The notes under the pieces: model-generated
What the model was told of the DNA's origin: nothing
Seen by the model: only the letters and a program-made list of their open reading frames with translations
The model's database searches: none
Position numbers and translations under genes: made by a program
UHGV virus genome: UHGV-0119342
Direction: 5' to 3' (one strand)
Length of the DNA stretch: 10,976 nt
Source: a virus
Shown here: one piece after another, positions 1-10,976 of the stretch
Position numbering within the stretch: the first letter of the stretch is position 1
How the letters are laid out: the number at the start of each line of letters is the position of its first letter

Positions 1-12
1 AGGAACAAACGC

Positions 13-61
13 TTAATCGCGGTTTACATCAGCGCGGCGTTAATCGGGTGATTTTCATCAG
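13..61. repeat. Imperfect tandem direct repeat upstream of the recombinase gene (ttaatcgcggtttacatcag at 13-32; ttaatcgggtgattttcatcag at 40-61)
   Basis: Two copies read directly, both starting with ttaatcg and ending with catcag, 27 bp apart; aatcgcg recurs at 93-99. Function not established. Confidence 0.4.
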
Positions 62-124
62 ACACGTTTAAATACACCATCTAAAGCGATACAATCGCGC
101 TATTAGTTTTTATGGTGGTAAAGA

Positions 125-1528
125 ATGAAACGTGTAATCAGCTACATCAGATTCAGTTCTGAGCGACAAGCCAAAGGCGACTCACTACGCAGACAGTCTA
201 AGATGGTTAATGACTGGCTTAAGGCTCATCCTGAGTACTACCTTGACCAAGATTTATCCTTCCGTGATTTGGGGGTGAGTGGGTTCACTGGTAAGCACTT
301 GAAAGGTGGCTTAGGTGACTTTTTAACCGCTATCGAGAAAGGGCTTGTTAAAGCTGGTGATACGCTCTTGATAGAATCTCTTGACCGTCTGTCACGTCAA
401 GATGTAGACCAAGCAAGTGAGCTACTCAGAAACATTCTTCGCTCTGGTGTAGATGTGGTCACCTTGTCCGATGGTGAACATTACACACGAGAATCTCTTA
501 AAGACCCGTTAGCTCTGATTAAAAGCATTTTGATAATGCAGCGGTCGCATGAGGAAAGTTTGAGGAAGTCTGAGCGTATACAAGCTGCATGGGATGCAAA
601 GAAAGAAGCTGCTAAAGCCGGTATCAAGATTTCTAGGCGTTGTCCTGCATGGCTTAAGCTTAATGATGACCGTAAAAGCTTCTCTGTGATACCTGAGAAG
701 GTAGAAACTGTGAGGAGATGCTTTCAATTACGGTTAGAGGGTAAGTCTATCTGGGAGATTGTCCGGATTCTTAATGATGAAGGTCACCAGACACTTAACC
801 AGTACAAAGCAGGTAAGTTTGGTCAAACCTCAGTGCAAGACCTTCTGAAAAATCGCTCTGTAATTGGTTACTTCACACCTAAAGGCTGTGAGGAGATAGT
901 TGGTTATTTCCCCCCTATCATCCCTGAGACTGATTTCTACAAAGTCCAGCAACTATCATATTCTCGTTATGGAAGAAAGCCTGCTTCAGATAAACCATTG
1001 AGTGTGAATCTTTTCAAAGGTGTTATCCGTTGTTCTGAATGTGGTCATGCTCTGATTATCACAGGCTTTAGCGATACAAGAAGCGGTATATATCGCTGTC
1101 CTTCTCGAAATGAAAACCGTTGCAATGCCAAAGGGCTGTCACGTAAGCAAACCGATGGTACATTACTTGCCCTGCTATCCCGTATAGACCGATTTGATAG
1201 CGATATGACGAATACCATAGACACACTGAAGCTACACCGTGAACACATCTCAAGCAATATTGAAAAGCTGGTACAGCTATCACTTGAAATTGAAGACTTG
1301 TCCGCTATTACCAGCAAACTAAAACAGTTAAAAGGTGAGCTATCACAGGTTGATGCGGATATCGAGAAGGAGACACAACGCCTTAAATCTATTGATGTGG
1401 GGTGTTTGTCTGATTGTGACTTGACTACAAAGGCGGGAAGGATTGAAGCACAACTGATAATCAAAAGTGCTGTTAAAGAGGTCGTTTTGAATACTGCTAA
1501 ACGTCGATGTAACTTTTCACAACGGTAA
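125..1528 (+). CDS. Large serine recombinase (integrase/resolvase family)
   Basis: 467-aa ORF. N-terminal resolvase-type catalytic region (YIRFSSERQ with candidate catalytic Ser; LIESLDRLSRQ), Cys-rich zinc-ribbon-like segment (CSECGH...YRCPSRNENRC), C-terminal coiled-coil-like stretch. GGTGG about 8 nt upstream of ATG. Confidence 0.85.
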   Translation: MKRVISYIRFSSERQAKGDSLRRQSKMVNDWLKAHPEYYLDQDLSFRDLGVSGFTGKHLKGGLGDFLTAIEKGLVKAGDTLLIESLDRLSRQDVDQASELLRNILRSGVDVVTLSDGEHYTRESLKDPLALIKSILIMQRSHEESLRKSERIQAAWDAKKEAAKAGIKISRRCPAWLKLNDDRKSFSVIPEKVETVRRCFQLRLEGKSIWEIVRILNDEGHQTLNQYKAGKFGQTSVQDLLKNRSVIGYFTPKGCEEIVGYFPPIIPETDFYKVQQLSYSRYGRKPASDKPLSVNLFKGVIRCSECGHALIITGFSDTRSGIYRCPSRNENRCNAKGLSRKQTDGTLLALLSRIDRFDSDMTNTIDTLKLHREHISSNIEKLVQLSLEIEDLSAITSKLKQLKGELSQVDADIEKETQRLKSIDVGCLSDCDLTTKAGRIEAQLIIKSAVKEVVLNTAKRRCNFSQR

Positions 1529-1554
1529 GGTAATTGACCTACCAATAACAGAAG

Positions 1555-1613
1555 ACCCCTCGGAGGATGTTACAGAGGCTATACAGTCGCTTTCTGAAGT
1601 CACTGAGAGGGGT
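1555..1613. terminator. Candidate structured terminator region between the convergent recombinase and 254-aa genes
   Basis: Perfect 7-bp inverted repeat acccctc (1555-1561) / gaggggt (1607-1613) with a 45-nt spacer that contains the motifs gttacagagg and agaggctatacag; T-rich flank on the minus-strand side. Long spacer makes terminator function uncertain. Confidence 0.3.
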
Positions 1614-1657
1614 TTAATAGATGTTGATGAGGTTATCATATAGTTGAGATTCTATCG

Positions 1658-2422
1658 TCAGTAGCGCTTGTTAGGATTCACAGAAAACTTCCGTAAAGCA
1701 TTACCCGACTTAAGCACCTTTGAAGCTTGCTCATTAGCTGAGGCTGTGAAGGTGCTCTCACCATTTTTAACGCTAACGCTCTTAGAGCACGTTACACGGG
1801 CTTTTAGCGCTTCATCTGATAACTCACTTGCCGAATAGCTAAAAAGCTCTTTACAGGTCAGCATAGGGCTTCCAAGGCTCGTTGTAGTGTTGCCAGTGTT
1901 CTTTTTACTGGTAGAACCGCCATCATTCGTGGTAGCGACCTTTCCAGTAGCTGCTGAAACATCAGTTTGCCCTACGATTGAACGAAATTCTACACCTTGG
2001 AAGGTCATCTGAATACGAAGACCATTAGCAATGGTATGCTCTTTACTCGCTTTAAACTGAGTAATGATACTATCAGTGATAGATATTCCATCTTTACAAA
2101 CAATAGTGATGATTTGCTTCTGGTCTCGCCATTGTTCAACCGTAGAAATAAAGGTCTCTACAAGTTGCCCCTGTCTGGTTAATAGAACTGAACCCGTCGA
2201 ATCAACCACTACAACACCGCTAATAGAGATGGTCTTAGGTGCTCTCTGAACATTATCAGTGATAGTTTGCCCCGATTGCATAGCCTGAGTTGTCACCATC
2301 ATCGGTGAGTCATAGTCCATCTGTTCAGTAGCTGTTAAGGCAAGAAAAGATTCTACATTATCTCTAAGGTGAAAATAGATACCATCTTTACCTGAGTATC
2401 TAATTTGCTTTGTGTCAAACAT
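1658..2422 (-). CDS. Hypothetical protein, possibly tail-associated (immediately downstream of the tape measure gene)
   Basis: 254-aa ORF, AGGA 9 nt upstream of ATG, Ser/Thr/Gly-rich C-terminal half. Functional guess from position only. Confidence 0.6.
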
Positions 2423-2441
2423 TGTTGTTATTCCTATTCTG

Positions 2442-2487
2442 TTAAGCGTGAGCTACGTGAAATCTAATTTTTGATGTTGGTATCTGC
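2442..2487 (-). promoter_or_regulatory. Conserved promoter-like element, copy A, about 20 nt upstream of the 254-aa gene start
   Basis: Minus-strand reading gcagataccaacatcaaaaattagatttcacgtagctcacgcttaa is about 70 percent identical to a 46-bp element upstream of the tape measure gene; contains a -10-like TAGATT after an A-tract, no canonical -35. Confidence 0.5.
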
Positions 2488-2553
2488 TCAGAAGAAATCA
2501 CGTAGCATTCGACTATTCATAGTTGAATCGTCATACTAGATAAAGATTAATAG

Positions 2554-2571
2554 ATTGCCATGTGTGGCAAT
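2554..2571 (-). terminator. Candidate hairpin 25 nt downstream of the tape measure stop
   Basis: Perfect 7-bp inverted repeat attgcca / tggcaat with 4-nt loop tgtg; AT-rich but not pure U tail on the minus strand. Weak terminator or attenuator. Confidence 0.3.
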
Positions 2572-2595
2572 AAATATTAGTAGTTCTAACATTGT

Positions 2596-4662
2596 TTATT
2601 CCTCTGGGTAAGCGGAGCTAATCAAGGTATCTTCCTGCATACGATTAATATGCGATGTGGTTCTTTCATCAATAACCTTTCCATCAAGTACCGTCTGAGT
2701 TGTGATATTGATTGTCTGAGGCTGAATATTTACTGACGGCTTGATAACCTTTAAATCTTGTGTGAATGTTTCCACTCGACCTTTCAGATTATTTAATGCT
2801 TCAGGTGAAAACTGTGGAACATCTTTTGATTTGCCATGAACCATAGCCCATAAAACAGCAGCTAAAGAGTTCATGTCACCAGTCAATGCTTGGTCTGTGG
2901 GTTCCACCTTTGACCTTACAACTTTGTCAATTGGATTATCTGACTTACTCATCTGACGTTCATAGAACGGTTTAACAATGGAGTTAATCACATCAGTTGC
3001 CATACCGACAATCATTACTTTGGTAATTGCATCAGCTACAGATAATTTTCCTTTACCACCTTCAACACTACCGGAACGTGAATTAATTCTTCCCGCTGCT
3101 GTATTTGCTACATTTCCAAGCATGGAAATAGCCCTAATTAAGTTCCAGATACCACCTACAGCACCAATACCAGACCTTACAGCGACAATACCAGCAAGTC
3201 CCTTTAATGCACTTAACAGGCCATTTGCGATACCATCAGCTACAGCTTTTTGAGTGTCATTTAATTCTCTGTAAGCAAGGGTCACTCTGTCAAAGAATCC
3301 CTGCACTCGGTAGCTAATCGTGGTTAAATCATCAATACCGTTTGACATGCTTTTCATCAGGTCGCCAAAATGTTCACCAAGATTTTTAGATTGACCACCT
3401 AGTGAATTAAGTAAATTAGTCAGTGACCTTGTAAAGTCTGTTAAACCTTCCTGTGAACCGTCGAACATTAAGGCCAGATTATTATTCCATGAATTAGAAA
3501 GGCGGCCTAACTGCGTCTGAGTAGAGTTAATAATCTTTTCCCATCCACCAGCTTTATCAATCATCCTTCCCATTTCAGCGGATACTTTAGGAAGAACATC
3601 TTTAGAAAGAACTTTACCGTTCTTCATAGCTGCATCTAATTGCTCGGTAGTCATCCCAAGGCTTCTGGCAAATAACTGGAAAGCACCTGCCATTCTGTCA
3701 CCTAATTGACCACGTAGCTCTTCAGCCTGAATCTTCCCTTTAGAAGCCATCTGCTCGAAAGCTTTCAGAATCCCGTTAATTTCATCAGTGCTTAAACCCA
3801 TTAGTCGGGATGTACCAATCACATTAGAAAATAAGGATTCTTTCTGGTCTGCATTCATATCACCAGCACCAGCGGAAAACTTAGCAAAGCTACTTAATGT
3901 TTCAATCTGGTCTACACCTGTATTATTAGCAAGATTCTTAACGAAGTCTGTAGCTCGTTTAGCGCCTTCATCGCCTAATACAAATTGTGCCGCTCGTTGT
4001 GATGCTTCTTTTTTCAGACCAATCTCCATAATCTTCCTATAAGCTTCTAAGGCTGTCTGAAAACTATAAATGGCTGTACCTGCTTTGATTGCACTTGTAG
4101 CTAATACATCTAAACCATTTGAAGCATTTTCACTGTGATTGTTTTTGCTGGTGGTCTTATTAAACTTAGAAAGTGTTTCACGTAGATTTTGATTTAACTT
4201 TGCTAACTCACGATTAAAAGCTTCGTTCCCAAGTGTCTTGGATTTACCGCTTAAGCTGTAATACTGGCTTCTAAAATACTTCTCAAGTAGAGGATTAAAG
4301 TCACGAAGCTTGCTCATATTCACGCTATGCGCTGCTGTGATTGCTCTGTTGCCGCTAATTCGTGGTTGCCTTGCTGCTTTAACAGTTTCTTCAACCTGAG
4401 TTTTGAACTTAAAGACCTTCGTAGATTTGGCTCTTTCCTCCAGCTTATTAAAAGTCTGGTTAATCTTCTTTTCCATATTCCCCAAAGAGGCTGTTAAATC
4501 CTTATCCATGCTCTTTGGGTTAACTTTAAATGCTCTATTCAAATTGCGTTCAATTCTTTGTGCTGACTGCAAAGCTGCCTTTTCAACTCTTTGCAGTCCC
4601 TTAATAACGTTTTCATTGAAGCCTAGCTCAACGATAAAACTATCAACTGTGAATTTGCTCAT
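2596..4662 (-). CDS. Phage tail tape measure protein
   Basis: 688-aa ORF. Coiled-coil-like N-terminal region, central segment resembling the conserved tape-measure domain (GKIQAEELRGQLGDRMAGAFQLFARSLGMTTEQLDAAMKNGKV), Gly-rich hydrophobic segments near the C-terminus. AGAGGTG 10 nt upstream of ATG. Confidence 0.8.
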   Translation of the reverse strand: MSKFTVDSFIVELGFNENVIKGLQRVEKAALQSAQRIERNLNRAFKVNPKSMDKDLTASLGNMEKKINQTFNKLEERAKSTKVFKFKTQVEETVKAARQPRISGNRAITAAHSVNMSKLRDFNPLLEKYFRSQYYSLSGKSKTLGNEAFNRELAKLNQNLRETLSKFNKTTSKNNHSENASNGLDVLATSAIKAGTAIYSFQTALEAYRKIMEIGLKKEASQRAAQFVLGDEGAKRATDFVKNLANNTGVDQIETLSSFAKFSAGAGDMNADQKESLFSNVIGTSRLMGLSTDEINGILKAFEQMASKGKIQAEELRGQLGDRMAGAFQLFARSLGMTTEQLDAAMKNGKVLSKDVLPKVSAEMGRMIDKAGGWEKIINSTQTQLGRLSNSWNNNLALMFDGSQEGLTDFTRSLTNLLNSLGGQSKNLGEHFGDLMKSMSNGIDDLTTISYRVQGFFDRVTLAYRELNDTQKAVADGIANGLLSALKGLAGIVAVRSGIGAVGGIWNLIRAISMLGNVANTAAGRINSRSGSVEGGKGKLSVADAITKVMIVGMATDVINSIVKPFYERQMSKSDNPIDKVVRSKVEPTDQALTGDMNSLAAVLWAMVHGKSKDVPQFSPEALNNLKGRVETFTQDLKVIKPSVNIQPQTINITTQTVLDGKVIDERTTSHINRMQEDTLISSAYPEE

Positions 4663-4679
4663 TCATATTTTTCACCTCT

Positions 4680-4725
4680 TTAAGCGTGTTGTACGTAAAT
4701 TCTATTTTTCAGTGTGGGTATTAGC
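4680..4725 (-). promoter_or_regulatory. Conserved promoter-like element, copy B, about 18 nt upstream of the tape measure start
   Basis: Minus-strand reading gctaatacccacactgaaaaatagaatttacgtacaacacgcttaa; -10-like TAGAAT after an A-tract; both copies end in CACGCTTAA just before the RBS. Confidence 0.5.
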
Positions 4726-4779
4726 TTTACAGATTTCATGAGGATAATTCTTATCCGAATCATCACGTAGCACACATAC

Positions 4780-4821
4780 AAAAAAAGGGAGAGCTACCGA
4801 TGTCACTCGATAATCTCTCCC
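4780..4821 (-). terminator. Rho-independent terminator (minus strand) between the 71-aa gene and the tape measure gene
   Basis: Perfect 7-bp GC-rich stem GGGAGAG / CTCTCCC (4787-4793 / 4815-4821), 21-nt loop, followed on the minus strand by a run of 7 U (4780-4786). Confidence 0.55.
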
Positions 4822-4871
4822 CGTACTATAGATTCGATAGAACCTATCTCATATACCCAACCAATTCTTTT

Positions 4872-5087
4872 TTAATGTCTGACAAGATAATGTAATTCCG
4901 TTTCACCTATGATTTGAGCATCAGAAGGAATACGGTCAATACACCACTTTGGAATCTTGCGTGTTTTTGGTTTGTGTGAGGTGATAACTTGACGTTTGTT
5001 TTTAATTCTTAAGGCTGGCTTAGTTTGTAACTTTAAGTTTTCACAAGCCGACTTAATAGTTTCATAACGCTGTTGCAAATCAATCAT
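4872..5087 (-). CDS. Hypothetical small basic protein
   Basis: 71-aa ORF, GAGGT 6 nt upstream of ATG, starts 23 nt after the stop of the upstream 234-aa gene; Lys/Arg-rich C-terminal half. Confidence 0.6.
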   Translation of the reverse strand: MIDLQQRYETIKSACENLKLQTKPALRIKNKRQVITSHKPKTRKIPKWCIDRIPSDAQIIGETELHYLVRH

Positions 5088-5110
5088 TCATCTACCTCAC
5101 ATATGCATAA

Positions 5111-5815
5111 TCAAACAGCCTTGCTAAATTCTCGTGGAACACTCAGAAAATCATTGAAGCTGATAATCTGTGCCAACTCTTGACGGTACTCCTTAGCCAG
5201 CGCTTGATGGTCACTAATCAGCTTAGCCAGTCTTGATTTCAGCAAATTAATCTCATTTTCTCTTGCTTTCATCAGTTTCTCTTTGGCAATTTCTTCAAGC
5301 TCAGCTTGTGATTTATCAGCAACAATTAGAGACAATCGATGTGGTGCTCTGACAGCTCTTTCCGTACGAATAACCCTTTGACCTTCTGGTAAATCTGCAA
5401 TCACTTTACCAATCTCTACAGGGTCATACCCCCAACCGTCACGGTCTAGTCGAGAGAAATAAGCATAAGAATTGGTTTGAAGCTCCATTAAAATAGCCAT
5501 TTCGTCAATTTCGTCTTCAAGCTTGGACTGAATTTTCTCGTAAACACTTCTCATTGCTTCTTGAGAGTCTTTAATAGCTTGGAAATATCGGCGTTGTAGC
5601 TTCAACTTCAAATCAAGTTCACAACTTTCGTTCATAGAAAAATCAATTTCAACTCTTGGAATCTCGAGTGGTTCTGGTGGAATATATGGACCTTTATTTA
5701 CTTCGTGTGATTCCCGCCAAGCTCTATCAAAAGATTCACGCAAAGTTAATTCGTGAATATCAAGTGCACTTGGTCGGCTTTCAATAATCATTTCATTTTC
5801 ATCACGGATAGCCAT
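5111..5815 (-). CDS. Hypothetical acidic protein with coiled-coil-like C-terminal half
   Basis: 234-aa ORF, AGAGGAAAGG 5 nt upstream of ATG; heptad-like helical C-terminal region. No recognisable catalytic motif. Confidence 0.65.
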   Translation of the reverse strand: MAIRDENEMIIESRPSALDIHELTLRESFDRAWRESHEVNKGPYIPPEPLEIPRVEIDFSMNESCELDLKLKLQRRYFQAIKDSQEAMRSVYEKIQSKLEDEIDEMAILMELQTNSYAYFSRLDRDGWGYDPVEIGKVIADLPEGQRVIRTERAVRAPHRLSLIVADKSQAELEEIAKEKLMKARENEINLLKSRLAKLISDHQALAKEYRQELAQIISFNDFLSVPREFSKAV

Positions 5816-6020
5816 TAATACCTTTCCTCTTCTAAGATAATTTATGTTTCAGTTTTTAAAAAGCACACCTGACATCCTCGAACTTAGAAGAGGCTTAAAA
5901 GGCGTTTGCCAAGTATGCTTTTTAAAAGCTGAAAAGGCCCTAGATAACTAAAACGCTATAAAGGGCTAAGGTGAAGAAATTAAAACATCTAAAGGATTCA
6001 ATAACGAATGAACAAGAGTA

Positions 6021-6069
6021 CTTTTCGAGATGACCTCTCAGGTTATATAAGAGGTCATGTAGCGAAAAG
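6021..6069. repeat. Nested palindrome in the leader upstream of the 234-aa gene
   Basis: Inner perfect 9-bp inverted repeat atgacctct / agaggtcat (6030-6038 / 6050-6058) with 11-nt spacer, flanked by outer arms cttttcg (6021-6027) / cgaaaag (6063-6069). No U-tract on either strand. Confidence 0.45.
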
Positions 6070-6155
6070 CATTGCACCTTTCCAAATCAGAATATCCATC
6101 CATCGGATTATTGAAAATATGATTTTAGGAAGAGTTGCTCTTCCCTATAATTAAA

Positions 6156-6184
6156 ATTATGTCATACTTAAGGTTATTTGTCAA
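6156..6184 (-). promoter_or_regulatory. Candidate sigma70-type promoter (minus strand) for the 234-aa / 71-aa genes
   Basis: Minus-strand -35 TTGACA (6179-6184), 17-bp spacer, -10 CATAAT (6156-6161); implies a leader of about 330 nt. Confidence 0.4.
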
Positions 6185-6462
6185 CAGCCTTTTAACAGAT
6201 TGGTAACATCAATTTCTATTTACTGTGTTGCCTACCCAGCAACCAACAAATAAGCCAAGCAACGTCCAAGCAATTATTAAGCCCATTAGTGAACCCTCAC
6301 AGAATCCGTAACCAAAATATTGTCGCCGTACAGGATTGTCACAGCACCTTTCAAAAATTGCTCTGGGGAAATACTGTATTTGTTCGTTTGCTCGATAACC
6401 AATCTTTTCATGTCGCTGTCTGCAATTGGTAGCATCATTCGAGGCTCGTTAAACTCCACCGA

Positions 6463-6609
6463 CTAAATAAAGTCAGAGATGTTTTCTGCATTATCAGCCA
6501 TCAGCTTTAGTAATTTATCAAAATTAATTGCGATACCTGCATCACTGAAAGCCTGAATCATCAGAGCGGTGTCGTTATCAACGAAAATCTGTAATTCGTA
6601 ATTGCTCAT
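6463..6609 (-). CDS. Small acidic hypothetical protein (48 aa, not in the supplied ORF track)
   Basis: Hand translation MSNYELQIFVDNDTALMIQAFSDAGIAINFDKLLKLMADNAENISDFI; AAGGAG 9 nt upstream of ATG. Confidence 0.4.
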   Translation of the reverse strand: MSNYELQIFVDNDTALMIQAFSDAGIAINFDKLLKLMADNAENISDFI

Positions 6610-6764
6610 TTTTAAAATCTCCTTTTTACCAGACCTCCTCAATCGCTCTGTAACGAGCTAAACAGTCTTTTTCAGGGGTAGCCTGTACAGTGGTATTACC
6701 CACCCTAAAATAAGATAGTTTTTTGCGTTAGAATGCGATTGAGAGCGTCTGAGAAGCTGTTTTT

Positions 6765-7052
6765 CTAATTTCTCTTAAAGTCTCGGACTTGCATAAGATT
6801 TTTTGGTCTGGTATCGGCTCTGTTACCATTTCGATGGATAATTTGCTTATTGGATTGATAGCCATGATAAAGGAACCAGACAACATATTTCACGTAGAAA
6901 GTATATCGGCCTATATTAAATGTTTTGTTGCCGTAGTCGTCGGTATTTATCGTGACTGACTCTCCATCAGACCAGCACAGGGAATCACTGGATTCATCAT
7001 AGATAAGGTGTTCTGTAAAATATCGTCTAACATCTTCATGCCAAGGTTTCAT
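6765..7052 (-). CDS. Truncated HNH-like protein, paralogue of the N-terminal part of the 9540-10064 endonuclease
   Basis: 95-aa ORF, GAGGAGG 4 nt upstream of ATG. Shares KPWHEDVRRY with KAWPEEVIRY and VVWFLYHG...IIHRNGNRADTRPKNL with VIFYLYHG...IDHIDGDPLNNAISNL, but ends before the final HNH Asn and has no AP2 domain. Confidence 0.65.
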   Translation of the reverse strand: MKPWHEDVRRYFTEHLIYDESSDSLCWSDGESVTINTDDYGNKTFNIGRYTFYVKYVVWFLYHGYQSNKQIIHRNGNRADTRPKNLMQVRDFKRN

Positions 7053-7264
7053 AAAACCTCCTCACCCCAATAACCTAATTCAATCTTGTGACGCTCAAAC
7101 CATTCTGGCTTGACTGCTGCTTTCAGTACTTCATTTGGGCCAATGGCTTTAATGAAAATATCTTTTGAGTTATGGATGTCACCGAATCCGTTTCCTTTAA
7201 TCAGGAGGTCGGAGATGTAGCGAATCATTTTATCTGTGTGGTATTCAAAGGTAACGCATAGCAT
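7049..7264 (-). CDS. Hypothetical protein
   Basis: 71-aa ORF, GGAGG 4 nt upstream of ATG; start overlaps the stop of the upstream gene by 1 nt, and its stop overlaps the start of the 95-aa gene by 4 nt. Confidence 0.55.
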   Translation of the reverse strand: MLCVTFEYHTDKMIRYISDLLIKGNGFGDIHNSKDIFIKAIGPNEVLKAAVKPEWFERHKIELGYWGEEVL

Positions 7265-7542
7265 TAAACCTCCAGAGACAGCTTGTGAATTTTAAGACTC
7301 AATAGACGGGCAATATCAATCTTAAAGCCGTTAAGCGCCTTCAAAGTAGCTAAAGCGTCCTGACTAATTCGGATGTGTTTACGACCTTTAGAGACTGGAT
7401 ATTTCAGTAAATCCGACTCAGTAACCTCTTTAGCAATTGCAAGCTGCATAACAGTTTGATGAGGGAGGTTAGTTGTCTGTTTAATTCGGGTAAGCTCGTG
7501 AAAGGCTTCTTCTGAAATACGGGTCAAAGTGTGTTTCTTCAT
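7264..7542 (-). CDS. Ribbon-helix-helix (CopG/Arc-like) DNA-binding protein, putative regulator
   Basis: 92-aa ORF, AGAGGA 8 nt upstream of ATG. N-terminus MKKHTLTRISEEAFHELTRIKQTTNLPHQTVMQLAIAKEV fits the RHH strand-helix-helix pattern; a second similar segment (HIRISQDALATLKAL...) may be a tandem repeat. Confidence 0.55.
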   Translation of the reverse strand: MKKHTLTRISEEAFHELTRIKQTTNLPHQTVMQLAIAKEVTESDLLKYPVSKGRKHIRISQDALATLKALNGFKIDIARLLSLKIHKLSLEV

Positions 7543-8100
7543 TTAAAATTCCTCTGTAACTAAATACGGGTCAAACTCAAAGTCTGGTTGCTCGTTTTCC
7601 ATTGGCTCAATATTTCCAACGGCAATATGATGCTCAACAACACCAATTAACTTTGCGCACATTACAGCAAGCAATGCACAATATTTATCGCTTGGTAATT
7701 CGTAGCTAAGTCTGGTTGCTTGTCGCTGAAGATGATTTGTCACGGTGGCTGAGTTAATTTCATCAAGGTTCTTTAGGAGATAAAATAGCTTCTTGTTGTA
7801 TTTCGGGTGACCTTCACCTCTACAGAATCCAATGAAAATATCATCAAGCTTACTTGGTAATTGTTCGTAGCTGTCAAAGTTAGCCAGATAATTTTTGATG
7901 CTGTTCTTTGTTGTTTTGCGTACTGACATATAACGACTCCTCGGTGTAATTGCCCGAATTACTTCGTCAATGCCTTTGCGCTCTGCTCTGGTGAACTTGG
8001 GTACTTCGTGACTGGTGGGGGAGTTTGTGTAAGCGTAGGAGTTGTGCTTGTTGCGTTCTCTTGATGCCTGAAGCATCGCTCTAAATTCTCTGTCGTTCAT
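7543..8100 (-). CDS. Hypothetical protein, first gene of the leftward operon
   Basis: 185-aa ORF, GAGGG 11 nt upstream of ATG; stop codon directly abuts the next start (TAAATG). Acidic/aromatic C-terminal tail (DFEFDPYLVTEEF). No recognisable domain. Confidence 0.6.
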   Translation of the reverse strand: MNDREFRAMLQASRERNKHNSYAYTNSPTSHEVPKFTRAERKGIDEVIRAITPRSRYMSVRKTTKNSIKNYLANFDSYEQLPSKLDDIFIGFCRGEGHPKYNKKLFYLLKNLDEINSATVTNHLQRQATRLSYELPSDKYCALLAVMCAKLIGVVEHHIAVGNIEPMENEQPDFEFDPYLVTEEF

Positions 8101-8151
8101 TCATGTTCTGACCCTCATAAGATGTTATTATTCTGTTAACTTATATATACA

Positions 8152-8180
8152 ATCTTAGCAGTTTCAAAGACTAATGTCAA
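8152..8180 (-). promoter_or_regulatory. Candidate sigma70-type promoter for the leftward operon
   Basis: Minus-strand -35 TTGACA (8175-8180), 17-bp spacer, -10 TAAGAT (8152-8157); back-to-back with the plus-strand promoter. Confidence 0.3.
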
Positions 8181-8187
8181 GCATTTT

Positions 8188-8217
8188 TTAACATTTCATT
8201 AACATCTGTGGTATAAT
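8188..8217 (+). promoter_or_regulatory. Candidate strong sigma70-type promoter with extended -10
   Basis: -35 TTAACA (8188-8193), 18-bp spacer, TGg + TATAAT (8209-8217); points toward the small ORF at 8348. Confidence 0.5.
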
Positions 8218-8347
8218 GGTTTTATGAGAGAGGGAAAATATAAAGGCGTGGCTATGAGGTTTATTCGATAGGGGTTGGTACAAGCCCAACTAACCGAATC
8301 AACTATGTATTTGGTCACATGGTATTGCATTGCACACAGGAAATTTA

Positions 8348-8524
8348 ATGGTAAATCTCCCTCCTGAGCTGGGGTCACCTGATGTATGGGCTGGTGGAGG
8401 TGTTGGGCTGATTGCAGGCCTGCTACTTCGCTATGTCCTCGTCAGAGTGCTTGTTGTCTTTAAACTGTTCGGTCGTACATGGACGCTTGACCTTAAGGAT
8501 AATGACCACACAGACCCCCGTTAA
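8348..8524 (+). CDS. Small single-pass membrane protein (58 aa from the ATG; the ORF track begins at a TTG at 8330)
   Basis: AGGA 6 nt upstream of the ATG at 8348; hydrophobic segment WAGGGVGLIAGLLLRYVLVRVLVV; locally GC-richer than its surroundings. Confidence 0.45.
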   Translation: MVNLPPELGSPDVWAGGGVGLIAGLLLRYVLVRVLVVFKLFGRTWTLDLKDNDHTDPR

Positions 8525-8538
8525 ACTCCCTCCAAAAC

Positions 8539-8570
8539 CCCCTGTACGAGATAGTATAGGGGTGTCTTTA
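8539..8570 (+). terminator. Candidate terminator after the small membrane-protein ORF
   Basis: Imperfect 8-bp stem cccctgta / tatagggg (one mismatch), 8-nt loop, followed by tgtcttta. Confidence 0.3.
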
Positions 8571-9453
8571 GCATTTTGTGCTATCTATTAAAAAATAGCT
8601 TGACAGAACAGGAAAGCTGTATCTATCAAGTATTCACCTCTCTGACAGTAATTTCTAAAAGTTCTTATTTTTCAATAAGTTGTAATTAGCCAATATATAA
8701 GGCTGTCCAGTACCTTCACAGAAAAACTTCAGAAGCCTTCTTAATCAATCCACTAAGCGAGAGAGAGCGATAACCCCAGAGAGGGAAGCTCCCTTCTTAA
8801 AAACCTTCTTGACAATCTTTACAGGCCTTGTTCAAGGTAATCGCAATAGTTTTTCTTCCCTCGGTTTCCCGTGTTCCTCGGTTTGCCTATTGAGGTTTGA
8901 AAGACCTCTGTAACTTCCCTCTTAGACAGGGAAGAATAATATTGGTGACACAAGCGAAGCGCCCCTCTAAAAAGATTTTTTAGCTATTTTGTTTAAAAGC
9001 ACATCAAACGATACATTTTATTGATTTAGGTCAAAGACAAAAGCATTGACAAAATGGTAAGATTGTTCACATGACCTTACTTAACAGATTCTTAAGAGCT
9101 TTGAAGCGGCCTATTTAACAAGGTCACTACCTCTGGTCTTATCGTTCCCTCTCTTCTTGGTAGTTCTGTTAAGTATCTTTTCAGGTATCTCTTACAGTCA
9201 CTGTTAAGATGATACTCTCCCTTCGGGTTATATCGTTACTTTCTCTCCCGTTAAACACTCCTTCCTAACTATCTACATAATCACTTCTAAGAATCTTACA
9301 AGGTAATATCCAGACCTCTTATAGCTGACCTGATACAGAAACATTACAGGCATACTCTCTAGGTTCTGTGTAGTTCCCTTGGTGGGAATAGATGCTCCTA
9401 CAATAAGAGCATCATTAATCTATATAGTCCTCTTCCGAGAACTTAATAGTTTT

Positions 9454-9481
9454 TTGATGTACATCAATCATTATCTAAAAT
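9454..9481 (+). promoter_or_regulatory. Candidate promoter for the HNH endonuclease gene
   Basis: -35 TTGATG (9454-9459), 16-bp spacer, -10 TAAAAT (9476-9481). Confidence 0.3.
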
Positions 9482-9539
9482 ATGATATGAAGTTTCTTGG
9501 TAGTATTACATCAACAAGTTAATTGAAATAAGGAATATT

Positions 9540-10064
9540 ATGGTGACTAGGTATACCAAGGCATGGCCTGAAGAAGTTATAAGATACATCAATGAAAATA
9601 TTACAGCAGATTTTGAATCTGGAACATTATTTAGAAATGGTGTAAAAATCGAGGGTTCACTTGTAAATCCTAAACCAAGACAATATCTGGCTTTTGGTTG
9701 TCGGATTAATGGTAAGTTCAGAATACTTAAGGTGCATCAGGTTATTTTCTATCTATATCATGGTAAACAAGCTAAACTATGGATTGACCATATAGATGGT
9801 GACCCGCTAAATAATGCTATTAGCAATCTTCGCGAGGTTACCAAAGAGCAGAATCAGGCAAACATGATACCCAGAAAGAAAACAAAATCAGGTTACAAGG
9901 GAGTACACCCAAGAGTGGATAACAAGGGGTTCTGGGCTACAATACGCTGTAATGGAAAATCTCATTATCTGGGTCAGTTTAATACAGCAGAAGAAGCTGC
10001 AAAAGCCTATGATGCTGCATCACTGGAATTGCATGGTAAATATGGACACAGGAATTTTAGCTGA
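9540..10064 (+). CDS. Free-standing homing endonuclease, NUMOD4-like N-terminus + HNH nuclease + AP2 DNA-binding domain
   Basis: 174-aa ORF, AAGGA 5 nt upstream of ATG. HNH motif VHQVIFYLYHG...IDHIDGDPLNNAISNLREVTKEQNQAN; AP2-like C-terminus YKGVHPRVDNKGFWATIRCNGKSHYLGQFNTAEEAAKAYDAAS. Confidence 0.85.
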   Translation: MVTRYTKAWPEEVIRYINENITADFESGTLFRNGVKIEGSLVNPKPRQYLAFGCRINGKFRILKVHQVIFYLYHGKQAKLWIDHIDGDPLNNAISNLREVTKEQNQANMIPRKKTKSGYKGVHPRVDNKGFWATIRCNGKSHYLGQFNTAEEAAKAYDAASLELHGKYGHRNFS

Positions 10065-10074
10065 TAGTTAATAA

Positions 10075-10104
10075 AGACCTGACATAAACTTGTCGATAGG
10101 TCTG
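10075..10104 (+). terminator. Candidate stem-loop downstream of the HNH endonuclease gene
   Basis: agacctgaca ... tgtcgataggtct: 10 paired positions with a 3-nt bulge, AT-rich tail (gattaaagtttat); weak as an intrinsic terminator. Confidence 0.3.
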
Positions 10105-10896
10105 ATTAAAGTTTATACAGTGATTTTTCATCTTCTAATTTTTTTATAAAAATCGTAGTACCCCCTCTACATTCCCCTTCACCGATAATCTTAAAAAATA
10201 TCTACACTCAATTGATGGCTGTTAAGTACCCCAGATTCACGATATAGCACCCCCTTTGCAAAAGCAGTTAAAATATCTATAACCAATTATTGACTTTCTT
10301 CATAGCATCTGTTTACCTCCACCTCAAAAAAACCTTCATCACATTTCACAGCATCTATCAAGAAGATTTAACCTATCAATAGCTGTAACATTTTATAGTC
10401 CTGTGAAGTCCTCCCCAGTTTTCTCTGTAACAGACACAAACTTCTGTGACCTTATGTGTCAATGACTTATAAGACATGCTCTCAAGGTGCTGTATAGCCT
10501 CTTATCTTCCAATACATAAAACTCTTATAAATCAGTACTGATATGTATACAGTTCGTTTTTAACATAATAGCTGTTTTACGCACTAAGAAGCATCTACGT
10601 AGATTCTGTATAGAGATTAAGATGTCTCTAAGTGATTTTTTAAGAGGAGATACGAAGGAACTATAACCATCACTTCATAACTTTCACGTAGGTAGCTATT
10701 AAGTAGGTTGATAGTCACTTTGAGGGAATATTGATAGTGACCAACTGCATAGACACCGTTATATAGCCCTGTATATAGCACTATATGTAGTGTCTGGAGA
10801 GGAACGACTAACACGATACAGTTTACCCTGAAAAGAGACTTCACAGATTCTCTATATATTTCAATAAGTTATGATAAAAAGAGACTATATCAATAC

Positions 10897-10955
10897 TGCA
10901 TAGAATCTGTGTAGGATTGCATAGATACTTGGAAAAATGCCTTTAAATTGCATAG
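10897..10955. repeat. Helically phased TGyrTAG repeats (iteron-like or operator-array-like)
   Basis: TGCATAG at 10897, TGTGTAG at 10908, TGCATAG at 10918 and TGCATAG at 10949; spacings 11, 10 and 31 bp. The last two copies sit in a longer direct repeat ATTGCATAG(A/G)TAC. Confidence 0.45.
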
Positions 10956-10976
10956 GTACTAACCTGTTTATGTCCT

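Follow-up and report, generated by a model that had tools for sequence, protein, structure and literature searches.

The window analysed here, a stretch of 10,976 nt from UHGV virus genome UHGV-0119342, opens in bacterial coding DNA: its first bases are the end of a 5' fragment of yecE, a host gene for a DUF72 protein, and they are followed by a short leader and a large serine recombinase gene. The features of this left end, to which we refer throughout, are as follows.

1-55, plus strand: end of the yecE 5' fragment (host DNA, DUF72 protein), codons 142-160 of 272
30-80: attL from junction mapping, with a B half-site at about 30-53, TT at 54-55 and a P' half-site at 56-80
54-55: central (crossover) dinucleotide TT, the sole identity of attB and window-type attP at the exchange point
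56-80, plus strand: P' half-site of the element, from arm matching and a free attP contig
67-95, plus strand: promoter-like TTTAAA (67-72), 17 nt, TACAAT (90-95), with 9 of 12 consensus matches
114-118, plus strand: Shine-Dalgarno-like GGTGG, 6 nt before the ATG at 125
125-1528, plus strand: large serine recombinase gene, recognised by its Pfam domains

The yecE portion belongs to a core gene, and bases 1-55 recur at 100% identity in 5416 of 5426 complete E. coli genomes. Comparison with empty yecE alleles locates the junction to the base. At sites without the element, identity to the window always ends at base 55 among the complete E. coli genomes; at occupied sites it runs on through base 124, as found in 221 of the complete E. 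coli genomes searched, and about 4-5% of complete E. coli genomes carry a member of the element family. Everything from base 56 onward is element DNA, so that yecE is split at codon 160; the interrupted frame continues into the element and reaches a TAA stop at 69-71. The empty site of strain BL21 (L001 1501-1555) reads ...GGCGTTAATCGGGTGATTTT-AGACAGCCGCCCGG..., and the nearest public copy of the element, carried by strain WP9-S17-ESBL-11 with 99.945% identity to the entire window of 10,976 nt, provides both ends of the interruption. There, the first part of yecE ends ...GGGTGATTTT / CATCAGACACG, the same as in the window, and the second part resumes ...GCTAATCTT / AGACAGCCGCC after 11,880 bp of element. 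The comparison of empty with occupied alleles further establishes that the insertion is precise and conservative, with a target duplication consisting of the core only. Its position and orientation within yecE are identical in 17 distinct copies, one of which comes from Citrobacter freundii. Scans of the entire window against Rfam (at gathering thresholds) and for tRNAs returned no match, so that the insertion target is neither a tRNA nor a tmRNA.

Base composition steps at the same boundary, falling from 47% GC in 1-55 to 36% in 56-124, against 39% for the whole window. The original prediction had described all of this upstream DNA as GC-richer than the element body; with these values, the description is accurate for the first 55 bases and is limited to them, as the following 69 bases lie below the window average. 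The same prediction had proposed the stretch as a plausible attachment site or element/host junction, and this location is borne out by the boundary at 55/56, the crossover at 54-55 and the attL at about 30-80. Its accompanying suspicion that the feature might be truncated by the start of the window can be set aside, as the 53 bp of host DNA left of the core exceed what a B half-site requires.

Reading the empty site and both junctions directly gives attB as GATT-TT-AGACAG, attL as GATT-TT-CATCAG and attR as AATC-TT-AGACAG. The core is thus the 2-bp, non-palindromic TT, with mismatches on either side of it in window-type sites. Because the exchange is confined to TT and a large serine recombinase gene lies adjacent, we place attL at roughly 30-80; its outer limits are probable positions derived from the half-sites of 20-25 bp used by characterised serine integrases (PMC3783163). 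Within yecE, attB is GGGTGATT-TT-AGACAGCC, while attP, rebuilt by joining the element ends, is ...GGTGTATTTAGACCTTGCTAATC-TT-CATCAGACACGTTTAAATACACC.... This attP is a pseudo-palindrome, whose inverted arms agree around TT at 18 of 30 positions in two element types and at 16 of 30 in a third. Its distal P' motif, ACACGTTTAAATACAC (62-77), is an inverted copy of the P-arm sequence GTGTATTTAGAC, which lies at the element's other end, about 0.95 kb past the end of the window (L002 31911-31933). The distal P' motif is invariant in nine copies that were found independently of it, including one from Citrobacter. When the distal (zinc-ribbon) motif is placed on attB at an offset of +5, it matches at 4 of 9 positions in B and 1 of 9 in B', a level that does not exceed that at other offsets.

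We also surveyed several datasets for an unoccupied attP. In complete E. coli genomes, the joined attP query found no place covering at least 80% of its length (84 genomes with a match), and among the matches listed, the E. coli alignments begin at the core. The same joined attP had no match in plasmids, and IMG/VR held integrated copies only, with no free attP. A scan of species-representative genomes with the 18-nt P' motif gave four matches, all in unrelated MAGs; it is uninformative, since about 17 matches are expected by chance. A gapped pattern for the intact attP, however, recovered one metagenome contig of 11,473 bp (ERZ1090866 NODE-760, hereafter L031). Its attP, at 2940-2981, reads ...AGTGTATTTAGACCTTGATGATT-TT-TATTAGACACGTTTAAATACAC... 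and is an exact match to the attP that had been predicted beforehand from the attL and attR of the copy in strain PT109 (L005). The integrase gene lies directly to the right of this site, and the gene order is that of the element family. In an integrated Citrobacter copy, the two contig ends fall next to each other, at 18232 and 18237; the contig is therefore a complete sister element of about 11.4 kb, either excised or circularly permuted. Nextera adapter makes up the final 43 bases, so the contig break is probably an assembly artefact. Within the first 80 nt of the contig, the palindrome-like sequence GTGACATTTTGTCAC occurs twice.

Taken together, we interpret bases 1-124, with a probability of about 0.9, as the attL, or left host/element junction, of an integrative element of about 11.9 kb, created inside yecE by a serine integrase, together with the short leader of the integrase gene. 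In the mechanism we propose, whose chemistry is borrowed from what is known of the enzyme family, a circular copy of the element would carry attP, with imperfectly inverted arms P and P' of about 25 bp flanking TT. One dimer of the large serine recombinase would bind attP and another the attB inside yecE; all four strands would be cut at TT with a 2-nt stagger, and half of the complex would rotate by 180 degrees before the ends rejoin. The products would be B-TT-P', corresponding to about 30-80 of the window, and P-TT-B', about 0.95 kb beyond the window end. Serine integrases recombine attP with attB on their own, and the reaction between attL and attR needs a directionality factor. By extension from the family, excision of this element would likewise call for a separate factor; none was identified.

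The recombinase encoded at 125-1528 contains the Resolvase (PF00239, E 2e-21), Recombinase (PF07508, E 3e-14) and Zn_ribbon_recom (PF13408, E 1e-7) domains, all scoring above the curated cut-offs. Its N-terminus starts MKRVISYIRFSSERQ and includes a YIRFSSERQ motif with catalytic-serine context, in which R9 and S11 do not vary across the family alignment. Homologues closer than any in sequenced phages, named only "recombinase family protein", are found in E. coli, E. albertii, Citrobacter freundii and Pluralibacter. The element's gene order recurs in a sister family, which resides in mdtG rather than in yecE (L008 19958-31175, L016 and L014; E. coli and Pluralibacter). The recombinase gene of these mdtG relatives is 79% identical over its first third and 63-67% identical at the protein level, and their attachment-site arms carry a related motif, GTGTATTTAGG. 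The core inferred at the mdtG sites is a palindromic AT around which the arm motifs are asymmetric, an arrangement that is odd for a serine integrase. As to the identity of the element itself, the Sakai island SpLE2 was considered and rejected, as SpLE2 lies at sbcB.

The leader between the crossover and the recombinase gene is unevenly conserved. Among the 17 distinct copies, 32 of 35 columns are invariant in 62-96 and 8 of 28 in 97-124, compared with 119 of 176 in the first 176 nt of the recombinase gene. The loci L018-L026 and L031 were found by exact match to 60-77, so that the invariance there is partly by construction; the invariance is seen equally in nine loci recovered through BLAST or protein identity, and positions 78-96 lie outside the search pattern. 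Within this conserved block, TTTAAA-17-TACAAT is proposed as a candidate integrase promoter, with the reservation that about one site with 9 of 12 matches is expected by chance in 400 bp. Its -35 element would lie inside the P' half-site, an overlap that would allow autorepression: integrase bound at attL or attP would repress its own gene. The Shine-Dalgarno-like position is occupied by GGTGG or TGAGG in sister copies; neither a potential stem at 86-98 nor an inverted repeat at 75-85/107-117 is conserved among them.

The window differs from its nearest public copy at two places only. One, a 5-bp deletion (GTAAA, within GTAAAGTAA), sets the window apart from every public copy and can be placed anywhere in 1509-1513. 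The deletion frameshifts the integrase at residue 462 and yields a protein of 467 aa, against 507 aa in all relatives, with loss of the C-terminal 45 aa that are conserved across the family. The other, a G-to-A change at 6465, is the sole substitution and converts a Gln codon to a stop in a 107-aa ORF (6286-6609, minus strand). One difference being a frameshift and the other a nonsense codon, both are inactivating. As its integrase is frameshifted and lacks the conserved 45-aa tail, the window's copy of the element may be locked in place, unable to move.

Two alternatives concern what made the junction and whether it still functions. As yecE is a known integration gene of Stx phages, which use a 21-bp att site (PMC8112680), and as Stx-phage records match window 1-55, the junction could be ascribed to a tyrosine integrase of the Stx-phage type, with the serine recombinase a mere passenger. 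We regard this as extremely unlikely. The Stx-phage 21-bp core, TTAACTGCGTGGAGGGCAACA, lies at yecE codon 29, 372 bp upstream of the TT crossover and outside the window, which also led us to reject an att site shared with these phages; their records match bases 1-55 simply because they include the downstream yecE flank. Furthermore, the element encodes no tyrosine recombinase, and both sites are independently occupied in a single yecE of Citrobacter (L015). The exchange region, finally, is 2 bp long, whereas tyrosine integrases typically have 6-8 bp or more of core identity. A different objection accepts a serine integrase as the author of the site and regards 1-124 as no more than a fossil: what remains of a decayed prophage fixed in yecE, with an att site and a recombinase that have ceased to function. 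We consider this a real prospect, albeit at distinctly less than even odds. Both differences of the window are inactivating, several genomes contain IS-disrupted copies, and no capsid, terminase or replication gene was recognised in the element; yet the 11-12-kb gene order has been kept across two target genes and no fewer than three genera, with identities of 79-99%, most family copies retain an intact 507-aa integrase, and a free attP form exists. The objection, moreover, bears on the activity of one copy and not on the identity of the site. Judging from these sequence comparisons, the element family as a whole is mobile.

The remaining alternative arises from two look-alike segments that the original prediction had reported as tandem imperfect repeats, with a third partial copy:

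13-32: TTAATCGCGGTTTACATCAG, first reported copy, yecE coding DNA outside the likely attB half-site
40-61: TTAATCGGGTGATTTTCATCAG, second reported copy, with yecE B arm and core at 40-55 and the start of the P' arm (CATCAG) at 56-61

Their letters and coordinates are as reported, including the spacing of 27 and the AATCGCG at 93-99, and the two segments share 18 identities with a 2-nt gap at a start-to-start spacing of 27. Were the 21-bp units and the third partial copy a true binding array for the recombinase or a regulator, whether arm-type sites or operators, their position directly upstream of the recombinase gene would be apt, and the best off-diagonal score in a Smith-Waterman self-comparison of 1-124, 22 against 14.3 +/- 2.5 for dinucleotide shuffles, is reached by only 1.6% of such shuffles. 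The same score is attained, however, by 6% of 174 natural 124-nt windows of the same sequence, so the self-similarity of 1-124 is only marginally unusual, and it falls to 16, within the background of 14-15 +/- 3, in the empty yecE allele and in a sister attL with TATTAG. Tandem Repeats Finder, run on 1-600, finds no array in 1-124, and a repeat search of 1-124 finds only a 10-nt pair at 90% identity. The first copy and the first 16 bases of the second are yecE DNA present in about 5200 element-free genomes, and the element-derived parts are not kept in sister elements at the same site. The hexamer at 56-61 that starts P' is TATTAG in 13 of the 17 distinct copies and GGACAG in the Citrobacter copy, with the same junction throughout; the second copy accordingly ends other than in CATCAG in 14 of 17, and AATCGCG, claimed as a third partial repeat, reads AATCTAG in all distinct copies but the window type (the window and L002, which is of this type, are identical over the compared stretch). 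Serine integrases, in addition, use no arm-type sites (PMC3783163). We therefore find a binding array very improbable, and of the regulatory role once envisaged for the repeats, an operator is plausible only for 62-96. About 0.5 recurrences of a 7-mer are expected by chance in 124 bases and one is present; in the yecE frame, each TTAATCG heptamer specifies x-Asn-Arg (LNRG and VNRV). The resemblance between the two copies is a chance by-product of these matching in-frame Asn-Arg codon pairs and of CATCAG resembling a yecE hexamer 29 bp upstream.

With the serine-integrase attL as the preferred reading, we turned to the element that it delimits. Its genes run in the order integrase, Dit-like, tape-measure, small unknown ORFs, HNH, an ORF-poor stretch and HNH+AP2, and this order is kept in copies at 86-94% identity. 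The components downstream of the integrase are:

1658-2422, minus strand: Dit-like gene
2596-4662, minus strand: tape-measure gene
6765-7052, minus strand: HNH_3 gene
8100-9540: ORF-poor stretch of about 1.4 kb, with no ORF longer than 64 aa, between divergent gene blocks
9540-10064, plus strand: HNH_3 + AP2 gene

Virulent Felix O1-like (Ounavirinae) myoviruses encode counterparts of both tail proteins: identity is about 70% for the Dit-like (baseplate-hub) protein and, compared with the phages' tape-measure proteins across the full length, about 30% for the tape-measure protein; at the nucleotide level, the Dit-like/tape-measure region shares patches of 73-78% identity with them. In these phages the gene for the Dit-like counterpart is the downstream neighbour of the tape-measure gene, and phage phiSUSP1 has the two side by side in the order seen in the element. 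The HNH+AP2 protein shows about 41-43% identity, over partial length, to two homing endonucleases of phiSUSP1, and beyond the tail gene pair and this homing-endonuclease similarity, the element and phiSUSP1 have nothing else in common. Felix O1-like phages are rich in homing endonucleases of the kind that the two HNH_3 genes represent. In the ORF-poor stretch at 8100-9540, which might serve as an origin or have a regulatory function, Rfam gave no match and the repeats are weak and scattered. PADLOC returned no defence-system match in the element except a homing-endonuclease model, and our literature search, covering yecE serine recombinases and satellites with tape-measure genes, found no description of such an element. 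On such circumstantial grounds as these tail-gene affinities and the free attP form, one could suppose that attL at about 30-80 would be the excision substrate of an undescribed phage-parasitic or anti-phage island of the Enterobacteriaceae that targets Felix O1-like (Ounavirinae) myoviruses, a tentative proposal that we rate as rather unlikely. On the analogy of the Vibrio cholerae PLE, an infecting phage might then supply the directionality factor that turns attL and attR into attP and an intact yecE.

The mapped junction defines a native E. coli attB/attP pair, with core TT and about 50 bp each, for an uncharacterised integrase clade. Such att pairs are raw material for integrase-based genome engineering, and this clade has a sister that targets mdtG. 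The junction also makes yecE a gene with two independent integration sites for two enzyme classes, which matters for Stx typing PCRs because an occupied yecE does not necessarily contain an Stx phage. At one Citrobacter freundii locus (L015 9500-10000), a tyrosine-integrase prophage sits at the Stx-type site and a serine-recombinase element at the codon-160 site; the crossover Leu codon there is CTG instead of TTA, so the core at that locus would be CT, not TT. More broadly, the junction anchors a family of elements that occurs in E. coli, Citrobacter, E. albertii and Pluralibacter and in whose life virulent Felix O1-like phages may play a part.

Set against known systems, the junction is a textbook serine-integrase att site, while the element and its integrase clade are uncharacterised. 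The recombinase has the same three-domain organisation as those of A118/LI (at comK), SPbeta (SprA, at spsM), phiC31 and Bxb1. The likeness to the A118/LI type extends to a pseudo-palindromic attP of about 50 bp whose conserved distal motif is some 14-23 bp away from its centre, a 2-bp non-palindromic core, precise insertion disrupting a coding gene, and an int gene beside attP (PMC3783163, PMC5499854). The resemblance to A118 at the sequence level is nevertheless very weak and restricted to the C-terminal domains, which align to the A118/LI integrase structure 4KIS with an E of about 1e-6, and the yecE-element recombinase has a family-specific 45-aa C-terminal tail that sets it apart from the A118 group. 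Unlike A118, SPbeta, phiC31 and Bxb1, this system has a gamma-proteobacterial host, and its cargo is a 12-kb element, not a full phage. In LI integrase, the distal motif of attB lies about 5 bp nearer the centre than in attP (PMC3783163), an inward shift that could not be recognised in the yecE attB.

Among sequenced phages, the nearest recombinases are the YbcK-like proteins of lambdoid coliphages and the DLP12 prophage, with 36% identity over 97% of the length. These are not located beside the att sites of their phages, their context is unrelated to that of the element, and their function is, to our knowledge, uncharacterised. The element is reminiscent of the Vibrio cholerae PLE in that each is a small island in the chromosome and owes its movement to a large serine recombinase. 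The host of PLE parasitism is a virulent myovirus, and virulent myoviruses of the Felix O1-like type have homologues, in syntenic arrangement, of the element's two tail genes, although no replication or packaging function was recognised in the element; we know of no PLE that carries a tape-measure gene. Finally, the Stx-phage site in yecE shares the target gene with this attL but differs from it in position (codon 29 versus codon 160), in enzyme class (tyrosine versus serine) and in the length of the core (21 bp versus 2 bp).

Follow-up and report, generated by a model that had tools for sequence, protein, structure and literature searches.

Location and boundaries of the island

The analysed stretch of 10,976 nucleotides (the window) is E. 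coli chromosome holding nearly the whole of an integrative island of 11,875 bp, which is complete in yecE and carries both attL and attR (Table 1). The 5' part of yecE occupies positions 1–55 of the window, and the approximately 950 bp of island lying beyond the window contain one 277-aa non-structural gene. The intact yecE of strain Sakai aligns on either side of the insertion, the two alignments overlapping by 5 bp, a TT dinucleotide is common to attB, attL, and attR, and the reconstructed attP is palindromic, its arms (GGTGTATTTAGAC.../...GTTTAAATACACC) being inverted repeats. The insertion of the island at the TT crossover in yecE is the work of the large serine recombinase. A search of viral and metagenome contigs for the exact attP junction gave no match.

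Table 1. Features of the island, numbered from the first nucleotide of the window.
Feature	Position	Strand	Evidence
attL	33..78	.	yecE half-site, TT crossover dinucleotide (54-55), and island P' arm (56-78)
Large serine recombinase (integrase)	125..1528	+	Pfam Resolvase 2.3e-21, Recombinase 2.3e-14, Zn_ribbon_recom 1.3e-7; phrog_95 integrase 2.3e-77
Tube initiator (TI), Dit-like baseplate hub protein, 254 aa	1658..2422	-	PF21821 3.5e-17; phrog_3721 1.9e-125; PDB 9ndy_A 3.9e-101
Regulatory cassette upstream of TI gene	2438..2506	-	Inverted arms GCTACGTGA / TCACGTAGC, -10-like TAGATT, then CACGCTTAACAGA
Tape measure protein (TMP), 688 aa	2596..4662	-	PF20155 5.5e-20; phrog_4036 5.2e-98; PDB 9ndy_F 8.6e-76
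Regulatory cassette, second copy, upstream of TMP gene	4678..4771	-	Repeat and sister-island comparison
Intrinsic terminator closing 234-aa/71-aa transcription unit	4780..4823	-	Hairpin and U7, dG -22.7 kcal/mol, z -4.95
71-aa basic protein	4872..5087	-	Position conserved in relatives (90% and 46% identity), dN/dS 0.10-0.24
234-aa mostly helical protein, island-specific family	5111..5815	-	dN/dS 0.26
Pseudogene, internal stop	6286..6642	-	RefSeq annotation 'internal stop'
Short HNH endonuclease, 95 aa	6765..7052	-	PF13392 1.8e-8
Leftward conserved operon: 185-, 92-, and 71-aa proteins	7049..8100	-	dN/dS 0.09-0.22
Mostly non-coding conserved region	8095..9375	.	74-93% identity over 5 islands
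Small membrane ORF	8348-8524	+	dN/dS 0.05-0.37
Segment A, common to Felixounavirus ORF-free gap	9115-9167	.	87% identity over 54 nt to phage SP22
HNH-AP2 homing-type endonuclease	9540..10064	+	PF13392 3.3e-14, AP2 3.8e-6, phrog_99 6.5e-45
Segment C-B, ~190-nt non-coding, collinear with part of Felixounavirus ORF-free gap	10100..10295	.	7-sequence alignment

All three Pfam domains of the recombinase (Resolvase, Recombinase, and Zn_ribbon_recom) exceed their cut-offs, and YIRFSSERQ at its N-terminus, read from the translation, carries the catalytic serine motif. The recombinase is intact in relatives and is not full length in the window: a 5-bp deletion after approximately position 1508 replaces the final 46 residues with five others, giving an ORF of 467 aa as against 507 aa in the otherwise identical relative in NZ_CP098217. 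Because the recombinase is truncated and one further gene is a pseudogene, this particular copy of the island may be immobile.

That a TMP gene lies beside a serine recombinase gene without a surrounding tail module had been noticed in the first-pass annotation, and the gene map and the flanks bear this out. The annotation had considered a highly mosaic prophage end. The island would then be the end of a larger prophage, and the TMP gene would close a tail module that continued outside the window. Stx phages are known to integrate at yecE (PMC8112680), and in some IMG/VR prophage calls of 24–55 kb the island lies close to one end. The wider context nevertheless decides against such an end, since the island is a self-contained insertion bounded by attL and attR, approximately 950 bp of which lie outside the window, and core genes stand directly outside it in a source-type genome (yecD/yecE on one side and yecN on the other), and neither flank carries a head or tail module. 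We therefore rejected the larger prophage, which the flanking sequence rules out and leaves with next to no probability. No tail module is contiguous with the TMP gene, and its 688-aa product is a TMP, the two points on which the first-pass annotation had staked its description.

Tail genes and their regulatory cassettes

The 254-aa gene, which runs convergently into the recombinase gene as first described, encodes a TI. With the Dit_like model PF21821 it scores 63.1 bits (cut-off, 24.2), and residues 4–253 match PDB 9ndy_A, 'Tube initiator protein (gp018)'. Judged by its sequence, the protein is homologous to gp18 of Felixounavirus Bas63 and to ORF68 of Felix O1, with an amino acid identity of 65% to the TI of Felix O1 and likewise 65% to that of phage D4. 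The first-pass annotation, which saw no recognisable tail gene set, had missed that this gene encodes the direct structural partner of the TMP; its statement stands for the wider module.

The TMP scores 72.3 bits with PF20155 (curated cut-off, 41) and matches Bas63 gp17 (PDB 9ndy_F) over its full length, with the termini conserved in the alignment. The TI gene adjoins the TMP gene downstream, as in Felix O1, and the two form a syntenic pair in the same order as ORF67-ORF68. In Bas63, the hexameric TI and the TMP make up the core where the tail tube starts and is measured (PDB 9ndy; Sci Adv 2025 eadx0790). The overall identity between the TMPs of the island and phage D4 is 29%, rising to 75% in residues 1–40, 55–60% in residues 281–360, and 40–75% in the last 48 residues. 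The island TMP, 54 residues shorter than its phage counterpart, has kept a phage-like N-terminus, the central domain, and the C-terminal residues contacting the hub and the puncturing device, and the remainder has diverged.

Two related islands (L008 and L009) provided evidence on the history of the TI gene. In their TI genes, 509–518 nt are 96% identical to coliphage vB_EcoM_D4, and their TI is nearer to that of Felix O1 (dS 0.6) than to that of the L001 island (dS about 2). The 96%-identical patch points to recent sequence exchange with living virulent Felix O1-like phages.

No chaperone homologues were found upstream of the TMP gene, where unrelated genes for 234- and 71-aa proteins lie instead. 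Comparison with the Felix O1 tail chaperones revealed no resemblance in either protein, in agreement with the first-pass annotation, which had seen no frameshift chaperone signature in them. Their transcription unit is closed by a terminator that is also kept in sister islands, and after it comes a cassette of approximately 70–95 nt with the pattern GCTACGTGA-N38..65-T(C/T)ACGTA..CACGCTTAA; the TMP gene is thus preceded by a terminator and a promoter-like element of its own, as had been proposed. The cassette occurs again before the TI gene and in sister islands. The TI copy belongs to the direct-repeat family D2, occurs in conserved form ahead of the TI gene of three islands, and has arms that pair as RNA (z -3.5); a copy precedes the TMP gene in L001 and L009 and is missing there in L008. 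We infer that the cassette may act as a promoter or operator. Since the cassette motif was not found in the intergenic DNA of Felix O1, helper-driven expression is not supported.

Other genes and phage-like non-coding DNA

Profile searches of the small proteins, which identified the TI, yielded no family for the 71-aa basic protein (15 K/R versus 7 D/E, counted from the translation) in Pfam, PHROG, or PADLOC. The 234-aa family comprises only 40 clusters among 5.8 billion proteins, all from E. coli, Shigella, or Citrobacter. Its AF2 model contains long helices at residues 60–114 and 170–224, in keeping with a mostly helical protein, and with a pLDDT of 56.7 was too poor to use, as was the structure model of the 185-aa protein. 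The counterpart of the pseudogene is intact (107 aa, 324 nt) in L008, L009, and L021, and the 95-aa HNH endonuclease is 100% identical across three otherwise diverged islands. The operon for the 185-, 92-, and 71-aa proteins is presumed to be a regulation or replication module; its sole family match is a weak DndE-like one of the 92-aa protein (E 0.066). The 185-aa family has 1,088 clusters (Escherichia, Shigella, and Salmonella) but only 22 matches among 1.84 billion representatives.

The TMP and TI genes are the only structural genes, capsid, portal, terminase, tube, and sheath genes being absent from every scan. The Pfam, PHROG, and PADLOC scans and the comparison with Felix O1 also brought no recognisable replication initiator, excisionase, tail chaperone, terminase subunit, or capsid-size factor. 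With so incomplete a set of virion and packaging genes in these scans, the island would be unable to form particles alone.

The right-hand part of the window shares non-coding DNA with the same phages. The mostly non-coding conserved region carries face-to-face sigma-70-like promoters (8152–8217; scores 10/12 and 11/12), and its segment A has a database E of 2e-6 with matches in Felix O1-like phages only. When two phages and five islands were aligned over segment C-B, the blocks TTTTTATAAAA, AAAATATC, and CCCCTTTGCA were invariant; a search for conserved RNA structure in this segment found none. The HNH-AP2 endonuclease, 46% identical to one Felix O1 HNH, is variable cargo between the two phage-like segments and is missing in L008, L009, and L021. 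The unique ORF-free gap of the phage contains 27 [CT]TAACA[AG] repeats, at a density of 17 per 500 nt versus at most 3 elsewhere; as a guess, the gap could be an origin or a packaging site.

Island family and selection

The same architecture of about 12 kb (about 11–12 kb without cargo) was found at yecE, wrbA-ymdF, and tonB-yciI, that is, at no fewer than three att sites, and the recombinases of islands at different sites share only 29–37% identity (about 34%). A match to the module is present in 480 of 5,426 complete E. coli genomes, at up to four places per genome, and relatives also occur in E. albertii, Shigella, Salmonella, and Citrobacter. The cargo on the attR side differs among islands and includes defence-like genes, among them those for an FRG-domain protein and a Dam methylase. 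Relatives also carry IS elements. No further head or tail genes were found in the relatives examined. All genes tested (those for the recombinase, TI, TMP, and the 71-, 234-, 185-, and 92-aa proteins) are under purifying selection, with dN/dS of 0.09–0.28; for the TMP and TI genes the values are 0.10–0.25, even across copies with dS of about 2.

These data bear on whether the island is a decayed temperate phage with a Felix O1-type tail, of which deletions left only the integrase, two functionless tail genes, and some early genes. The frameshifted recombinase and the pseudogene of the window copy, the IS elements in relatives, and the lack of a known function for most of the genes would fit such a remnant. 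Decay would hardly produce islands that agree in gene content and size while occupying three or more att sites and using different recombinases, with no extra head or tail gene in the relatives examined, nor would it keep the TMP and TI genes under purifying selection. Moreover, among phages the nearest relatives belong to the virulent Ounavirinae and are not temperate, and the 96%-identical patch reflects recent exchange with living phages. We consider a decayed phage very unlikely.

Proposed role of the island

The island has its own integrase and att sites, is far smaller than a phage, and has incomplete virion genes, as is general for satellites. Markers of named families were sought in the main predicted proteins with Pfam, PHROG, and PADLOC (AlpA, Pri-Rep, and Ppi/Rpp; capsid, protease, and terminase; Sid, Psu, Delta, and alpha primase; RepA_N and TcaP), and none was found; because of their absence, we did not assign the island to the PICI, cf-PICI, P4-like, or PLE families. 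A specific sequence link to a helper phage, consisting of the TI/TMP homology, the 96% patch, and the non-coding segments, leads to Felixounavirus only. The earlier idea of a satellite-like element with selected structural genes fits the design, the selection, the exchange with phages, and the shared blocks; dependence on a helper, and any effect on the tail of that helper, would be putative. We thus favour, with a probability of roughly 0.55, the explanation that the island is a satellite-like element of a virulent Felix O1-like myovirus (Felixounavirus, Ounavirinae), analogous to PLE and ICP1, that supplies its own tail-initiation core.

In the proposed mechanism, Felixounavirus infection would lead to excision of the island, which would be copied and/or packaged by phage proteins via its phage-like cis elements. 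The TMP and TI of the island would join baseplates made by the phage, which would bring tail initiation under island control. The outcome would be either tails for island-carrying particles or spoiled phage tails, and the phage yield would be lowered both ways. The attR-adjacent region would serve as a slot for swap-in cargo.

The main rival to the satellite reading is an anti-phage defence island that spreads otherwise than through the phage and whose TMP and TI, in the way of tail-assembly blockers, would be dominant-negative decoys, still able to dock to the Felixounavirus hub and tube but giving dead-end or wrong-length tails. The conservation of the TMP with the phage only at its docking regions, the separateness of the TI and TMP cassettes from the remaining island, and the failure to find packaging or replication genes all agree with tail poisoning, as do the FRG-domain protein and the Dam methylase in the attR-side cargo; interference with tail assembly is, besides, an established strategy on mobile elements (PMC11364771, PMC10884400). 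Against it, the conservation of the phage-like non-coding segments is left unexplained by defence alone, the TMP, the TI, and the small proteins have no match among the PADLOC models, and the Tai and Tab systems are small inhibitors, unlike the TMP/TI homologues here. We regard the decoy explanation as rather unlikely, and the roles of defence and satellite are compatible, PLE having both.

Returning to the satellite reading, we propose, only tentatively, that these islands may be the first satellites with a tail-initiation core of their own, which on infection by a virulent Felixounavirus would replicate and/or package via cis elements copied from the phage and replace its TMP and TI. If so, the tails of transducing particles would be specified by the island in length and perhaps in the route of DNA ejection, and the tail assembly of the phage would be sabotaged.

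Comparison with known systems

The Felixounavirus Bas63 offers direct homologues of the island TMP and TI (gp17 and gp18) in the same gene order. The island differs from it in having no chaperone, tube, sheath, hub, or wedge genes and in providing each tail gene with its own island-specific regulatory cassette.

The genes for the Tai and Tab defences, like those of the island, are carried by mobile elements, and the step affected in an infecting phage is in both cases likely to be tail assembly. Tai and Tab themselves are small; they recognise components of the phage tail and are not homologues of them. A PADLOC search for a Tai/Tab match in the island proteins gave none.

PLE of Vibrio cholerae, a satellite of ICP1, is likewise a small chromosomal element with a large serine recombinase and a virulent myovirus partner. 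Both show mosaic exchange with the phage, links to genes related to HNH or homing endonucleases, and cis elements connected with phage-satellite conflict. No homologues of PLE proteins were detected in the island, in which neither a RepA_N initiator nor a TcaP-like capsid remodeller was recognised; a TMP or a tube initiator has not been reported for PLE. PLE is excised by a phage protein, replicates, and is transduced; the corresponding behaviours of the island are putative.

Barth, Nguyen and Seed 2023 (NAR Genom Bioinform lqad076) described 224 putative E. coli satellites (e.g. CP028759 1027648-1052961), a subset of which have serine recombinases, and also proposed virulent-phage helpers. 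Like the island, these are att-flanked E. coli elements (approximately 13 kb) without other tail genes, and at one end a small ORF is followed by a TMP-like gene, then by the Dit_like 'baseplate' gene and an integrase gene in convergent orientation. A small resolvase lies near the far end of the related islands L008, L021, and L023 and of a Barth-type example. No similarity to the Barth representative L010 was detectable in DNA or protein. Genes for major capsid, decoration, and RepA_N proteins occur in the Barth elements, whose integrases are mostly of the tyrosine type and located at tRNA genes; the island has none of these. Strain A15, which the table of Barth et al. lists, harbours one Barth element and one yecE island at different loci. 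The island is, by these comparisons, outside the Barth family, only the TMP-TI-integrase layout being shared. In both cases the TI is approximately 60–65% identical to that of one virulent myovirus lineage: the Barth-type TI (60–63%) points to virulent coliphages of approximately 131–152 kb, and the island TI to Felix O1-like phages of approximately 86 kb. If the islands are indeed satellites of the proposed kind, then together with the unrelated Barth-type family they would make the carriage of a tail core by satellites of virulent myoviruses a strategy that is both general and common in E. coli.

Insertion site and recombinase

The window is a piece of E. coli chromosome, identical to NZ_CP098217.1 except for one 5-bp gap, and its bases 1–55 belong to the 5' part of yecE. 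When set against the intact copy in strain Sakai, this gene was seen to carry an insertion of 11,875 bp, about 950 bp of which extend beyond the window and encode a single 277-aa protein. The island is flanked directly by yecD/yecE on the left and by yecN and cmoA on the right, which refutes the suggestion in the first-pass annotation that the DNA is a prophage end. The wider context, which that annotation had proposed to inspect, contains att sites and no head or tail module. A TT dinucleotide is common to attB, attL, and attR, and the reconstructed attP junction is CCTTGCTAATC-TT-CATCAGACACG. The island ends form an imperfect palindrome (GGTGTATTTAGAC... / ...GTTTAAATACACC), matching the typical attP of a large serine integrase. 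An exact search for the attP junction in the IMG/VR and JGI metagenomes gave zero matches. An 11,980-bp metagenome scaffold was considered as the excised form and rejected, because its tonB/yciI flanks identify it as an integrated copy. Identity of the island with SpLE2 of O157 Sakai was also rejected: SpLE2 is CP4-44-like and lies near sbcB, and yecE is intact in Sakai.

The ORF listing and the family scans agreed with the gene map drawn earlier (see the table). Relative to NZ_CP098217.1, the window has lost GTAAA after position 1508 (16509–16513 in the yecE island L001), between GTAA repeats, and this 5-bp deletion shortens the recombinase, otherwise 507 aa, to 467 aa. Going by their spans, the eight closest RefSeq copies all lack the deletion. 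It may have cost the window copy its ability to excise, or it may reflect an assembly difference.

Features of the island and of related sequences (window positions unless another sequence is named)
Feature	Position	Strand	Remarks
Large serine recombinase	125–1528	+	Resolvase, Recombinase, and zinc-ribbon domains; phrog_95 'integrase'
Tube initiator (TI), 254 aa	1658–2422	-	Convergent on recombinase; Dit_like PF21821; phrog_3721, 2e-125
Tape measure protein (TMP), 688 aa	2596–4662	-	PF20155 above cut-off; phrog_4036, 5e-98
Terminator of the 234/71-aa unit	4780–4823	-	dG -22.7 kcal/mol, z -4.95, U7
71-aa basic protein	4872–5087	-	
234-aa protein	5111–5815	-	
Pseudogene	6286–6642	-	Internal stop
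95-aa HNH endonuclease	6765–7052	-	
71-aa protein		-	
92-aa protein	7264–7542	-	
185-aa protein		-	
20-nt inverted repeat	8120–8139 / 8188–8207		
Two sigma-70-like promoters facing away	8152–8217	- and +	10/12 (-) and 11/12 (+); extended TG in both
58-aa ORF	8348–8524	+	MVNLPPELGSPDVWAGGGVGLIAGLLLRYVLVRVLVVF...; one hydrophobic segment
Segment A	9115–9167		
HNH-AP2 endonuclease	9540–10064	+	
Segment C-B	10100–10295		
277-aa protein	L001 26001–26834	-	Just past window end
ORF-free gap of Felix O1	L006 12306–13927		
ORF-free gap of phage SP22	L022 1601–3243		
Cargo slot	L020 12000–17000		
Cargo slot	L021 10748–13023		
Cargo slot	L008 20378–20926		
Cargo slot	L027 14025–15826		

Tape measure and tube initiator genes

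The identification of the 688-aa protein as a TMP was borne out by its Pfam and PHROG matches and by its match to gp17 of Bas63, a Felixounavirus with a solved virion (PDB 9ndy). A sequence search of the PDB aligned it with the 'Tape measure protein (gp017)' of 9ndy (8.6e-76), and the 254-aa protein with the 'Tube initiator protein (gp018)' of the same entry (3.9e-101). The earlier statement that the TMP gene stands without a recognisable tail gene set is correct in that no module lies nearby, with the correction that its 254-aa neighbor is the TI. In a tblastn search of 50,697 phage records, the TMP gave full-length matches at ~29–30% identity, and the top-listed ones were Felix O1 relatives of ~82–90 kb from Salmonella, Escherichia, Shigella, and Citrobacter. 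The TI gene shows ~74% DNA identity to a gene of those phages. The gene order in Felix O1 is chaperone, chaperone, TMP (ORF67, 742 aa), and ORF68 (265 aa), and the order of the TMP–ORF68 pair is kept in the island. The remaining island ORFs, the HNH endonucleases excepted, have no resemblance to Felix O1. These sequence comparisons indicate that the TMP and TI are a matched pair from Felix O1-like phages.

In Bas63, gp18 is hexameric and serves as the adaptor between the threefold hub and the sixfold tube; it has a tube-like fold and a C-terminal extension of ~100 aa running through the baseplate. The gp17 chain touches both the hub and the puncturing device with its final 25 residues (PMC12609058). 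The island TMP is 54 residues shorter than the phage TMP, and its conservation relative to that of coliphage vB_EcoM_D4 (D4) is highly uneven along its length: identity is 75% in residues 1–40, 55–60% in residues 281–360, and 40–75% in the last 48 residues (ending ...SS.YPEE), versus 12–30% in most of the remaining 40-residue blocks. The regions predicted to dock phage components are retained, and the remainder has diverged.

Related islands at the wrbA–ymdF and tonB–yciI sites provided evidence of exchange with virulent phages. The first 509–518 nt of their TI genes are 96% identical to D4, and shorter patches at the center and the start of their TMP genes are 78–81% identical. At the protein level, their TI is nearer to that of Felix O1 (78–79% identity, dS 0.62–0.67) than to that of the window island (74–75%, dS ~2). 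The 96% patch and the closer relationship to Felix O1 led us to conclude that the islands and living Felixounaviruses recombine.

Non-coding DNA shared with Felixounavirus genomes

About 1.4 kb of the window is nearly ORF-free, and the non-coding stretches at 8095–9375 and from 10107 to the window end are 74–99% conserved across the family. When the right half of the window was compared with all phage records by sensitive blastn, only eight matches appeared, all to E. coli or Shigella phages of 83–98 kb, including SP22, which is classified as a Felixounavirus. All eight fall on the same 47–61-nt stretch (segment A; E 2e-6 to 6e-6) in unannotated phage DNA, and the match site is a 1.6-kb ORF-free gap between convergent gene blocks. 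Local comparison revealed a second shared element of ~190 nt, segment C-B, which is collinear in two phages and five islands and contains the invariant blocks TTTTTATAAAA, AAAATATC, and CCCCTTTGCA. RNAalifold gave no conserved RNA structure for segment C-B, an Rfam search of the island and the phage gap found nothing near threshold, and no convincing iteron or tandem repeat was found in the non-coding DNA of the island.

In the phages, segments A and C-B flank an array of [CT]TAACA[AG] repeats, with ~27 same-strand copies in the gap and 17 within a single 500-nt stretch versus at most three elsewhere in the genome, and a small cluster of the same repeat adjoins segment A in the island. The gap, which is bordered by AT-rich blocks, looks iteron-like from its sequence; we found no paper on its function. 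Segments A and C-B may be borrowed cis-acting sites, either origin-like or packaging-related. The HNH-AP2 gene is inserted between the two segments in the window and absent from the sister islands, as expected of a homing-type insertion into a non-coding element.

Other genes and regulatory elements

No recognisable replication initiator, terminase subunit, excisionase, capsid-size factor, or tail chaperone was found among the island proteins. The 71- and 234-aa proteins upstream of the TMP showed no similarity to the tail chaperones of Felix O1 or to proteins of Barth-type satellites. The 234-aa family is narrow in the family search, and its profile search against the PDB returned coiled-coil noise only. 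The AlphaFold2 models of the 234- and 185-aa proteins are of low confidence (pLDDT 56.7 and 52.0, respectively), inadequate as input to a fold search. The 185-aa family is also narrow, with only 22 matches among 1.84 billion representatives, and its distant relatives have no significant Pfam domain. A tblastn search of all phage records with the 185-aa protein gave no match, and thus no indication that a phage counter-nuclease has borrowed its domain. PADLOC detected no defence system other than a homing-endonuclease model and a weak LmuB match to the recombinase coiled coil. That the island is a non-transferring defence island of the decoy type seems to us unlikely, at somewhat over one chance in five.

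Several smaller genes deserve description. The 95-aa HNH protein is 100% identical across three islands whose adjoining genes are 5–40% different, which suggests recent spread or very strong constraint. In strain AH04 an unrelated 128-aa gene takes its place. The HNH protein may be a domesticated homing endonuclease. The pseudogene corresponds to an intact 107-aa gene in the sister islands. The 92-aa protein consists of two like halves (…LTRISEEAFHEL… and …HIRISQDALATL…), has a weak DndE-like match (E 0.066), and may be a tandem ribbon-helix-helix DNA-binding regulator. The 58-aa ORF, divergent from the 185-aa operon, is kept in all five islands checked (dN/dS 0.05–0.37); it is annotated in the islands L009 and L020 but not in NZ_CP098217.1. 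As judged from its translation, the 277-aa protein has a hydrophobic N-terminus and a long, charged, repetitive, coiled-coil-like C-terminal part, with no family match; its gene is kept beside attR in the yecE islands L001 and L020 and is absent from L021 and from the wrbA and tonB islands.

The terminator and promoter-like element reported before the TMP gene are both present as sequence, and their functions are putative. The former is the strong hairpin that serves the 234/71-aa unit. The latter belongs to a cassette, one copy of which precedes each of the TMP and TI genes: inverted arms (GCTACGTGA...T(C/T)ACGTAGC), a -10-like hexamer, and then CACGCTTAACAGA. The copy preceding TI is conserved in three islands, and the one preceding the TMP gene in two. 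Its motifs (CACGTAGC and CACGCTTAA) were not found in the intergenic DNA of Felix O1, so a helper-type promoter is unsupported and phage-driven expression of the TMP and TI cannot be claimed. Elsewhere, the two strong sigma-70-like promoters, overlapped by the inverted repeat, look like a switch region.

The island family

A megablast search with the TI–TMP–71–234 module found matches in 480 of 5,426 complete E. coli genomes, at ~77–100% identity and in up to four places per genome; the one low-coverage match inspected belongs to this island type, its structural module having diverged. Relatives also occur in E. albertii, Shigella, Salmonella, E. fergusonii, and Citrobacter. Five annotated relatives share the gene order: recombinase, TI, TMP, ~70-aa, ~234-aa, and 107-aa genes, in some cases HNH, then 60–71-aa, 92-aa, and 185-aa genes, a long non-coding stretch, and variable cargo beside attR. 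Among the cargo sets are HNH-AP2 together with the 277-aa protein, an FRG-domain gene cluster accompanied by the IS element ISLad2, a Dam-type methylase paired with a small resolvase, only a resolvase, and IS100. The insertion sites are yecE, the wrbA–ymdF interval, and the tonB–yciI interval, and recombinases at different sites are only 29–37% identical to each other. In the partial relative L024 (Logan ERR4992830 contig, 11,654 bp), which ends just beyond the TMP gene and before the expected TI and recombinase genes, a tyrosine integrase lies beside cargo genes; some family members may use a different integration module.

Pairwise dN/dS was 0.09–0.28 for each gene tested, including the TMP and TI at dS ~2. 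No further head or tail genes were present in the relatives examined, which argues strongly against random prophage decay; explanations of the island as a remnant are improbable, at about one in ten taken together.

Discussion

The satellite-like element, one of the readings offered in the first-pass annotation, is best supported. We consider it somewhat more probable than not (about 0.55) that the island depends on a Felixounavirus helper, its TMP and TI entering phage-built tails.

Felix O1-type phages are widely used in Salmonella typing and are candidates for therapy. If helper dependence is confirmed, about one in 11 sequenced E. coli strains would carry a PLE-like parasite of these phages, as would Shigella, Salmonella, and E. 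albertii, and the islands could make the phages less effective and carry DNA from strain to strain. Satellite biology would be extended from capsid remodelling to the tail, and a satellite with its own TMP and TI would offer a natural experiment in the setting of tail length and tail initiation. The system lends itself to experiment, as Bas63 is in the public BASEL collection and its virion structure is near-atomic. The shared non-coding blocks are also a pointer to the function of the repeat-rich ORF-free gap in Felixounavirus genomes.

No paper connecting satellites to Felixounavirus or Ounavirinae turned up in full-text searches. The closest mechanistic model is PLE of V. cholerae, which has a large serine integrase and a virulent myovirus helper; no PLE marker proteins are present in the island. 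Most elements of Barth et al. 2023 carry a tyrosine integrase and sit at tRNA genes; a serine recombinase is found in some (lqad076). Our comparison with them covers one element, L010. It ends with a 65-aa ORF, the gene of a 633-aa TMP-like protein, a Dit_like gene, and a convergent integrase, a layout shared with the island; unlike the island, it has capsid, decoration, and RepA_N genes. The two have no detectable similarity, and strain A15 contains both kinds at different loci. The TI of L010 is 60–63% identical to that of virulent coliphages of ~131–152 kb. The comparison points to two unrelated island families, each with the TMP and TI pair of one virulent myovirus lineage. The island is a new family of a known kind of element, whose layout was anticipated by Barth et al. 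in elements that are not homologous to it.

Follow-up and report, generated by a model that had tools for sequence, protein, structure and literature searches.

A recurrent nine-base word in the non-coding DNA of a phage-derived island family of Enterobacteriaceae, a candidate recognition element

Results

The window, by which is meant the whole 10,976-nt stretch of DNA analysed here, covers the greater part of an island of 11.9 kb that is integrated in the yecE gene of E. coli. The island encodes a large serine recombinase together with tape-measure and Dit genes that are related to those of Felix O1-like phages (72-76% identical to their phage counterparts). Its right arm runs for more than 1 kb without genes, and its cargo arm is variable among islands. 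Two sigma-70-like promoters, P_L and P_R (Table 1), lie back-to-back at 8152-8217; they are predicted from consensus alone, matching it at 10/12 and 11/12 positions, each with a TG before the -10, and are strongly conserved in the island alignment. Fourteen versions of the island, from E. coli, Shigella, E. fergusonii, Salmonella, Citrobacter and a metagenome, were compared. Rfam and tRNA scans of the window returned nothing, and in scans of viral contigs the island was not found, the 14-mer matching no more often than by chance and the 19-mer c4 block not at all. A literature search on the island, or on any satellite of Felix O1-like phages, found nothing relevant, and the island family appears to be uncharacterised and undescribed.

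Table 1. Positions of the word, its near matches and the neighbouring features in the window
Feature	Position	Strand	Description
CCTCTGTAAC	7551-7560	+	exact match
CCTCTGTAAC	8905-8914	+	exact match
CCTCTGTAAC	1569-1578	-	exact match
CTCTGTAAC, further copy	6646-6654	+	exact match
CTCTGTAAC, further copy	10423-10431	+	exact match
Near match CTCTGTAAT	856-864	+	within recombinase gene; coding
Near match CTCTGTAAG	3267-3275	+	within tape-measure gene, antisense to gene; coding
c1	1569-1577	-	C-terminal coding part of intact recombinase, GTT ACA GAG = V-T-E
c2	6646-6654	+	left arm of E110 hairpin element, upstream of 107-aa gene
c3	7552-7560	+	last codons of minus-strand 185-aa gene, GTT ACA GAG GAA TTT TAA
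c4	8906-8914	+	conserved block GGTTTGAAA-nnn-CTCTGTAAC, then pyrimidine tract facing purine tract
c5	10423-10431	+	invariant stretch CCAGTTTTCTCTGTAACAG, right-hand non-coding region, between convergent genes
E110	6631-6747		imperfect palindrome of ~120 nt containing c2; terminal boxes CAGACCTCCTCAATCGC ... GCGATTGAGAGCGTCTG
p92 gene	7264-7542	-	92-aa single-chain double ribbon-helix-helix (RHH) protein; AlphaFold2 model, beta-alpha-alpha twice
P_L	8180-8152	-	sigma-70-like, consensus match; predicted to drive leftward operon
P_R	8188-8217	+	sigma-70-like, consensus match; predicted to drive rightward transcript

The word CTCTGTAAC is present in five exact copies in the window, where 0.07-0.09 are expected. 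A direct count returned every exact copy of the 9-mer and 10-mer at the coordinates given in the initial annotation, which was also right about the near match CTCTGTAAG but had placed CTCTGTAAT one base too far to the left, at 855-863. Both near matches are coding sequence, and nothing marks either as a site. The initial annotation held that the repetition is far above chance. A raw maximum-count test proved too weak to judge this, since low-complexity words dominate it (12% of dinucleotide shuffles give some 9-mer at five or more copies), and it was therefore replaced by a test that compares the count of every word with the count expected for that word. Scored per word, CTCTGTAAC is enriched over the shuffled controls and is the most surprising 9-mer of the window (P = 5e-8), and none of 300 shuffles holds any 9-mer as extreme, so the claim stands. 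Two other words of the window, CTACGTGA(AA) and CTGTTAAG, have an over-representation equal to or above that of CTCTGTAAC.

The comparison of islands leads to the same result. At the level of the family, a non-redundant pan-sequence of 47 kb has CTCTGTAAC in seven contexts that are unrelated to one another, where 0.34 would be expected (P = 8e-8; about 0.01 after Bonferroni correction over all 9-mers). Each of the 14 island versions carries two to six copies, and the flanking host chromosome has none in 81 kb. The repetition is genuine and the word is kept in the non-coding DNA of the islands. From these comparisons, CTCTGTAAC is best regarded as a true cis-acting word that belongs to a single family of phage-derived islands in Enterobacteriaceae.

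The five copies in the window are not equivalent. Three of them (c2, c4 and c5) lie in conserved non-coding blocks, and in each conserved class the word falls within one of the best-conserved non-coding stretches. The c2 copy is exact in eight islands and has a core, GCTCTGTAACGAG, that is invariant across diverged variants of its element (motif identity 1.00, flanks 0.85). The c4 copy is exact in the window, L002, L011, L013 and L015, with one mismatch in the other islands (CCCTGTAAC, CTTTGTAAC or CTCTGTAAA); its motif identity is 0.94, whilst its flanks fall into two haplotypes at 0.71. The c5 copy is exact wherever the region exists (the window, L002, L003, L004, L006, L013 and L017) and is kept in L013 despite diverged flanks. 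A CTGTAAC 40 bp upstream of c5 is the sole related word nearby.

The remaining two, c1 and c3, are lineage-specific, belong to coding sequence and are probably incidental. In intact relatives c1 lies within the recombinase reading frame, and it is non-coding in the window only through a 5-bp deletion after 1508 that truncates the gene. It is confined to the E. coli-type recombinase allele: L013 reads ATCTGTAAC there, L017 reads CCCTGTAAC, and L011 and L015 are without c1. The c3 copy overlaps the Shine-Dalgarno sequence of the 92-aa gene but is limited to the window/L001, L005 and L140, other versions reading CTCTGCTTG or CTCCAAAAT in its place. The placing of c1 in a convergent terminator region by the initial annotation reflects the deletion; its position for c3, at the 3' end of the 185-aa gene and over a ribosome-binding site, is correct, but only a minority of versions keep that copy. 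The 185-aa protein itself has no Pfam, PHROG or PDB match, and its model is unusable (pLDDT 44).

Across the 14 islands, the non-coding copies almost all have one orientation. Upstream of the 107-aa gene, which is a pseudogene in the window, two unrelated alternative intergenic sequences occur, one in L003, L011 and L142 and the other in the rest, and both contain the exact word, in opposite orientations. The alternative intergenic region has no homologue in the window, nor has a junction of tandem 85-bp units at which the exact word is also found. Exact copies stand at least 900 bp apart, with no adjacent subsites, direct or inverted. An iteron-like organisation of the right arm was not found, the copies being dispersed over 9 kb in no regular array, and no initiator gene was recognised on the island, so an iteron-type origin is not indicated. 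No copy lies within P_L/P_R in the window; in five relatives there is one about 100 nt downstream of the predicted P_R.

The E110 element that holds c2 folds at -42.7 kcal/mol (z = -5.2) on the plus strand and -44.1 kcal/mol (z = -6.0) on the minus strand, and among its variants the plus strand has several G-U-compatible changes and two pairs altered on both sides. A second E110 copy, carrying the word as c2', is present in the rightward leader of L002, L003, L006, L007 and L142, and inverted copies are present in L006, L015 and L140, with termini GCTCTGTARCG...CGTTACAGAGC. E110 has no match in phage records but is present in 378 of 5426 E. coli genomes (~7% of complete genomes, O157:H7 included). 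It has inverted termini, yet it was rejected as a MITE- or REP-like dispersed repeat because it is confined to the island family, at a median of one place per genome in those 378.

The p92 gene is present in all 14 islands, all of which have the word. Island variants without p92 were sought and none was found, so co-occurrence of gene and word cannot discriminate. The AlphaFold2 model of p92, a confident one (pLDDT 92.5), has as its top structural matches F-plasmid TraY, DndE and AvtR, at the modest level of TM 0.5-0.6 and E ~0.1.

Discussion

The word may, tentatively, be taken as the recognition element of an island-encoded DNA-binding protein, for which p92 is the best candidate. We infer three things here: that the reader of the word is a protein and not an RNA partner, that this protein is p92, and what its binding would do. 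The initial annotation had suggested the site of an element-encoded regulator, either the RHH protein or the AP2 domain of an HNH enzyme. A regulator is still the best reading, and the predicted RHH fold and the presence of its gene throughout the family agree with it; the AP2 domain drops out (see below). The word is also conserved in related elements, in all 14 islands and for three of the five copies as non-coding sites.

The modelled fold suggests p92 as the best remaining candidate because it suits an asymmetric site: a single major groove would receive the asymmetric beta-sheet of one p92 chain, which could in this way read an isolated, non-palindromic site. The word is indeed both asymmetric and isolated, as would suit a pseudo-dimeric RHH protein. 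The functional copies would be the conserved non-coding ones: c2, in the E110 arm that precedes the 107-aa gene; c2', in the E110 copy that relatives have in the rightward leader; and, in the untranslated right arm, c4, c5 and the copy cX of relatives. Binding might adjust expression of the structural operon, which runs leftward, and of the cargo transcript, which runs rightward, or might organise the right arm. The right arm also carries an Ounavirinae terminal-repeat fragment. The occurrence of the word in either orientation upstream of the 107-aa gene favours a DNA-level site, presumably able to work both ways.

Several features count against p92. In the window the cores of the two predicted promoters are free of the word, and the convergent genes on either side of c5 leave no need for a promoter there. 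A probable DNA-facing residue, S59, is changed to E in the Citrobacter and metagenome alleles, with the word unchanged. Classical RHH operators consist of two or more adjacent subsites, and the copies of the word stand alone; for a single-chain double RHH protein, paired subsites may be dispensable. The single orientation of most copies and the location of c2 in a very stable, G-U-compatible hairpin would fit a role in RNA as well.

That the word acts in RNA is unlikely but has several points on its side. It could belong to an E110-type structure, or be a BoxA-like Nus-factor loading site that would shield a long untranslated rightward transcript from Rho termination, or seed pairing between divergent transcripts, with the leftward mRNA carrying GUUACAGAG and the rightward RNA CUCUGUAAC. 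Besides the shared orientation of the non-coding copies, the exceptional stability of the E110 hairpin (z = -5 to -6) with its double-sided pair changes, the leader copy of relatives just downstream of P_R and the gene-free right arm all suit such a role. The gamma-proteobacterial BoxA consensus is GYTCTTTAANA (10.1101/091223), of which the E110 copy CGCTCTGTAAC has 9 of 11 positions, and BoxA protects long non-coding transcripts (PMC7665894). BoxA and nut sites occur in rrn operons, lambdoid phages, suhB and CRISPR leaders; on this reading the island, too, would have an RNA word of 11 nt in leader regions of transcripts that are long and untranslated, and at one copy the word is followed by a possible hairpin, as boxA is by boxB. 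However, every copy has G at position 6, where mutation together with C4 abolishes BoxA function, and G1 is found in the E110 copies only and A11 in c5 only. The published consensus is therefore not matched, and BoxA was discarded. An element also has several copies of the word, where an operon has a single BoxA. A nut-like hairpin at c4 has almost no support from a formal consensus fold (4 consensus pairs, -4.2 kcal/mol), in which a pyrimidine tract faces a purine tract. Further, c2 is antisense to the sole transcript predicted across it, that of the leftward operon, although c2' of relatives would be on the sense strand of the rightward transcript if P_R is real. Variation at c4 (CCCTGTAAC, CTTTGTAAC) is not matched by any change in the invariant c2, so that compensation between the putative pairing partners is lacking. 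A role in RNA is also opposed by the site upstream of the 107-aa gene, where the word takes either orientation at one and the same place.

It is similarly improbable that the word has no function, its excess being the sum of E110 duplication, larger conserved blocks and chance or coding copies. In keeping with this, c2, c2' and the inverted copies go back to duplication of a single element, c1 and c3 lie in coding sequence without being conserved, and the flanks of c4, c5 and cX are about as conserved as the word, with 14-29 of 141 nine-base windows its equal; from the counts, it is estimated that the three non-coding copies alone would fail look-elsewhere correction. The seven unrelated contexts survive that correction, though, and the exact word recurs in DNA unrelated to the window and is invariant in element variants with diverged flanks. 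Compared by eye with consensus sequences, the word fits none of LexA, IHF, CRP, TyrR, Tus-Ter, sigma-E and integron attC.

A doubtful alternative is that the reader is a helper-phage or host factor and that the word is part of a packaging, replication or induction signal by which a Felix O1-like phage would act on the island, comparable to the cos/pac mimicry of satellites or the dispersed initiator sites known from the satellite P4. Links to such phages lie in the tape-measure and Dit genes and in a block of ~60 bp (9115-9182) that is found only in Ounavirinae phages and lies, in phage HP1, within the 570-bp direct terminal repeat. Concentration at the end of the phage genome is seen for another word of the island, CTGTTAAG, at 4.65 per kb compared with 0.16 per kb (30-fold; the terminal region of JLBYU28 being positions 1-1720), and the related words gtCTGTAACAGta and CCTCTGTAAAG occur in phage terminal regions. 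The right arm shares both a block and a word with the Ounavirinae terminal repeat, whose words CTCTGTAAC resembles in composition. Yet CTCTGTAAC is exact rather than degenerate, and the phage end has no excess of it or of CTGTAAC (JLBYU28 has 0 copies and HP1 has 2), CTGTAAC being absent from positions 1-1720 of JLBYU28. A Felix O1-like genome has four exact copies against 0.98 expected, all within genes and none in the repeat-rich genome end, and these few intragenic copies also dispose of the phage-specific promoter raised in the initial annotation. The island copies are spread over 4-9 kb, not clustered as in a pac site or iterons, and the viral contigs did not yield the island. A k-mer profile of likeness to phage ends is raised in the non-coding arms of the island, but is confounded by non-coding composition.

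A target of the island HNH endonucleases (the HNH-AP2 enzyme or a 95-aa HNH protein), as also first suggested, is very improbable and was rejected in its homing-endonuclease form too: both proteins have an HNH_3 domain, one has an AP2 DNA-binding domain and the small HNH gene is immediately followed by c2, but the word is kept, in the same places, in eight islands without the HNH-AP2 gene (L003, L005, L006, L007, L011, L013, L015 and L017) and in two without the small one (L003 and L011), so that by this comparison it is independent of both genes, and multiple self-cleavage sites in the island's own DNA would be costly.

Taken alone, the word would be of an ordinary kind, a short cis element of a mobile element, and its value is as a handle on an island family that combines a large serine recombinase, Felix O1-related tape-measure and Dit genes, a phage terminal-repeat fragment and a variable cargo arm. 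A speculative and rather improbable extension is that virulent Felix O1-like (Ounavirinae) phages are parasitised by a PLE-like island, a satellite or a defence element, whose cis-code would be the word. In such a scheme p92 bound at CTCTGTAAC sites would hold the island silent until phage infection releases it, release would switch on decoy tape-measure and Dit proteins together with the cargo arm, and packaging of the island would be made possible by the terminal-repeat fragment of the right arm. Should the island prove to be a satellite or defence element against these phages, the CTCTGTAAC sites and the double-RHH protein would form a testable regulatory switch, and this would matter because phages of the Felix O1-like group are used for typing and biocontrol of Salmonella and E. 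coli.

Amongst known systems, the proposed pairing of p92 and word most resembles the operators or accessory sites of the single-chain double-RHH proteins TraY (F plasmid; at oriT and PY) and AvtR (archaeal virus), and of the classical RHH repressors Arc, Mnt and CopG. In each, the mobile element has a small RHH protein of its own and short element-specific words lie in non-coding control regions; a pseudo-dimeric RHH protein could read an asymmetric site, and p92 resembles TraY, DndE and AvtR in its predicted structure. The island differs in that its copies are isolated rather than adjacent subsites, that none lies on a predicted core promoter in the window, that there is no relaxase or oriT context and that p92 has no sequence similarity to these proteins that could be detected. 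The island as a whole recalls PLE, which in V. cholerae is a satellite of a virulent myovirus, ICP1. This island carries tape-measure and Dit genes, and neither a replication initiator nor a gene for capsid remodelling was identified on it. The likeness is one of layout: a small island (~12-18 kb) with a large serine recombinase, divergent operons flanking a non-coding region, a nuclease gene, a variable cargo arm and sequence links to a virulent myovirus.

Over-representation of the word

The 9-mer CTCTGTAAC, which extends to CCTCTGTAAC in its 10-mer form, is over-represented in the window, and this observation is confirmed. All five exact copies (c1 to c5, from left to right) listed in the initial annotation are found in the window sequence where it placed them; the near match CTCTGTAAT is also present, but at 856-864, one base from its reported position. 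The expected count of this 9-mer in the window is 0.07-0.09. A raw count is a weak test because 12% of dinucleotide shuffles hold some 9-mer with at least five copies, these being low-complexity words. In a stronger test, which measures every word against the Markov expectation for that word and sets the window beside 300 shuffles, CTCTGTAAC comes out as the most surprising 9-mer of the window (P = 5e-8), and no 9-mer in any of the shuffles is as extreme. In the non-redundant 47-kb island pan-sequence, where contexts rather than inherited copies are counted, the word occurs in seven unrelated contexts against 0.34 expected (P = 8e-8; about 0.01 when Bonferroni-corrected for all 9-mers), and 81 kb of flanking host chromosome contains no copy. 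The own-expectation test also flags CTACGTGA(AA), with six and four copies, and CTGTTAAG, with seven.

Positions of the word, of other repeated words and of the main features of the island
Feature	Position	Strand	Remarks
CCTCTGTAAC (c3, c4)	7551-7560, 8905-8914	+	exact
CCTCTGTAAC (c1)	1569-1578	-	exact
9-mer CTCTGTAAC, further copies (c2, c5)	6646-6654, 10423-10431	+	
CTACGTGA	2453-2460 (+), 2498-2505 (-), 4178 (-), 4763 (-), 6890 (-), 10684 (-)		6 copies, 0.17 expected
CTGTTAAG	2332, 2439, 3212 (-), 9080 (-), 9166, 9201, 10219		7 copies, 0.53 expected
E. coli Chi site GCTGGTGG	3545-3552 (-), 4147-4154 (+), 8390-8397 (+)		3 copies, 0.15 expected
TCTGTTAAC	8131-8139		
Island	53-10976		continues about 950 bp past the window; 15053-26928 in island version L001
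Large serine recombinase	leftmost		507 aa intact, 467 aa in the window owing to the deletion
Leftward operon		leftward	185-aa, 92-aa, 71-aa, HNH (95 aa), 107-aa, 234-aa, 71-aa, tape measure (688 aa), Dit-like (254 aa)
107-aa gene	6286-6610	-	
E110 hairpin element	6631-6747		
92-aa protein (p92), modelled as double RHH	7264-7542	-	
Sigma-70-like promoters (predicted)	8152-8217		back-to-back
Small membrane-protein ORF	right of promoters (the 58-aa ORF below)		
58-aa ORF	8348-8524	+	
Terminator-like hairpin	8539-8562		after the 58-aa ORF
Non-coding DNA, about 2.3 kb	right part of island		broken by the HNH-AP2 gene
Block homologous to Ounavirinae phages	9115-9182		
HNH-AP2 gene	9540-10064	+	

The island and its variation

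Save for a 5-bp deletion after 1508, the window is the sequence of E. coli Z0117EC0032 (NZ_CP098217), and it makes up the greater part of an 11.9-kb island by which yecE (DUF72) is split. The tape-measure and Dit genes show 72-76% DNA identity to those of Felix O1-like phages, with gene order kept. The five bases missing at 1508/1509 (GTAAA) are present in otherwise identical genomes. Since the deletion truncates the recombinase, excision of the island in the window may be impossible; the missing bases could also reflect a mistake in the source sequence.

Several other parts of the island vary. An internal stop interrupts the 107-aa gene both in the window and in the reference record, whose annotation calls it a pseudogene; all other island versions keep the gene. 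The 58-aa ORF, directly 3' of the strong rightward promoter, encodes one hydrophobic helix and is conserved in all versions, with the E110 hairpin inserted in its leader in five relatives; its product could be a small toxin, a holin-like protein or an exclusion protein. Insertion of the HNH-AP2 gene is optional: many versions lack the gene, and in O157:H7 it is disrupted by IS1203. Elsewhere (L002-L007) the right arm carries an FRG-domain protein with neighbour genes, a Dam-type methyltransferase, a small serine recombinase or IS elements, and this variable arm resembles a cargo or defence hotspot.

Conservation and setting of the copies

Fourteen island versions were compared: eight from E. 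coli (87-100% identity), one each from E. fergusonii, Shigella sonnei (a decayed copy) and Salmonella, two from Citrobacter and one from a metagenome. The Salmonella, Citrobacter and metagenome versions are about 73% identical, or have other recombinases and integration sites. The word is present in all 14, in two to six copies each, and in most of them it ranks first or nearly first among the 9-mers.

The copies fall into distinct classes. c1 occurs only with one recombinase allele and appears intergenic in the window because of the 5-bp deletion; in intact relatives it lies in frame within the recombinase, contrary to the non-coding setting at first assigned to it. c2 lies in the left arm of E110, and a second E110 copy lies between the rightward promoter and the small ORF in five relatives. 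In islands with a 128-aa gene in place of the HNH region, an unrelated intergenic sequence 5' of the 107-aa gene carries the exact word in the opposite orientation. A further copy, cX, lies at the junction of a tandemly duplicated 85-bp unit that is single in the window. c3 is carried by only three versions, c4, which belongs to a conserved block GGTTTGAAA-nnn-CTCTGTAAC, is kept exactly by five islands and with a single mismatch by the others, and c5 is invariant in every version having its region. Column-wise identity of word against flanks is 1.00 vs 0.85 for c2, 0.94 vs 0.71 for c4, 1.00 vs 0.92 for c5 and 0.98 vs 0.89 for cX, and all four fall within the best-conserved stretches; the word is not uniquely conserved, since adjacent bases are conserved too.

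E110 itself is an imperfect palindrome of about 120 nt, whose predicted folding energy is -42.7 kcal/mol for the + strand (z = -5.2) and -44.1 kcal/mol for the - strand (z = -6.0). In the + strand consensus fold the word pairs with the opposite arm, and there are several G-U-compatible changes and two pairs altered on both sides. In three relatives E110 is inverted within the right arm, and the termini of the inverted variants are GCTCTGTARCG and CGTTACAGAGC. Of 5426 complete E. coli genomes, 378 contain the element, mostly as one copy; it is limited to this island family and was not found in phage records.

Other repeated words

With four copies against 0.018 expected, CTACGTGAAA surpasses the reported word in significance. 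Two copies of CTACGTGA, separated by 37 bp, make an inverted pair immediately 5' of the Dit gene; this pair is kept in all E. coli and Citrobacter versions, and another copy lies upstream of the tape-measure gene. The Felix O1-like phage shows no enrichment of CTACGTGA. In that phage, JLBYU28, CTGTTAAG is concentrated about 30-fold, on a single strand, at the genome end that is poor in genes; it also occurs within the terminal repeat of Citrobacter phage HP1. The three Chi sites are a number reached by none of 200 shuffles. The most over-represented 9-mer of the pan-sequence is GCTGGTGGA (eight copies vs 0.26 expected). TCTGTTAAC, in whose place several relatives have CTCTGTTAAC, differs from the reported word by an additional T; this leader site, just 3' of the leftward promoter, is invariant among eight aligned versions, and its likeness to the word may mark a related site or be coincidental.

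What may read the word

The initial annotation suggested a site for an element-encoded regulator, and this part of its proposal is plausible. The best remaining candidate as reader is p92, whose AlphaFold2 model (pLDDT 92.5) has the beta-alpha-alpha arrangement twice and has as its best PDB matches TraY of the F relaxosome, DndE and AvtR (probability 0.9-0.96, TM 0.5-0.6, E about 0.1). The model is likest these single-chain double-RHH proteins. Proteins of this kind have an asymmetric sheet, with which an isolated site that is not a palindrome can be recognised. Homologues of p92 are found only within this island family, and its gene adjoins that of the 185-aa protein, for which modelling gave no usable structure, in every version. 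A protein site in DNA fits the use of either orientation at one position, the exactness of the word across unrelated contexts, its restriction to the island and the presence of a suitable encoded reader. However, the copies are solitary, none lies on a predicted core promoter in the window, c5 is flanked by convergent genes, and one residue of p92 that probably faces the DNA differs between versions in which the word is constant. A site read by p92 is put forward tentatively as the leading reading, at rather less than an even chance.

The strong strand bias of the copies and the hairpin context would suit a role in RNA too, though such a role seems unlikely; consensus support for the hairpin beside c4 is almost nil. 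The gamma-proteobacterial BoxA consensus is GYTCTTTAANA, in which C4 is critical and a C4T/T6C mutant is inactive (10.1101/091223). The word fails this consensus, with G at position 6 in every island copy and most copies lacking G1; the idea keeps a rationale because BoxA shields long untranslated transcripts from Rho (PMC7665894). It is likewise unlikely, to about the same degree, that the nine bases as such lack function.

Reading by a helper-phage or host factor is distinctly improbable. JLBYU28 has four copies against 0.98 expected, every one inside a gene, and the core CTGTAAC is missing from its repeat-rich end, which lends no support to a helper-phage motif or to the phage-specific promoter at first suggested. 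A nuclease target is very improbable, and the HNH enzymes, including the HNH-AP2 protein originally proposed, are excluded as readers, as the word is kept in islands without the HNH-AP2 gene and in those without the small HNH gene.

Phage links and relation to known systems

The word is of interest chiefly as a way in to the island. No description of this island was found in the searchable literature, and viral contigs gave no sign of it. The block at 9115-9182 is 80-90% homologous to one found only in Ounavirinae phages (45 records). In HP1 that phage block falls within a 570-bp direct terminal repeat given in the annotation, and the island may have acquired its version from a helper-type phage as a signal for packaging or replication. 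Along with tail genes related to those of phages, the recombinase and a right arm that differs between versions, this block makes the island look like a candidate satellite or defence island aimed at Felix O1-like phages, with an architecture similar to that of the Vibrio PLE satellites.

Follow-up and report, generated by a model that had tools for sequence, protein, structure and literature searches.

A conserved module repeated upstream of the tail genes of a satellite-like island in Escherichia coli yecE: a putative factor-dependent promoter

The P4 promoters Psid and PLL and the late promoters of phage P2 are read by host RNA polymerase from a -10 sequence without a functional -35, with the aid of a small activator (Delta or Ogr) that binds an upstream dyad. 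Cooperative repression has its own usual geometry, i.e., an operator motif over -10/+1 and an inverted repeat upstream; the repressed promoters of SaPI/PICI elements and temperate phages carry such a short motif together with its inverted upstream partner. For PLE, a satellite of the lytic myovirus ICP1 in Vibrio cholerae, the successive stages of the helper programme are reported to license transcription in time (PMC13060381; PMC10055350). Furthermore, Barth, Nguyen and Seed (2023, NAR Genom Bioinform 5:lqad076; PMC10448857, preprint PMC10055350) describe putative E. coli satellites of ~13 kb that are flanked by att sites and pair with the phages Inny, Muut and Mt1B1_P17.

The stretch of DNA analysed here (UHGV virus genome UHGV-0119342; 10,976 nucleotides, "the window" in the following) is not a phage; it covers the left 11 kb of an island of 11.9 kb that interrupts the E. 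coli gene yecE. Between the two yecE halves lie 11,874 bp, and a large serine recombinase is encoded in the island. A stretch of the window, presumably 1-53, has ≥99% matches in the majority of 5,420 E. coli genomes. The tail of a third repeat copy that had been proposed at 5-16 lies in this 5' part of yecE (DUF72) and is host DNA. The only recognizable virion genes in the island (Pfam, PHROG) encode a tape measure protein and a Dit-like protein. The best phage relatives of the former are Felixounavirus tape measure proteins (~29-30% amino acid identity over the full length), and the Dit-like gene is 73-74.5% identical in nucleotides (64% in amino acids) to its Felixounavirus counterpart, which is located directly after the tape measure gene. 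Besides, window 9115-9181 matches non-coding DNA in 45 phage records (80-93% identity, match length 55-65 nt); among the matches listed, all are Felix O1-type phages, and in phage HP1 the match sits within the terminal repeat. The motif CTGTTAAG is also common to the island and Ounavirinae phages. No tRNA was found in the analysed sequence. With an integrase, an att-type insertion, a partial set of virion genes and features matched in Felix O1-type phages, the island can putatively be regarded as a phage satellite. The setting is a satellite-like chromosomal island instead of a phage late region.

Like PLE, the island is small and chromosomal, encodes a large serine recombinase besides mostly unassigned ORFs, contains ORF-poor repeat regions and is linked to a virulent myovirus. 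However, there is no detectable sequence relationship between them, and tape measure and Dit genes, present in the island, are unreported for PLE in PMC13060381 and PMC10055350. The satellites of Barth et al. resemble the island in possessing a tape measure and a baseplate-hub gene while most tail genes are missing, and a subset of them has a serine recombinase. In contrast, they are reported to possess a RepA_N initiator gene as well as major capsid and decoration genes, and no match to any of these was detected among the ORFs of the window or for the last island gene (Pfam, PHROG, NCBIfam). Identity of the island with these satellites is not supported: Muut is a Justusliebigvirus and does not belong to the Ounavirinae, and three accessions with this island family are not listed in the supplementary tables. 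The passages of that paper found by searching describe no promoter module.

Two stretches of the window in the same orientation (2442-2488 and 4680-4726) had been predicted to be copies of a promoter-like element, and they are indeed identical in 35 of 47 positions without gaps (74%). This pair is the top direct 47-mer repeat of the window, whereas 40 first-order Markov resamples peak at 29-32/47. All the shared blocks named in the original prediction (ATACCnACA, an A-tract, TAGA(A)TT, ACGTA and CACGCTTAA) were found. The similarity therefore stands, but the proposed length of 46 bp does not; the real unit comprises ~66 bp, with an additional arm of 9 bp, GCTACGTGA, on the upstream side of both copies. 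This distal arm is an exact inverted repeat of TCACGTAGC, the proximal arm of copy 1. On the minus strand, the consensus of the module is GCTACGTGA-N37-T(C/T)ACGTAGC-TCACGCTTAAC. Copy 2 of the window has a degenerate proximal arm and a displaced distal arm; it is either an impaired copy or evidence that the arms can be dispensed with. Both copies were also thought to be at the same distance from the start codon. This holds for the window (19 nt before ATG 2422 and 17 nt before ATG 4662) but not for its relatives, in many of which the leader measures ~85 nt. A further, diverged copy is present near the right end of the window. Its similarity to copy 1 (29/47) is by itself within chance, but L005 and L018, both divergent islands, have kept it, and its TAnnnT (TAACTT or TAATAT) stays in the same register. 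The sequence TANNNTTYACGTA occurs three times in the island locus (0.08 expected). The coordinates of all these features are collected in Table 1.

Table 1. Positions of the module copies, hairpins and neighbouring genes in the window (-10 elements, starts and arms as predicted from the sequence).
Feature	Position	Strand	Sequence or remark
Host yecE (DUF72), 5' fragment	1..53	+	interrupted gene
Dit-like tail/baseplate gene, 254 aa	1658..2422	-	Pfam PF21821 Dit_like, E = 3.5e-17; PHROG 3721; behind module copy 1
Module copy 1, upstream of Dit-like gene	2438..2506	-	GCTACGTGA-N37-TCACGTAGC-TCACGCTTAACAGA
Copy 1, conserved 3' block	2438-2451	-	
Copy 1, proximal arm	2452-2460	-	overlaps predicted start near 2454
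Copy 1, putative -10	2461-2466	-	TAGATT
Copy 1, block followed by A-tract	2475-2483	-	ATACCAACA
Copy 1, distal arm	2498-2506	-	GCTACGTGA
Small hairpin	2554..2571	-	ATTGCCA-CACA-TGGCAAT; after tape measure stop codon; U tract absent
Tape measure gene, 688 aa	2596..4662	-	PHROG 4036 and others; behind module copy 2
Module copy 2, upstream of tape measure gene	4676..4771	-	
Copy 2, 3' block	4680-4688	-	CACGCTTAA; directly joins ribosome-binding site AGAGGTG
Copy 2, degenerate proximal arm	4690-4698	-	TTACGTACA; 3/9 positions changed
Copy 2, putative -10	4699-4704	-	TAGAAT
Copy 2, block	4713-4721	-	ATACCCACA
Copy 2, insertion of 27 nt	4736-4762	-	with palindrome GGATAAgaaTTATCC
Copy 2, distal arm	4763-4771	-	
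Strong intrinsic terminator (predicted)	4779..4822	-	GGGGAGAG...CTCTCCC, then U7; -22.7 kcal/mol, z = -4.16; after 71-aa gene, before copy 2
Third, diverged copy	10656..10702	+	...ATAACCATCAC...TAACTT-TCACGTAGG...TTAA; ORF-poor DNA, opposite strand
Third copy, putative -10	10678-10683	+	
Third copy, arm	10684-10692	+	

The 69-nt module can be found in 428 of 5,426 complete E. coli genomes (~8%, including O157:H7), at 527 places. Among the matches listed for it, 25 of 25 are in unannotated DNA, and every inspected copy is intergenic. Module-bearing islands are present in E. coli, E. albertii, Citrobacter and Shigella; in O157:H7, the yecE island may correspond to SpLE2 of strain Sakai. At the homologous loci, where loss of the similarity would have spoken against the element, it is retained, and the module is better conserved than the flanking genes: between the window and L005, the module is 85.5% identical, the Dit-like gene 67.5% and the tape measure gene 57.8% (nucleotides). 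In distant islands, the blastn alignment covers window 2438-2517 alone, and the adjoining coding DNA is not aligned. One could suspect a chance similarity of two AT-rich gene-upstream regions, as the identity is just 74% over 47 nt of AT-rich DNA and ribosome-binding-site-like features are common to such regions. This explanation is extremely improbable. The identity lies above all 40 resamples, the element is conserved across the islands of these four taxa to a higher degree than the adjacent genes, and resampling, copy alignment, the comparison with L005 and the survey of 5,426 genomes all refute it.

The module is located upstream of the Dit-like gene in all islands examined, including those that were found independently of the motif, through proteins (L007, L008) or through coding DNA (L023, L024). 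Insertion-free, intact copies precede the tape measure gene in L012, L014, L016, L018, L019 and L022, and no tape measure copy is present in L005, L006, L023 and L024. The second copy is thus a secondary duplicate of the module, and an optional one. This distribution bears on the idea that the module is a recombination boundary, with its conserved blocks serving mainly as homology arms for the swapping of tape measure cassettes between islands. Indeed, the tape measure gene of the window lies exactly between the two direct copies, tape measure proteins are only 43% identical (amino acids) between islands with conserved neighbours (p234: 97%), and variants of the -35 region are shuffled between both positions across islands. 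However, only a subset of the islands has the second copy, the third copy is unconnected to a tape measure gene, the pattern of invariant and variable positions in the module (TAnnnT, arms) is unlike that of neutral homology arms, and recombination at the blocks may simply follow from their being conserved. We regard this explanation as very unlikely.

The comparison of the copies points to a promoter instead. Across 26 aligned copies (21 distinct), T61, A62 and T66 of the alignment are invariant and positions 63-65 vary, which gives TAnnnT; note that some copies were gathered with patterns fixing ACGTA...GCTTAA, so that invariance there is partly due to ascertainment, whereas the TAnnnT positions are outside these patterns. 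This is the pattern of a sigma-70 -10 (T-12, A-11, T-7). Their -35 region exists in 3-4 unrelated variants, and a consensus scan calls no sigma-70 promoter at copy 1 or 2, which bears out the predicted absence of a canonical, TTGACA-like -35 at 16-18 bp upstream. An extended -10 TG was not found in the aligned copies, which have A at -15/-14. The T4-type late promoter TATAAATA was not matched at the -10 (the copies read TAGATT, TAGAAT, TATTTT, TAGTTT and TAACTT), and, judged by eye, boxes for CRP, IHF, DnaA and LexA as well as sigma-E, sigma-28, sigma-54 and T4 late promoters do not fit either. A promoter without a canonical -35, as originally suggested, agrees with the comparative data, i.e., an invariant TAnnnT, a variable -35 region and a third copy in register. 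As there is no usable -35, the module alone should be a weak promoter. Near-consensus sigma-70 promoters are present at other operons of the island (8188-8217 on the plus strand, 8180-8152 and 6184-6156 on the minus strand), and the tail genes thus stand apart.

With moderate confidence, and on the basis of sequence comparison, we favour the interpretation that each stretch represents one copy of a cis-regulatory module of ~66 bp, a sigma-70-type promoter set by a DNA-binding factor, that drives the tail genes of the satellite-like island. Host RNA polymerase (sigma-70-type) would read the module from the TAnnnT -10 that follows the A-tract. We infer that this promoter fires, with starts near 2454, 4692 and 10690 as predicted from geometry alone, and that the arms are protein-binding sites. 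Its activity would be set by a sequence-specific factor recognizing the 9-bp TCACGTAGC across the predicted start (-6 to +3), with a second, inverted TCACGTAGC site ~46 bp upstream (-52 to -44) for the same factor, which may additionally recognize the conserved block at +5 to +17. The factor could originate from the island, the host or an infecting Felix O1-type helper phage. Allowing at most one mismatch, TCACGTAGC occurs 9 times in the window (1.3 expected), and none of 200 shuffles reaches 9; its three exact copies are all at modules, and there is none in 29 kb of host flank. The arms are conserved in sequence beyond mere pairing ability. Further observations count against the promoter-operator model: the arm-to-arm spacing of 46 bp does not correspond to integral helical turns, and many islands possess a tape measure gene without any module.

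The proposed module resembles the P2/P4 promoters in serving morphogenetic genes in a satellite/helper context and in having a -10 without a -35. However, the P2/P4 activator site is TGT-N12-ACA near -55, whereas the module copies possess no such dyad and have GCTACGTGA between -60 and -44. Furthermore, Ogr and Delta are four-cysteine zinc fingers, and no island ORF gave a match to this family. Unlike in P2/P4, one arm lies over the predicted start, which makes the module more operator-like. In this it is similar to the repressed promoters of SaPI/PICI elements and temperate phages. Yet the arm motif was not found at the divergent canonical promoters of the island (8150-8220), where one would expect control by a master repressor, and the core promoter looks too weak for derepression alone. 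An att-like site for the serine recombinase or an invertible promoter was rejected, as the island ends lack the arm motif and 26 of 26 copies have the same internal orientation.

Searches against Pfam, PHROG, NCBIfam and PDB sequences gave no credible DNA-binding assignment among the island proteins. The 71-aa protein possesses two cysteines; its single-sequence AlphaFold model (pLDDT 55) is too poor to use. A 322-aa protein of L005 has a weak HTH_36 match. The HNH/AP2 gene is unlikely to encode the regulator because it is not conserved among module-bearing islands.

The arms can also pair as a 9-11-bp stem (-13 to -18 kcal/mol, z = -2.8 to -3.9), and in the extension of this stem two positions change on both sides between variant classes. 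Instead of being a promoter, the module could act at the RNA level, with the arms pairing in a read-through transcript and the 3' block functioning in the 5' UTR, so as to direct processing, determine stability or serve as a translational operator. The block at +5 to +17 would indeed be part of the mRNA if transcription starts as predicted, and in the tape measure copies it adjoins the ribosome-binding site. We consider such an element unlikely, though. The stem closes an unstructured loop of 33-37 nt; its nine core pairs are nearly invariant without compensatory change, and the covariation, confined to the extension, is weak, its score being matched by 15 of 500 shuffles, i.e., within the false-positive range stated for the tool. 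Moreover, the distal arm is missing in the third copy of L018 and displaced by 27 nt in copy 2 of the window, any transcript started by the promoter at the proximal arm would lack it, and an Rfam search gave no match.

If the factor came from the helper, the module might mimic a middle or late promoter of a Felix O1-type helper and be read by the helper's own transcription factor. In P2/P4, -35-less promoters activated by a helper-encoded activator are the rule, and the island is tied to Ounavirinae by its Dit-like gene (74% in nucleotides), its tape measure homologue, the non-coding match to the terminal-repeat region and the shared motif. In such a case, the element should occur in the phages as well, where the original prediction had suggested looking for it in front of late genes, and it does not: a blastn search of 50,697 phage records with a 101-nt query spanning the module gave nothing, although matches up to E <= 1 were admitted. 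In IMG/VR, only the island loci match the core pattern repeatedly (28 further contigs have single matches at chance level). In the Felixounavirus JohannRWettstein, which was searched with four patterns, neither the arm motif nor the core is more frequent than expected by chance, and neither the intergenic repeat modules of the early region nor the DNA upstream of the late operon resembles the module. Mimicry of a helper promoter is accordingly quite improbable.

The favoured promoter module, TAnnnT-TCACGTAGC, could nevertheless be a helper-sensing switch, by which infection with a virulent Felix O1-type phage would turn on the tape measure and Dit genes of the satellite; we infer a tie between expression and helper infection. 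The island would then represent an undescribed class, E. coli satellites of lytic Ounavirinae, that remodels or poisons the helper tail and carries helper-type terminal-repeat and iteron-like sequences. This extended scenario is tentative, and we rate it as somewhat unlikely. The element itself is of an ordinary kind, a factor-dependent promoter-operator, and not new; the value lies in the system that it opens up. Being a compact, well delimited and strongly conserved cis-element, the module provides an experimental handle on the island family. If it is a regulated promoter of tail genes, a 69-bp fragment would report whether and when helper infection activates the island, and it could also serve to identify the factor.

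Each copy had also been described as preceded by a terminator-like hairpin. For copy 1 this could not be sustained: the hairpin at 2554-2571 is missing in L005, L006, L008, L023 and L024, is not called by a simple terminator scan and, lacking a U tract, is not convincing as a terminator. The proposed modular order of terminator, promoter and gene is thus not conserved for this copy. The hairpin before copy 2, with its U7 tract, agrees with the description, although the simple scan misses it because of its long loop. It is kept in islands with and without the module copy at the tape measure gene, which it would insulate from the upstream operon.

Two similar stretches lie on the minus strand of the window, one (2488-2442) before the Dit-like gene and one (4726-4680) before the tape measure gene. 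Aligned without gaps, they are identical at 35 of 47 positions and contain the sequence blocks named in the original prediction. They form the top direct pair of 47-mers in the window; 40 first-order Markov resamples reached only 29-32 of 47. The copies end 19 nt and 17 nt short of the respective start codons (ATG 2422 and ATG 4662). The predicted 46-bp unit is real but was delimited too tightly: an upstream arm belongs to each copy. With at most one mismatch, TCACGTAGC occurs nine times in the window (1.3 expected); all three exact copies are at modules, and none was found in 29 kb of flanking chromosome. The common form of the module, drawn from related islands (E. coli, E. albertii, Citrobacter, Shigella) and 13 IMG/VR contigs, is GCTACGTGA-N37-T(C/T)ACGTAGC-TCACGCTTAAC(AGA).

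Features of the module and of the island carrying it (window positions unless a locus of another record, L-number, is given)
Feature	Position	Strand	Remarks
Distal arm GCTACGTGA	2498-2506; 4763-4771		Upstream of copies 1 (Dit-like gene) and 2 (tape measure gene)
Proximal arm TCACGTAGC	2452-2460		Within copy 1; exact inverted repeat of GCTACGTGA
27-nt insertion tgattcggataagaattatcctcatga	4736-4762		Splits copy 2 distal arm from remainder
Third module copy	10656-10702	+	TAACTT-TCACGTAGG
Terminator	4779-4822		Strong; separates tape measure gene from upstream operon
8-mer CTGTTAAG	9080-9088	-
8-mer CTGTTAAG	9166-9173; 9201-9208; 10219-10226; 2439-2446	+
Dit-gene leader with hairpin	L005 8930-9000; L006 8930-9000; L007 1925-1995; L023 4610-4680; L024 4610-4680
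Large serine recombinase	125-1528		Island gene
Dit-like tail protein			Island gene; 254 aa
Tape measure protein			Island gene; 688 aa
71-aa and 234-aa proteins			Island genes; conserved, function unassigned
HNH-type genes			Two in the island

Judged by its sequence, copy 2 appears to be a damaged version of the module. Its proximal arm carries three changes, and the 27-nt insertion, which bears the palindrome GGATAAgaaTTATCC and has TGA at either side, is not present in copies L014a, L019a and L022b, which are nearly identical to it in other respects. Tape measure copies are intact in six other islands (L012, L014, L016, L018, L019, L022).

The module is better conserved than the genes it precedes. 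Between the window and the related island L005, nucleotide identity is 85.5% for the 69-nt module, 67.5% for the Dit-like gene and 57.8% for the tape measure gene (49% over its last 300 nt), and in the most distant islands the blastn alignment is confined to 2438-2517 of the window. A search with the module by itself matched 527 places in 428 of 5,426 complete E. coli genomes; every place is chromosomal and, in all matches listed, lies in unannotated DNA. Four islands were retrieved without the motif, two by protein (L007, L008) and two by coding DNA (L023, L024); in all four, as in an O157:H7 island, the module precedes the Dit-like gene. The tape measure copy is optional, being absent from L005, L006, L023 and L024, where the terminator is directly followed by the ribosome-binding site of the tape measure gene. 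We are highly confident that the module is a conserved functional cis-element.

As to its function, the 21 distinct sequences in an alignment of 26 module copies share invariant positions that include T61, A62 and T66, with 63-65 variable (TAGATT, TAGAAT, TATTTT, TAGTTT). In a -10 hexamer of the sigma-70 kind, these three would be T-12, A-11 and T-7. Note that the collecting patterns fixed the ACGTA...GCTTAA positions for part of the alignment, not the TAnnnT positions. The hexamer is preceded by an A-tract, no TG extension is present in the aligned copies, and the -35 region has three or four versions that are unrelated to one another and are found shuffled between the two gene positions. The conservation pattern agrees with the predicted promoter lacking a canonical -35, and the interpretation as a whole is partly supported. 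By geometry alone, the predicted start is the A of ACGTA, which places the distal arm at -52 to -44, the proximal arm at -6 to +3 and the block CACGCTTAAC at +5 to +14. Although the third copy is identical to copy 1 at only 29 of 47 positions, both L005 and L018 retain it, and the hexamer stays in register there. The island locus contains TANNNTTYACGTA three times (0.08 expected). The tail of a copy suspected at 5-16 turned out to be host coding DNA, because the window starts 53 nt inside yecE (DUF72 gene; NZ_CP098217.1).

We propose that the module would act as a weak host-polymerase promoter without a -35, and that a sequence-specific factor bound at the TCACGTAGC arms, and possibly at the +5 to +17 block too, would determine its output. 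The tail genes would thereby be controlled independently of the other operons, whose promoters look constitutive. The arm that overlies the predicted start points to repression, and the missing -35 to activation. Family searches of the island proteins identified no regulator. We lean towards a promoter of this type over other functions of the element. The arms could also pair in RNA, but the stem would close an open loop of 33-37 nt, the core pairs yield no covariation since they hardly vary, and the extension gives only a weak covariation signal. Mimicry of a helper-phage promoter finds no match among 50,697 phage records (blastn) and no IMG/VR phage contig with multiple matches; the suggested search in related phages, carried out on one complete Felixounavirus genome, gave counts at the level of chance. 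The module copies may serve as homology arms for cassette exchange as a by-product, which leaves the internal conservation pattern of the module unexplained. A recombinase site and an invertible switch were rejected, as the motif is missing from the island ends and module orientation is constant.

If it works as proposed, the module would resemble the activator-dependent late promoters of P2/P4 or an operator-controlled satellite promoter. It does not fit the Ogr/Delta class: the aligned copies contain no TGT-N12-ACA dyad, and family searches of the island ORFs found no zinc-finger activator. The module is moderately interesting, mostly on account of its island.

Over its full length, the window aligns to E. 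coli chromosomes. In NZ_CP098217.1, an insertion of 11,874 bp, located between yecD and yecN, interrupts yecE. Besides the genes in the table, the island contains a few small ORFs and about 2.3 kb of ORF-poor DNA; no capsid, terminase or other tail genes were recognisable. Close to the yecE junctions, a few bases inward, the island ends bear an inverted repeat, TAAATACACC/GGTGTATTTA (window 69-78; L002 26911-26920), as would be expected of the arms of a serine-recombinase attachment site. At ~1511, the recombinase gene lacks 5 nt (GTAAA) present in L002 and L005; the frameshift ends the ORF at 1528 instead of 1648 (467 vs 507 aa) and is either a genuine slip that inactivates the gene or an artefact of sequencing. 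Conserved and variable island parts are sharply mosaic: between the window and L005, the 234-aa protein (5111-5815 vs 11551-12255) is 97% identical, the tape measure protein 43%, the 71-aa protein 46% and the Dit-like protein 67%. A 107-aa protein that is conserved among other islands is a pseudogene here (6286-6642; internal stop, ORFs of 57 and 59 aa). The two HNH_3 genes look like homing-endonuclease insertions rather than core regulators: the short one (6765-7052) is missing from L005, and for the other (9540-10064), with a sub-threshold AP2 domain match, neither L005 nor L006 has an annotated counterpart. In O157:H7 strain Rafaela_II (L054), yecE holds an island of the same family, which may be SpLE2, the 16-gene 'prophage-like element' of strain Sakai. 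In SOS-induction RNA-seq, just one of the 16 SpLE2 genes responded (PMC5931665).

The Dit-like gene is 73-74.5% identical in nucleotide sequence to the Felix O1-type gene directly after the tape measure gene, and the tape measure protein is ~29-30% identical to its Felix O1-type counterparts over the full length. We infer that the island is a putative satellite of Ounavirinae phages; a literature search found no paper connecting satellites with Felix O1-type phages. The island resembles PLE in lifestyle logic (PMC13060381). The putative E. coli satellites of Barth et al. 2023 share tape measure and baseplate genes with the island but have capsid and RepA_N genes, which were not detected in it; the helper group indicated for the island is also a different one. 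Three island-family accessions checked were absent from the tables of that paper.

Over 55-65 nt, an ORF-poor segment (9115-9181) aligns at 80-93% identity with non-coding stretches in 45 phage records, Felix O1-type phages in all matches listed. Citrobacter phage vB_CbrM_HP1 has two matching places, with a match inside its annotated 570-bp terminal repeat. The segment may represent a packaging or terminal-repeat signal of the helper type, carried by the island. The 8-mer CTGTTAAG occurs eight times in the island and not in 29 kb of host flank (1.0 expected); one of the eight is the module block CTTAACAG read in reverse complement, and this block is not universal. A 1.6-kb non-coding region of Felixounavirus JohannRWettstein contains a CTGTTAAG array (six in 400 bp, same orientation; L004 26484-26876) interspersed with CTTGTTAG-type iterons (period 11 nt).

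Other island operons have near-consensus sigma-70 promoters. These are TG-extended: a divergent pair at 8152-8217 and another at 6184-6156 (-), which precedes the 234-aa gene by about 340 nt, with a 28-nt inverted repeat (86% complementary; 5847-5934) in between. Immediately upstream of the strong terminator is a weak promoter-like site, ATGAGA-16-TATAGT (4825-4852), giving a promoter-then-terminator order before the tape measure gene; its sequence TATGAGATAGGTTCTATCGAATCTATA has a second copy after the terminator in L018 (3195-3240) and has been lost by deletion from L005 and L006. A 210-nt stretch downstream of the third module copy (10746-10956) contains the iteron-like TGCATAGR four times, always on the same strand (0.8 expected, four attained in 2 of 200 shuffles). 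The Dit-gene leader (~85 nt in many islands) carries a 9-bp hairpin, CAAAGGCTT...AAGCCTTTG, followed by AAATCAAAGGAG; because its 3' arm CCTTTG could instead pair with the Shine-Dalgarno sequence, the hairpin suggests possible translational control.

Follow-up and report, generated by a model that had tools for sequence, protein, structure and literature searches.

A putative operator of fixed geometry before tail genes of an Escherichia coli island, with counterparts in P1, T7 and Stx phages

What is the role of a short inverted repeat that stands before the tail genes of a chromosomal island, and why does its sequence recur there? The window (the whole stretch of 10,976 nt that was analysed) corresponds to an 11.9-kb serine-recombinase island within yecE of E. 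coli that carries Felix O1-like tail genes. The island resembles a phage satellite and has neither a tyrosine recombinase nor terS. Its O157 copy is presumably the element named SpLE2; a literature search (yecE, SpLE2, and satellite with Felixounavirus) found no description of the island. The initial annotation had pointed to a recurrent octamer, partly arranged as an inverted pair around a promoter-like ‘element A’ at the gene of a 254-aa protein, and had likened the arrangement to an operator. The pair is part of a larger dyad of fixed geometry, which might be a protein-binding operator or control site before tail genes, with a probability of roughly 0.4.

Is the octamer enriched? Exact copies of TCACGTAG, counted on both strands, number six in the window, where dinucleotide shuffles predict 0.14 and none of 200 shuffles reaches six; a second-order Markov model predicts 0.84. 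This comparison with shuffled controls bears out the claim that the word is non-random. The 10-mer TTTCACGTAG is present four times (0.09 expected) and is the sole 10-mer with at least four copies. The related word T[CT]ACGTAG has 2-6 copies per island vs. one in ~63 kb of flanking chromosome (six related loci). The exact copies are as follows.

2453-2460, minus strand: TCACGTAG
2498-2505, plus strand: TCACGTAG
4178-4185, plus strand: unpaired copy within TTTCACGTAG, antisense within the tape-measure coding sequence
4763-4770, plus strand: TCACGTAG
6890-6897, plus strand: unpaired copy within TTTCACGTAG, antisense within the gene of a 95-aa HNH endonuclease
10684-10691, plus strand: TCACGTAG

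The copies at 4178 and 6890 had been overlooked. The plus-strand positions first given as 2498 and 10684 are right, as is the palindromic variant ctacgtag at 10595-10602; those given as 2452 (minus strand), 4764 and 1138 are one base off and become 2453, 4763 and 1139. The last of these, tcacgtaa, had been listed as a near match. One-mismatch variants are at chance level, however (seven beyond the six exact copies vs. 5.7 expected), and this one is therefore probably noise. The 4178 copy is found only in the ~90%-identical and chimeric tape-measure alleles and is absent from the divergent alleles (40-49%).

The octamer is the core of a longer half-site of ~14 nt, AGATTTCACGTAGC. Two half-sites in inverted orientation, 45 nt apart from start to start, make up a module of ~65 nt; this spacing is found in 20 of 21 independent examples, and the arms are invariant. 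The sole intact dyad in the window, at 2452-2506, precedes the gene of the 254-aa protein.

1658-2422, minus strand: Dit-like baseplate gene, 254 aa (Pfam Dit_like, 3.5e-17), preceded by the intact dyad
2442-2450, minus strand: CACGCTTAA box, immediately after the proximal arm and ~20 nt ahead of the ATG at 2422
2452-2465, minus strand: gene-proximal arm, the exact 14-mer AGATTTCACGTAGC on the coding strand
2466-2492, minus strand: spacer of 27 nt with a central box, ATACCAAC, and an A-rich, -10-like stretch
2493-2506, plus strand: gene-distal arm, AGAAATCACGTAGC on the plus strand and AGATTTCACGTAGC in relatives

The 9-bp perfect inverted repeat reported here (gctacgtga at 2452-2460, tcacgtagc at 2498-2506) is present and belongs to a real and strongly conserved element, with the same arms and 45-nt spacing in island variants. 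Element A is just the gene-proximal half of the module; the ~14-nt arms and their fixed spacing had gone unnoticed.

In all relatives examined the dyad lies ~30 nt upstream of the Dit-like gene, which is ~74% identical in DNA sequence to the gene next in order after the tape-measure gene of Felix O1-like phages. The two arms are 45 nt apart in every island variant, and the core of the proximal arm, TCACGTAGC, is invariant across them. Arms and spacing are retained across the island variants, relatives in Salmonella, Citrobacter and metagenomes included, while flanking genes diverge to 40-60% protein identity, and the geometry holds even with tape-measure identity of 40-49% and Dit identity of 59-70%. 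The same dyad is present in locus L137 despite a 34%-identical integrase and another insertion site. Sequences flanking the module on both sides, by comparison, are replaced outright between variants. The Dit spacer is constant in length, its sequence falling into 3-4 types; its central box is ATACCAAC in the window vs. ATACCCAC in relatives, and a central G/C-run box is also present in unrelated dyads. The CACGCTTAA box is less conserved than the arms, e.g. TAACGCTTAA in Citrobacter (L147) and TAATGCTTAA in L149.

Only some of the relatives have a second dyad, upstream of the tape-measure gene, and its window copy is damaged.

2596-4662, minus strand: tape-measure gene, 688 aa (Pfam TMP_3, PHROG 4036), with ~29% amino acid identity to Felix O1-type tape-measure proteins
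4690-4703, minus strand: degenerate proximal arm, AGAATTTACGTACA on the coding strand, followed by the CACGCTTAA box at 4680-4688
4736-4762: insertion of 27 extra bases that splits the distal arm, with a small palindrome, GGATAAGAATTATCC, and a repeated TGA
4763-4771, plus strand: distal arm, outer part (TCACGTAGC), with AGATT at 4731-4735 as the inner part
4780-4822, minus strand: intrinsic-terminator-like hairpin, GGGGAGAG...CTCTCCC plus a T run, ending 8 nt upstream of the dyad

Compared with the intact modules of L003, L011, L135, L136 and L137, the window arms are 72 nt apart instead of 45, owing to the 27 extra bases. The degenerate arm tgtacgtaa, near 4690, had been recognised correctly, but the split of its partner had not. 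The terminator-like hairpin, as read from the sequence, is present in all variants, even those without a tape-measure dyad. The tape-measure module is absent or broken in many islands and is thus dispensable there. Islands differ, through shuffling, in their combinations of tape-measure and Dit alleles, and the breakpoints fall at module edges.

Is the dyad confined to this island? It is one of a very large family, which the initial annotation had missed. The same arms and spacing, with unrelated spacers, are present in ~40 independent metagenomic lineages, where a position immediately before a Cre-like recombinase gene is the most frequent; no other neighbour is as common (11 of 39 dyad clusters), the distance often being 29-37 nt, and L178 and L292 have two dyads ~1.1 kb apart beside the recombinase. 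Phage P1 has the dyad as GCGCTACGTAAAATCTG-N25-CAGATTTCGCGTAGCGC at nt 116-177, 30 nt before the cra start, and the annotated P3cre -10 (TAAAAT, nt 124-129) lies within its distal arm (nt 116-132). In T7 it is found at nt 36,884-36,938, between genes 18 and 18.5, with the start codon of gene 18.5 inside it. In 933W-like prophages the dyad is upstream of terS, and in Stx phage P13374 both arms are altered together, to CTGTGTGAAA and TTTAACACAG. At least four unrelated phage types show the dyad adjoining terS (L126/L105 with the Stx phages, L160, L087/L168 and T7 gene 18); the terS proteins are of different families, yet the arms are identical. The end of the dyad is 24-37 nt from a start codon in at least nine independent contexts. 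In L162, L166 and L087, dyads are inside genes or far from any start codon. L149 has its dyad 14 nt after the tape-measure stop codon, L152 a terminator-like hairpin directly upstream of the dyad, and L125 three half-sites in unpaired and tandem arrangements. A literature search found no paper that describes the dyad, and a search with its sequence gave only unrelated primers and guide sequences.

How might the dyad function? As an operator, it would be read by a sequence-specific DNA-binding protein complex, either a dimer of dimers or else a dimer bound to bent DNA, and the recognised unit would be the half-sites AGATTTCACGTAGC, inverted and exactly 45 bp apart, with the short G/C-run box near the centre. 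A free spacer between conserved arms at a fixed distance is typical of protein-DNA sites, and the dyad spacers fold no better than their own shuffles. With a terminator-like hairpin upstream of it and the ribosome-binding site on its other side, the island dyad would control transcription start, and the genes so controlled would be that of the Dit-like baseplate protein in all islands and the tape-measure gene in some. Terminator-like hairpins directly upstream (the tape-measure module, L152) imply that a new transcription start would be needed there. The short distance to start codons, the joint change of both arms in P13374 and the unpaired half-sites also favour an operator; the dyads inside genes or far from a start codon, and the tape-measure modules that islands can do without, count against it. 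The likeliest arrangement would be a promoter without a recognisable -35 that is either activator-dependent or repressible, i.e. control of either sign. A sigma-70 promoter with an operator pair would have its -35 and -10 hexamers 16-18 bp from each other, between the arms or overlapping them. A scan of 2440-2510 and 4680-4775 for the sigma-70 consensus gave no site that reaches 9/12; weak candidates seen by eye are TGAACA-18-TAGATT (Dit) and TAGAAT without a -35 (tape-measure). The operator first suggested is plausible, because arms and spacing are conserved and the annotated P3cre -10 of P1 is within one arm, but against it stands the lack of a sigma-70 promoter of 9/12 between the arms. During T7 infection the host polymerase is no longer active at the late stage, and the gene 18.5 start codon is inside the dyad, so that a promoter-operator role cannot be universal.

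The putative binding protein is probably not encoded by the island, because the different contexts have no gene in common: none is shared by the island, P1-like, terS and T7 contexts, and no island protein is found in the others. No binding protein was found. The island integrase was rejected as the binder, as L137 has the same dyad with its distant integrase and other insertion site. Two RHH-like repeats, their strands conserved, are found in a 92-aa ORF; this protein and a 71-aa basic protein were both rejected, because allele shuffling of the two is independent of the module and neither is present in the P1, T7 or terS contexts. Plus-strand promoters starting at TTCACG have no consistent -10, and the 27-nt spacer is too short for an invertible promoter switch. 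Could the motif be copied from promoters of a helper phage? Felix O1 is not enriched for the motif, with only four copies of TCACGTAG in 86 kb, all intragenic, and has no module, which eliminates it; the Dit intergenic region has no phage match in a collection of 50,697 records. An L126-type prophage as resident E. coli helper was also dismissed, since none of 5,426 complete genomes of the species matched it.

Might the arms function as RNA? Paired in an mRNA leader or in intercistronic RNA, they would form a stem of 9-17 bp with a ~27-nt loop that affects translation of the gene downstream, or its processing or stability. The predicted fold is obtained (z = -3.8 to -5.1 over the whole intergenic region), the variable stem pair on the sense strand is G.T in nine cases vs. 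A.C in two, which leans to RNA pairing, and the paired changes of P13374 can be taken as co-variation. In lambdoid late operons, as in T7, long mRNAs certainly include the region, the L149 dyad would be co-transcribed with the tape-measure gene, and no shared protein gene would be needed if host RNases or the ribosome were partners. On the other hand, a fixed loop length with a free, unstructured loop sequence is unusual for an RNA element, and extension of the helix by the spacer is ruled out as spacers fold no better than shuffles. The stem sequence itself, beyond pairing, is conserved across unrelated phages, whereas its outer positions vary uncompensated; the commonest type, AA changed to TT as in the window's distal arm, breaks two pairs. 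The unpaired or tandem half-sites (4178, 6890, L125) are unexplained by a hairpin. The mapped P1 promoter starts within the dyad, leaving the transcript without the 5' arm, and the terminator of the island tape-measure module likewise ends before the 5' arm. An Rfam covariance-model search (E-values up to 1-5) gave no match at the dyad in the window, P1, P1-like, L087, L125 or L126 loci. The T7 RNase III site R18.5 appears to be separate, its hairpin being ~28 nt upstream of the dyad; its cleavage position is 36,856 on the T7 map. An RNA role is a less likely alternative.

A DNA site for recombination or packaging at gene-module junctions would be either a Cre-like tyrosine recombinase site or a lambda cosB-type site for terminase or an accessory factor, the island copies allowing phage machinery to act or cassettes to be exchanged. 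The frequent recombinase neighbours, the paired dyads of L178 and L292, the terS adjacency, the allele breakpoints and the satellite-like island all favour it, but it too is a less likely alternative. The site of P1 Cre is the 34-bp loxP, ~110-115 bp from the dyad, and tyrosine-recombinase core sites have spacers of 6-8 bp rather than ~25. The island lacks both a tyrosine recombinase and terS, identical arms stand beside terS of different families, P1 pac and the T7 packaging signals are elsewhere, inspection of the spacers gave no convincing IHF site, and such a role does not need a constant short distance to start codons. Or does the excess have no function of its own, reflecting a duplicated promoter-proximal segment and a few hitch-hiking copies? 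Three of the six copies and the degenerate fourth arm do come from a single module present in duplicate, and those at 4178 and 6890 are in coding sequence and conserved only as far as the alleles. This is nonetheless highly improbable, with arms that are kept while flanks are replaced and that recur with their spacing in ~40 unrelated lineages including P1 and T7; the first scan for arm partners found four, where ~0.04 would be expected by chance according to our own estimate.

Which known systems resemble the putative operator? The P1 cre regulatory region (P3cre / pR1, between loxP and cra) has the same dyad with a -10 in one arm. The P1 record carries no annotation for the dyad itself, and the genes downstream are the recombinase operon and not tail genes; a G-to-A change in one arm makes a good -10 in P1, but the island coding strand is without it. 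Late promoters of the P2 Ogr / P4 Delta and RinA types likewise have a dyad or activator site before morphogenetic genes and no usable -35, and these helper-activated promoters similarly have one cis element in phages and in an island with phage-like structural genes. The P2/P4 site is a TGT-N12-ACA dyad centred near -55, which is absent from the module sequences read; the island module differs in having two 14-nt arms 45 bp apart, and no activator is identified here. RinA acts upstream of terS in staphylococcal phages (PMC3152322). P1 late promoters form a class defined by a 9-bp inverted repeat at -22, rather than a -35, which is bound by Lpa (PMC10695390); a -10 hexamer accompanies the repeat. 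The annotated -22 region of P1 LPmat, AAGTGACTT, is a single compact palindrome unrelated to TCACGTAG, and nothing similar to such a site was found in the module.

Lambda cosB (R3-I1-R2, with gpNu1 and IHF) adjoins cosN and has two inverted protein-binding elements, ~50 bp apart, immediately before the gene of the small terminase, which is where the dyad stands in L126/L105 and the Stx-type prophages, but the dyad has no R-sequence similarity or clear IHF site, and terS is not adjacent in the island, P1 and cre-like contexts. T7 R18.5 is also a hairpin-forming intergenic sequence before gene 18.5; its cleavage is in a separate small hairpin upstream, whereas the dyad overlaps the gene 18.5 start. 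RNase III processing hairpins have about two turns of mostly paired stem, and the dyad stems have 9-17 bp with a large unstructured loop. The dyad is not an intrinsic terminator, with no T run after the proximal arm and no report in a terminator scan. Lox and rox sites have arms of 13-14 bp and spacers of 4-8 bp; a lox-type core site is rejected given dyad arms ~45 bp apart and a separate lox site ~95 bp away in L167 and ~115 bp away in P1. The RYYYAAC...GTTRRRY boxes of attC are absent from the dyad on inspection.

A broader proposal, tentative and rather doubtful, is that arm, G-run box and arm in a fixed 45-bp geometry are a previously unrecognised three-part cis element common to P1, T7, Stx-type prophages, Cre-like recombinase loci and satellite-like islands across Gammaproteobacteria. 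One conserved host factor, or a widely shared phage factor, would read it and thereby place recombinase, packaging and tail genes under one common signal in their expression or processing. If a protein binds the dyad, there would be an unnoticed control point in two of the best-studied phages, P1 (before cra-cre) and T7 (genes 18/18.5), and also in Stx-type prophages and in a common island of E. coli, Salmonella and Citrobacter with Felix O1-like tail genes. It would offer a handle on how such islands turn on tail genes, on the regulation of cre-type recombinase genes and on the possible copying of phage control sites by satellites. As a marker, the dyad also makes the island family and phage module junctions easy to search for.

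A third, decayed dyad is present near the end of the window.

10595-10602: decayed proximal arm, now the palindrome CTACGTAG
10679-10692, plus strand: distal arm, AACTTTCACGTAGG, 89 nt from its partner

The site homologous to the proximal arm is GATTTCACGTAGAACACGCTTAG in L005, with one further change in L011. The distal arm is kept in L010, L012, L013 and L135, and is changed to CACATAG or CACATGG in L004, L005 and L011.

With both strands counted, the 10,976-base window contains six copies of the motif TCACGTAG, the core of a half-site of about 14 nt (CTACGTGAAATCTG). Dinucleotide-preserving shuffles give a mean of 0.14 and none of 200 contains six copies, which bears out the proposal that the motif is enriched over shuffled controls; a second-order Markov estimate, stricter than the shuffles, raises the expectation to 0.84. 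The extended word TTTCACGTAG has four copies and is the sole 10-mer with four or more, and chromosomal DNA flanking the islands that carry these sequences is nearly devoid of TCACGTAG. The initial annotation placed some copies correctly and others one base off, and it overlooked those at 4178 and 6890; the near match it listed in the integrase gene is probably noise, as one-mismatch variants are at chance level in the window.

Exact copies of TCACGTAG and the module that contains the motif pairs
2453, minus strand, exact copy
2498, plus strand, exact copy
4178, plus strand, exact copy
4763, plus strand, exact copy
6890, plus strand, exact copy
10684, plus strand, exact copy
2452-2506, Dit module, intact in the window
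Module layout: distal arm GCTACGTGAAATCT, 27 nt, proximal arm AGATTTCACGTAGC, TCACGCTTAA, about 20 nt with the ribosome-binding site, ATG

Each motif pair is part of a module of about 65 nt, read on the coding (minus) strand. The 47-nt repeat annotated as 'element A' represents the proximal half of this module. The module before the 254-aa gene (Dit) differs from many relatives by an AA-to-TT change in its distal arm. The one before the 688-aa tape-measure gene (TMP) is damaged in the window: 27 extra bases at 4736-4762 split the distal arm, so that the arms lie 72 nt apart, and the proximal arm, already described as degenerate, has two changes. The insertion consists of repeated TGA and a mini-palindrome, GGATAAGAATTATCC; in other variants a similar small hairpin (GGATAGCCTTCTATCC) is found at the same spot where the TMP dyad is missing. 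The TMP module is perfect in islands L003, L011 and L135-L137 and cleanly absent from islands L001, L010, L145 and L149. A terminator-like hairpin lies 8 nt upstream of it. The third module, in the right arm, is intact in the related locus L005 and decayed in the window, where a palindrome at 10595 and the TCACGTAG copy at 10684 are left. A partner 45 nt away was looked for at 4178 and 6890 and none was found.

All islands examined have the Dit module, its two 8-mers invariably starting 45 nt apart, and it is kept even where the tape-measure and Dit proteins have only 40-49% and 59-70% identity to those of the window. Sequence directly outside the module is swapped for unrelated sequence in different variants. 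The invariant cores of the arms are GCTACGTGA and T(C/T)ACGTAGC; the CACGCTTAA box and the spacer vary among islands.

Is the dyad confined to these islands? When viral contigs were scanned for the 14-mer, most matches were single and due to chance, but four unrelated contigs have the second arm exactly 45 nt away across a different spacer, compared with about 0.04 such cases expected by our own estimate. Further members were found by dyad-pattern scans. P1-like phage-plasmids carry the dyad, in P1 (NC_005856) at nt 116-177 between loxP and cra-cre, with the annotated -10 of P3cre inside the distal arm. T7 and its relatives carry it as well; in T7 (NC_001604) it spans nt 36,884-36,938, just past the small-terminase gene 18, and overlaps the start of gene 18.5, whose Shine-Dalgarno sequence and ATG are within the spacer. 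The T7 dyad could still be a chance match; four more bases beyond the search pattern match the consensus. In both reference phages the dyad itself is unannotated and occupies intergenic or gene-start DNA. In 933W-like prophages it is directly upstream of terS, and the homologous site of Stx phage P13374 has concerted changes in its two arms, which read CTGTGTGAAA and TTTAACACAG.

Metagenomes add more than 120 stretches with the dyad, which group by spacer into about 40 clusters. The dyad consensus reads (G)CGCTACGTGAAATCTG, about 25 nt, CAGATTT(C/T)ACGTAGCG(C), with a G-run box near the centre, e.g. GGGGATAA or GGGTAAT, of which the island's ATACCCAC is the complement. Of 21 independent examples, 20 have an arm spacing of 45 nt; the Stx variant has 46. 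The commonest gene neighbour is a Cre-like tyrosine recombinase, found beside 11 of the 39 dyad clusters, often with its start 29-37 nt past the dyad; none of the island proteins recurs in other dyad contexts. Four chromosomal metagenome contigs, probably of marine Gammaproteobacteria, have two dyads about 1.1 kb apart beside a Cre-like gene (L178, about 1544-2720; L292, about 6735-7851; L213; L228), arranged as in a segment that can be excised or inverted.

What might the dyad do? As a putative cis-acting dyad it would be of a kind already known. In behaviour it resembles an operator or the activator dyad of a phage late promoter, and in geometry lambda cosB. Several known elements were considered and rejected because the dyad is without their defining features: the P1 Lpa site, the P2/P4 Ogr site, lox and attC, the intrinsic terminator and the T7 R18.5 site. 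Rfam families were all rejected, as none matches or fits. The dyad sequence was not found in a relevant context in the literature searched, and to the extent of these searches the family has no published description, though P1 and T7 carry it.

A protein-binding operator is the putative role we favour, tentatively and from sequence comparison, at a probability of about 0.4. The arm sequence itself, beyond mere pairing, is conserved across unrelated genomes; the arms keep a constant distance around a spacer of free sequence, which shows no more structure than shuffled versions of it; the outer positions of the arms differ with no compensating change opposite; and unpaired and tandem half-sites occur. 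All of this is consistent with a DNA site read by a protein, as are the mapped P1 promoter that begins inside the dyad and the usual position of the dyad end, 24-37 nt before a start codon. In two contexts terminator-like hairpins are directly upstream, which implies that transcription would have to restart there. Or do the arms pair in RNA? A stable hairpin is predicted, the Stx phage shows co-variation of the arms, and at the sole variable stem position G.T outnumbers A.C (9 to 2) on the sense strand. The dyad region also lies within long transcripts in T7 and in lambdoid late operons, and in T7 an operator for the host polymerase makes little sense. We nevertheless regard an RNA hairpin as unlikely.

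A recombination or packaging site would account for the association with cre-like and terS genes and for the mosaic breakpoints at module edges. P1 Cre, however, uses the nearby loxP, the terS families beside dyads differ, and the island has neither a cre-like gene nor terS; such a role is doubtful, to about the same degree as the hairpin. Weighing the evidence for the three roles puts the operator first and these two behind it, and it is very improbable that the dyad has no function of its own; the rest of the probability is given to none of these readings.

The window is nearly the whole of an 11.9-kb element inserted in Escherichia coli yecE, between yecD and yecN.

Main features of the island
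54-10976 and beyond, island extent in the window (about 19054-30927 in the compared locus L009)
125-1528, large serine recombinase

On the strand opposite the recombinase, small orphan genes form an operon together with an HNH endonuclease gene. The structural genes are those for the 688-aa tape-measure protein and the 254-aa Dit-like baseplate protein; the right arm is long and non-coding, with an HNH-AP2 gene. Variable cargo includes a methyltransferase, an invertase, an FRG-domain protein and a 277-aa coiled-coil protein. The Felix O1 homologues of the tape-measure and Dit-like genes are adjacent and overlapping. Identity to Felix O1-type phages is about 74% (DNA) for the Dit-like gene and about 29% for the tape-measure protein, and the island looks like a satellite of, or a decoy against, these myoviruses. 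The O157:H7 copy may be 'SpLE2'; no description of the yecE island was found in the literature searched. The module region is in 449 of 5,426 complete E. coli genomes. Related islands occur in Salmonella, Citrobacter and E. albertii, and a second insertion site, tonB-yciI, goes with a 34%-identical integrase. Every island gene has two or three alleles, shuffled between islands. Stx phages are known to use yecE as an attachment site (PMC8112680), and in E. coli FAM21845 (L135, 1-9614) the gene houses, in tandem with the island, a lambdoid prophage that encodes a tyrosine integrase.

The right arm (8100-9540 and 10064-10976) resembles a 1.6-kb gene-free region of Felix O1 (12305-13928). Words of the CTGTTAAG/CTTAACAG type abound in the two regions (CTGTTAAG is found seven times in the window), which have CACCCCCTTTGCAAAA...TTAAAATATC in common (window 10245-10283, Felix O1 13283-13319); Felix-like promoter words also occur, e.g. 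CTTCTTGACAATC at 8797-8819. The likeness could reflect mimicry, be it of an origin, a packaging site or a promoter. A second over-represented word, CTCTGTAAC, is unrelated to TCACGTAG; its five copies, most of them in non-coding sequence or at the ends of genes, compare with 0.07 expected, and none of 200 shuffles has five. At the right end, four copies of TGCATAG form an iteron-like group that covers about 210 nt (10746-10955).

Other repeated words and promoters in the window
1569, minus strand, CTCTGTAAC
6646, plus strand, CTCTGTAAC
7552, plus strand, CTCTGTAAC
8906, plus strand, CTCTGTAAC
10423, plus strand, CTCTGTAAC
10746, TGCATAG
10897, TGCATAG
10918, TGCATAG
10949, TGCATAG
8152-8217, promoter pair: TTGACA-17-TAAGAT leftward and TTAACA-18-TATAAT rightward, both with TG

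These back-to-back promoters are good sigma-70-like sequences at the start of the leftward operon of small genes, with no copy of TCACGTAG near them. A 92-aa open reading frame (7264-7542, minus strand) resembles two ribbon-helix-helix repeats in one chain, with a weak DndE match; its putative DNA-reading strands, HT(L/V)TR and (I/V)RI, are kept even between 33%-identical alleles, and its family is confined to Escherichia, Citrobacter and Salmonella. Between the 234-aa open reading frame and the HNH gene, a gene at 6291-6614 (minus strand) is broken by an internal stop into frames of 57 and 59 aa; its relatives are intact, at 107-109 aa.

Follow-up and report, generated by a model that had tools for sequence, protein, structure and literature searches.

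A structured 5′ leader RNA as a candidate translational gate on the tail genes of an Escherichia coli island

We analyzed a 10,976-nt stretch of viral DNA (UHGV virus genome UHGV-0119342; hereafter, the window), in which a long non-coding region precedes the gene for a 234-residue protein, the first gene of a phage tail module. Comparison of this region with ∼45 homologous leaders from E. coli, E. albertii, Citrobacter, and metagenomes shows that hairpins of the minus-sense RNA are under selection, and the sequence evidence supports an element that regulates at the RNA level. In our proposal, the minus strand of positions 5816–6208 would comprise a promoter block and the transcribed 5′ leader (∼335 nt) of a tail-gene operon, acting as RNA: a near-consensus σ70 promoter would give rise to a transcript with four conserved hairpins (SL1–SL4; Table 1), and control would be exerted after initiation. 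We consider it fairly likely that the leader gates translation of the first gene of the tail module and, in addition, stops part of its own transcripts. Within a mosaic island, no other non-coding part is as well conserved as this leader, which lies directly before the island's phage tail genes; of these, the tape measure and distal tail protein have relatives in virulent Felix O1-like phages. Should the island be a satellite or interfere with tails, the leader would be the decision point for tail-gene expression.

Table 1. Features of the leader and of the adjoining island genes, in the order of the minus strand (positions in the window)
Feature	Position	Strand	Remarks
Block upstream of −35, TGTTACCAATCTGTTAAAAGGCTG	6185..6208	−	TGTTA-N6-TGTTA direct repeat and A-rich, UP-element-like stretch
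σ70 promoter, TTGACA-17-(TG)nCATAAT	6156..6184	−	11/12 matches plus extended −10
SL1, 7-bp stem GGAAGAG/CUCUUCC, 3-nt loop	6128..6144	−	At the predicted 5′ end of the transcript
SL2 hairpin, GAAAGGU[GCAAU]GCUUUUC	6064..6082	−	Inside 20-nt box GAAAGGTGCAATGCTTTTCG (6063-6082)
Whole 49-bp nested palindrome	6021..6069	−	Outer arms GCUUUUCG / CGAAAAGU, 6021-6027 / 6063-6069
SL3, inner palindrome AUGACCUCUUA / UGAGAGGUCAU	6030..6058	−	11 bp in the window
Conserved unpaired stretch UUGUUCAUUCGUUAUUGAAUCCUUUA	5990..6015	−	Kept in E. coli homologs
Terminator-like element, GCCCU..AUAGC[GUUUUA]GUUAU..AGGGC	5923..5966	−	Hairpin 5966-5937, then CUUUUCAGCUUUU 5936-5924
SL4, 28-bp hairpin, 32-nt loop	5847..5934	−	Arms 5934-5907 / 5874-5847; largest element
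Anti-SD CCUCUUCUAAG	5883..5893	−	In SL4 loop; extension GCCUUU 5903-5898
Ribosome-binding region CUUAGAAGAGGAAAGGU of the 234-residue gene	5820..5836	−	
234-residue gene	5111..5815	−	First in module 234 aa–71 aa–tape measure–Dit-like; putative target of regulation
Run of small genes, leader region, 234-residue gene, 71-residue gene, tape measure, Dit-like		−	Gene order of the island
Serine recombinase		+	Island gene

Conservation and fold of the leader

The leaders were taken from E. coli loci, from GTDB (one locus per species: E. albertii, Citrobacter, and Escherichia sp.), and from IMG/VR contigs; the more divergent ones, from Citrobacter and metagenomes, were reached via the 234-residue protein. 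Identity of the leader to the window is 71%–87% even where the downstream gene is only ∼55% identical at the nucleotide and ∼23% at the amino acid level, and many blastn matches to positions 5700–6400 start exactly at the ribosome-binding site or within the leader. The leader is a mosaic in which conserved modules alternate with optional inserts, and on the minus strand one encounters in turn the upstream block, the promoter, SL1, a variable stretch, the SL2 box, SL3, an unpaired stretch, a terminator-like hairpin, SL4, and the ribosome-binding site with the start codon. The minus-strand RNA of positions 5800–6146 folds with −105.6 kcal/mol, compared with −74.5 ± 5.2 kcal/mol for dinucleotide shuffles (z = −5.96), and none of 100 shuffles was as good.

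No conserved open reading frame was found in the leader on either strand. The 48-codon plus-strand frame noted in the original prediction does lie at 6008–6154, but it is rejected as a gene, since among the homologs it varies in reading frame and length, from absent to 77 codons, with different ends. A search of the whole window with the Rfam 15 covariance models (E ≤ 1) returned nothing in the leader region; when the region alone was searched at E ≤ 10, the best match was the idnO motif (E = 1.6), with the rest weaker, and at 18.8 bits, far under the gathering score of 100, it is treated as chance. A scan for tRNA and tmRNA found none. By the tests applied, the leader sequence is thus outside every described RNA family and is a candidate for a new Rfam family. 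Searches of phage collections at the DNA and protein levels with the region, the promoter block, and the 234-residue protein gave no coliphage match, the sole matches being generic promoter-like sequences in Enterococcus phages, and in genome and viral collections the exact boxes turned up only in copies of this island, apart from one chance match (L017) in a metagenome-assembled bacterial genome.

SL4 and the ribosome-binding site of the 234-residue gene

The stem of SL4 (−34.0 kcal/mol) contains one C·A mismatch and three G·U pairs. Among the homologs, 13 of its 28 pairs have changed on both sides, a count of lineages rather than of independent events in relatives that are mosaic and recombining (effectively four classes), and 93% of the alignment cells are paired, as against 38%–56% when the partner strand is slid. 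RNAalifold independently predicts SL4, with 11 covarying pairs, and with the strand read in the minus sense G·U is counted 61 times and A·C 18 times.

The loop of SL4 holds an anti-Shine-Dalgarno (anti-SD) sequence that is a perfect 11-nt complement of CUUAGAAGAGG (5836–5826), just ahead of the 234-residue gene; with its extension the complement reaches 17 nt and the duplex −22.1 kcal/mol, a value attained by none of 300 shuffles. Of the window's 13 ribosome-binding regions, that of the 234-residue gene is the best target for the loop, the next one reaching −16.3 kcal/mol. The pairing is found in all 24 E. coli-type and in 6 divergent leaders, always within the SL4 loop, with energies from −14.3 to −22.1 kcal/mol that were reached by 0–15 of 300 dinucleotide shuffles (the duplex search set the 22 nt before the start codon against the 103 nt upstream). 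Four anti-SD/SD classes of unrelated sequence occur (CCUCUUCUAAG/CUUAGAAGAGG, UUCACCUCU/AGAGGUGAA, CUUCUAAGUGU/ACACUUAGAGG, and UCCUCUAAGUG/CAUUUAGAGGA), all of which keep both SL4 and the pairing; 4 of the 11 pairs of the SD helix change on both sides, and 94% of its cells are paired. When SL4 and the SD helix are scored jointly, in a plain MAFFT alignment of 21 distinct sequences, 93.3% of the cells are paired and 17 pairs are double-sided, with four of the five measures reached by none of 500 shuffles. Neither SL4 nor the anti-SD figured in the original prediction, yet together they form the module most directly tied to the 234-residue gene. A gapped duplex of −28 kcal/mol between the SL4 loop and plus-strand positions 1725–1755 was set aside as a chance match to a strand that is probably not transcribed.

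We propose that, in transcripts that read through the leader, the 11–17-nt anti-SD of the SL4 loop would cover the ribosome-binding site. On steric grounds the loop-to-SD helix cannot coexist with the lower, AU-rich 16 bp of SL4: a linker of 10 nt is too short to bridge a helix of 28 bp, so that these 16 bp have to open before the loop can reach the SD. The RNA would therefore have two states, one in which the full hairpin leaves the ribosome-binding site free and one in which the upper stem plus a pseudoknot blocks it. Synthesis proceeds in the order 5′ arm, anti-SD, 3′ arm, SD, and SL4 would therefore form first. The two states come out close in energy (full SL4, −34.0 kcal/mol; upper 12 bp, −17.5 kcal/mol; SD duplex, −22.1 kcal/mol; a rough sum over the helices), which makes such a switch feasible. 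We infer the direction of the switch, as well as the start at ∼6148, termination at the hairpin, and phage infection as the release signal; the trigger may be infection by a Felix O1-like phage, a guess based on the tail genes. The leader is thus a compact RNA switch candidate with natural compensatory variants. By analogy, it would work like known SD-sequestering or attenuating leaders and like the leader-encoded antisense RNAs of phages and satellites. With RNA thermometers and riboswitch platforms it shares an anti-SD:SD pairing that competes with another helix, and the competing lower stem of SL4, like that of thermometers, is rich in AU; unlike them, it matches no such family and is a mosaic in which no conserved junction of several helices hints at a ligand pocket.

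Two other steps could take the place of refolding in this proposal. The first is cutting by RNase III, for which the near-uninterrupted duplex of SL4 has the length of a site (at least ∼20 bp), making it a candidate substrate; a cut in the 28-bp stem would part the anti-SD from the SD. The RNase III leaders of λ N and of T7 gene 0.3 (R0.3) contain hairpins that control translation, and like them the present leader has a long imperfect hairpin near the ribosome-binding site and a pairing sequence upstream; in contrast to them, its anti-SD is presented by the apical loop and not by the stem, and there is no homology.

The second is excision of SL4 (∼88 nt) from abundant leader transcripts as a trans-acting antisense "immunity" RNA whose loop would pair with the ribosome-binding site of the 234-residue gene on other transcripts and so keep the tail module silent, the classes being hetero-immunity specificities. 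Presentation of the anti-SD in a large single-stranded loop on a very stable hairpin is the usual one for an antisense RNA, pairing in cis is sterically hindered (on geometric grounds) as long as the full 28-bp stem stands, a strong and apparently constitutive promoter is followed by terminators, and the anti-SD/SD pairs are compensatory within each class. The complementarity is, however, explained equally well by a cis switch, neither Rfam C4 nor any other family is matched, and the leader classes do not track the types of downstream gene, so that "immunity groups" are not evident; we regard excision to a trans-acting RNA as unlikely. The closest precedents are C4 RNA of P1 and P7, which lies ahead of its own target within a single operon, and CI RNA of P4, a satellite whose RNA-based control starts from a constitutive promoter; in both, a loop can pair with a ribosome-binding site further down its transcript, and among variants a change in the loop is matched by one in the target. 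The present leader resembles C4 (RF01695) and CI RNA in being a structured RNA in the leader of the operon that it would control, with a loop complementary to a ribosome-binding site. It differs in having neither sequence nor covariance-model similarity to them, in consisting of a single 24–28-bp hairpin with one long loop, and in preceding tail genes rather than antirepressor or replication genes. A broader version, in which SL4 is processed to a stable trans antisense RNA that silences the tail module of an unrecognized family of Felixounavirus-associated satellite islands until helper infection relieves the silencing, seems to us quite doubtful, and we place no more confidence in its extension to the yecE island of O157:H7 with the anti-SD/SD classes as immunity-like groups. 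If true, it would be an RNA control circuit analogous to P4 CI or P1 C4 and evolutionarily independent of them. What sets the leader apart is its clean natural covariation, the unusual placement of an anti-SD in the loop of a long hairpin, and its location in an unstudied island.

SL2, SL3, and the nested palindrome

The original prediction drew attention to the 49-bp nested palindrome, of which the coordinates and the inner helix (SL3) stand and the pairing of the outer arms is doubtful. The inner arms (6030–6038 and 6050–6058) are a perfect 9-bp inverted repeat that can be extended to 11 bp; each of 12 distinct E. coli variants forms an 11–13-bp stem (z = −4.2 to −6.8), and SL3 is present in the divergent leaders too. 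Double-sided change is seen in 5 of the 12 pairs of the inner helix, again a count of lineages (effectively ∼6 classes), and 96.4% of its cells are paired in 28 distinct sense-strand sequences. For the inner and outer helices together, 95.0% of the cells are paired, as against 35%–51% with the partner slid, and the covariation score is reached by none of 500 shuffles. These counts come from a covariance-model alignment with reverse-strand hits excluded, part of SL3 being out of register in the MAFFT alignment. In the outer helix, seven of eight pairs never vary, one pair is broken in 16 of the 28 sequences, and covariation is absent; the outer arms are missing from the divergent leaders and, sharing bases with the better-conserved SL2, cannot pair when SL2 is formed. 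For these reasons the outer helix is either at best an alternative pairing or incidental.

SL2 lies in a box, GAAAGGTGCAATGCTTTTCG, that is invariant in Escherichia and whose core, GTGCAATGCTT, is identical across all lineages, the Citrobacter and metagenome copies included. Its stem covaries (pair 5–21 from AU to GC, pair 6–20 from AU to UG) around an invariant GCAAU loop. The box can also be read as an SD-like AAAGGUG followed by AUG; a minus-strand mini-ORF (MLF...) starting at this AUG was rejected, as it measures anywhere from 5 to 58 codons and the SD-like part is lost in divergent copies. Long-range pairing of the box with the 5′ arm of SL4 (7–8 nt) was likewise dropped, being too short and inconsistent between classes.

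Two readings of the palindrome had been put forward, an operator for a dimeric repressor and an RNA-level regulatory structure. A DNA operator, bound for example by the island's ribbon-helix-helix-like protein, would fit the perfect 9-bp inverted repeat and the small putative DNA-binding proteins that the island encodes (weak matches only: DndE-like and HTH), and symmetric operators can likewise change both half-sites together. Yet it is the pairing that is conserved over the 12 variants and not the sequence of the half-sites, the stem varies between 11 and 13 bp in length, and the palindrome is located downstream of the promoter rather than over it (∼80–130 nt from the predicted start and 87–135 nt from the −10 hexamer). 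Moreover, the inner helix has ∼57 G·U as against 2 A·C cells (34 distinct sequences including the divergent ones; G·U summed from the per-pair table), a strand-specific signature that is expected of a minus-sense RNA and is foreign to a symmetric DNA site. An operator thus appears very unlikely, and it is the RNA-level reading that is borne out by pairing kept while the sequence changes and by the large excess of G·U over A·C.

The same signature bears on the idea that the region is a replication origin or a packaging (pac/cos) site acting at the DNA level. As might be expected of such a site, it is AT-rich, non-coding, and conserved over a long stretch, has numerous inverted repeats, and adjoins morphogenesis genes; it contains no iterons or tandem repeats, however, has no similarity to phage sequence (Felixounaviruses included), covaries through strand-specific G·U pairs, and carries a precise complement of a ribosome-binding site for which a DNA site has no need. 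We consider this the least probable of the explanations discussed.

Promoter, terminator-like element, and antitermination

The minus-strand promoter of the original prediction and the 7-bp stem at the head of the leader were both found where it had placed them. The −35 hexamer TTGACA (6184–6179) is separated by a 17-nt spacer from the −10 hexamer CATAAT (6161–6156), with a TG one base upstream of the latter; in the homologs, the −35 is invariant and the −10 is either CATAAT or GATGAT. On sequence grounds the promoter is probably constitutive, and a start near 6148 is predicted. The 24-nt block upstream of the −35 is nearly invariant among the E. coli homologs, including those with another allele of the small ORF that ends right before it, although at position 19 of TGTTACCAATCTGTTAAAAGGCTG the other homologs have an A, unlike the window; it diverges slightly in the Citrobacter and metagenome copies, and would be an UP element or a regulator site. 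SL1, with arms at 6128–6134 (ggaagag) and 6138–6144 (ctcttcc), is kept in every leader variant with altered stems (GGGAGAG/CUCUCUU, AGGAGAG/UUCUCCU, and AGAGAG/CUCUCU; −6.5 to −11 kcal/mol), and in ∼20 of 37 homologs, though not in the window, a T-run comes after it and it has a terminator-like score. Since the upstream genes have the same orientation and no terminator lies between, the region could instead be a spacer inside a longer transcript.

If transcription does start at this promoter, the proposed gate would have a first layer ahead of SL4: the terminator-like hairpin (5966–5924) would stop part of the transcripts and yield a leader RNA of ∼220 nt. The hairpin has an interrupted 10-bp stem (−13.9 kcal/mol), and a strict scan of the window for intrinsic terminators gave no sites. 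The earlier statement that there is no terminator-like U-tract therefore agrees with strict criteria and still goes too far, since a GC hairpin (5966–5937) precedes CUUUUCAGCUUUU. Because the element fails the strict scan, attenuation may be weak or absent in the window. The GCCCU/AGGGC stem and the T-run are nevertheless kept in all homologs despite variable loop inserts, and in 19 of 37 homologs a canonical intrinsic terminator, GCCCTAA(T)..TTAGGGC followed by a T-run, is found here or just upstream. The U-rich tract after the hairpin also serves as the 5′ side of the lower stem of SL4.

Terminators behind a strong and probably constitutive promoter point either to antitermination or to a short RNA with a function of its own, as at λ pR′. 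In the pR′-tR′/Q scheme of lambdoid phages, the short terminated transcript is a by-product and can itself be a functional small RNA (StxS, PMC7547250). The leader resembles the pR′-tR′/Q arrangement in its strong, probably always-active promoter, its short leader up to a terminator-like element, and the morphogenesis genes downstream, and differs from Q control in its weak terminator and the putative added translational block; neither a Q-family gene nor a recognizable Q-binding or pause element was found in the island (proteins by Pfam and PHROGs).

SL2 and SL3 might accordingly form a cis antitermination signal, either read by a protein of the island or of a helper phage (nut/boxB-like) or acting on RNA polymerase directly as HK022 put does, with read-through of the terminator only during phage infection. 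The order of promoter, two adjacent hairpins, one or two terminators, and late-type genes would suit such a signal, as would the presence of tail genes downstream, and an invariant GCAAU loop on the covarying SL2 stem is the signature of a protein-read hairpin. In form, and in form only, SL2 resembles boxB/nut and put in being a short hairpin with an invariant pentaloop and a covarying stem, adjoined by a second hairpin and placed between promoter and terminators. Against this, no boxA-like sequence is seen by eye, GCAAU is unlike any known boxB loop, no N-like or Q-like protein is recognized in the island by Pfam or PHROGs, the leader has no sequence similarity to any coliphage, and the window's terminator is weak. 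We hold antitermination to be rather improbable; it could in any case operate together with the proposed gating and would not necessarily replace it.

The island and its hosts

The window belongs to an island of 11.9 kb inserted in yecE of E. coli, and the copy in strain Z0117EC0032 is 100% identical to it. The leader occupies a gap of 390 bases upstream of the 234-residue gene, whose protein has homologs confined to this island family and no Pfam or PHROG family match; its structure model is all-helical and of low confidence (pLDDT 56), and a fold search is not supportable. Compared with the Felixounavirus Bas63, the gene order of the tail module is the same, and the 234-residue gene occupies the position of the tail chaperone. 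The tape measure protein is ∼30% identical to its counterpart in Felixounaviruses, and the gene after it has ∼74% DNA identity to the equivalent next gene in these phages.

E. coli O157:H7 has a related island, also in yecE, which in strain Sakai we take to be the integrative element SpLE2, with which it agrees in size. SpLE2 has been reported to be missing from a strain with a phage in yecE (PMC6256406). The EcOnc list of small RNAs has no entry for SpLE2. The strongly Hfq-bound transcript ECs2623 of O157 Sakai (supplement of PMC4104026) was considered as a transcript of this island and rejected, as it is located in prophage Sp13.

With positions 5700–6400 as the blastn query, 479 of 5,426 complete E. 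coli genomes (∼9%) gave a match, O157:H7 among them.

The island and its tail module

The tail module of the island, which comprises the genes for the 234-aa protein, the 71-aa protein, the tape measure and the Dit-like protein, is Felixounavirus-like: the island tape measure shares 30% amino acid identity with that of Felixounavirus and the Dit-like protein about 74% nucleotide identity, and no capsid or terminase genes are found among the genes of the ∼11.9-kb island. The island is a candidate for either a satellite of virulent Felix O1-like phages or a tail-interference element directed at them. Matches to the leader region upstream of the 234-aa gene occur in 479 of 5,426 complete E. coli genomes; O157:H7 carries a related island, probably SpLE2.

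Distant homologs of the 234-aa protein (23–24% identity, E = 5e-19) bear the PGAP name "transposase" at several loci of the compared collection, a label that is probably a misannotation. No Pfam family supports the name, and the structure model of the 234-aa protein encoded in the window, which is of low confidence, consists of long helices throughout.

Features of the island and of homologous loci (window coordinates unless a locus of the compared collection, L plus number, is named)
Feature	Position	Strand	Remarks
Whole island, about 11.9 kb	55-10976 and beyond; L001 12054-23927		split yecE, serine recombinase
24-nt block, TGTTA-N6-TGTTA direct repeat	6185-6208	-	upstream of -35
Hydrophobic ORF, 25 codons, MGLIIAWTLLGLFVGCWVGNTVNRN	6209-6286	-	unannotated
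107-aa gene	6286-6614	-	directly upstream of leader; stop codon inside; PGAP: pseudogene
HNH_3-type endonuclease gene	6765-7052	-	
Segment of ∼1.4 kb	8101-9539		between 185-aa gene (-) and AP2/HNH gene (+)
HNH_3-type endonuclease gene	9540-10064	+	
Optional leader insert, after -10	L011, L013, L023, L025, L039		homolog comparison
Optional leader insert, before box (invariant 20-nt segment)	L005, L009, L012, L013, L016		homolog comparison
Homologs labelled "transposase"	L004 3289-3996, L005 3284-3994, other loci		PGAP

Leader inserts and the block upstream of the promoter

Two optional inserts of 27 and 28 nt, each with a small hairpin of its own (GGATAG..CTATCC and GGTATgttctATACC), are distributed independently of each other across the homologous leaders; the leader is thus an assembly of exchangeable cassettes. 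The 24-nt direct-repeat block shows almost no variation among the E. coli copies, a degree of conservation that exceeds the need of a promoter alone; the block may serve as a UP element or be bound by a regulator.

Genes and segments flanking the leader

The start ATG of the 25-codon ORF shares bases with the stop codon of the preceding gene (TAATG). Because both alleles found in homologs, MGLIIAWTLLGLFVGCWVGNTVNRN and MGLVIICFVLIGMIAGASIKV, retain the reading frame, the ORF probably encodes a real small membrane peptide. Most relatives have an intact copy of the 107-aa gene that is broken in the window.

The two HNH_3-type endonuclease genes in this small island, one of them an AP2 domain fusion, are present in some relatives and absent in others; genes of this kind are typical of virulent-phage homing endonucleases. 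The ∼1.4-kb segment, within which no credible ORF is found, could be the site of divergent promoters or of an origin, and its position is taken in relatives by a 62-aa gene, a methyltransferase or an IS element.

Follow-up and report, generated by a model that had tools for sequence, protein, structure and literature searches.

Do the small minus-strand reading frames at positions 6209-6609 of the virus genome UHGV-0119342 represent genes, how many genes are they, and what could their products do? We analysed the whole stretch of 10,976 nt (the window), following up an earlier note that had listed three small ORFs and had suggested that the first of them, a 48-aa acidic frame with a strong ribosome-binding site, encodes an inhibitor of host defence systems. 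The locus is two genes rather than three: a gene of 107 codons that is interrupted by an amber codon in this strain (AB), followed by a gene of 25 codons (orfC).

Gene structure and conservation of the locus

All three ORFs are present on the minus strand with the positions and translations given in the earlier note: 6609-6463 (48 aa), 6438-6286 (50 aa, or 57 aa if counted from the GTG at 6459) and 6286-6209 (25 aa). Their size alone is at chance level (24 ORFs of at least 20 aa overlap positions 5800-7100, a stretch of 38-39% GC), so we judged the reality of the small ORFs from relatives and from conservation. The first two ORFs share a frame ((6609-6459) mod 3 = 0), and between them there is nothing but the TAG at 6465-6463 and one Ser codon. 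The TAG position is CAG in seven out of seven IMG/VR relatives, giving a single 107-aa ORF from the start of the first ORF to the stop of the second; what had been described as two separate ORFs is therefore one frame. At the level of gene structure, we have high confidence in the following anatomy of the locus:

6286-6609, minus strand: gene AB, 107 codons and stop, encoding an acidic, predicted tandem RHH protein; a pseudogene or split gene here
6463-6609, minus strand: first ORF, the A half of AB, 48 aa, pI 4.05, predicted RHH repeat 1
6463-6465, minus strand: in-frame amber codon TAG, codon 49 of AB, between the predicted RHH repeats (C-to-T on the coding strand at 6465)
6286-6438, minus strand: second ORF, the B half of AB, predicted RHH repeat 2 and C-terminal tail
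6209-6286, minus strand: orfC, 25 codons and stop, encoding a predicted single-pass membrane peptide (MGLIIAWTLLGLFVGCWVGNTVNRN)
6619-6624, minus strand: Shine-Dalgarno (SD) sequence AAGGAG of AB, kept in relatives
6294-6298, minus strand: SD sequence GAGGG of orfC, inside the last AB codons (spacing 7 nt, -6.1 kcal/mol)

The AAGGAG sequence (6624-6619) is 9 nt ahead of the ATG at 6609 with a duplex energy of -8.7 kcal/mol, in agreement with the strong ribosome-binding site attributed to the first ORF. The second ORF has no SD at functional spacing (the closest GGAG is 14-17 nt upstream); its weak ribosome-binding site, seen in the earlier note as well, is explained by this ORF being the C-terminal half of the 107-aa protein. 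The third ORF does start on the previous stop as TAATG, as had been described; the view that only the first ORF has good translational signals does not hold for it, since its GAGGG sequence is conserved over 90 alleles (median -8.2 kcal/mol).

Homologues of the read-through AB protein form 2,982 clusters at 90% identity. The best 120 of these 2,982 clusters are nearly all 107 aa long and all "hypothetical", and they come from E. coli and Shigella; a branch with 41% identity is found in E. albertii, and at the 50%-identity level the family consists of a handful of representatives and fragments. When 1.84 billion representatives were searched exhaustively with a HMMER profile, only 18 matches were obtained, namely the AB family, its fragments and one spurious repeat protein. 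GenBank phages contain no match to the region or to either half (by DNA or tblastn), AB and its halves have no match in PHROGs, Pfam (E up to 10), PADLOC or PDB sequence and profile searches, and an Rfam search gave nothing relevant.

Our census of 92 further loci (from IMG/VR, assemblies and 80 metagenome contigs) contains an intact AB ORF (97-111 aa) in 91 of them. The dN/dS ratio of AB is 0.25 and alike in both halves, pS is 0.43-0.49 across AB and orfC, and the ratio in shifted frames is about 1 or higher. The many AB clusters are old, recombining alleles and not the signature of an arms race. The earlier note had stated that the ORFs should be given up if they are lost or broken in relatives, and had proposed to look at synonymous sites; the frames are open in relatives, selection is purifying in frame, and the region is coding, with the 25-aa ORF, rated weakest at the outset, now the best-supported new gene.

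We found orfC in all 90 loci with a contig of sufficient reach. In 88 of these loci, the orfC start codon and the preceding stop codon overlap (86 as TAATG, which is also the arrangement in this window, and two as ATGA). The peptides fall into three classes, one of 25 aa (MGLIIAWT.LGLFVGCWVGNTVNKN), one of 21 aa (MELVIICFVLIGMIAGASIKV) and one of 22 aa (MTLIILWVLLGIVLSFAISMER), the last being the form kept in E. albertii, whose AB has no more than 41% identity. Common to the three classes are a single predicted hydrophobic helix, the motif G-xxx-[G/S/A] and, near the C-terminal end, a basic residue (K/R), which by the positive-inside rule suggests an orientation with the N-terminus out and the C-terminus in. 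In this window the glycine zipper is G11xxxG15xxxG19 and GRAVY is +1.04. dN/dS of orfC is 0.13 for eight sequences and 0.18 for the 44 unique sequences of the 25-aa class (pS 0.39-0.49), compared with 1.15-2.1 in shifted frames; the antisense frame that shares the wobble positions of orfC is also low (0.195), which is a known and expected artefact. No CDS is annotated at orfC in RefSeq L016 or L017, and the peptide is absent from a collection of 15 billion proteins. Judged by these comparisons, orfC is a real gene missed by annotation, encoding what is predicted to be a single-pass glycine-zipper membrane peptide.

Alternatively, orfC could be untranslated, its conservation reflecting a constraint on DNA or RNA (e.g. 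as an upstream element of the adjacent promoter). That orfC ends 24 nt before the -35 box of this promoter, is absent from annotation and protein databases and has a low ratio in the antisense frame too would all agree with such a constraint. However, pS is high (0.49) while dN/dS is 0.18, the three divergent classes all keep the overlapping ATG, the SD, the hydrophobic helix and a stop at 21-25 codons, and the nucleotide sequence itself is not conserved between the classes; we regard an untranslated orfC as extremely unlikely.

Two observations concern the junction of the two genes. In L023 (9499-9723) and L024 (718-942), a 74-aa ORF (MKVQIDEAIKKFDFEKVF...) is inserted exactly at the AB-orfC junction with TAATG overlaps retained on both flanks, as if the junction were a site of gene-cassette exchange. 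The database protein P0134 comes from a naturally occurring deletion allele that joins AB residues 1-37 in frame to the whole of orfC (…LLELM-GLIIAWTALGLFVGCWVGNTVNKN), indicating that gene callers do use the orfC frame once it is long enough.

Predicted fold and amber allele of AB

Full-length AB has a pI of 4.3 and a net charge of -8. A first AF2 model, based on a shallow alignment, was set aside as too poor (pLDDT 52.6); with the E. albertii branch and protein P0122 added, the model reached moderate confidence (pLDDT 71.5, pTM 0.65). Both models have a strand-helix-helix unit twice (E6-11 H12-23 H30-50, a linker, and E56-62 H65-78 H82-98), followed by a tail (98-107) that is disordered in the models, being conserved yet of low confidence. 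When the models were used in Foldseek searches, the top 8-11 matches were all TraY chains, with weak scores (E 0.02-0.4, TM 0.36-0.55), and in the predicted pseudo-dimer the two strands pair into an antiparallel ribbon, as is typical of TraY-like RHH proteins with both repeats in one chain. No RHH family (Pfam TraY, RHH_1, Arc, DndE and others) was matched at E up to 10 by AB, its halves, P0122 or P0127, the PDB profile search with AB gave no meaningful match, and a comparison of the A half with the B half gave no significant evidence for an internal duplication, so that the halves are not detectably homologous.

AB is best described as a single-chain tandem RHH protein, its membership in this superfamily being assigned by predicted fold only. 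With this model, a single-chain double RHH fold would be given to a large orphan family (the 2,982 clusters at 90% identity). The amber codon is at the end of repeat 1, and M58, which is invariant across the AB family (E. albertii included), is just ahead of strand 2; the 48-aa and 50-aa ORFs thus correspond to the two predicted RHH repeats.

Over window positions 5700-7100, the amber codon is the sole mismatch to NZ_AP022287.1, which has an intact CDS in RefSeq. RefSeq PGAP already annotates AB as a pseudogene ('internal stop'), and the 48-aa frame, which the earlier note took for a stand-alone acidic protein, is the N-terminal fragment of an amber-truncated 107-aa protein. Codon 49 in 91 other loci is CAG (79 loci), CAA (two loci) or a His codon (10 loci), and a metagenome contig (L075) has TAG at the same codon in a haplotype that is only 78% identical in nucleotides. 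The 48-aa product is encoded on 27 contigs, compared with 320 contigs for the otherwise identical intact allele, and the amber-carrying strains differ in their neighbouring prophages. The amber allele is real and inherited. Further broken AB alleles are found in nature (frameshifts, deletions and a fusion of the A half with orfC), which argues that AB is not essential for carrying the island.

The window encodes no tRNA and no suppressor. As translation ends after repeat 1 and repeat 2 has no ribosome-binding site of its own, AB in this strain is most likely null or strongly hypomorphic; the B half would be expressible here only by termination-reinitiation at the ATGs of M58 and M59, presumably with low efficiency. 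orfC could still be made in this amber strain, as it has its own SD and its ATG lies on the AB stop.

The amber codon could instead represent a tolerated gene fission, in which the 48-aa A product and a reinitiated 50-aa B product reassemble as a heterodimeric RHH protein. The stop is exactly between the repeats with the invariant M58 eight codons on, the fragments are sized like canonical RHH monomers, and the same-codon TAG is found in two haplotypes (78% nucleotide identity) and in strains with different neighbouring prophages; moreover, TraY itself is known in both forms, as a dimer of single-repeat chains (R1) and as a fused tandem (F). But B starts without a usable SD, so reinitiation 25 nt downstream would give a low yield, and the allele is rare, both by the contig counts given above and among the 92 other loci (one locus). 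Other, clearly destructive AB alleles exist, consistent with simple decay, and the segment shared around the TAG may stem from one mutation spread by recombination. We consider such a fission unlikely, and keep to a null or strongly hypomorphic AB.

The suggestion that the 48-aa acidic product is a stand-alone inhibitor of host defence can be judged by the same data. In its favour are the acidity of the fragment (pI 4.05), its strong SD and its place in an island that is plausibly part of a phage-host conflict. The 48-aa form, however, is confined to amber alleles (AB is full length in 91 out of 92 other loci and in nearly all the database homologues listed). It has no match to an anti-defence or phage family (by PHROG, Pfam, PADLOC or phage tblastn) or in PDB, selection is purifying rather than diversifying (dN/dS 0.25, with old synonymous divergence), and the predicted fold is RHH and not a known DNA mimic. 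An anti-defence role of this product is very unlikely.

The island around AB and orfC

The window is an integrated serine-recombinase island of ∼12 kb and not a phage genome. It covers most of a ∼11.9-kb island (L016, 1350-13223) with a GC content of ∼39% that is located in chromosomal yecE, between yecD and yecN-cmoA. The 1.4-kb region around the small ORFs (window positions 5700-7100) is found in 458 out of 5,426 complete E. coli genomes (∼8%), and E. albertii has variants of the island at other sites. The genes keep a conserved order: p185, p92 and p71b (in some copies with an HNH gene) are followed by AB, orfC, a promoter and a leader, and then by p234, p71, the tape measure gene, a Dit-like gene and a convergent large serine recombinase gene at the island end. 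The features of the window outside AB and orfC that matter here are:

6156-6184, minus strand: strong sigma-70 promoter, TTGACA-17(TG)-CATAAT with extended TG (11/12 consensus)
5816-6150, minus strand: structured 335-nt leader, from the promoter to the p234 start
2596-4662, minus strand: tape measure gene
1658-2422, minus strand: Dit-like/tube-initiator gene
125-1528, plus strand: large serine recombinase gene

The tape measure and the adjacent tail gene have their homologues in virulent Ounavirinae (Felix O1-like) myoviruses, with 70% amino acid identity between the Dit-like protein and its Ounavirinae homologue and patches of 75-78% nucleotide identity in the tape measure gene. In Bas63, the gene beside the tape measure encodes the tube initiator (PMC12609058). 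The island has acquired only the tape measure and the tube initiator of these phages, behind a consensus promoter and a structured leader; no capsid, terminase or replication genes were recognised in it. Literature searches (by accession, by peptide, by yecE with serine recombinase, and by Felix O1 with satellite) found no description of the island, and the Tai tail-interference system was rejected as a published match because that paper treats other elements. It is plausible that this is a PLE-like satellite or a tail-interference island, apparently undescribed, and it deserves more attention than the small ORFs inside it.

The sigma-70 promoter begins 24 nt past the orfC stop and drives the operon of p234, p71, tape measure and tube initiator. 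The sequence after orfC is TTGACA-N16-18-xAxxAT in 74 out of 90 loci and contains TTGAC in the other 16, and the promoter is conserved in the E. albertii islands. The fold energy of the leader is -102 kcal/mol, compared with -70.5 +/- 5.3 kcal/mol for shuffled sequences (z = -5.9), and the leader may serve the riboregulation of the tail-gene operon. Its 5' hairpin (∼6144-6127) has a stem whose sequence varies among relatives with pairing retained, and an 11-nt segment (5893-5883) is perfectly complementary to the ribosome-binding region of p234 (5836-5826); the leader has no Rfam match and shows large indels between relatives. No promoter was detected directly upstream of AB, so AB and orfC are probably the last two cistrons of the upstream operon.

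The spacer between the upstream HNH gene and AB (6610-6764, minus strand, 155 nt) is near-invariant in six relatives, with AB diverging by up to 33%. It contains a palindrome (CTGTACAG) and a CTGT-N10-ACAG motif, and has no predicted promoter on the coding strand; we considered the motif as a LexA box and dropped it, as the spacing is wrong. There are two HNH endonuclease genes in the window. One (6765-7052, minus strand) is directly upstream of AB and encodes a 95-aa protein that stays at 100% identity in loci where the identity of AB is as low as 67-69%; the gene is missing from L006 and L007, and L004 has only a 40%-identical HNH homologue. This distribution is consistent with a mobile homing-endonuclease gene that was inserted at a recombination boundary. 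The other (9540-10064, plus strand) encodes an HNH-AP2 fusion and is on the strand opposite to the first.

The product of p92 (7264-7542, minus strand) is basic (pI 10), shows by eye two strand-helix-helix repeats and has a sub-threshold match to Pfam DndE (E 0.066); it may be a second, DNA-binding tandem RHH protein of the same operon. A comparison of AB repeat 1 with p92 by hhalign gave an in-register match (E 0.02, probability 2%) that is only weak, so we do not claim paralogy. Two gene-poor stretches (8101-9539 and 10065-10976) contain no annotated gene, and their only ORFs of at least 60 aa are one of 64 aa and one of 75 aa. They contain short repeats (e.g. the 26-nt direct repeats at 10195-10220 and 10270-10295), and may hold origin, packaging or RNA functions.

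Proposed function and comparison with known systems

We propose that intact AB would bind or bend specific DNA and thereby regulate the island, with the adjacent tail-gene promoter or DNA transactions of the island as its most plausible target, and that orfC would be a membrane partner or effector made in fixed proportion with AB. In this strain, the CAG-to-TAG change would stop AB after repeat 1 and leave orfC translatable. For the explanation as a whole (a split AB, orfC, and an island regulator with a membrane partner) we estimate a probability of about 0.55. In place of three speculative ORFs it gives a known pseudogene and a real gene that had been missed, the latter present in every island copy examined yet absent from RefSeq and protein databases; the finding is partly an artefact of an already flagged nonsense mutation and partly a modest real discovery.

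The regulatory part is more tentative than the whole. Almost all characterised RHH proteins are sequence-specific DNA-binding or DNA-bending proteins, and the predicted fold makes it possible, though doubtful, that AB is such a regulator of the island. Three arguments count against DNA binding. AB has a net charge of -8, although there are acidic antitoxins of the RHH type, RelB among them, that do bind DNA. The residues that should point outwards from the ribbon (E5, Q7 and F9 with R57, M59 and P61) are poor DNA readers, and in the eight loci compared the AB alleles do not change together with the sequence of the neighbouring promoter or 5' hairpin. No operator-like repeats were found near AB.

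AB and orfC could also be a toxin-antitoxin-like or abortive-infection pair, in which AB neutralises or represses a membrane-damaging peptide that is freed upon host shutoff by a phage. An acidic, predicted RHH gene placed first, with a stop/start overlap in 88 out of 90 loci, is the order of type II toxin-antitoxin systems, orfC resembles type I toxins in size and hydrophobicity, and the conserved, low-confidence C-terminal tail of AB is antitoxin-like. On the other hand, AB alleles broken by nonsense mutations, frameshifts or deletions are found next to an intact orfC with an SD of its own, which should be lethal if orfC were a constitutive toxin; in addition, there is no PADLOC match, and a separate promoter for the pair was not detected. 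We know of no type II system with a transmembrane toxin of 21-25 aa. We consider such a pair improbable.

Rather less probable still is that AB is not a transcription factor but a TraY-like DNA-architectural protein or a recombination directionality factor, serving the recombinase, packaging or replication. TraY, its best match by structure, bends DNA as an accessory to a DNA-processing machine; for the large serine recombinase of the island no excision factor could be recognised, and AB and the recombinase are together in every island variant seen. But 4.7 kb separate AB from the recombinase gene, neither repeats nor att-like sites were identified around AB, and the argument is one of analogy throughout.

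In a more far-reaching version of our proposal, which we regard as a long shot, a PLE-like satellite or defence island directed against Felix O1-like lytic phages would have AB and orfC as a two-part module of a kind not described before. An RHH sensor or regulator and an effector micropeptide, made at a fixed ratio, would gate a decoy operon of tape measure and tube initiator, and the recurrent amber would be a natural fission to a working heterodimer. If this were true, the orfC effector might, for example, collapse the membrane, alter lysis timing or block genome entry.

Among known systems, F-plasmid TraY is described as monomeric, a single polypeptide taking up the fold of an RHH dimer (PMC12117103). 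AB shares the predicted single-chain tandem RHH pseudo-dimer fold with this relaxosome accessory protein, but the two have only ∼10-15% sequence identity, AB has no match to Pfam TraY, and AB is acidic. TraY comes with a relaxase and oriT on a conjugative element, whereas the island has no relaxase, oriT or conjugation genes. DndE acts in DNA phosphorothioation; the island lacks dndABCD, and AB has no match to Pfam DndE. Arc, CopG, ParD, MazE, TacA and RelB are two-chain proteins, whereas AB fuses two non-identical repeats in one chain; and RHH antitoxins pair with a toxin domain, whereas the downstream partner of AB is a membrane peptide of 21-25 aa.

In gene order, acidity, predicted RHH fold and stop/start overlap, AB-orfC would fit a type II toxin-antitoxin system. 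Such systems differ in having their own promoter, which was not found here, in a toxin of a recognised family (orfC is a 21-25-aa transmembrane peptide with no family), and in not tolerating antitoxin loss, whereas AB-null alleles with intact orfC occur naturally. Phage anti-defence proteins (Ocr/ArdA-like, Acr) are stand-alone and typically fast-evolving, whereas the 48-aa form is a truncation product.

Enterobacteria and their phages encode small single-pass membrane proteins, which include the type I toxins Ibs, TisB and ShoB as well as the regulatory micropeptides KdpF, AcrZ and MgrB. Type I toxins (Hok/Ibs/TisB-like) have their own promoter and leader and an overlapping or adjacent antisense RNA, whereas orfC is coupled to AB in an operon; no antisense promoter is predicted over orfC, and there is no Rfam match. 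The orfC peptide is like these small membrane proteins in its size (21-25 aa), its one predicted helix with a small-xxx-small motif, its basic C-terminal end and its having been missed by annotation.

Follow-up and report, generated by a model that had tools for sequence, protein, structure and literature searches.

The window, a stretch of 10,976 nucleotides (UHGV virus genome UHGV-0119342), contains two HNH genes, one encoding a 95-aa protein (HNH95) and the other a 174-aa HNH-AP2 protein. On balance, it is probable that the two genes are separate acquisitions from the HNH_3 (I-HmuI-like) superfamily, and that HNH95 is maintained as a small non-catalytic binding protein. Both are ordinary homing-endonuclease cassettes and do not form a close paralogous pair.

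The island and its two HNH genes

Both genes are carried by an E. coli island of ~12 kb with a large serine recombinase, which is inserted in yecE and lies between the two halves of the split gene. In addition to the recombinase, the island encodes a Dit-like "baseplate" protein, a tape measure protein, and small genes, and sister islands occupy the tonB-yciI and wrbA-ymdF sites. Its only virion-type genes are those for the tape measure and Dit-like proteins, which are similar to and syntenic with Felixounavirus genes. Capsid, terminase, replication, and RepA_N families were not detected in family searches of the island. The features considered here are as follows.

8152..8180, minus strand: promoter-like site TTGACA-17-TAAGAT upstream of g185 (10/12, with a TG extension; a consensus match only)
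7543..8100, minus strand: g185, operon gene 1, island-specific, omega about 0.2
7264..7542, minus strand: g92, 92 aa, with weak DndE-like similarity, omega 0.11-0.20
7049..7264, minus strand: g71, conserved 66/71-aa gene directly upstream of HNH95
7057..7063, minus strand: Shine-Dalgarno sequence GAGGAGG, 4 nt before the HNH95 ATG
6790..7066, minus strand: HNH95 insertion cassette, 277 nt (boundaries ±2 nt), comprising the ribosome-binding site and codons 1-88
6765..7052, minus strand: HNH95, a 95-aa mini-HNH_3 ORF (Pfam HNH_3, 34.3 bits)
6765..6788, minus strand: HNH95 tail, VRDFKRN plus stop, the last seven codons, from pre-existing flanking DNA
9254..10070, plus strand: HNH-AP2 cassette, about 0.8 kb (boundaries ±15 nt), of which about 285 nt precede the ORF
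9540..10064, plus strand: 174-aa HNH-AP2 protein, with an HNH_3 core (52.7 bits) and AP2 at about residues 118-170

Both ORFs are real, and both proteins pass the gathering score of Pfam HNH_3 (PF13392; 24.8). As a sequence-only reading of this DNA had proposed, HNH95 aligns with the N-terminal part of the 174-aa protein: BLASTP paired residues 2-89 with residues 7-100 at 28/95 identities (29%; 33.9 bits, E=9e-8). The same reading described the two as paralogues, with HNH95 as the truncated copy, and this description did not hold. The closest relative of HNH95 was a 90-aa mini-HNH of sister islands, HNH90 (79.3 bits, E=3e-26). Among 66 library representatives matching HNH95 at E≤0.001, even the lowest-scoring one reached 35.4 bits, above the score of the 174-aa protein, whose cluster was not recognisably among these 66. 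A NUMOD4 domain (PF07463), also proposed in that reading, gave no match at E≤1 in either protein in the Pfam search. The N-terminal beta-sheet superposes on that of I-HmuI despite the absent NUMOD4 match.

The 174-aa gene is apparently an intact, free-standing HNH-AP2 homing-endonuclease gene that, judging from sequence comparisons, spread recently between diverged islands. Its product matches phrog_99 (E=6.5e-45) and has an intact core motif with both metal ligands (D83, H84, N96 at +12, and N105 at +21), in which D83, H84, and N96 do not vary across 36 homologues. The structural model (pLDDT 91) has a complete beta-beta-alpha fold, formed by strands 81-84 and 97-100 and helix 102-107. The predicted AP2 domain was supported by structure and by phmmer, although its Pfam score was below threshold (27.5 vs 33.3 bits): the C-terminal half matched plant AP2 structures (WRI1, E=3.7e-9), and the model fitted the AP2 domain of AtERF1 with a TM of 0.80 and an rmsd of 1.2 Å. 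The PGAP name of this gene, "AP2/ERF family transcription factor", is misleading. The cassette lies in the variable cargo region of the island and contains promoter-like sites at 9454-9486. In an empty allele (L004), 15 nt stand where the window has about 817 nt, and the L004-type empty site is TCTCCCGTTATAAAGACTTCTGTGCTGATTAAAATCTGTACAG. Between islands, the cassette was 98-100% identical and its flanks 54-94%; conservation so far above that of its surroundings suggests a free-standing homing-endonuclease gene that has been spreading recently. All 154 genomic copies of the gene were at least 99% identical, and homologues of its protein were found in 1220 phage records, including RB49.

Insertion and conservation of HNH95

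The four minus-strand genes between 8100 and 6765 overlap or abut: the first stop and second start lie at 7543/7542, base 7264 is shared by the next pair, and the HNH95 ATG (7052-7050) overlaps the g71 stop TGA (7051-7049) as ATGA. HNH95 would be translated by coupling as the last gene of a four-gene operon, and the ribosome-binding site (7063-7057) and the overlap noted from the sequence are indeed present. Of the genes upstream in the operon, g185 had no match to a protein family or phage in the searches made, family searches gave no match for g71, and the DndE-like scores of g92 were below threshold (PF08870, 14 bits; TIGR03184, 19.5 bits, where the cutoff is 71.85).

The suggested scan of related islands for insert-free alleles yielded empty sites for both cassettes. 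For HNH95, whose insertion junctions are precise, alignment with the insert-free islands L004, L005, and L009 gave the empty site ...TATTGG/TAG/TCCGAGAC..., where the DNA reads ...TTAGGTTATTGGTAGTCCGAGAC..., and BLAST breakpoints fell at 6789/7067. The g71 homologue ends in ...GYW and a stop in islands lacking HNH95; in the window, the cassette replaces the stop of this 66-aa gene (g66), adding GEEVL to give 71 aa. Directly after the g66 stop in the same three islands stands TCCGAGACTTTAAGAGAAATTAG, which is non-coding in insert-free islands. On the favoured reading, an 87/88-codon HNH_3 stub on the 277-nt cassette landed on the stop codon of the 66-aa operon gene, bringing its own Shine-Dalgarno sequence and now ending in seven codons of former intergenic DNA. 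An origin of HNH95 as a truncated HNH gene is supported.

Allele comparisons indicate that HNH95 is under purifying selection. Relative to the E. albertii-type allele, there were 22 synonymous and 8 non-synonymous differences (dS 0.55, dN 0.036), giving an omega of about 0.06 (binomial p=4e-10). Over all allele pairs with differences, omega ranged from 0.02 to 0.24, with p down to 7e-11. The ten alleles read from E. coli and E. albertii were of the same length, contained no stop or frameshift, and all retained His73 and Asn85. A full-length match (at least 95.8% identity) was found in 226/226 E. coli genomes holding the gene. Disrupted variants were rare, forming clusters of 1, 1, and 14 members compared with 334+79+15 for intact ones. 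The earlier view that HNH95 is not a dead remnant was borne out by the low omega and the full-length matches. The gene is nevertheless accessory: 384 genomes bear the operon and 226 of them have HNH95, which is missing from about 40%.

Between diverged islands, nucleotide identity peaked on HNH95 (96-100%) and fell to 52-75% within 0.5-0.8 kb on both sides. This pattern resembles the trace of a recent gene conversion involving the cassette and would also fit an element that still promotes its own spread.

Catalytic state of HNH95 and alternative explanations

In His-Me finger nucleases, the key residues are a metal-ligand Asp, a general-base His, a His-positioning Asn (Asn87 in I-HmuI), and a metal-ligand Asn, and some of these enzymes use a single Asn as metal ligand (PMC2816704). 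HNH95 keeps the general-base His73 and the His-positioning Asn85, but Ile72 replaces the Asp and Arg94, at +21 from the catalytic His, replaces the Asn; an Asn occurs nearby only at +22, as the C-terminal residue N95. The loss of the last HNH Asn and of the AP2 domain had both been read correctly from the sequence. The AF2 model (pLDDT 87, falling below 50 at residues 93-95) retains an I-HmuI-like N-terminal beta-sheet, a helix, and the two His-Me finger beta-strands (71-73 and 86-88). No helix follows strand 86-88, leaving the beta-beta-alpha fold incomplete. The top PDB match of the model, and the only significant one, was I-HmuI (1u3e; prob 1.0, TMq 0.63). Because both metal ligands and the alpha-helix are lost, HNH95 most likely does not work as a nuclease in the canonical way, as far as sequence and model can tell. 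As His73 and Asn85 are invariant and single-Asn nucleases exist, some nuclease activity using the terminal Asn95, whether weak or requiring a partner, is conceivable. The sheet through which I-HmuI contacts DNA has its counterpart in the N-terminal half of HNH95. This half carries a net charge of -7, compared with +1 for the equivalent stretch of the 174-aa protein, and its acidity speaks against simple DNA binding via that surface. HNH95 is probably a selected, non-catalytic protein.

The real paralogue of HNH95 is HNH90, truncated at the same residue. The two share 40% identity without gaps over residues 1-87, where homology stops. HNH90 has the motif I-F-R-D-G-N, with Phe in place of the catalytic His, and ends at +17. 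Its slot, between g92 and g66, is another position of the same operon, and it was matched at full length in 67 genomes. Seven more short HNH_3 proteins stop just past the NL motif and have no Asp at -1, which suggests a non-catalytic class; proteins of this kind also occur in lytic-phage replication modules, and other HNH-type proteins of 93-106 aa are known in phages.

Among the alternatives, it is unlikely that HNH95 is still a functional minimal homing endonuclease or nickase, acting alone or with a partner and driving its own spread between islands. This would account for the invariant His73 and Asn85, the presence/absence polymorphism with a precise empty site, and the cassette-centred identity peak with flanks decaying like a co-conversion tract. 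It would also agree with the low dS of HNH95 within E. coli (0.02-0.2, far under the 0.3-3.1 of g185 in the same islands) and with the other phage HNH-type proteins of similar size. However, both metal-ligand positions and the alpha-helix are gone, a separate domain for DNA recognition is lacking, HNH90 as the sister protein is equally conserved at a similar length despite lacking the catalytic His, and the seven further short proteins lack the -1 Asp. We consider it very unlikely that HNH95 is instead a functionless homing-endonuclease remnant heading for deletion and conserved only through recent spread. Its truncation, the tail read from flanking DNA, its absence from part of the operon-bearing genomes, and the rare frameshifted alleles fit such a remnant. 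In Xanthomonas oryzae phages, HNH(-AP2) genes that stand side by side in intact and truncated form have likewise been interpreted as progressive degeneration (PMC2248197). This explanation was already disfavoured by the 8/30 non-synonymous differences at dS=0.55 and by the ten uninterrupted alleles from two species, and the 40%-identical HNH90 has kept the 87-residue format, implying long persistence of the short form. The description "decaying homing endonuclease", given in the sequence-only reading, therefore suits the history of HNH95, with its truncation and lost metal ligands, but not its present state under purifying selection.

That reading also raised the idea that HNH95, domesticated as a DNA-binding module, competes with the 174-aa enzyme at the latter's target site or regulates it there. 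The two proteins have the HNH_3 fold in common and are collinear over about 95 residues, the window holds both genes, and there are precedents in a homing endonuclease that also serves as a repressor and in the satellite protein CapR (PMC10055350). However, among the ten HNH95-bearing loci with enough flank to be informative, the 174-aa gene was absent in seven (L002, L007, L008, L012, and L014-L016), disrupted by IS1203 in L003, and intact in the window (L001) and L006. Since HNH95 is kept without the 174-aa gene in 7/10 loci, a regulatory link is unsupported, and the distribution shows that the function of HNH95 is independent of that gene. Genome counts also differ (226 for HNH95, 154 for the 174-aa gene). 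Given, in addition, the 29% identity, the acidic N-terminal half, and the lack of an AP2 domain, to which much of the DNA recognition would fall, such a role is extremely unlikely.

A broader proposal, which we regard as quite unlikely, is that HNH95 and HNH90 are domesticated pseudo-nucleases, catalytically dead HNH_3 cores of exactly 87 residues kept by a family of satellite-like E. coli islands for use in conflict with a helper phage. On this proposal, islands retain either HNH95 or HNH90, at one or other of two positions in the operon, and the tape-measure and Dit-like genes of the host islands would come from Felixounavirus-type phages. If true, HNH95 and HNH90 might bind or block either a phage HNH enzyme or the site that it targets, or might shield the island from homing-endonuclease attack, and the short phage HNH_3 proteins would be members of a broader class, so far unrecognised, of HNH-derived proteins that are not catalytic.

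Comparison with known systems

The reading of HNH95 as a maintained, non-catalytic binding protein acquired separately from the 174-aa gene can be set against several known systems. I-HmuI (PDB 1U3E), an HNH nicking homing endonuclease of Bacillus phage SPO1, was the best PDB fold match of both proteins. The 174-aa protein aligns to its residues 38-104 with Asp-His, Asn(+12), and Asn(+21) conserved, whereas HNH95 represents roughly its first 95 residues, stopping before the catalytic alpha-helix with both metal ligands gone. I-HmuI is reportedly intron-encoded and carries a C-terminal helix-turn-helix DNA-binding domain; the 174-aa protein, in contrast, is free-standing and has an AP2 domain instead.

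The Xanthomonas oryzae phages Xop411, Xp10, and OP1 resemble the present case in combining an intact HNH(HNN)-AP2 gene with HNH-only or truncated relatives in one genome, as free-standing cassettes at variable positions (PMC2248197). Their truncated forms were interpreted as stages of degeneration (PMC2248197). HNH95, in contrast, has an origin other than the co-resident intact gene, experiences strong purifying selection, and shares its truncation point with the 40%-identical HNH90. The putative HNH-AP2 homing-endonuclease genes of T4-related phages such as RB49, RB43, and RB16 (PMC2993671) have the same two-domain architecture as the 174-aa gene and are likewise free-standing. RB49 and its relatives were among the best phage matches of the 174-aa protein, at 37-41% identity and at most 41%; their hosts are lytic phages, whereas the 174-aa gene resides in a chromosomal 12-kb island.

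A precedent for a domesticated HNH95 is CapR of the Vibrio cholerae PLE, which derives from T5orf172 homing-endonuclease DNA-binding domains, does not cleave, and persists in a small integrative element with a lytic phage as its interaction partner (cited in PMC10055350). CapR belongs to another nuclease family and keeps its DNA-binding repeats, whereas HNH95 keeps a crippled catalytic core; the function of CapR is established experimentally, and HNH95 is known here from sequence and model. The island itself is similar in size to the putative ~13-kb E. coli phage satellites of Barth, Dunham and Seed (PMC10055350), which likewise have a tape measure and one baseplate gene with the rest of the tail missing and, in a subset, a serine recombinase. 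These satellites also encode capsid, decoration, and RepA_N proteins, whereas no capsid or RepA_N family was detected in the island. The satellites are tied to Justusliebigvirus phages (Muut), whereas the tail genes of the island resemble Felixounavirus genes.

Two HNH genes on an E. coli island

The sequence-only reading had described a pair of related HNH genes, and its observation was largely correct. Both ORFs are present, one encoding a 95-aa protein (HNH95) and one a 174-aa protein. Both proteins scored above the Pfam HNH_3 threshold, and BLASTP aligned residues 2-89 of HNH95 with residues 7-100 of the 174-aa protein (29% identity, 33.9 bits, E=9e-8). The NUMOD4 motif proposed in the same reading found no match in either protein.

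The window was almost identical to E. coli chromosomes, the only difference from strain Z0117EC0032 being a 5-nt deletion. It contains most of an island of ~11.9 kb that splits the yecE (DUF72) gene. Related islands with the same backbone occupy tonB-yciI, wrbA-ymdF and, in E. albertii, a fourth site. The island genes occur in this order:

Large serine recombinase
254-aa 'baseplate' protein (Pfam Dit_like in sister copies)
688-aa tape measure protein
Several small genes with no assigned function
Four-gene operon, minus strand: g185, g92, g71 and HNH95 (6765-7052)
1.4-kb stretch between the operon and the 174-aa gene, without annotated genes
174-aa HNH-AP2 gene, 9540-10064, plus strand

The operon was present in 384 of 5426 complete E. 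coli genomes. PADLOC and NCBIfam scans of its genes gave a match for g92 alone, a weak, sub-threshold DndE-like signal. With tblastn against phages, g185 and a 234-aa protein had no match.

The island's only virion genes are those for the tape measure and Dit-like proteins, the remainder being the recombinase and island-specific genes. The two are syntenic with, and resemble, the tape measure gene of Felixounavirus phages and the gene downstream of it (30% amino acid identity over the full length, ~74% nucleotide identity). This ~12-kb island family, represented by the window (1-10976) and loci L001-L016, resembles a phage satellite or a tail-interference element. Putative E. coli satellites that are comparable, though apparently distinct, have been described (PMC10055350). 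We suspect that the island is SpLE2, the small integrative element of O157 Sakai named in PMC6256406, an unconfirmed candidate. The deletion relative to Z0117EC0032 removes GTAAA at position 1508 (within 125-1528, plus strand), and the resulting frameshift leaves a serine recombinase of 467 instead of 507 aa. In the source strain of the window, the island may have lost the ability to excise. Directly downstream of HNH95, an in-frame stop divides a gene of ~107 aa (6286-6642, minus strand) into ORFs of 59 and 57 aa; PGAP calls the gene a pseudogene, and it is intact in sister islands.

The stretch between the operon and the 174-aa gene contained the following features:

8188-8217: promoter-like site upstream of the 58-aa ORF, divergent from the operon's promoter-like site; near-consensus TTAACA-18-TATAAT, 11/12
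8348-8524, plus strand: 58-aa ORF, MVNLPPELGSPDVWAGGGVGLIAGLLLRYVLVRVLVVFKLFGRTWTLDLKDNDHTDPR, with an AGGA ribosome-binding site
8539-8562: hairpin, noted with the 58-aa ORF

The 58-aa ORF is conserved and unannotated in the closest genome. At least eight sister islands have an uninterrupted copy, annotated in one of them as a 62-aa protein. Its product contains a single hydrophobic, membrane-like stretch and could serve as a small toxin, as a holin-like protein or in exclusion. The mostly non-coding segment 8338-8721 was 92-94% identical between islands, compared with only 63-90% for the adjoining g185, and no Rfam family matched it. At 8645-8721, BLAST pieces overlapped in several loci, as if ~77 nt had been duplicated or rearranged. 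Across the whole window, an Rfam scan (E<=1) returned one sub-threshold match outside the region of interest and a tRNA scan found none; the matches found in 8000-10976 when searching for repeats and tandem repeats were all short and probably due to chance.

The 174-aa gene as a probable homing-endonuclease cassette

When the 174-aa protein was aligned to residues 38-104 of I-HmuI, an HNH nicking homing endonuclease, the Asp-His dyad and the Asn residues at +12 and +21 were all kept; in I-HmuI, Asn87 sets the position of the His (PMC2816704). Among 36 homologues, D83, H84 and N96 were invariant and N105 nearly so. The AlphaFold model (pLDDT 91) showed a complete beta-beta-alpha unit followed by an AP2 fold of three strands and a helix. 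The Pfam score for AP2 was sub-threshold, and the domain was confirmed by this predicted fold and by sequence matches to plant AP2 structures, as the sequence-only reading had proposed. PADLOC also returned a homing-endonuclease ('HEase') match.

Comparison with strain C3, which carries 15 nt in place of ~817 nt, defined a discrete cassette at about 9254-10070 and its empty site, TCTCCCGTTATAAAGACTTCTGTGCTGATTAAAATCTGTACAG. The cassette was 98-100% identical between islands whose flanks were 54-94% identical, and all 154 genomic copies of its gene were at least 99% identical, which is consistent with recent lateral spread. Homologues occurred in 1220 phage records, with identity up to 41%. Free-standing HNH-AP2 homing-endonuclease genes are a known type, counted in T4-related phages (PMC2993671), and the 174-aa protein has the same architecture. 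We therefore classify its gene, from sequence, as a predicted and ordinary new member of these genes. With filled and empty sites now defined, its target is directly testable. The RefSeq/PGAP name of the protein, 'AP2/ERF family transcription factor' (WP_000258747.1), is misleading, as it hides an intact HNH nuclease core.

Structure, origin and selection of HNH95

Fold searching was used for HNH95, since a PDB sequence search gave only antibody-fragment noise. The model (pLDDT 87) had I-HmuI (PDB 1U3E) as its sole significant PDB match (probability 1.0, TM 0.63), also matched many phage HNH proteins, and paralleled the first 100 residues of the 174-aa model element by element. It ends past the second strand of the His-Me finger, and the helix is absent. 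In the I-HmuI register, Ile72 occupies the metal-binding Asp position, His73 and Asn85 follow, and Arg94 occupies the metal-binding Asn position. From these residues we infer that HNH95 would not bind a catalytic metal in the usual way. PADLOC and NCBIfam assigned it no family, and its only phage match by tblastn was a 30%-identical Sulfitobacter phage gene.

HNH95 had been viewed as a truncated copy of the 174-aa enzyme, a view that did not hold. In a search of 1.84 billion representatives, its nearest relatives were the HNH90 family, 90-aa mini-HNH proteins of sister islands, whereas the 174-aa protein's pairwise score with HNH95 (33.9 bits) fell below the weakest (35.4 bits) of the 66 significant representatives listed. 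The two genes are thus two members of a superfamily rather than a gene and its truncated copy. HNH90 aligned with HNH95 without gaps over residues 1-87 (40% identity, E=3e-26), has Phe at the catalytic His position and ends 17 residues further on. Its gene had full-length matches in 67 genomes and lies between g92 and g66 (the 66-aa gene), one slot upstream of that of HNH95; strain C3 has neither. On either side of the HNH90 insert (L005 8289-8561, L009 8289-8561, L010 8513-8785) lies an imperfect 23-nt direct repeat of the g92 3' end, ACAAGTTATCTCAAGAGGTCTAA ... ACAATTTACTACTGGAGATTTAA. Because of this repeat, the HNH90 C-terminus NNLLLEI* mirrors HKLSxEV* of g92, and the repeat may record how the cassette inserted.

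Empty alleles, which the sequence-only reading had suggested seeking, were found for the HNH95 cassette as well as for the 174-aa gene. Islands without HNH95 read ...TATTGG TAG TCCGAGACTTTAAGAGAAATTAG... after the 66-aa gene (empty site TTAGGTTATTGGTAGTCCGAGACTTTAAGAG). Junction alignment showed that 277 nt (6790-7066) take the place of the T of this TAG stop. The insert lengthens the 66-aa protein by GEEVL, giving g71, and provides the Shine-Dalgarno sequence and HNH95 codons 1-88. Codons 89-95 (VRDFKRN) and the stop are encoded by former intergenic DNA, and the HNH90/HNH95 similarity stops exactly at the end of the insert. We had considered the HNH95 TAG as a nonsense mutation in an 'N-Q-x-N' motif (…KRN*KN vs …QNQAN), an idea discarded since the last seven codons are pre-existing flank. 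In a single wrbA-site island, two unrelated small ORFs (87 and 73 aa; L010 7900-8550) lie downstream of HNH90 in place of g66/g71 and HNH95, marking the operon 3' end as a hot spot of cassette exchange.

The gene appears equipped for expression, with GAGGAGG 4 nt ahead of its ATG and an ATGA overlap with the upstream stop, as had been noted. Ten alleles from E. coli and E. albertii were all 288 nt long without a stop or frameshift; interruption in relatives was confined to rare disrupted variants. Comparison of the window's allele with the E. albertii-type one gave 22 synonymous and 8 non-synonymous differences (dS 0.55, dN 0.036, omega 0.06, p=4e-10), and all pairwise omegas were <=0.24. These values rule out neutral decay, in line with the earlier view that HNH95 is probably expressed and not a dead remnant.

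A role in competing with or regulating the 174-aa enzyme had also been proposed, and linkage does not support it. Among ten HNH95-bearing loci with enough flank to judge, the 174-aa gene was absent from seven, which had a resolvase and/or Dam methylase instead, disrupted by IS1203 in one and intact in two; HNH95 has therefore been selected independently of it. Strain Z1323CEC0004 (L011) was dropped as a case of the 174-aa gene without HNH95, as a Tn5-type insertion truncates its island. Competition for one DNA site seems unlikely because the proteins share 29% identity, HNH95 lacks the AP2 domain and its N-terminal half is acidic (net charge -7). Nucleotide identity across diverged islands peaked at 96-100% on HNH95 and fell to 52-75% within 0.5-0.8 kb on either side, indicating recent transfer of the cassette between islands as well. 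This movement could stem from ordinary recombination, selection or homing, and for that reason we retain, as improbable, the reading that HNH95 is a still-active minimal endonuclease. HNH95 is a selected, probably non-catalytic HNH stub whose molecular role we infer.

Short HNH proteins and known systems

Seven other short HNH_3 proteins from metagenomes (100-107 aa) end a few residues past the NL motif and lack the Asp before the His. Three could be located, on lytic-phage-like contigs beside DNA polymerase genes and overlapping their neighbours; these three contigs showed no conserved partner and no neighbour in common with the E. coli operon.

HNH95 is the more useful result: its HNH core is crippled, without metal ligands or helix, yet under clear purifying selection, and HNH90 shares its point of truncation. 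HNH95 is a compact candidate for the conversion of a homing endonuclease into a protein that does not cleave. If its function were found, this could help explain the many phage-genome ORFs of ~100 aa that are annotated as 'HNH endonuclease'.

The presence of intact and truncated HNH genes in one mobile element is by itself ordinary. In Xanthomonas oryzae phages, intact HNH-AP2 genes occur beside HNH-only and truncated forms, which were read as degeneration (PMC2248197). HNH95 is a variant of some interest: a stub under selection, probably non-catalytic, whose paralogue HNH90 has the same format and fills an alternative slot. Non-cutting homing-endonuclease derivatives are known, such as CapR of the PLE satellite (PMC10055350), and HNH95, were its function found, would extend this short list of domesticated derivatives to HNH_3.

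Follow-up and report, generated by a model that had tools for sequence, protein, structure and literature searches.

A leftward four-gene operon in an Escherichia coli island related to Felix O1-type phages: a candidate helper-linked DNA-binding control module

A tightly coupled operon of four genes reads leftward in the 10,976-nt stretch of viral genome UHGV-0119342 analyzed here (hereafter, the window). We tentatively interpret this operon as the core DNA-binding control module of a Felix O1-type satellite island, linked to the helper phage, rather than as island cargo. Its first two genes belong to the island core, lie first behind the best-conserved promoter of the island and are preceded by a repeat that also occurs in the presumed helper; a core regulatory or DNA-transaction module fits these three observations better than cargo does.

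The operon and the island that carries it

The window represents nearly the whole of an ~11.9-kb E. coli chromosomal island inserted in yecE. In NZ_CP098217 it is flanked by the two halves of yecE and is 100% identical except for a 5-bp gap; a related island type is inserted between tonB and yciI. The operon locus is present in 384 of 5,426 complete E. coli genomes (about 7%), O157:H7 and O55:H7 strains included. The island carries a large serine recombinase, although in this copy the integrase, intact in NZ_CP098217, is frameshifted, and a pseudogene is present.

The tail genes point to a particular phage group. A Dit-like tail gene shares 74% DNA identity with Felixounavirus, the tape-measure protein aligns from end to end with its Ounavirinae counterparts at about 30% identity, and the tape-measure gene and the tail gene that follows it are in the same order as in the phage. 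In those window proteins that were scanned, Pfam and PHROG revealed no capsid, terminase, portal or replication gene, which argues for a satellite-like element, as originally predicted. The element has its own recombinase and a defined insertion site (the split yecE), and combines helper-derived genes and cis sites with the lack of an autonomous virion gene set. Judged from sequence, the island most likely parasitizes Felix O1-like (Ounavirinae) myophages as a satellite. The window gave no match to an Rfam family and no tRNA. A search of the literature available to us retrieved no Felix O1 or yecE satellite; the nearest elements (PMC10055350) belong to a different family.

The four open reading frames of the operon occupy 8100–7543, 7542–7264, 7264–7049 and 7052–6765, all on the minus strand, and encode proteins of 185, 92, 71 and 95 aa. 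Read from the sequence, the 185/92 junction (...TTTTAAATG) is a TAAATG in which the stop abuts the start, with GAGGA 8 nt upstream; the 92/71 junction (GGAGGTTTAATG) is a 1-nt overlap and the 71/95 junction (GAGGAGGTTTTATGA) a 4-nt overlap. The 185-aa gene has a GAGGG ribosome-binding site 11 nt from its annotated ATG. The predicted arrangement of four tightly coupled leftward genes with good ribosome-binding sites is thus borne out, but the range 7049–8100 initially given for them covers only three, the HNH gene being located at 6765–7052. All four genes have dN/dS values of 0.03–0.30 in every pairwise comparison between islands. Together with the presence of the locus in so many genomes, these values argue that all four are real genes under purifying selection.

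Each of the five E. coli islands that were inspected closely, at the yecE and the tonB-yciI site alike, carries genes 1 and 2. The distant island L004, from another genus, has in common with the window only Int (47% identical), the tape-measure protein, the 185-aa family (34% identical) and a cargo Dam methylase. The 185-aa family is the only non-structural, non-integrase, non-cargo protein common to distantly related islands. The variable cargo of the island lies at the end opposite the operon, beside the att site; within the operon only the 71-aa slot varies, apart from the HNH insertion.

The products of genes 1 to 3

Gene 1 (7543–8100, minus strand) encodes the 185-aa island-core protein. 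Its N-terminal part is basic and is followed by a helical core (about residues 61–165) and a conserved acidic-aromatic C-terminal tail with the motif PDFEFD.Y..E.F (tail peptide PDFEFDPYLVTEEF). Its AF2 model has an overall pLDDT of 72.6, rising to 80–90 in the core, and no known fold is recognized in this model. At least 1,000 contigs, Shigella sonnei among them, carry the gene, which is under purifying selection (dN/dS 0.20–0.30), with alleles only 61–65% identical between some islands. All 1,088 close homologs are unnamed. An exhaustive HMMER search of 1.84 billion representatives gave only 22 matches, namely the protein's own cluster, fragments and four distant unnamed proteins, and structure matches in BFVD are confined to uncharacterized lytic-phage proteins. 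Family members occur in lytic-phage contigs with no integrase seen nearby; a tblastn search of 50,697 phage records yielded one weak match, in an Aeromonas phage.

Gene 2 (7264–7542, minus strand) was predicted to encode a ribbon-helix-helix (RHH) protein. The AF2 model of the 92-aa product (pLDDT 90.4, pTM 0.82) supports and refines this assignment: two consecutive strand-helix-helix units, with strands at residues 4–10 and 54–60, pack against each other as a pseudo-dimer within a single chain. The two units fill the protein completely and leave no toxin-binding extension. Gene 2 is thus modeled as a monomeric double-RHH protein, predicted to bind DNA, of the TraY/DndE structural type. This likeness holds at the level of the fold only, because no curated family model is reached: Pfam DndE scores 14 bits against a cutoff of 25 (E 0.066), TIGR03184 stays below threshold (19.5 against 71.85 bits) and TraY gives no match. 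TraY of the F-plasmid relaxosome, DndE and tandem RHH proteins of the AvtR/VirC2 type likewise show no significant sequence similarity to the 92-aa protein, and they differ from it in context, which here is a phage-related island with no relaxase, dnd or T-DNA. RHH alleles with differences at about 40% of their positions still agree in the β-strand residues (HTLTR, HIRI), and dN/dS is 0.09–0.17. A tblastn search of the 50,697 phage records found no match.

Gene 3 (7049–7264, minus strand) occupies the variable slot. Its 71-aa product has 31 homologs, all at least 73% identical, and no detectable relatives beyond the island family; dN/dS is 0.09–0.19. In L008, L009 and 127 genomes the same position holds a 128-aa protein with a C-terminal HTH; gene 3 would be an exchangeable small partner. 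Searches of the 185-, 92- and 71-aa proteins in Pfam, PHROGs, PADLOC, NCBIfam and PDB sequences gave nothing above threshold; in keeping with the original prediction, standard homology searches leave the 185-aa and the 71-aa protein without an assigned function.

Promoter dyads and the phage repeat region

The operon was expected to be transcribed from a divergent promoter region, and a near-consensus pair of back-to-back promoters is found there. A promoter scan located the σ70-like operon promoter P_left (TTGACA, 17 nt, TG-n-TAAGAT) at 8152–8180 on the minus strand, 45 nt upstream of the 185-aa start; its divergent partner (TTAACA-18-TATAAT) lies at 8188–8217 on the plus strand. The hexamers and spacer length of P_left are invariant in seven islands, and the ~130-bp divergent region is almost invariant in these islands, whose coding DNA falls to ~70% identity. 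P_left is the best-conserved promoter of the island, and genes 1 and 2 are the first behind it.

An operator-like dyad, TGTTAATGAAATGTTA (8189–8204, minus strand), is located 8 bp upstream of the P_left −35 element and overlaps the −35 element (TTAACA) of the divergent promoter; its pentamers are invariant, whereas the spacer varies between islands. A second dyad, TGTTATTATTCTGTTA (8123–8138, plus strand), falls within the 5′ leader and has the opposite orientation to the upstream one. The third, TGTTACCAATCTGTTA (6193–6208), belongs to P_mid (6156–6208, minus strand), where it precedes TTGACA-17-CATAAT (6184–6156); P_mid drives the genes that lie downstream of it, for a 234-aa protein, a 71-aa protein, the tape-measure protein and the baseplate protein. 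The dyad-to-promoter distance is the same at P_mid and P_left, and the sequences of both read GATGTTA-N6-TGTTAAA-N6-TTGACA. Each of six islands contains exactly three TGTTA-N6-TGTTA dyads at fixed positions, with invariant pentamers and variable spacers, against 0.16 expected per window from shuffles. As the motif was first noticed in this window, the within-window enrichment is a post hoc statistic; the comparisons across islands and with phages are independent of that discovery. A search for the exact composite of promoter and dyad gave nine IMG/VR stretches, eight of them copies of the present island. In L004 and L024, neither of which resembles the window in nucleotide sequence, the 185-family gene has this dyad in its promoter as well. 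The RHH gene, however, is missing from both, a point against the control scheme proposed below. No such repeats were found in the regions searched upstream of phage homologs of the 185-aa family (L003, L010), which leaves a general iteron-binding role for this family unsupported. Reading CTGTTAAC...ACAA as a LexA box was rejected on spacing, by inspection of the sequence.

The repeat may tie the island to its presumed helper. Felixounavirus genomes have a gene-free region, which holds their terminal repeats, that is filled with the same 11-bp-phased TGTTA repeat. The 2 kb with this region in phage mio account for 12 of 14 dyads and 26 of 117 YTGTTAR motifs. A gene-free region of about 1 kb adjoins the operon, and a gene-free segment at 8791–9213 (plus strand), with three CTGTTAAG repeats, is homologous to the phage region. 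Thirty-five Felixounavirus records match its blocks (8791–8823, 9080–9098, 9115–9181 and 9156–9213) at about 80–95% identity, and the phage counterpart of 9115–9181 and the neighboring blocks is a gene-free region of ~1.6 kb. Between islands, the segment is more strongly conserved than the coding genes. Terminal repeats are reported for Felix O1-type phages (PMC3185647; PMC11737134); our assignment of the region draws on these general statements and on the duplicated ends of one GenBank record, ECP2307, whose first 592 bp equal its last 592 bp and cover the blocks matched by the window. The island carries a condensed homologous copy of the Felixounavirus terminal-repeat region. The operon proteins are not copies of helper proteins, as hmmsearch with the island profiles gave no match among all phage mio ORFs.

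The occurrence of one repeat at the operon promoter and in the genome-end region of the phage suggests a switch that is coupled to the phage. We infer that one or both DNA-binding products would occupy the TGTTA-N6-TGTTA dyads on either side of their own promoter and next to the P_mid −35 element, and would thereby damp two near-consensus promoters as long as the island is integrated. The terminal-repeat region of the helper contains dozens of copies of the same 11-bp-phased repeat; incoming, replicating helper DNA would then compete for the protein and release the island promoters. The same proteins could also act on the helper terminal region and on the island copy (8791–9213), for replication or packaging. 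In its complete form, in which the island senses helper DNA and not a helper protein, the phage repeats titrate the repressor (the 185-aa protein, the double RHH protein or both), and the repressor then redirects replication or packaging from the helper terminal repeats and the island copy, this scheme is improbable. Manipulation of the helper by the DNA-binding proteins of the operon, another part of the original prediction, is possible.

By analogy, SaPI Stl and P4/P2 would be parallels, in that a switch coupled to the helper goes with a divergent promoter pair beside the first operon. SaPI Stl responds to proteins of its helper, and P2 Ogr and P4 delta are zinc-finger activators; the island link to its helper would instead be a shared DNA repeat, and the island proteins appear unrelated to all three. 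If the operon is such a switch, it would exemplify recognition of a helper by a DNA repeat common to both partners and would hint at what the gene-free terminal region does in Ounavirinae genomes. It may also explain strain differences in susceptibility to Felix O1-type phages, the classic typing and biocontrol phages of Salmonella and E. coli. The complete scheme, if true, would describe a new Ounavirinae satellite family with an induction switch that works by decoy titration, and a new fold for DNA binding.

The dyads upstream of the −35 elements occupy a position that is also used by activators, so regulation could be positive and exerted by a helper protein. A Felixounavirus repeat-binding protein could switch on P_left and P_mid through the island dyads, and the operon products would then be not island regulators but effectors directed at the helper, which might block or divert its replication or packaging at the terminal region; P2/P4 cross-activation is a precedent. 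The location of the promoter dyads at about −44 to −59 is typical of activator sites, the repeat belongs overwhelmingly to the phage (more than 25 copies in its gene-free region versus a handful in the island), and the motif is kept in island lineages with a different small DNA-binding gene (RHH, HTH or winged HTH). We nevertheless consider such activation rather unlikely. P_left and P_mid already combine a consensus −35 with a good extended −10 and should need no activator, the phage has no dyad at its own promoters elsewhere (only 2 of its 14 dyads lie outside the gene-free region), and the inverted dyad downstream of the P_left start fits repression or looping better. A doubtful alternative is a split replication initiator, in which the 185-aa protein and the small DNA-binding protein recognize iteron-like repeats in the gene-free region as an origin, recruit the host or helper replisome via the acidic, Phe-terminated tail and autoregulate like a plasmid Rep. 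The Pfam and PHROG scan left no other candidate replication gene in the island, the adjoining ~1-kb gene-free region with CTGTTAAG repeats is conserved beyond the genes, and the invariant tail of the 185-aa protein resembles partner-binding tails of the SSB and T7 gp2.5 type. By eye, the L024 gene downstream of the 185-aa homolog has the look of a winged helix of RepA_N type; PLE and E. coli satellites are described as using RepA_N initiators whose DNA-binding domains can be exchanged (PMC10055350). However, the window contains no DnaA box, no tandem iteron array and no clear AT-rich unwinding element, no fold or sequence similarity to any Rep family was detected, and the gene-free region is nearly identical between islands whose 185-aa alleles are so divergent.

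Two further roles are less likely. Serine-integrase directionality factors are small, diverse and without common folds, no other candidate for one is annotated, and both island lineages combine a 185-aa family member with the serine recombinase; the 185-aa or the RHH protein might accordingly serve as directionality factor or excision regulator of this enzyme. We regard this as very unlikely, as 185-aa homologs reside in lytic-phage contigs away from any integrase seen, the gene lies on the far side of the island from int and the promoter dyads would be left unexplained. In PLE, moreover, the helper supplies the directionality factor (PMC6002521). The original prediction had pointed to a peripheral accessory cassette for functions such as anti-defence or superinfection exclusion. 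Such a cassette could also act in abortive infection or as a toxin-antitoxin pair, with the RHH protein as antitoxin or regulator and a small neighbor as effector. Small proteins without assigned function and a variable third position would suit such a cassette, but genes 1 and 2 are core and not variable, and the cargo maps to the opposite end. The operon yielded no PADLOC, Pfam or NCBIfam match to any toxin or defence protein, no toxin family matched the 185-, 71- or 95-aa proteins as a type II system would require, and the RHH protein is a self-contained double domain, all of which makes an accessory role highly improbable.

Known satellites and a mobile HNH gene

Set beside PLE, the Vibrio cholerae satellite of the lytic myophage ICP1 (PMC6002521; PMC10055350), the island is likewise small, has a large serine recombinase at one end and contains long gene-free stretches. 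Both also carry nuclease genes related to homing endonucleases of the helper, which for the island is a presumed lytic myophage. The comparison is one of descriptions rather than of proteins, and it sets the two elements apart as well: the island encodes a tape-measure and a baseplate/hub protein, has another host and helper, and has no recognized RepA_N initiator. With no RepA_N or Rep match in Pfam, NCBIfam or PHROGs, the large serine recombinase alone is shared in kind, and the island does not classify as a PLE. Nor does it classify as a PICI or cfPICI, which use a tyrosine integrase in place of the serine recombinase; tyrosine integrase, alpA, pri-rep, terS and capsid genes were undetected among the window proteins scanned.

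Putative satellites of E. coli and its relatives described by Barth et al. 2023 (PMC10055350) resemble the island in encoding a tape-measure protein and one baseplate component while other tail genes are absent, and in having cis or DNA-binding modules that mirror sequences of the matching phages. They also encode major capsid and decoration proteins and RepA_N, none of which the island has, and mostly use a tyrosine integrase beside tRNA genes, whereas the island sits in yecE or between tonB and yciI. The phage matched by the island, Felixounavirus, is a further difference. Only the tape-measure and baseplate proteins of their set are present, which places the island outside these tape-measure satellites, as described there.

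Gene 4 (6765–7052, minus strand) was correctly predicted to be HNH-like: its 95-aa product matches Pfam HNH_3 (PF13392) with 34.3 bits against a cutoff of 24.8 (E 1.8e-8), as well as PHROGs 99 and 959 ('HNH endonuclease'). The statement that only the RHH-like protein has a recognizable fold was therefore nearly right, failing for this protein alone. The 95-aa protein aligns with the nuclease half of the 174-aa HNH-AP2 protein of the island (29% identity, E 9e-8); in the HNH motif (IIHRNGNRADTRPKNL versus IDHIDGDPLNNAISNL) the His and the last Asn are kept, and the middle NN reads DT. It ends after the nuclease domain with no attached DNA-binding domain, whereas the paralog at 9540–10064 has an AP2 domain. 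A dN/dS of 0.03 indicates strong purifying selection and argues that the protein is probably functional. A tblastn search of the 50,697 phage records found one match, in a Sulfitobacter phage.

The gene shows the distribution of a mobile insertion, with presence or absence at a fixed site and co-converted flanks. A precise 277-bp HNH segment (6790–7066) is missing from L007, L008 and L009 and is present in 226 genomes, at least 95% identical in all, so that the gene is nearly identical across otherwise diverged islands. Identity in the flanks drops from 96–99% to 55–73% at about position 7500, a gradient that matches the pattern described in PMC10055350. These comparisons mark gene 4 as a probable selfish, homing-type HNH insertion that carried its flanks along. 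It illustrates cleanly, in nature, how an HNH gene of minimal size (277 bp) spreads between islands and drags flanking DNA with it. Free-standing HNH_3 homing endonucleases of the I-HmuI type share the domain and the presence/absence polymorphism; the 95-aa protein differs from them in consisting of the nuclease half only, without AP2 or another DNA-binding domain, and in having D-T at the middle Asn position. Between the HNH gene and the next gene lies an imperfect hairpin of ~115 nt (6640–6757, minus strand; RNA folding energy −49.4 kcal/mol, z −4.1), copies of which are found elsewhere in the related islands L002 and L008.

A coupled operon built from two modules

Four minus-strand ORFs encode proteins of 185 aa (8100-7543), 92 aa (7542-7264), 71 aa (7264-7049) and 95 aa (7052-6765). 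The original prediction of a tightly coupled leftward operon is borne out: read from the sequence, the genes meet at TAAATG, TAATG and ATGA junctions preceded by ribosome-binding sites (GAGGA, GGAGG or GAGGAGG), behind a near-consensus sigma-70 promoter, P_left (TTGACA-17-TG-n-TAAGAT; 8180-8152, minus strand), which faces a divergent plus-strand promoter (8188-8217). The proposed range of 7049-8100 is too short, however, as the HNH gene falls outside it. All four genes are under purifying selection (dN/dS 0.03-0.30 between island copies), and the locus occurs in 384 of 5,426 complete E. coli genomes; in 249 of these, at least 80% of the 1.5-kb query is covered. In an alignment of seven islands, the ~130 bp upstream of the operon are nearly invariant while the genes have diverged to ~70%. 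Identity to the O157-type island is 96–99% around the HNH gene and 85–97% through the 92-aa gene, and falls abruptly to 55–73% at ~7500. The operon is accordingly mosaic, combining the 185-aa gene as one module with the 92-aa/71-aa/HNH block as the other.

For the 185-aa protein, 1,088 close homologs were found in Escherichia, Shigella and Salmonella, every one unnamed; HMMER, run exhaustively over 1.84 billion representatives, returned 22 hits in all, four of them distant full-length proteins. One distant homolog, P0228, is encoded in an island in yecE of another genus; another, P0232, is the product of the first gene of a long operon on a phage-like contig with terminase and portal genes. 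The protein combines a basic N-terminal part with an invariant acidic-aromatic C-terminal tail (PDFEFD.Y..E.F), and no DNA-binding fold was recognized in it. In the distant yecE island, the 185-family gene lies between genes for a 146-aa protein with a GIY-YIG-looking motif and a 97-aa HTH protein; a nuclease gene also adjoins the family in phage contig L003, where an HNH gene follows. Upstream, a seven-codon mini-ORF (ATGAATGAACGACAGAGAATTTAG; 8081-8104, minus strand) starts 4 nt before the 185-aa start, out of frame, and has a better spacing from GAGGG than does the annotated ATG. Seven islands share ATGAATGA unchanged, which may reflect translational coupling or control.

The RHH-like call for the second gene was right and can be sharpened: the confident AF2 model of the 92-aa protein (pLDDT 90.4) contains two strand-helix-helix units in one chain, a predicted monomeric pseudo-dimer. 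Proteins related to it recognize specific DNA sites or nicks, and some of them bend the DNA. The modeled fold resembles that of TraY/DndE-type proteins, although the 92-aa protein does not pass their sequence models. Its homologs are confined to Enterobacteriaceae, with at least 68% identity, and the putative DNA-contacting strands are conserved; the gene is absent from the distant islands. All 31 homologs of the 71-aa protein show 73% identity or more, and searches including Pfam assigned the protein neither family nor fold; in 127 genomes a 128-aa protein unrelated to it, with an HTH at the C-terminus, occupies its position.

The HNH gene is mobile. Its 95-aa product scores above the Pfam HNH_3 threshold and is the counterpart of the nuclease half of the island's 174-aa HNH-AP2 protein, making it a family member without a DNA-binding domain. 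The gene sits within a 277-bp segment (6790-7066) that three related islands (L007, L008, L009) lack and 226 genomes carry, at 95% identity or more in every one, in contrast to the neighboring 185-aa gene, whose DNA differs by up to ~30%. The near-identical segment and the gradient of flank identity are the signature expected of a homing-type nuclease gene that spread with co-conversion of its flanks.

Dyads shared with Felix O1-type phages

TGTTA-N6-TGTTA dyads flank P_left on both sides. One lies 8 bp upstream of the −35 element and overlaps the −35 of the divergent promoter; the second, inverted, is in the 5' leader. P_mid (6184-6156, minus strand), the promoter heading the tail-gene operon, has a third dyad as far upstream of its −35 as P_left does, and P_left and P_mid share the layout GATGTTA-N6-TGTTAAA-N6-TTGACA. 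In each of six islands these three dyads, and no others, are present; their pentamers do not vary and their spacers do. The expected number is 0.16 per window; the motif was first spotted in the window itself, so enrichment there is post hoc. The distant islands L004 and L024 have the same dyad within the promoter of their 185-family gene, despite lacking DNA similarity to the window. The dyad accompanies the 185-aa family across lineages, and the small DNA-binding gene is exchanged (RHH, HTH or winged HTH).

Independently of the dyads, when the right half of the window was compared by blastn with 50,697 phage records, only Felixounaviruses matched. All 35 matching records align at 9115-9181, where the phage side has no annotated gene, and the colinear blocks 8791-8823, 9080-9098, 9115-9181 and 9156-9213 match the phages' ~1.6-kb gene-free region; a further block (4819-4853) is homologous to this gene-free, terminal-repeat-containing region. 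The best-kept core of the blocks reads TTAACA.GGTCACTA.CTCTGGT.T.ATCGTTCCCT. The phage region is dense in YTGTTAR repeats in 11-bp phase and, in phage mio, holds 12 of the genome's 14 dyads and 26 of its 117 YTGTTAR motifs. The first 592 bp of the ECP2307 record equal its last 592 bp, matched blocks included, and terminal repeats have been reported for Felix O1-type phages (PMC3185647; PMC11737134). The duplicated ends of this one record and the two papers argue that the region very probably contains the phage genome ends. Judged by homology, then, the island carries a condensed copy of the terminal region of its presumed helper. Blocks 8791-9213 and 4819-4853 are a candidate packaging or replication cis site taken from that phage. 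The terminal-region repeat is reused at both promoters driving the island's leftward genes, as operator-like dyads identical to it. No counterpart of the 185-aa or the 92-aa protein was found in the phage.

A second stretch without genes (10064-10976) abounds in AGAWTCTGTRTAG and CTATATA motifs, some of them arranged as palindromes (10595-10613, 10839-10857, 10896-10914). The gene-free region of the phage is likewise enriched for CTATATAG-type repeats.

A possible control module

All functional statements here are computational. Genes 1 and 2, behind the strong and conserved P_left, have core status in the island. The likeliest reading, if somewhat short of probable, is that the operon is the island's control module. 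Its products would act as control proteins that bind the TGTTA dyads and throttle P_left and P_mid while the island is integrated; coupling to helper DNA could arise through competition for the repeats or through action on the terminal-region copy. Either the 185-aa or the RHH protein may be the binder: the former follows the dyad between lineages but shows no DNA-binding fold, and the latter has a suitable fold but no gene in the distant islands. Alternatively, a helper protein could bind the dyads and activate the operon, whose products would then be effectors.

Other explanations place the operon's role elsewhere: it might be a split replication initiator, supply an excision factor, or constitute an accessory module, as originally guessed, or a toxin-antitoxin module. 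By itself the operon is moderately interesting to phage-satellite specialists; the shared-repeat link to Felix O1-type phages makes it directly testable.

The island around the operon

The window covers almost all of a ~11.9-kb island that splits yecE and differs from NZ_CP098217 only by a 5-bp deletion (GTAAA) at 1509, which frameshifts the integrase C-terminus (467 instead of 507 aa). The large serine recombinase (125-1528) is followed by a Dit-like "baseplate" gene with 74% DNA identity to Felixounavirus genes and a tape-measure gene whose product best matches Ounavirinae tape-measure proteins (~30% identity, full length). In Felixounaviruses the Dit-like homolog immediately follows the tape-measure gene, so the island retains a two-gene slice of the phage tail module. 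Among the window proteins scanned, neither Pfam nor PHROG gave a hit for a capsid, terminase, portal or replication gene. The layout is that of a phage satellite, and Felix O1-like phages are the presumed helper. The island does not fit the defining gene sets of PICI/cfPICI, PLE or the tape-measure-encoding satellites of PMC10055350. The last, a different E. coli family carrying MCP, decoration protein, RepA_N, tape-measure protein and baseplate hub, are the nearest elements described; we found no literature description of a satellite like this one.

The tail genes (1658-4662, minus strand) encode a tape-measure protein of 688 aa, versus ~740 aa in Felix O1-type phages; altered tail length, DNA delivery and interference with tail assembly are possible roles for two tail parts in a 12-kb element. 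A sister island type lies between tonB and yciI. The distant yecE island (L004/L005 8100-19900; MAG GCA_002454735) has only the integrase (47% identity), tape-measure protein (22%), 185-aa family (34%) and a cargo Dam methylase in common with the window island.

Between the tape-measure gene and the operon are a 71-aa gene, a 234-aa gene and a ~108-aa gene without family assignment. The last is intact in L002, L008 and L009; in the window an internal stop splits it into 59-aa and 57-aa ORFs (6286-6642, minus strand), and RefSeq calls it a pseudogene. With this pseudogene and the frameshifted integrase, the window copy may be immobile and no longer excise. A 25-codon ORF (6209-6286, minus strand) whose ATG overlaps the stop codon before it encodes the hydrophobic peptide MGLIIAWTLLGLFVGCWVGNTVNRN; the stretch aligns across five islands and is unannotated. 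An imperfect palindrome of ~115 nt (6640-6757; RNA fold −49 kcal/mol, z −4.1), without an Rfam match, recurs in related islands (L002 11320-11423 and three L008 sites) in both orientations and in leaders of different genes, and may be a small mobile or regulatory hairpin.

Beyond the operon, ~1.4 kb contain a single small ORF, for a 58-aa single-pass membrane protein (8348-8524, plus strand; WP_000247740, annotated in some islands) read from the divergent promoter, with a terminator-like hairpin downstream (8539-8562); roles as a toxin, a holin-like protein or an exclusion protein are possible. Next come a complete HNH_3 + AP2 homing-endonuclease-type gene (9540-10064, plus strand), replaced in other islands by a small serine recombinase or Dam methylase, and variable cargo adjoining the other half of yecE. 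Past the window, the att-proximal end holds differing unannotated genes without Pfam hits (L001 14001-14834; L002 14108-15028; L007 13021-14765) and looks like a cargo or defense slot.

Follow-up and report, generated by a model that had tools for sequence, protein, structure and literature searches.

The window, by which we mean the whole stretch of 10,976 nucleotides that was analysed (UHGV virus genome UHGV-0119342), contains a pair of divergent promoters and a gene of 58 codons, both of which are genuine and conserved. The features of this region are listed below in the order of their positions in the window.

7543-8100, minus strand: gene of 185 aa, the first of the leftward unit, encoding an all-helical protein of no known family.
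8123-8138, minus strand: left operator-like pair, TAACAGAATAATAACA, an exact match to the pattern TAACA-N6-TAACA.
8152-8180, minus strand: leftward promoter PL, with the -35 box TTGACA (8180-8175), a 17-nt spacer and the extended -10 box TGcTAAGAT (8160-8152).
8188-8217, plus strand: rightward promoter PR, with the -35 box TTAACA (8188-8193), an 18-nt spacer and the extended -10 box TGgTATAAT (8209-8217).
8189-8204, plus strand: right operator-like pair, TAACATTTCATTAACA, also an exact pattern match.
8224-8347, plus strand: 5' leader of 124 nt, with a purine element AGAGAGGGAA (8227-8236), hairpin arms (8248-8255 and 8310-8318) and the Shine-Dalgarno sequence AGGA (8338-8341).
8348-8524, plus strand: ORF of 58 aa, predicted to encode an orphan single-helix membrane protein, with a CU-rich element (8356-8366) and a Chi site (8390-8397).
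8525-8533, plus strand: CU-rich element ACTCCCTCC directly past the stop codon, a direct repeat (D8) of 8351-8364.
8539-8585, plus strand: terminator-like hairpin CCCCTGTAC/GTATAGGGG (8539-8562, about -16 kcal/mol, with a broken T-tract) and a second small hairpin.

The window represents an 11.9-kb island that splits the gene yecE (about 11950-23823 in locus L001). In the strain WP9-S17-ESBL-11, an identical sequence is found within an 11.9-kb insert in yecE, which contains a large serine recombinase gene, a Dit-like "baseplate" gene, a tape-measure gene, two HNH endonuclease genes and several unknown genes. Annotation and a profile search of the island genes detected no capsid, terminase or lysis genes. 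The leftward operon ends with the tape-measure and Dit genes, both of which are Felix-O1-like: the Dit-like gene has about 74% DNA identity to Felix-O1-like phages, and the tape-measure protein is about 30% identical to its counterparts in these phages in a full-length alignment. These two are the only phage-like structural genes of a small integrated element that carries an integrase and lacks capsid and terminase genes, and the window looks like an undescribed phage satellite. We found no description of the island or of the 58-aa protein in the literature.

The region is present in 420 of 5426 complete E. coli genomes (about 8%), always on the chromosome and in at most four places per genome. 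Relatives of the island occupy other sites as well (tonB/yciI and ymdF), and are also found, with unchanged gene order, in E. albertii and Citrobacter; relatives of the 185-aa neighbour come, in addition, from Shigella, Salmonella and E. fergusonii. A megablast search of positions 7500-9600 against phage and plasmid collections gave no match. With the whole window as the query, megablast matched 16 phage records, mostly of Stx-converting phages, at 99% identity or more; these matches may lie in the yecE flank (about 1-53), since yecE is a known integration site of Stx phages. The HNH and HNH-AP2 endonuclease genes (6765-7052 and 9540-10064) are present or absent among the relatives (L010, L012 and L015), and in some relatives a gene for a Dam-like methyltransferase or a small serine recombinase replaces the endonuclease genes in the rightward region.

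In a promoter scan of positions 7900-9700, PR on the plus strand (TTAACA-18-TATAAT, 8188-8217) matches the consensus at 11 of 12 positions with the TG correctly placed, and PL on the minus strand (TTGACA-17-TAAGAT, 8180-8152) matches it at 10 of 12, also with TG. Both have the form of a sigma-70 extended -10 promoter, that is, a TGnTATAAT-type -10 box with a -35 box at 16-18 nt. A pattern search places TGTCAA at 8175-8180, TTAACA at 8188-8193 and TGGTATAAT at 8209-8217, and the gap between the two -35 hexamers is exactly 7 bp. The first-pass annotation of this DNA had described two divergent promoters with -35 boxes 7 bp apart and a rightward extended -10 box TGgTATAAT, and each of these elements is confirmed at the positions just given. 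The whole window contains three promoters with at least 10 of 12 matches and TG (8188+, 8180- and 6184-), all of them intergenic, against an expected number of 0.31 in 300 dinucleotide shuffles; two or more such promoters occurred in 3.7% of the shuffles.

We gathered 58 loci related to this region from E. coli genomes, IMG/VR, GTDB species genomes and metagenomes. The block 8120-8222, which contains both promoters, is nearly unchanged in 56 of them, Citrobacter included, and TGGTATAAT is found in almost all of these 56; in the remaining two loci the block is interrupted by an IS element or a contig end. From these observed sequences we infer that PL and PR are strong sigma-70 promoters that would fire in opposite directions. 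PL would drive the 185-aa gene (7543-8100), and probably also the long leftward operon.

Several other features were observed. The third strong promoter of the window (minus strand, within 6156-6208) reads TTGACA-17-CATAAT with TG and matches the consensus at 11 of 12 positions. A large imperfect dyad extends over 8103-8239, with its centre near 8171, and comprises CCCTCATAA with TTATGAGAGAGGG in addition to the TAACA pairs. As a result of this dyad, both divergent mRNAs bear an early GAGGG-type purine element. On the PR side it immediately follows the transcript start; on the PL side it is found about 30 nt into the transcript and is the 185-aa gene's Shine-Dalgarno sequence. An ATG is present 5-7 nt past the -10 box of PR in 55 of 56 loci (8224-8226 in the window), at or near the inferred transcription start, and the short frames opened by it show no conservation.

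The promoters are bracketed by repeated boxes of the type TAACA-N6-TAACA. The left pair (8123-8138) lies downstream of PL, at about +7 to +22 relative to the inferred leftward transcription start, whereas the right pair (8189-8204) overlaps the -35 box and spacer of PR and is located 8 bp upstream of the -35 box of PL. The two pairs are in inverted orientation, and the left pair forms an inverted repeat with 8188-8207 (repeat I2); it is kept as TGTTAxT..CTGTTAAC in 56 loci. A third TAACA site, a triple repeat at 6182-6208, is located directly upstream of the promoter 6184- in the same layout as at PL (the stretch from 8175 reads TGTCAAGCATTTTTTAACATTTCATTAACAT, and that from 6179 reads TGTCAACAGCCTTTTAACAGATTGGTAACAT). 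All three TAACA sites thus adjoin the three strongest promoters of the window.

It appears from the sequence that the -35 box of PR doubles as an operator-like box, forming one half of a TAACA-N6-TAACA pair. In four loci this -35 box decays to GTAACA, which is a poorer -35 box, while TAACA stays; the retention of TAACA in these loci suggests that selection acts on the repeat. Counting against the operator idea, TTAACA is also simply a good -35 box. A putative TAACA-binding protein, encoded by a phage or by the island, probably sets the PL/PR switch. The product of the 185-aa gene has no match in Pfam, PHROGs, NCBIfam or PADLOC, and its AlphaFold model (pLDDT 46) is too poor for a fold search or for naming it as a candidate repressor. 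We tentatively regard the region as the central control switch of the phage-satellite-like island in yecE, and put this reading somewhat short of an even chance.

The TAACA pairs also occur in phage DNA. In the ORF-free DNA downstream of the 58-aa gene, a stretch of 50-60 nt at 9115-9167 has 84-90% identity to unannotated DNA of 13 Felixounavirus genomes, and in the phage ECP2307 the matching stretch is part of a 592-bp sequence of which each end of the genome carries an exact copy. Direct terminal repeats have been reported for Felixounavirus genomes (PMC11737134). In the phage HK3, the repeat region holds most of the 29 TTAACA boxes of that locus, of which 6 are expected by chance, and contains 19 TAACA-N6-TAACA pairs against an expectation of 0.8. 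Further blocks of the island match the phage repeat at 9079-9102 and 10245-10283, and longer blocks in other islands match it across its left edge. Since TAACA pairs fill the phage repeat, the operator-like boxes of the island would be a characteristic motif of the terminal repeat of the presumed helper. The sequences that may tie the island to a helper phage include the short matches to the terminal repeat and the shared TAACA pairs.

The segment 8525-9540, about 1 kb without an ORF of at least 50 aa, is conserved across the island family. Homology to the 592-bp direct terminal repeat of Felixounavirus phages is seen in three blocks (9079-9102, 9115-9161 and 10245-10283), and such terminal-repeat-like DNA could be a packaging or replication signal. 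In addition, a 42-nt element at 8645-8686 is present in a single copy here and twice, 95 nt apart, in most relatives; in L014, for example, the copies are located at 3719-3760 and 3814-3855, with a TATATA box after each copy. By their sequence, these copies may be tandem promoters or binding sites.

The ORF at 8348-8524 is preceded by the Shine-Dalgarno sequence AGGA. Conservation in related elements, which the first-pass annotation had named in advance as a test of the ORF, is found in all 58 loci: the frame is open from the same ATG, with a length of 58-62 aa, and all of its indels (3, 6 and 12 nt) are in frame. The mean pairwise dN is 0.09 and dS is 0.44, giving a dN/dS of about 0.2; against the window copy, dN/dS ranges from 0.06 to 0.53. 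An overlapping ORF on the minus strand (8199-8378) was considered and rejected because the leaders of relatives carry indels of 52 and 98 nt.

A protein database search found 57 related clusters, all without a name, and in the RefSeq record of strain WP9-S17-ESBL-11 the 58-aa gene is unannotated. ORF profiles match no family in Pfam, PHROGs, NCBIfam or PADLOC, and tblastn found no homologue among 50,697 phage and 72,556 plasmid records. When 1.84 billion representative proteins were searched with a profile, 16 proteins came back, essentially all of the same family, and there were no distant relatives. By these searches, the 58-aa protein is an orphan tied to the island family.

The GC content is 51.4% in the ORF and 39.2% in the window as a whole; of all stretches of 177 nt in the window, the one with the highest GC falls on the ORF, and only 0.36% attain the value of the ORF itself. 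The first-pass annotation had noted this enrichment, which is borne out, and had taken it to suggest separate acquisition or constraint at the RNA level. One reading is accordingly that the ORF is a recently acquired foreign GC-rich gene, or an incidental frame in a non-coding RNA element, and the GC maximum and the low synonymous variation at the 5' end (see below) fit such an origin. However, the GC content by codon position is 71%, 39% and 44% for GC1, GC2 and GC3, respectively, and neighbouring genes have a GC3 of 29-43%, a range that the ORF exceeds slightly if at all. The excess is explained by codons for Gly, Val, Leu, Ala, Arg, Asp and Pro, that is, by amino-acid composition. Since the excess resides in the first codon positions, it reflects this composition and not foreign origin.

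The ordinary GC3, together with the presence of the ORF as a core gene of every member of the island family, argues against separate acquisition, which we rejected. The low dN/dS, the in-frame indels and the lack of homologues in the phage and plasmid records also count against a foreign gene or an incidental frame. We consider this reading largely refuted and very improbable. As to constraint on the RNA, synonymous diversity in codons 1-20 is 0.127, about half of the 0.246 found elsewhere in the gene (p = 0.017, although the sequences are not independent). This low diversity could also come from recombination or from the Chi site, which covers codons 15-17 within the low-diversity stretch. 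The window contains three such Chi sites, GCTGGTGG, against 0.15 expected: 3545-3552 (minus strand), 4147-4154 (plus strand) and 8390-8397 (plus strand).

The membrane helix that had been proposed for the 58-aa product is supported by two predictions. The hydrophobic stretch has a Kyte-Doolittle maximum of 2.27 over 19 residues, and AlphaFold predicts a single helix spanning residues 11-51, with a pLDDT of about 90 for residues 21-40. Seven residues are invariant (G17, G18, G20, G24, R28, Y29 and R33), and G16, G20 and G24 form a GxxxGxxxG zipper, a motif that is common in membrane helices packing into oligomers or pores. The N-terminus is acidic, the C-terminal tail is charged, and the N-terminal segment, which is probably periplasmic, is strongly conserved. 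The product would enter the inner membrane as a single helix with its N-terminus out and its C-terminus in, and would self-associate via the G16xxxG20xxxG24 zipper.

On the basis of these features, the protein may permeabilise the membrane, acting as a toxin or holin-like effector. A parallel is LidI, a small membrane protein that collapses lysis inhibition and is encoded by the PLE satellites of Vibrio cholerae, whose helper is the virulent myovirus ICP1. The effector could likewise serve the island in conflict with a phage, by abortive infection or by changing the timing of lysis, or it could serve in maintenance of the island. We rank such an effector, kept at a low level of translation, first among the functional readings, as a tentative choice that falls below even odds. 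It is awkward for this reading that a strong toxin would stand behind a near-consensus promoter without a detectable antitoxin. The absence of a lysis cassette nearby makes a classical holin unlikely.

How translation would be kept low is suggested by the predicted folds of the mRNA. The leader is 124 nt long here, with a start near 8224 inferred at about 7 nt past the -10 box. The leader of about 120 nt described in the first-pass annotation is thus correct for the window copy, but it is not a trait of the family, in which the length ranges from 75 to 229 nt, depending on whether a leader contains a module of about 48-54 nt, another of about 98 nt, both or neither. The first of these variable insertions (about 8256-8309 in the window) occupies the loop of the leader hairpin. 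In the short conserved leader hairpin (GUGGCUAU/..GGUCAC), all changes in the stem preserve pairing, and every one of them is one-sided. RNAalifold applied to 13 short-leader variants kept only this short hairpin, with a covariation term of -0.14, and found no compensatory covariation for the mRNA fold.

When the leader is folded alone (12 variants), the 5' purine element (8227-8236 in the window) pairs with the CU-rich codons 3-6. When the full mRNA is folded (z-score -2.9 for the window copy), the purine element pairs instead with the CU-rich element past the stop codon (8525-8533), and the Shine-Dalgarno sequence pairs with early codons. Of the 51 unique variants folded, 39 are predicted to pair the 5' element with the post-stop element, and 44 have at least four bases of the Shine-Dalgarno region paired, mostly with early codons. 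Removal of the 3' end raises the probability that the Shine-Dalgarno sequence of the window copy is unpaired from 0.33 to 0.79 (family means, 0.56 and 0.68). In the model suggested by these folds, the full-length mRNA would fold its 5' purine element onto the post-stop CU-rich element, pairing of the Shine-Dalgarno sequence with the CU-rich codons 4-6 would keep translation low, and the ribosome-binding site would become accessible once the 3' end is lost. Note that GA-rich and CU-rich tracts pair promiscuously, which weakens this model. The earlier proposal of RNA-level constraint thus finds some support in the halved synonymous diversity of codons 1-20 and in the consistent folds, but none from covariation.

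The predicted folds fit a translation throttle of the hok type, and a type I toxin-antitoxin-like addiction module that stabilises the island has to be weighed on the same data. Here, a membrane toxin would be made from a stable, folded mRNA that is activated by processing, and an unrecognised small RNA would neutralise it. In favour of such a module, the product is a peptide shorter than 65 aa with one predicted transmembrane helix, and its mRNA has a long, structured leader; the predicted 5'-3' fold-back of this mRNA, with a masked Shine-Dalgarno sequence, is reminiscent of hok. The gene is also located on a mobile element with at most four matching places per genome. On the other hand, no conserved opposite-strand promoter with at least 9 of 12 matches was found in or near the gene in 14 loci, where there are only weak, non-conserved matches. 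A search of the region against Rfam at a permissive threshold gave no match, no tRNA genes were found, and there is no match to Hok/Gef, Ldr, TisB, Ibs, ShoB or other toxin families. In a search for downstream RNA complementary to the 5' element, both types of CU-rich tract turned up in the same locus, and these complements do not co-vary cleanly with the element. Because no antisense RNA gene was found, this module is ranked third among the readings, and we consider it improbable.

The terminator-like hairpin past the ORF is kept in most loci and is absent in L008 and L010. Among the other relatives, L012 has the hairpin (8539-8562 in the window) replaced by its exact reverse complement, and L006 and L013 carry a 17-nt insert in its loop. 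PR would thus yield a short, self-contained mRNA that consists of the leader, the single 58-aa gene and the hairpin.

Such a unit of one promoter, one ORF and one terminator also suits a non-toxic exclusion or immunity protein with moron-like expression. On this reading, PR would be active constitutively in the resident island, with the terminator of the unit providing insulation, and the membrane protein so produced would stop incoming phages or competing islands at DNA entry or at a membrane step while leaving the cell unharmed. A near-consensus promoter of the constitutive type is appropriate for a gene expressed while the island is otherwise silent, small bitopic membrane proteins are typical exclusion factors, and the strong conservation of the probably periplasmic N-terminal segment agrees with this role. 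Nevertheless, the gene is present in all 58 loci and so is no accessory insertion, and the predicted Shine-Dalgarno masking and 5'-3' fold-back would be unexpected with a harmless protein. The glycine zipper and the arginines of the helix suggest a pore or an oligomer, and there is no homology to known exclusion proteins in PHROGs or PADLOC. We rank an exclusion protein second and consider it unlikely, and keep the membrane-permeabilising effector as our preferred reading. Note that the functional candidates that had been listed at the outset, a holin-like or antiholin-like peptide, a toxin and an exclusion protein, cannot be distinguished by computation.

In a broader reading, the islands would form an undescribed family of satellites of virulent Felix-O1-like phages in E. 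coli, Shigella and Citrobacter, the promoter region would be a sensor of the helper, and the 58-aa protein would be a membrane effector of a new class. The pairs at PL and PR would be recognised by a phage protein whose usual targets are the TAACA pairs of the terminal repeat, and this binding would flip the switch. The effector would be restrained by the fold-back of its mRNA. We regard this combination as doubtful. To our knowledge, satellites of virulent phages are well studied only in V. cholerae (PLE and ICP1), and an E. coli counterpart, if the reading is true, would be an easily handled model. Such an island could show how satellites sense and fight a helper phage. Felix-O1-like phages are used against Salmonella and E. 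coli, and for this reason the island is relevant to phage therapy. The 58-aa protein in itself adds a well-supported member to the poorly annotated small membrane proteins, and the control region, which pairs a phage-repeat motif with an orphan membrane protein, would be of greater interest if the helper-sensing reading holds.

Finally, we compare the region with known systems. As in the morons of lambdoid prophages, the 58-aa gene is served by a sigma-70 promoter and a hairpin terminator of its own, and has a base composition unlike that of its neighbours. In contrast to morons, which are optional insertions, it is a constant core gene of the family, and the difference in composition is an effect of the amino acids encoded. 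With holins and antiholins the protein shares one transmembrane helix, a packing motif of the glycine-zipper type and a charged C-terminal tail; it differs in that there is no endolysin or spanin gene nearby and no match to a holin family, and in that the gene is located in a control region and not in a late or lysis block. The likeness to hok/sok consists of a short single-helix peptide, a long leader and a predicted pairing of the 5' and 3' ends with a masked ribosome-binding site, whereas an antisense RNA gene, toxin homology, an overlapping mok-like frame and covariation were not found here.

The arrangement of the promoters resembles the stl-str region of SaPIs and the PRM/PR region of lambda, in which back-to-back promoters with flanking or overlapping repeated operator-like boxes are also placed between two transcription blocks. 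Unlike in these switches, there is no recognisable repressor gene here, and the repeated box, in which the two TAACA units are spaced by 11 bp, is the motif found throughout the terminal repeat of a virulent phage. In the case of LidI and the PLEs, the position of the gene in a control region and the architecture of its leader are not known features of LidI, and the helper of the present island is a presumed one. In both systems, an island in the chromosome, about 12-18 kb in length, encodes a small membrane protein together with a large serine integrase and has an apparent tie to a virulent myovirus.

Follow-up and report, generated by a model that had tools for sequence, protein, structure and literature searches.

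The window analysed here is the whole stretch of 10,976 nucleotides of the virus genome UHGV-0119342. The region under study, positions 8525-9539, lies between a small open reading frame (ORF) and the gene of an HNH-AP2 endonuclease (Table 1). The DNA belongs to an island of ~11.9 kb inserted in yecE, which is present as two flanking pseudogene halves. Members of the island family occur in 443 of the 5,426 complete E. coli genomes (~8%), with up to five copies per genome, and also in Shigella, Salmonella, E. albertii, E. fergusonii and Citrobacter. The island carries a large serine recombinase with Resolvase, Recombinase and Zn_ribbon_recom domains; the other protein families detected are Dit-like, tape-measure and HNH. 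The tape-measure and Dit-like genes are collinear with mio_90/mio_89 of the Felix O1-like phage mio, at 68-73% nucleotide identity in patches, and the tape-measure protein shares ~30% amino-acid identity with its phage counterpart over the full length. Searches of Pfam, PHROGs and NCBIfam, which distant homologs may escape, recognised no capsid, terminase or replication family among the island proteins and gave zero matches for the other seven proteins. The neighbouring 185-aa protein has no family match; its homologs are all annotated as hypothetical, and its AlphaFold model has a pLDDT of 41.7. One relative was assembled from a metagenome into a circle of 11,178 bp (overlap 55 nt), the only circular contig among the metagenome relatives. 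The E. coli strains Z0117EC0032 and WP9-S17-ESBL-11, both carriers of the island, are identical over positions 8400-9700 (1.3 kb). The HNH-AP2 gene is missing in the collinear islands L006, L007, L008 and L012, in which the region abuts a terminus-like block. The host spread of the island agrees with the host range of the matched phages, which was counted in favour of a satellite. Judged from its sequence, the island is best read as a putative satellite that hijacks virulent phages of the Felix O1 type (Ounavirinae); a literature search found no description of the island family or of a satellite of these phages.

Table 1. Features in and around the region 8525-9539 (positions in the window; DTR, direct terminal repeat)
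Feature	Position	Strand	Remarks
Divergent sigma-70-type promoters	8152-8217	both	just left of 8525-9539
Minus-strand promoter	8180-8152	-	TTGACA-17-TGcTAAGAT; main promoter, leftward operon
Plus-strand promoter	8188-8217	+	TTAACA-18-TGgTATAAT; serves small ORF
Small ORF	8330-8524	+	62-64 aa, one hydrophobic segment; ends where 8525-9539 begins
Terminator-like hairpin	8539-8562	+	9 bp stem, then TGTCTTT; for small-ORF transcript
Promoter-like module	8591-8635	+	AAAAATAGCTTGACA-N18-TATCAA; 89-94% identical in relatives
Tandem-duplication segment	8645-8722		single here; duplicated (~94 bp period) in most relatives, as overlapping BLAST HSPs
Weaker inverted second copy of phage mid-DTR core	8728-8812	-	CTCTGGGGTTATCGCTCTCTCTCGCTTAGTGGATT on minus strand
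Two degenerate CTTCTTAAC(CGAC)-type repeat units	8790-8815	+	1-4 copies in relatives
Hairpins H0, H1	8892-8908, 8914-8934		conserved CTGTAAC between
Most conserved block of region, extended -10-like	9034-9066	+	AAGACA-N18-TGgTAAGATTGT
Phage mid-DTR homolog (core)	9055-9175	+	phage mio 1162-1275; mio DTR 937-1527
Imperfect palindrome, ~130 bp	9079-9209	+	six nested helices (RNAalifold); holds core
Hairpin H3	9211-9236		CCTTCGG apex; three alleles with compensatory outer stems
HNH-AP2 endonuclease gene	9540-10064	+	Pfam HNH_3 plus AP2; mobile cargo
Homolog of junction at one phage-DTR end	10128-10295	+	next intergenic segment, outside 8525-9539

The region is non-coding. Its longest ORFs span 47 aa (9379-9522, plus strand) and 44 aa (8819-8953, minus strand), in agreement with the preliminary description, which had called it free of ORFs; RefSeq annotates nothing within it. 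The further claim of non-coding DNA in a compact, phage-like element is borne out, and the region is conserved as well. Genuine small protein genes, which that description had named as a finding that would speak against it, were looked for and not found. ORFs of 20-47 aa are present, and one of 37 aa (8576-8689) is intact in several close relatives; each of them, however, is hit by frameshifts or stops in some relatives, none is intact across nine relatives, and none has a third-codon-position bias. The 37-aa ORF has 18, 23 and 15 substitutions at the three codon positions and is disrupted in L005, L006, L007 and L012. That small protein genes lacking annotation fill the region is thus highly improbable. 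The strong pyrimidine skew ascribed to the region is local (9110-9330). Segment 9120-9330 contains 64% pyrimidines, which places it in the top 0.4% of 211-bp segments, and the window-wide maximum begins at 9110, whereas the region as a whole has 53.9% against a window mean of 52.5%, a value reached by 30% of equal-sized segments. The minus-strand coding block 1658-8100 has an equal overall bias (54.1% pyrimidine). The ‘ctctcc’ blocks exist, at 9215-9220 and 9243-9248 rather than at 9226-9232 and 9244-9250, where they had been placed.

To the left of the region, the divergent promoters have 10/12 and 11/12 consensus matches, with TG in both, in a segment that is 79-84% identical among relatives. 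The small ORF, a hypothetical protein in some RefSeq genomes and without a protein family match, has 70/37/95 substitutions by codon position, which suggests that it is coding. Segment 8525-8670 folds with z = -2.7 on the plus and -3.2 on the minus strand. The promoter-like module at 8591 has the same -35 context as the main leftward promoter. It may work as a promoter and overlaps an imperfect hairpin of 13 bp (8598-8631). In the inverted copy of the core (nhmmer E = 1.3e-4 and 1.7e-3), the motif GCGATAACCCCAGA(G/A)AGGGA is kept in all relatives, even in those without the plus-strand core, and positions 8761-8790 form a conserved patch amid variable DNA, with 86% identity against 54-73% in the neighbouring sequence. 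The CTTCTTAAC-type repeat resembles repeats left of the DTR in the phage non-coding DNA (weak profile match to mio 499-654, E = 0.02).

Two TTGACA boxes, 8809-8814 and 9046-9051, had been located correctly, but reading them as promoters is not supported: the former is part of a degenerate CTTCTTAAC-type repeat unit, and the latter lies within the most conserved block without a properly spaced -10 hexamer, TAAGAT following only 6 bp on. The positions given for the direct repeat cctcggttt (8859-8867 and 8876-8884) are likewise right; it is kept in the closest relatives only and is probably due to chance. The hairpin reported directly after CCTCTGTAAC (H1) was confirmed, and relatives preserve its pairing through compensatory alleles. 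Most of its 13 alleles are still able to pair, and the alleles of H0 pair as GAGGT/ACCTC or CAGGGC/GCCCTG; both hairpins were judged by allele-wise folding, since their loops vary in length and MAFFT columns put the arms out of register. They border a point of cargo insertion, a Dam-like methylase cassette being found in other islands at the equivalent of 8913-8945. The features on which the preliminary description had leaned, namely the skew of the whole region, the cctcggttt repeat and the TTGACA promoters, do not carry the signal.

The core at 9055-9175 is homologous to the middle of a phage DTR. A blastn search of 50,697 phage records matched it in Ounavirinae only, always in unannotated DNA, and the E-values are 4e-13 in the pairwise comparison and 2.5e-12 with nhmmer and a phage profile. 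It was found in 45 of the 66 island-type sequences searched and is present in a single copy in the 83-kb genome of mio. The block 9034-9066 is nearly invariant among 42 distinct sequences, and segment 9031-9120 is 85-94% identical among relatives. Between the TGgTAAGATTGT element and the -10 region of the promoter of the leftward operon, 13 of 16 bases are the same, and some variants improve the element to TATGAT; the homologous place in the phage DTR reads TGtTAAGAT, and the alignment of phage and island starts at TG.TAAGAT. The block may have promoter activity. As a general phage promoter, TGnTAAGAT was considered and rejected: mio has 21 copies against ~5 expected, but they lie mostly inside genes.

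The palindrome that holds the core pairs, among others, CTTAACAG (9080) with CTGTTAAG (9201), TTTAAC with GTTAAG, and ACTACC (9126-9131) with GGTAGT (9159-9164), around a pyrimidine-rich centre of 27 nt (9132-9158). Its consensus fold, computed with RNAalifold from 20 island sequences, has -24.8 kcal/mol, compared to -5.3 +/- 2.6 kcal/mol for 200 column shuffles (z = -7.6); the minus strand reaches -20.2 kcal/mol (z = -5.8). A stem with a shifted register (GGTCACTA/TAGTGATT) surrounds this centre in the phages as well. In the adjacent hairpin H3, the fully compensatory outer stems are GATAC/GTATC, AGAACC/GGTTCT or GTAAC/GTTAC, with alignment columns 149-151 and 177-179 pairing through two-sided changes; the window has a hybrid allele with a 4-bp stem. 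In about a quarter of the island variants (‘class II’, for instance L008), an unrelated hairpin replaces the plus-strand core while the flanks and the junction are kept, which suggests that the core may be dispensable or helper-specific.

Direct terminal repeats have been shown experimentally for the relative UAB_Phi87 (PMC4837284). In HP1, a 570-bp repeat is annotated at both ends, and ECP2307 has an exact 592-bp repeat at both ends; the ends of the two genomes agree, beginning ^GGTAGCCC and ending GTTAAGGGGGC^ (the caret marks the cut). Two blocks alone of the 1.6-kb non-coding region of the phage recur in islands, mio 853-1032 with the terminus junction and mio 1153-1332 in the middle of the repeat, and both are among the best conserved between phage genera. 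The junction block was retrieved by nhmmer with E = 4.5e-5 in the window and 2.8e-14 in a Citrobacter island, and is 93.7% identical between the window and L008, compared to 79% in region 8525-9539. A site homologous to the terminase cleavage site of the helper is thus present in non-coding DNA, and the homology spans the cut. The equivalent of the cut lies between 10224 and 10225, where CTGTTA^AGTACCCC corresponds to CTGCTT^GGTAGCCC in the phage; the Citrobacter island reads TATGTCTGCTT^GGTAC against TATATCTGCTT^GGTAG in the phage. The island L024 and phage BPS15Q2 have a common 24-bp insertion just before the cut site, which suggests that exchange or co-variation between the two is still going on. 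When metagenome contigs were checked for ends at the predicted cut site, the breakpoints near 10107-10141 proved to be boundaries of HNH-gene presence or absence instead of contig ends. The second phage terminus (GTTAAGGGGGC^TAGC) has no homolog in the islands searched, and the order is permuted: in the phage, 225 bp separate the junction from the core downstream of it, whereas the island has the core first and the junction 450-1,100 bp further downstream. The islands searched thus have one of the two end-generating sites, in an arrangement other than that of the phage. The phage repeats TAACAAG/CTTAACA, with 13 of 19 plus-strand copies in the first 2 kb of the genome, form a cluster that sets the DTR-containing non-coding DNA apart as a singular site of the phage genome; the island shows no enrichment of TAACAAG.

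With a probability of roughly 0.5, the core and the junction homolog together act as a cis-acting mimic of the DNA-processing or packaging signals of the helper, carried by a satellite island. Region 8525-9539 would then be a mosaic of a terminator, island-type promoter-like modules, a variable cargo point with hairpins, the core in its palindrome, and the inverted copy. The core would be the functional part, taken from the central part of the helper's 570-592 bp DTR, and the terminase of the helper would recognise island DNA in replicated or concatemeric form, cut it and encapsidate it. Recognition and packaging of the island are predicted here from homology, and the phage blocks themselves are candidates for a packaging role, the phage termini being known by position. 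The preliminary description had offered a non-coding RNA, a regulatory hub, and a packaging or replication site. Of these, the packaging site gains support from the homology to both the DTR middle and the junction. The constraint on these blocks in the islands, the recurrence of just two phage blocks, the well-defined phage termini, the insertion common to L024 and BPS15Q2, the singular TAACAAG/CTTAACA site and the precedent of PLE also count in its favour. A known RNA family was not found, and an RNA or a hub is possible, given the promoter-like modules related to the main promoter, the terminator hairpin, the compensatory hairpins and a palindrome fold that exceeds the column shuffles. Against packaging speak the permuted order, the second terminus missed in the islands searched, the lack of TAACAAG enrichment and the class II islands; besides, a 12-kb genome in a head for 84-90 kb would need multimer packaging or capsid remodelling. 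Also on this side, the many one-sided changes compatible with G-U pairs, the slightly better fold of the plus strand and the upstream extended -10-like element suit an RNA too.

In such an RNA reading, a plus-strand transcript would begin near 9070, driven from the extended -10-like element at 9034-9063, and fold as the 9079-9209 hairpin and then H3. The product may be a small RNA, a leader (for example the 5' leader of HNH-AP2), or a regulator or decoy related to RNA of the helper's terminal repeat, and the 27-nt loop would be free to pair with purine-rich (Shine-Dalgarno-like) targets. This is possible but doubtful. The near-invariant TGgTAAGATTGT element with its counterpart at the homologous phage place, the energy of the consensus fold, the four short hairpins preserved via compensatory alleles, the many plus-strand positions that switch between G-U and G-C or A-U, and the pyrimidine content peaking exactly at this place all fit a transcript. 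Yet the -35 element (AAGACA) is weak, the promoter scan did not list 9034-9063, no canonical terminator lies downstream, and H3 has no U-tract. The minus strand folds almost equally well, as expected of a DNA palindrome, single-sequence energies are similar for both strands, and covariation is limited because the sequences are closely related. Islands and phages have no Rfam match: the sole match of the window in Rfam 15, Ocean-VII at 884-933, scores 18.4 bits, well short of its gathering score of 53.5, scans of two phage non-coding regions and two other islands gave none, and a search for tRNA and tmRNA found none. The conserved junction homolog is left unexplained by an RNA.

It is improbable that the core is a helper-type origin, or a primase/helicase loading site, copied from the terminal repeat so that the helper replisome amplifies the island, even though no replication protein was recognised among the island proteins, a relative is circular in a metagenome, and the matching non-coding site in the phage is unique and rich in repeats. 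The primary origins of T4 and T7 consist of a promoter plus a structured or unwinding element, a layout that the core may resemble. The region, however, has neither iterons nor tandem repeats, DnaA-box-like matches are below chance and form no cluster, the family searches recognised no initiator gene, TAACAAG, the best iteron candidate in the phage, is not kept in the island, and an origin would not require the junction to be conserved across the cut site. The mosaic structure, the shuffled alleles, cargo genes (HNH-AP2, methylase) that come and go, and the class II islands without the plus-strand core could also indicate a recombination scar with phage-like leftovers, the region being mainly a landing pad for cargo without a specific cis function. 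Against such a relic, which is decidedly improbable, just two specific phage blocks are retained, in most islands; they are the most conserved non-coding parts, at coding-level conservation across E. coli, E. albertii and Citrobacter, and compensatory changes maintain the hairpins.

A bolder version of packaging-signal mimicry, rather unlikely as a whole, is that the islands are the first satellites of exact-DTR phages and present a minimal substrate, with one junction and an internal palindrome as the essential cis signals of Felix O1-type concatemer processing. The palindrome, as a hairpin or as an RNA, might then prime duplication of the repeat, and the island might be packaged as head-full multimers, ~7 x 11.9 kb giving ~83 kb, the size of the helper genome. 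Among the phages used for Salmonella and E. coli, those of the Felix O1 type are classics of typing, biocontrol and therapy. If the island is a satellite, it would probably alter the efficacy and host-range outcomes of these phages, would move methylase, nuclease and other cargo genes between enterobacteria, and would point directly to the cis elements of direct terminal-repeat packaging, a long-unmapped step.

Among known satellites, PICI/SaPI and cf-PICI are similarly integrated islands of ~10-15 kb that exploit helper virions and have cargo hotspots; they differ in having tyrosine integrases and temperate helpers and in bringing a small terminase or capsid genes of their own, and their defining proteins were not detected here. 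The satellite P4 has a cos site like that of its helper P2, cohesive ends, its own primase/helicase, a capsid-size determinant and a temperate helper. The likeness lies in a non-coding copy of the site that the terminase of the helper recognises and cleaves, whereas here one terminus junction is combined with an internal repeat element in permuted order. The junctions of T7 and T3 are said, from the work of Chung and Hinkle in 1990 and of Fujisawa and Morita in 1997, to contain pacB and pacC and to pass through a hairpin intermediate, and plasmids with such junctions are reportedly packaged as multimers. Generation of the DTR reportedly needs cis elements in or next to the repeat, with an inverted repeat thought to prime repeat duplication. 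Unlike T7 and T3, Felix O1-like phages encode no RNA polymerase of their own (PMC3185647). In both cases packaging generates DTRs, but there is no sequence relationship with T7/T3.

The Vibrio cholerae satellite PLE (phage-inducible chromosomal island-like element) integrates through a large serine recombinase. Mimicry of a pac site, that of the virulent helper ICP1, is described for PLE by Boyd and Seed (2024, doi 10.1101/2024.04.22.590561). The likeness comprises a small chromosomal island that exploits a virulent myovirus and carries a non-coding copy of the packaging site of the helper; the mimic there is 14 bp of the pac site and was shown to be needed for transduction, and PLE encodes Gpi, GpsA and GpsB. 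By contrast, the island described here, known from sequence alone, has an exact-DTR helper, ~120 bp plus ~170 bp shared with it, and tape-measure and Dit-like genes. Packaging-site mimicry by satellites is thus known, and the version proposed here, with elements of a direct terminal repeat, appears to be new.

The gene-free region at 8525-9539 is conserved, non-coding and modular. In alignments with nine relatives and then with 42 distinct sequences taken from genomes, IMG/VR and metagenomes, it takes the form of a mosaic, the segments of which are listed in the table. The equivalent of 8913-8945 is occupied by a Dam-like N6-adenine methylase cassette in locus L005 and in several loci from metagenomes; the HNH-AP2 gene is missing from several otherwise collinear islands, and in a Citrobacter island the equivalent of window 9387 is followed by 51 bp and then by the equivalent of window 10102. 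The presence or absence of these two genes among collinear islands thus marks two cargo slots within the non-coding region. A segment of ~78 bp (8645-8722), single in the window, is tandemly duplicated with a ~94-bp period in most relatives. The exact 10-mer CCCGTTAAAC occurs at 8517-8526, at the small ORF's stop codon, and at 9247-9256, just past the hairpin H3; C/T-rich sequence follows each copy, and the latter copy is conserved across relatives.

Features of the window and of the non-coding mosaic
Feature	Coordinates	Remarks
Large serine recombinase gene	125-1528	first gene of the element
Minus-strand block		Dit-like baseplate protein, 688-aa tape-measure protein, several small family-less proteins, HNH protein; followed by the gene-free region
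Divergent promoters	8152-8217	two, strong (predicted)
Small ORF	8330-8524	
Terminator-like hairpin	8539-8562	behind the small ORF
Conserved segment	8563-8700	81-94% conserved; holds a promoter-like module with the -35 context of the main promoter
Variable segment	8700-8940	indels; 1-4 CTTCTTAAC-type repeats
Second conserved segment	8941-9210	strongly conserved; peak of 91-94% at 9031-9090
HNH-AP2 endonuclease gene	9540-10064	follows the gene-free region
Second gene-free stretch		follows the HNH-AP2 gene
Last gene		

The most constrained part of the region shares homology with a unique element in the terminal repeat of the presumed helper phages. Searched by blastn against 50,697 phage records, the region matched Ounavirinae only (Felixounavirus, Mooglevirus), always at window ~9115-9175 and always in unannotated phage DNA; pairwise (E = 4e-13) and nhmmer profile (E = 2.5e-12) comparisons widened the match to 9055-9175, termed the core. 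Direct terminal repeats of 608 bp have been demonstrated experimentally for phage UAB_Phi87, a relative of Felix O1 (PMC4837284). Felix O1-like phages carry short exact direct terminal repeats, and the two records that contain both copies (HP1, 570 bp; ECP2307, 592 bp, exact) concur on the repeat ends, GGTAGCCC... at the start and ...GTTAAGGGGGC at the finish. In phage mio the repeat spans 937-1527; the shared block (mio 1162-1275), which occurs once in the 83-kb genome, therefore falls in the middle of this repeat. The islands also hold a weaker, inverted second copy (window 8728-8812, E = 1e-4 to 2e-3), the core of which, GCGATAACCCCAGAGAGGGA, is retained in all of them; in about one quarter (class II), the plus-strand core is swapped for an unrelated hairpin, with the flanks kept.

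When the 1.6-kb phage non-coding region was scanned blockwise against 66 island-type sequences (the window and 65 loci), only two blocks recurred: the mid-repeat block and one across a terminus junction (mio 853-1032). The latter block, the cut junction of the repeat, has its homolog at window 10128-10295, just outside the gene-free region, and the alignment crosses the cut site: the phage reads ...TATATCTGCTT before the cut and GGTAGCCC...CTTTGCAAAA..TTAAAATATC after it, the Citrobacter island ...TATGTCTGCTT and GGTACGG..., and the window ...GATGGCTGTTA and AGTACCCC.... Between divergent islands, no other non-coding DNA is as well conserved as this block (93.7% versus 79%). Directly before the cut site (~window 10205), islands L024/L034 and phage BPS15Q2 (L017) have a 24-bp insertion in common (TCTAGTTGATTCGGTAGAATCTACC..., containing the palindrome GGTAGA-A-TCTACC), which suggests recent exchange or co-variation of island and helper. 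Profile and block searches of the island sequences found no homolog of the second phage terminus.

Further similarities to phage DNA occur elsewhere in the islands. On the minus strand, window 1559-1604, which lies between the genes for the recombinase and the Dit-like protein, has weak profile similarity (E = 0.006-0.02) to mio 1503-1614, phage DNA just outside the other end of the terminal repeat; the match is too weak to interpret. A pentamer-periodic GGTNN block of ~17 units plus a terminator (L008:3476-3581, also in L024/L034, absent from the window) shows 75-82% identity to the intergenic DNA that follows the DNA ligase gene in Felix O1-like phages. Located between the core and terminus-like blocks in islands that lack HNH-AP2, it is, by its similarity, a third helper-derived non-coding module. 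The hairpin at window 4819-4853, downstream of a 71-aa ORF and by eye a putative terminator, shares 86-89% identity across 35 bp with a phage hairpin in the non-coding DNA next to the terminal repeat (mio 1930-1964; HP1, L009, 1606-1640).

The core lies in an imperfect palindrome of ~130 bp (9079-9209), in which six helices are nested about a pyrimidine-rich centre of 27 nt. It is this centre that accounts for the local pyrimidine skew noticed in the preliminary description, which holds for ~9110-9330 (64%, top 0.4% of windows) but not for the whole region (53.9%, ordinary here). In the phages a stem around the same centre is kept in a shifted register (GGTCACTA/TAGTGATT; ACTACC/GGTAGT in the islands), so that pairing rather than arm sequence seems to be maintained. 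Downstream, H3 (9211-9236) occurs as three alleles with fully compensatory stems, and the hairpin at 8914-8934 is likewise real and conserved through compensatory alleles. The sequence TGgTAAGATTGT (9055-9066), a short way upstream of the palindrome, is similar to the main island promoter in its -10 region and has the phage counterpart TGtTAAGAT at the homologous position. The preliminary description was partly right: the small features mostly lie where it placed them, but their meaning differs. The direct repeat cctcggttt is unconserved among relatives, the TTGACA at 8809 represents a degenerate copy of the CTTCTTAAC-type repeat unit, and the TTGACA at 9046, although inside the most conserved block, has no correctly spaced -10 hexamer.

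Near-identical counterparts of the window occur in E. coli chromosomes whose yecE is interrupted by an ~11.9-kb element, with half of the gene left as a pseudogene on either side. The right yecE/island boundary in one such locus (L001 17527-17566) matches the record ends of Stx-converting and 'PPyecE' lambdoid prophages at 94-98% identity, and the attachment region is evidently the site that these prophages use. Of 5,426 complete E. coli genomes, 443 contain relatives of the gene-free region; all of these are chromosomal, they lie at several insertion sites, and a single genome has as many as five. The 185-aa neighbour protein is also present in Shigella, Salmonella, E. fergusonii, E. albertii and Citrobacter. 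A circular assembly of a relative (L058, metagenome contig ERZ506742.633; 11,178 bp, 55-nt terminal overlap), the serine integrase of which is only 35% identical to that of the window, is evidence that the island exists in an extrachromosomal or tandem form and that integrase modules are swapped. No capsid, terminase or replication families were detected among the island proteins. Felix O1-like tape measures align with the island's tape-measure protein from end to end (~30% identity), and the tape-measure and Dit-like pair (1658-4662, minus strand) is collinear with mio_90 and mio_89, with 68-73% DNA identity in patches. Such genes are unusual satellite cargo, and they suggest tail remodelling or interference with tail assembly. 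The family, common in enterobacteria and, as a literature search found no description, apparently undescribed, is probably satellite-like and tied to virulent Felix O1-like phages (Ounavirinae).

Most likely, with a probability of about one half, the core and junction blocks enable helper enzymes, above all the terminase, to process and package island DNA. A packaging site was among the options of the preliminary description and is the best supported of them, on homology evidence invisible to a reader of the sequence alone. Against it stand the order of core and junction, permuted relative to the phage, the missing second terminus and the class II islands. The main rival, a structured plus-strand RNA driven by the promoter-like element, is distinctly less probable: the consensus fold of 20 island sequences reaches -24.8 kcal/mol (-5.3 +/- 2.6 for column shuffles) and G-U-compatible changes are frequent, but the reverse strand folds almost as well (-20.2), no clear terminator is present and an Rfam scan gave no match. 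A helper-type origin or priming site is improbable, neither iterons nor DnaA boxes having been found in its support. Conservation and ORF analysis make a neutral relic very unlikely and hidden small genes scarcely credible; as previously described, the region has no ORF of at least 60 aa, and its ORFs of 20-47 aa are unconserved and show no codon-position bias.

The proposed packaging through helper-like blocks has parallels in known satellites. One is the cos site of P4, the satellite of P2. Another is the Vibrio satellite PLE, which mimics the packaging (pac) site of its helper ICP1 (doi 10.1101/2024.04.22.590561). The region seems to represent a new form of such packaging-signal mimicry by satellites, in which the helper is virulent and has direct terminal repeats.
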